Positions 1-5,591 of a DNA stretch of 5,591 nt are shown piece after piece. Under the pieces are notes generated by a model that was given only the letters and a program-made list of their open reading frames with translations, was not told the origin of the DNA and searched no databases. The DNA is from Chlorokybus atmophyticus (lineage: Eukaryota > Plantae > Mesostigma and Chlorokybus algae), in the NCBI GenBank assembly GCA_009103225.1, contig RHPI01000918.1:1-5591 (forward strand), in the 5' to 3' direction. How positions within the stretch are numbered: position 1 is the stretch's first letter; every line of letters starts with the position of its first letter. Made by a program: the position numbers and the translations under genes.

Positions 1-2
1 TG

Positions 3-125
3 CTTGAGGACCGTTTGCGCGCGTGGGTCTGAGTCGCAGTAATAGTATTTGACAACCTTCACGCCCGTGTTGAGGACCGCAGCAATACCGCTACCAATGC
101 CTCCAAACAGCTCCAACACTGTGAT
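3..125 (-). pseudogene. N-terminal part of a C5-cytosine DNA methyltransferase catalytic domain (motifs I-II, DNMT3-like), partial
   Basis: Translation ITVLELFGGIGSGIAAVLNTGVKVVKYYYCDSDPRAQTVLK. It has the SAM-binding FxGxG motif I and an acidic motif II (D-x-D-x-x-A). It aligns without gaps to the DNMT3A segment as I recall it ([39 protein letters not shown]). The catalytic PC motif would lie beyond the window edge. Confidence 0.85.
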
Positions 126-572
126 GCCTTGTTGCTTGCGAATGGTGTGGAACTCCACCACTCCGGTGGCCACTATATGGTGGTCCTGCACCTTGATGTG
201 GCTTCGGTAGTTGGGGAAGCGCGTGGTGATCAGTGGATGGCTGAGCAAGACGTGCGCACCCACCTGTGCGCGCCAGCGCCGTTCAGTTGGGTCTTGTAAT
301 GCTGCTTCCACGGTGGCATCCTCCTGCTCCTCGTTGTACGGGGTGGGAGAGGAGTCAACGGTTTGACACGGGGTTGTGGCACCAGCAGCGACTTGCGTCC
401 GAGCGCCGTCGTATGTGACCATTGCAGCCGTCCGGGTGCGGGCGTGGTTGCGGGTGGCCATGGCAGCCATTTTGCGTTGAGCGCGCGTGCACGAGACCAA
501 CTCGAGAGGCAGGAAACCCTGCACCTCTCCGTTATCCTCATCCCAATGTGGCCGAAACCATGCTCGCTCTGT
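126..572 (-). pseudogene. In-frame protease-to-methyltransferase linker
   Basis: After the TAG at 573-575 the frame stays open: TERAWFRPHWDEDNGEVQGFLPLELVSCTRAQRKMAAM...TERRWRAQVGAHVLLSHPLITTRFPNYRSHIKVQDHHIVATGVVEFHTIRKQQG, running directly into ITVLELFGG. Confidence 0.8.
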
Positions 573-947
573 CTAGCAGTCGAGGCCCATGCCCACAGGG
601 AAGTTGAAGTCCTGCCCAAGCAGAAAGTCGAAGGAGCCGGCATTGGTGATTACACATTGCTGGACGATCTCGGTCATGTGGGTTGGGTCCAGCCCTGTCA
701 ACCGAATGCAAAAGGCCTCCCTGGTGACTCCCATCACCTTATCTCGGCTACCTGTGGCAGTGTCCGACACGTACGGGCAAGGCACCAAGTCGGAGCTGGT
801 TATGCCGAGGGACCGCGCGAGGAAGCGCCCGATGATGACAGGCTGTGCTCCCGTGTCCAACATTACTCGCTTGGGTGCCAGGCCGTTGATGGTAACGTGC
901 TTGCCTTGGTTGGCCACCATGGCAGCGTTGGCGTCGATACGCAGCCT
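573..947 (-). pseudogene. Retropepsin-type aspartic protease domain of the retroelement polyprotein
   Basis: ORF 573-920 contains VMLDTGAQPVII (catalytic DTG at 849-857) and the C-terminal FDFLLGQDF motif typical of retroviral/LTR proteases. It is bracketed by in-frame TAG stops at 948-950 and 573-575. Confidence 0.88.
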
Positions 948-1253
948 CTAGATACGAGCTGTCTGCACCTTTGACTCAGTTCTCTCGGCTGGGGGTGCTG
1001 AGCGCATGGCAGCCAGAGCTCCTCTGCCTGCTGAGTCCGGAGAATCCCCGCCTTGGCCTCTCCCTCTGCCGAACCGACCTTGTCGTGGTGGTTGGTAGAC
1101 ACGGGGGGGCCTCGGTGCTGGAGGTTCCAGCGCTGGTTGTGGTGGCGGCGCAGGTGGATGCCGCCTTTGCGAAGCTGGAATCATGCCCGCGGGTGTACCG
1201 AATGGCTGTGGAGGAAACCCCGGCGGACCCGGTGTTTGTGGCCTGCCTCGCGT
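948..1253 (-). pseudogene. Pro-rich and RG-rich linker between the gag-like region and the protease
   Basis: Same frame as the protease: TRGRPQTPGPPGFPPQPF...PPAPPPQPALEPPAPRPP...QGRFGRGRGQGG...TARI*. No CCHC knuckle seen. Confidence 0.6.
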
Positions 1254-1711
1254 TCAGCTTGCTCCGCGGCGTACGTCCATTGGACAGCATGAGCCGCTTC
1301 TCTGACCAATGTCCCTTCCCACGTGGCCGTGGGTTCGATGTCCGTGTCGATCCAATGATGATATTGAGGCATGGGCTGCAGGTATACGGCGCGTAGTAGC
1401 TGTCGCCGCATGTCGTGAGTGATGGTGGGGACTCGCAAGATCCTTGCCATGTAGGCATCCCACCTTCCTTGTACCACTCCCACATCGAGCACGGTCATGG
1501 CGCGCGCGCGTAGGGTGCGCTGGAGGTCAGTCTGCTGTGCGTGTAGCTCATGAGCAATGGCGATGCGCCGCCGTTGCCGTGCGGCTTCCACCCCTGGCAG
1601 CCGCAGCATTGCCTCTTGCACTCCCTCCAGCGTGTCCGGGGCTGTCACTCGGCGCCTGCAGCAGAATCCGTTCTCGGCACAAGCCAGTTGTGCCGTCAGC
1701 GGCACCTGCCT
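1181..1711 (-). pseudogene. Gag-like ORF, start uncertain
   Basis: The frame is open from 1711 to 1181. The track's start at 1705 is GTG; the first ATG is at 1609. The product looks amphipathic-helical (WDAYMARILRVPTITHDMRRQLLRAVYL...EPTATWEGTLVREAAHAV) and sits where gag is expected, 5' of the protease. No diagnostic motif was identified. Confidence 0.5.
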
Positions 1712-1844
1712 TCAAGTTCTGCGAGCAGTTCTTCTCCCAAGACGGCACAAGTCGCTTTGTGCCGGCAGAGGATCGTAAGTCACCATCTGTCAGCCGGCAC
1801 AAGCTGGTTACTGCCGCTGACGAGGCAAACTGCGTTGGGCCGAC
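1675..1844. repeat. Degenerate left flank of the array with CGGCAC/GTGCCG inverted motifs
   Basis: CGGCACAA-gccag-TTGTGCCG (~1675-1695), GTGCCG-tcag-CGGCAC (1690-1705) and CGGCACAA-gtcgct-TTGTGCCG (~1743-1764). Confidence 0.75.
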
Positions 1845-2104
1845 CTCGGCACAGCAGTACCTCTAACGTCTTCGGCACAGCAGCGCTTCTGCCGTCTTTG
1901 GCACAGCTGCGACCCCACCGTCTTCGGCACAGCAGCGCTTATGCCGTCTTCTGCACAATAGCACTTCTGCCGACTTCGGCACAGCAGCGATCCTACCGTC
2001 TTTGGCACAGCAACGATCCTGCCGTTTTCGGCACAATAGCACTTCTGCCGACTTCGGCACAACAGCGCTTCTGCCATCTTCGGCACAGTAACACTTCTGC
2101 CGAC
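1845..2104. repeat. Tandem array of ten 26-bp units, consensus TTCGGCACAGCAGCGCTTCTGCCGWC
   Basis: Units start at 1845, 1871, 1897, 1923, 1949, 1975, 2001, 2027, 2053 and 2079, an exact 26-nt period. Junctions form TGCCG-N4-CGGCA inverted repeats. Confidence 0.95.
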
Positions 2105-2167
2105 GTCGGCACAGCAGCAGCAGCAGTCGTGCCGTTGACGGCACAGCTCCTGGTGTGTCGACCTCGG
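2098..2167. repeat. Right flank of the array with palindromes and (CAG)5
   Basis: Perfect palindrome TGCCGACGTCGGCA (2098-2111), a CAG run, and GTGCCGT-tg-ACGGCAC (2129-2144). Confidence 0.8.
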
Positions 2168-2294
2168 TGGACCAGCAGTCATGCCGATAACGGCCCAGCC
2201 ATTCATTCCAAAATTAGCAGCACAGTATAGCAGGCATATGCAGGCAAGTTGCAGGCAGTTTTCCTGGTAAAGAAATCTTAACCTCATATGGAGT

Positions 2295-2299
2295 TTACA
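2295..2299 (-). terminator. Candidate chlorophyte poly(A) signal TGTAA for the SAM-domain gene
   Basis: Plus-strand TTACA at 2295-2299 reads TGTAA on the minus strand, about 217 nt after the TAA at 2516-2518. UGUAA is the established poly(A) signal of Chlamydomonas-type green algae. Confidence 0.55.
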
Positions 2300-2350
2300 T
2301 TGTACCATGTACTCTTAACTAGTACTAGAATAGGCTCCAATTGTTTGCAA

Positions 2351-2471
2351 GAAGCTAACTGCTACCAGGAAGCTAACTGCTGGTAGCAAGCTAAACTGCT
2401 AGCAAGAAGTCAGACTTTTAGCAGGAAGCTAGACTGGCGGCTGCAAGGAAGCTGCATGGAAGCTAGACTGG
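2351..2471. repeat. Cluster of short repeats AAGCTA(A/G)ACTG with an 8-bp hairpin
   Basis: GAAGCTAACTGCT at 2351 and 2369, AAGCTAAACTGCT at 2388, GGAAGCTAGACTGG at 2424 and 2458. Inverted GCTACCAG/CTGGTAGC at 2361-2368 and 2380-2387. Confidence 0.8.
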
Positions 2472-2515
2472 GTGCTGCAAAAAAGTTGAGCGAAGGTCTT
2501 CACCTTGGTACCCAA

Positions 2516-4920
2516 TTATGGACCGGGTTGGCGCTTGGCTTGACTATTCCAGTGCCAGCCATAGCGTGCTTCTCCAGAGTCATCCTGTACCAGCCAGCGC
2601 TTGTTGACTGCAAATGTAACAAGCATGAGACCGATCTGCGAGTCAGTGAACTTTGCAAGCAGATGGTCCTCCTTCGGCAGCCTCCCAATCTGCGTCCCGT
2701 ATGTCCCCCTCCAGGAAGTGTACACCTCCAGCAAGCTCTCGCGGTTGGGAACATTGGCGCACAAGGTATTGCAGCAGATGCCAGCCAAGTGCATGAGGTG
2801 GTCAGAGCAACGATTGATCTGCAAGCAAGAATTGTTACAAGTGTGCATCATGCAAGCATGCTGCACACGTTACAGCCCACTGCAACGTTCTTACCCTCTG
2901 ATTGATGTCATGCTGGTCTTCTGGCTGCACGCGCTTGTCAACCACGAGCGCGCGAACGCATCTTGGGGTGACTTCTGCAATGCAGTCGCCTGAAGAGCAG
3001 TCTGAGCAAGGGCAGACTGCAGACGGGGCTACCAAGGATGCAGGCCAAGCACAACTGCGTCCCTGCATCACTCAAGCAGCCGCATTGCATGTCACGCATA
3101 TAATCTTCCTTGCAGTTACGCTTGCAATGTGCTGTGCCGCAGCACACACTCTACTACGCTCACCAAGATATTGCTGCACAAGTGCTCGTCCCCGGTCATC
3201 TGGCCAGCATACCCGTCCGTGTCACGTACTGGCATGTAGACGCGTTGATCACCGATACCCTTGGCGTTGTACCACTCCAGCACCTTCACTTTGTAGCTGC
3301 GCCAAGGAGTCTCTTGCTCAAGCACCTCCAGTACTTGACCGCGCCCAACAGCCACAACCCTGCGGCTGCTGCTGCCGCTGGTGCTTGCAGCATCTCCTGC
3401 GGGTCTGCAGCACCAGCCGCATATGAATTCCTTACGAGTGCGGGTGCAAAGGCCTTGTGCAAGAGGATAAATGGCGTACCTGAAAGCCACCCAGTCCTCA
3501 CGCAGCTGCGCTTGAGAAGGCGGCTCAGCAGTCAACAAGGCAAGCAGCACAGCATTTTGGCTGGAGGGAAAGTCTGCAACGGTGAAATGTGGGCCAAGCC
3601 CGTAGTCTGTGCGCGAGCGGCGTGGAGCTGGCTCCTCTGCGTCAGCGCGCTTCTCAGCGCGTGCAGCGCGCATCTTCTCCTTGCGCTGCTCACGGGTCAA
3701 GCCTACCGTTTCGCCTGGCGTTAATGGATGGCCCCGTCTTGCATTATCCACAAACCGGCGGATTTGCTCACGAATCCATTCTGCAAACAAGAGGCAGTGA
3801 GCAGTCATTCTGCAGGAAGCACAAGACATCTGGCAGGTGGCATATAAACGCACATGCACATAGGCAGACGCAGATTACTTACTTGCAGGCCAGCGCAATG
3901 TCTGTCCGTTGATCTCCAGCGGAGTGTGATTCTGCATTACATCCGCCACCACCTCCTCCCTCATGTCATAATCTGGGCCGGCCCGATTGAAGCTCCTGCC
4001 AACACAGTGGTCTGGGAACTTGGCCCACAGCTTCTCCTTTAGAAGCTTGCGGTTGTCCTCCTGTATTCTCCACTGTGTCTCGTCCTTCTTCTTCAAGTAA
4101 GCTTGCCCATTTAGCTCTAGTCCCCTAGGCTTGTCAGCGACAGGGGCAAAGCACTTTTCCTCCAGCTTTGCCTTCTTGACTGCCTCTGACTCGTCTTCGC
4201 AGTTAACTTCATCAACAGCTCCTGCGCACAAGGCCAACAGTCAGCGCATGGCACTTGCAAAAGAGAGCAAAGCAAGCAGAGCTTTAGCCAAGCTGCAGCT
4301 TCAGCTATGTTGCAGTTGCGGCTTGGCTAACGCTGTTGCTTGACTGAAGCTGCAGACCGAAGCGTACAAAATACAGCAAGTAGAGCTTCACCCAACCTAC
4401 CACTCCAGCTAAACTGCAGCTGCGGCTTGGCTGAGGCTCTGCTTGGTAGAAAGCCGATATGCAGCTTTTACTCAAGCTGCAGCTCCAGCCAAGCCGCAGG
4501 TTCAATTGAGTTGTAGTTTCAGCTTGACTGAAGCTGTAGACCAAAGCATACCAATGAGCAAGCAGAGCTTCAGCTGCAGGAGCAATTAAGTTGCACCAGC
4601 AGCTTGGCAGCAGACTAGTTGAAAGCAAGCACACCTGTGTCCCCAGGTTGTGCTCCCGCCTCGTCTTGCTCCTCTTCATCTTCAGCTTGCAACCTCGGCT
4701 CATCCCTGTTCAACTTCTGCACGTCTTCAAGGATCCGCGAAGCAATGCTCAGCCTAGGTGTGATCTGTGCAAGAATTTCTGCTGAGAGGCTGTAGTAAGC
4801 TTCTCCATCAATCTCTTCCTCCTTGAACTTCTCCGCTATTGCTTGTGCACTTGGAACCCCTCTCAACAATTTAGCTACCCGTTTGGAGATAAGCTCAACG
4901 CTCATCCTATACACTGACAT
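2516..4920 (-). CDS. Spliced gene for an uncharacterised protein with an N-terminal SAM domain. Predicted exons: 4920-4635, 4221-3883, 3780-3164, 2989-2895, 2818-2516
   Basis: ATG at 4920 (gcacaATG). GT-AG introns at 4634-4222, 3882-3781, 3163-2990 and 2894-2819. Three junctions are phase-consistent: ...PGDTG|AVDEV, ...LRWPA|KWIREQ, ...DINQR|INRCSD. The exon 3/4 junction is off by one base (see findings). Stop TAA at 2516-2518. Confidence 0.7.
4271..4573. repeat. Direct and inverted repeat cluster inside intron 1 of the SAM gene
   Basis: Inverted pair 4284-4300/4314-4330 (17 bp, 2 mismatches). Perfect 14-bp inverted pair CTGCGGCTTGGCTG (4420-4433)/CAGCCAAGCCGCAG (4486-4499). 30-bp direct repeat at 4338-4367 and 4522-4551 (3 transitions). 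AGCAAGYAGAGCTT occurs three times. Confidence 0.8.
4711..4911 (-). other. SAM (sterile alpha motif) domain in exon 1
   Basis: YRMSVELISKRVAKLL...AIAEKFKEEEIDGEAYYSLSAEILAQI...ASRILEDVQKL matches the SAM pattern (WSVEDV..WL...Y.EKF.ENEIDGEALL.LT.EDL..LG...R.KIL..I..L). Confidence 0.8.
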
Positions 4921-5043
4921 TGTGCTTGAGAGCAGCACACAACTTTGCAGCTTGGTAGCAGCTAGAAACAGCTTCCAGCACCGCAACCTAGCAAGTAGGC
5001 CCGGAAACGCCAAGACGCAAAACAGTCAACCACCGATTTCACT

Positions 5044-5095
5044 CCCGCCACCACCTTCACTACCGCCACCTCCGCCGCCGCCACCGCCGCCGCCG
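5044..5095. repeat. Imperfect (CCG/CCA)n trinucleotide tract
   Basis: ccgccaccacc...ccgccacctccgccgccgccaccgccgccgccg, lying upstream of the SAM-gene ATG. Confidence 0.8.
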
Positions 5096-5157
5096 AAGCA
5101 CTGCAGACAGTTGTGCTTCTTCGGAGTCTTACTGCGCAGAAGTCAGCTGCGCACAAG

Positions 5158-5185
5158 TTAGGGTAGGGTTAGGGTTAGGGTTAGG
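5158..5185. promoter_or_regulatory. Interstitial telomere-like repeat (TTAGGG x ~4.5): candidate telo-box element and G-quadruplex between divergent genes
   Basis: TTAGGG-TAGGG-TTAGGG-TTAGGG-TTAGG, with four GGG tracts at 5161, 5166, 5172 and 5178. It lies ~240 nt upstream of ATG 4920 (minus) and ~135 nt upstream of ATG 5319 (plus). The repeat is certain; the regulatory role is inferred. Confidence 0.6.
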
Positions 5186-5318
5186 ATTCCTGAGTAATAA
5201 CTAGCCACAGCAGCATACATAGGACATACAACGGCTATTCCTGTGTGTGGCGGCGGCGTGCTTGGTGGCCTCGGTTTGTGAAGCGTTGAGCTGTTGCAGC
5301 GTATTGAGCATAGCAAGC

Positions 5319-5591
5319 ATGAAGGGCAAGGCAGACGCTAGTGCATACTGGCAGTCTGGTGCAGAGCAGCCTTGGCGCTGCAAATATTGTCAAGTCTTGT
5401 TGCAGAGGTCCGTTGTCAGCNTCAAGTCTTGTTGCAGAGGTCCGTTGTCAGCAAGGTCAAGCAGCACATTGGCTCCCTCACCTGCACCAAGATTCGTGTG
5501 GGCCCCGAACAGTTTGAGAAACTGCCAGGAGCAACGCCTAAGGAGAAGCTCCCTCACGGCTCCGAGTTGCAGCAGCTCACCGACCAAGTTG
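5319..5591 (+). CDS. 5' part of a gene for a BED-type zinc finger protein (possibly a transposase), interrupted by a probable assembly duplication
   Basis: Removing 5421-5452 gives MKGKADASAYWQSGAEQPWRCKYCQVLLQRSVVSKVKQHIGSLTCTKIRVGPEQFEKLPGATPKEKLPHGSELQQLTDQV, open to the window end. The pattern is W..W-x-C-x2-C-x14-H-x5-C. ATG 5319 is the first Met after the in-frame TAG at 5220. Confidence 0.7.
   Translation, partial: MKGKADASAYWQSGAEQPWRCKYCQVLLQRSVVSXKSCCRGPLSARSSSTLAPSPAPRFVWAPNSLRNCQEQRLRRSSLTAPSCSSSPTKL
5390..5452. other. Exact 31-bp duplication flanking a single N (probable assembly artefact)
   Basis: TCAAGTCTTGTTGCAGAGGTCCGTTGTCAGC occurs at 5390-5420 and 5422-5452, separated by the N at 5421. 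Confidence 0.9.

Follow-up and report, generated by a model that had tools for sequence, protein, structure and literature searches.

A decayed Ty3/gypsy-type retrotransposon copy with the start of a DNMT3-like cytosine methyltransferase directly after its protease

Hosts silence transposons mainly by cytosine methylation, so the usual roles are swapped when a transposon encodes a de novo methyltransferase of its own. To our knowledge, few captures of a DNA methyltransferase (DNMT) by transposons have been described. In Klebsormidium nitens, de Mendoza et al. 2018 found a Gypsy element, KnitGypsy-Dnmt3, whose Pol contains Dnmt3 domains (PMC5890265). This is an intronless Gypsy LTR retrotransposon with a non-rearranged DNMT, a Ka/Ks below 0.2, and repeats in the arrangement A-coding-B-A-B, termed DIRS-like in the legend of Fig. 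4c (PMC5890265). In Symbiodinium, SymbioDIRS-Dnmt3 was demonstrated to perform de novo CG methylation when assayed in yeast (PMC5890265). The first-pass annotation of the DNA analysed here had named retrotransposon DNMTs from dinoflagellates and from Klebsormidium, and correctly so (PMC5890265). A 2026 preprint described EpiLTRs with DNMT4-like domains in Cymbomonas tetramitiformis and Euglena gracilis, and gave 'streptophytes (Gypsy-DNMT3)' as the known case (bioRxiv 10.64898/2026.05.21.726589). A 2025 survey also noted DNMT3 members embedded in retrotransposons. Hence, elements of this kind are already described in a streptophyte alga, and our locus adds a divergent, broken and truncated copy. 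A literature search of incomplete coverage returned no description of a PHD-bearing family, of two domain orders or of chlorophyte members.

We analysed a stretch of 5,591 nucleotides (hereafter the window). Its positions 1 to about 2150, on the minus strand, are very likely the 5' part of a decayed Ty3/gypsy-type copy with a single polyprotein, ordered as gag, protease (PR), DNMT3-like domain, RT, RNase H (RH), integrase (IN) and PHD, with the contig ending about 45 residues into the methyltransferase. Judged by its sequence, the remnant occupies the left third of the window and corresponds to the front part of a decayed retrotransposon of Ty3/gypsy type. Translations, Pfam matches and colinear tblastn alignments delimit the remnant of the polyprotein gene at 3..1705 (minus strand, as are all the coding features below), where a gag-like frame, a PR, a linker and a DNMT3-like start follow one another. 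The retropepsin (aspartic protease) domain spans 606..896. The 124-codon piece that contains it matches Asp_protease_2 (PF13650) in Pfam with E=5.1e-10 and 40.4 bits, for a cut-off of 24.3, and also matches gag-asp_proteas (PF13975) with E=2.1e-7. The active-site triplet D-T-G is read in the translation at 849..857, so that the window copy has a retropepsin with the D-T/S-G active site that characterises Ty3/gypsy elements.

The frame of the PR crosses one in-frame stop, passes through a linker of about 150 codons (135..605), and enters about 45 residues of C5-DNMT motifs I-II. The linker is weakly conserved with relatives, as seen in alignments to the protein P0032 and to the loci L010, L023 and L024. 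The segment 3..134 encodes the N-terminus of a DNMT3-like C5 cytosine methyltransferase, including motif I (F-G-G-I-G) and the motif II region. More precisely, 3-125 reads F-G-G-I-G ... Y-Y-C-D-S-D, i.e. DNMT motif I and then the acidic motif II, and these residues fall on invariant or near-invariant columns of the family alignment. The remainder of the DNMT domain is past the window edge, where the 3' side of the gene is cut. The frame was absent from the list of open reading frames because those running off an end go unlisted. The annotation had read a retropepsin continuing in frame, across one stop, into DNMT motifs I-II; the translation, the Pfam match of the PR, a family profile and the colinearity of tblastn alignments all confirm this reading.

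We searched the 190-codon piece that covers the linker and the DNMT start against 1.84 billion representative proteins with phmmer. This gave 41 matches at E<=1e-3, nearly all on the last ~45 residues, with few extending back into the linker. Of these matches, 18 were scanned with Pfam, and each of them either contains PF00145 or is a polyprotein of gypsy type or a fragment of one (with RT, RNase H, integrase, PHD or protease). Another phmmer match, a named bacterial repeat protein, is probably spurious. We also built a profile from N-terminal DNMT segments of related loci (21 distinct natural ones, all stop-free) and from 12 database proteins. It scores the DNMT piece of the window at 54.5 bits, while the best of 20,000 shuffles reaches 13.8 bits, and none of the other frames of the window matches it. 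The DNMT start of the window is 41-57% identical, over 40-58 residues, to that of family members whose full domains match PF00145 and DNMT3A/B/C.

The general databases were less informative on the remnant taken by itself. The first-pass annotation had proposed retropepsin and PF00145 profiles as a check on the locus: the retropepsin was retrieved (PF13650 and PF13975), but the 190-codon piece does not match PF00145 at the Pfam gathering score, because only ~45 residues of the domain are in the window. Likewise, the remnant alone has no DNMT match in the PDB. Its sole weak match there is a putative small methyltransferase (E=0.14), and one could take this to mean that the Rossmann-like motif comes from a methyltransferase with a substrate other than DNA. 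We regard this as very improbable, since all typable significant matches in the protein library are either PF00145 proteins or members of the DNMT-bearing polyprotein family, and since both the fold and the sequence of the family domain match DNMT3.

The linkage between PR and DNMT could also be accidental, i.e. a host DNMT gene or pseudogene might lie beside an unrelated PR fragment. Nothing favours such a juxtaposition except that the remainder of the element is outside the window. The two domains are in the same frame, and the window from 947 to 9 aligns colinearly, in a single frame, to the PR-linker-DNMT block of L040, P0002 and L009 (tblastn E 2e-30 to 5e-32). Therefore, the PR-DNMT linkage is homologous between these relatives and the window. 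The alignment to P0032 spans residues 1-189 of the query, and those to L010, L023 and L024 span residues 2-188 at 27-29% identity. We collected 80 related loci in one scan of JGI metagenome contigs, complemented by contig look-ups, and mapped their domains by tblastn. PR lies directly 5' of DNMT in 70 related loci, many of which are replicate assemblies of the same samples and thus not independent. The PR of the window matches the PR of these 70 loci (best E 1.7e-20) and, among the proteins that we fetched, matches solely those with the PR-DNMT order. The spacing is also similar, with about 450 nt between the end of PR and the start of DNMT in the window and a median of 376 nt in the 70 relatives. 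A linkage kept in this way contradicts chance, which the annotation had named as a possible refutation, and we find a fortuitous neighbourhood scarcely credible. Its description of a retrotransposon polyprotein with a C5-DNMT placed directly after the PR stands, given the colinear block and the 70 loci.

The window copy is very probably inactive, to judge from the interruptions of its coding frames. Between the PR and the window edge there are one in-frame stop and no frameshifts in tblastn alignments to relatives. Rather than a lesion, the stop might be a signal for read-through, by which the ratio of gag-PR to DNMT-pol is set as in some retroviruses. A single stop in an otherwise open homologous frame of ~315 codons is what one would expect in that case. 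However, the relatives P0002, P0032, P0150, P0145 and L040 have one open frame across this region, without a stop, and the window copy has more interruptions towards its 5' end, which makes a regulatory stop quite improbable. The preferred reading is that of a lesion in a decayed copy. Upstream of the PR, another stop and a single frame change lie between the gag-like frame and that of the PR; either may or may not be a lesion, as relatives do not align there. The gag-like frame has no match in Pfam, or by tblastn or blastp among family loci and proteins, has no zinc knuckle, and shows no homology to the family gag, with an hhalign probability of 0.1% against the family alignment. Its label is assigned by position alone, without homology.

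Further 5' of the gag-like frame lies a tandem array of a 26-bp unit in ~10-13 copies (1813..2150), which probably belongs to the element as its 5' non-coding region. A 23-bp array is similarly placed in the locus L014. The G+C content falls from ~0.63 to 0.50 just past the 26-bp array. Together, the array and the fall in G+C place the 5' end of the element probably near 2150-2500. We found no pair of terminal repeats within the window, which holds the 5' part of the element alone. The sequence beside the element gave few clues: a 247-aa ORF has no homologue, four neighbouring ORFs have no matches in Pfam or among the fetched loci and proteins, and the Rfam and tRNA scans of the window gave nothing usable. 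Looking up the protease ORF as an exact protein gave no match, and the window itself is absent from the metagenome loci that were returned and, by exact 40-mers, from the genome-contig and viral-contig collections; scanning the genome contigs at the protein level was likewise negative. G+C content does not discriminate between hosts, with values of 0.61 in the window element, 0.58 in the copy from Closterium and 0.53-0.56 in other copies. Many of the metagenome copies are AT-rich (G+C 0.40-0.45), CpG-depleted and mostly broken; their Ga numbers presumably denote peat-moss-associated samples.

The window copy is ~29-35% identical to the relatives that we fetched, and no collection searched contains a relative above ~57% identity over 45 residues. 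We infer its downstream order from these relatives. RT is directly 3' of DNMT in 49 of the 70 loci with PR-DNMT, and the full order in such relatives is PR-DNMT-RT-RH-IN-PHD. In these 49 loci, and in the intact P0150 and P0145, RT, RNase H and then a DDE integrase are found 3' of the PR. Some polyproteins with the full order PR-DNMT-RT-RH-IN-PHD are intact single ORFs, namely P0150 (2358 aa), P0145, P0147 and P0148. The order gag-PR-DNMT-RT-RH-IN proposed by the annotation is thus the one seen in relatives, with the addition of a C-terminal PHD.

A second and commoner class of polyproteins has the order RT-RH-DNMT-IN-PHD, with 72 full-order proteins and 108 when partial proteins are included. 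This class takes in every named chlorophyte entry (Haematococcus lacustris, Monoraphidium neglectum, Chromochloris zofingiensis and Chlamydomonas eustigma). In the PR-DNMT class, the sole named member is a streptophyte, Closterium sp. NIES-53, whose entries P0155 and P0156 carry the PR-DNMT-RT-RH-IN-PHD order. The annotation took the window for a chlorophyte genome. We find no support for this attribution, since the only named PR-DNMT member is Closterium, the named chlorophytes have RT-RH-DNMT-IN-PHD, and the element already described is from the streptophyte Klebsormidium. We considered the Haematococcus protein P0152 as a chlorophyte example of PR-DNMT and rejected it: it is a copy of the RT-RH-DNMT class that lacks RT-RH, and it is 87% identical to P0118 on both sides. 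Matches in IMG/VR were also discarded as relatives, being ordinary stand-alone C5 methylases that are unrelated beyond motifs I-II.

The mean identity of the DNMT domain is 0.43-0.45 within the domain-order classes and 0.37 between them. In a family-internal NJ tree, a split sets the six full-length PR-DNMT domains, and with them one member of the other class, apart from the rest. The class identities and the split in the tree favour, at the level of sequence comparison, one capture of the DNMT followed by its relocation inside the polyprotein over two unrelated captures. Both orders also share a motif that is mostly E-C-Q in place of the canonical P-C-Q. Of the two alternatives that the annotation had left side by side, the much wider family is favoured and an independent capture is disfavoured.

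The PR-DNMT loci L014, L029 and L073 have split repeats in the arrangement A-coding-B-A-B, and one contig is a perfect head-to-tail concatemer of 2.2 units; together they hint that the element may exist as circular or concatemeric DNA, even though its integrase is of the DDE type. We tentatively propose a broader picture, which we hold to be possible rather than probable. The window copy would be a deep branch of a large green-algal gypsy clade, undescribed beyond Klebsormidium, whose members carry a DNMT3-like domain (with a derived E-C-Q) and a PHD. The clade would have two orders, PR-DNMT-RT in streptophyte algae and metagenomes and RT-RH-DNMT-IN in Chlorophyceae, between which the DNMT module would have moved, and it might pass through such a circular or concatemeric form.

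The type of methyltransferase was judged on relatives and not on the remnant in the window. The domain of the family is DNMT3-like in its sequence and in its predicted fold, as the annotation had suggested from the spacing of motifs I-II. Among the PDB sequence matches of two PR-DNMT members (L014 and L088), DNMT3A, DNMT3C and DNMT3B are best, with E-values of 1e-8 to 4e-8. For both members, M.HhaI and the plant DRM rank below these three, and no DNMT1 chain is among the matches at E<=0.01. In the alignments of PR-DNMT members to the PDB, motifs I, IV, VI, VIII and X are in the canonical, non-rearranged order. We predicted the structure of P0006, a protein with a DNMT domain only, which shares 51% identity with the remnant in the window across 49 residues. 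The model (pLDDT 81, pTM 0.81) has only DNMT3A/B/C among its top 50 fold matches in the PDB, with a target-normalised TM of 0.41-0.85, and of 0.74-0.85 against isolated catalytic-domain chains. In the model of a second protein, P0052, the DNMT and RT domains are confident and are joined via a 95-residue linker of low confidence; the best fold match of its RT is the Ty3 RT. The fold search with P0052 yields RT matches alone, as its list is filled by more than 500 RT structures. The mixed alignment of both domain orders was left out of folding because a global alignment is unsuited to permuted domains.

A DNMT3-like domain is not necessarily a methyltransferase. It may have been conserved in this family without methylating DNA, either as a binding or oligomerisation module, as DNMT3L is for DNMT3A, or as a domain that acts on RNA. 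The residue before the catalytic cysteine of motif IV is consistent with this alternative: it is a glutamate in 84 of the ~100 family proteins that show the motif, a proline in 15 and a serine in 2, so that most have E-C-Q and not P-C-Q. In addition, the PF00145 matches in the retrotransposon members scanned are partial and weak (21-46 bits for a cut-off of 22), and KnitGypsy-Dnmt3 showed no detectable methylation in yeast (PMC5890265). But human DNMT3B also failed in that assay, and the authors call the result for KnitGypsy-Dnmt3 inconclusive (PMC5890265). Furthermore, in the alignment of the PR-DNMT class (class A), the catalytic cysteine of motif IV is invariant and the glutamate of motif VI is near-invariant. 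E-N-[VTSA] (motif VI) occurs in most family proteins, as does the R-x-R pattern (motif VIII), which 9 of 13 class A proteins carry. The two members that we compared with the PDB also have a stretch resembling motif X that aligns to DNMT3.

Selection on the domain speaks against a non-methylating module as well. Between stop-free copies, a restriction that pushes the estimates downward, dN/dS is 0.25 in the N-terminal half of DNMT (28 pairs) and 0.20 in RT (20 pairs), i.e. the values are similarly low. Judging from these substitution rates, the DNMT domain of the family is under purifying selection, with a constraint similar to that on RT. On balance, we consider a purely structural or RNA-directed role unlikely. 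The reading that we prefer is that of a putative catalytic activity of the gypsy-type DNMT3 domains, as suggested by their motifs and by the modelled fold.

Under this reading, a plausible cycle can be outlined for intact members of the family. The PR would cleave the polyprotein, and the DNMT, either free, as the annotation had suggested for an enzyme that marks new copies, or still tethered to RT by the long flexible linker, would use S-adenosylmethionine. By analogy with what was proposed for SymbioDIRS-Dnmt3, it might methylate cytosines of the new cDNA or in the surroundings of the insertion site. Integration could be steered by the C-terminal PHD finger, through its reading of histone tails. 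The relatives described here comprise intact as well as decayed copies, and several named genomes are represented, which makes them a broad basis for asking by comparison what use the DNMT is to the element. The gypsy-DNMT3 type does not appear to be a curiosity of Klebsormidium. It seems to be a widespread family of the green lineage, with a DNMT under selection, a PHD reader and two domain orders.

The comparison with known systems is best made from the enzyme outwards. The catalytic domain of the host DNMT3A/3B/3C is the best match of the family domain in both sequence and fold, with the same canonical order of the aligned motifs. Unlike the host proteins, the family domain has no PWWP or ADD, is embedded in a polyprotein and mostly carries E-C-Q, and its identity to them is ~21-22%. 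EpiLTRs resemble the family in that they, too, are LTR retrotransposons combining a cytosine DNMT with a chromatin reader, and they occur in green algae or algae of green descent. Their DNMT is sister to DNMT4, lies at the 3' end of pol and is accompanied by a chromodomain and a DAM adenine methylase (10.64898/2026.05.21.726589), features that are all absent from what we see in the present family. SymbioDIRS-Dnmt3 has a Dnmt3-type domain in a retrotransposon Pol polyprotein too. It differs by its DIRS backbone, with a tyrosine recombinase and no DDE integrase, and represents an independent capture in dinoflagellates (PMC5890265).

The Chlorophyceae entries with RT-RH-DNMT-IN-PHD are nearer. 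They are annotated as hypothetical proteins: QJQ45_013313 (Haematococcus lacustris), MNEG_11595 (Monoraphidium neglectum), Cz02g39130 (Chromochloris zofingiensis) and GAX86312.1 (Chlamydomonas eustigma). They share with the PR-DNMT class a related DNMT (~37% mean identity), the same E-C-Q, a gypsy RT, RH and IN, and a C-terminal PHD. In contrast with that class, their DNMT lies between RNase H and integrase and not between PR and RT, and none of their PRs matches the PR of the window at E<=1e-3.

The remaining comparison is with KnitGypsy-Dnmt3. No K. nitens protein appeared among the named database matches of the window or of the family. The split repeats A-coding-B-A-B of L014, L029 and L073 are like those of KnitGypsy-Dnmt3, a likeness by description and not by sequence. 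Purifying selection on the DNMT is common to both, with a Ka/Ks below 0.2 in KnitGypsy-Dnmt3 and a similarly low dN/dS in our relatives. Finally, in KnitGypsy-Dnmt3 as in the family of the window, a Dnmt3-type domain sits inside the Pol of a Gypsy element, a position to which the window copy is assigned by its frame and by its colinearity with relatives.

Motif IV of the DNMT3-like domain reads E-C-Q in 84 proteins of this gypsy polyprotein family, while 15 carry a proline in place of the glutamate, i.e. the canonical P-C-Q (proteins P0003-P0157, family alignment A2). The cysteine is invariant, and the predominance of E-C-Q is common to both domain orders, PR-DNMT-RT-RH-IN-PHD and RT-RH-DNMT-IN-PHD. 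Some polyproteins of the latter order also include a G-patch domain (PF01585; L049:6118-11835, P0075 and P0086), placed in L049 after the DNMT and before the integrase. Stand-alone C5 DNA methylases of 344 aa were retrieved at L085:9971-11005 (PF00145, E = 2e-48) and L086:10010-11044 (PF00145, E = 8e-71), and their likeness to the window is confined to motifs I-II. The IMG/VR contigs that encode them, of 131 kb and 122 kb respectively, are large viral contigs.

Copies of the element differ in their state of preservation. Dozens of PR-DNMT copies were found in JGI metagenome contigs of up to 73 kb (L005-L084; Ga0116226-231, Ga0209611 and Ga0209208). They are AT-rich (G+C 0.35-0.46) and depleted in CpG (observed/expected 0.27-0.47), and stops are abundant in most of them; hence this population is old and heavily decayed, and belongs to one or a few eukaryotes present in the samples. 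The Haematococcus lacustris sequence JASKMD010000007.1 (L090) has a gene at 10001-14731 annotated as a 1530-aa protein with the protease and the DNMT, but lacking RT-RH. This protein represents a copy with an internal deletion, because the parts flanking the gap are each 87% identical to a full-length polyprotein. Also in Haematococcus, an adjoining gypsy polyprotein (L091:1-2923) has a chromodomain and a PHD finger and lacks a DNMT.

An intact PR-DNMT-RT-RH-IN-PHD element forms the repeat unit of an ENA contig (ERZ25067493, ctg159469_5x_c; L088:1-18357), which consists of 2.2 head-to-tail units of 8262 bp at 100% identity. Since these units follow each other with no long repeats inside the contig, L088 represents either a tandem array on a chromosome or a circle that has been unrolled. 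Taken with the split direct-repeat layout (A-coding-B-A-B) of genomic copies, it gives a hint that the DNA of an element with a DDE integrase may adopt a circular or concatemeric form.

The rest of the window includes, on the minus strand at 2500-5013, a series of exon-like ORFs of 132, 120, 247 and 116 aa with intron-like stretches between them. These ORFs contain no Pfam domain and have no homologue by any search run, and could belong to a host gene or to another mobile element. Within one intron-like stretch, at 4271-4610, nested inverted and direct repeats are clustered (arms of 58-69 nt, 72-74% complementary). This segment matches MIR7526 weakly on both strands (37.9 bits, for a gathering score of 110), which most likely reflects the hairpin alone. 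A short interstitial telomere-like repeat, GTTAGG x5, lies at 5157-5185, and at 5390-5452 an exact 31-nt duplication on either side of a single N has the look of a join made during assembly or scaffolding, not of a biological feature. The window also has a 26-bp tandem array (1813-2150) upstream of its gag-like frame, and the position of this array is comparable to that of a 23-bp array in the relative L014, located at 6315-6454, just past the 5' repeat.
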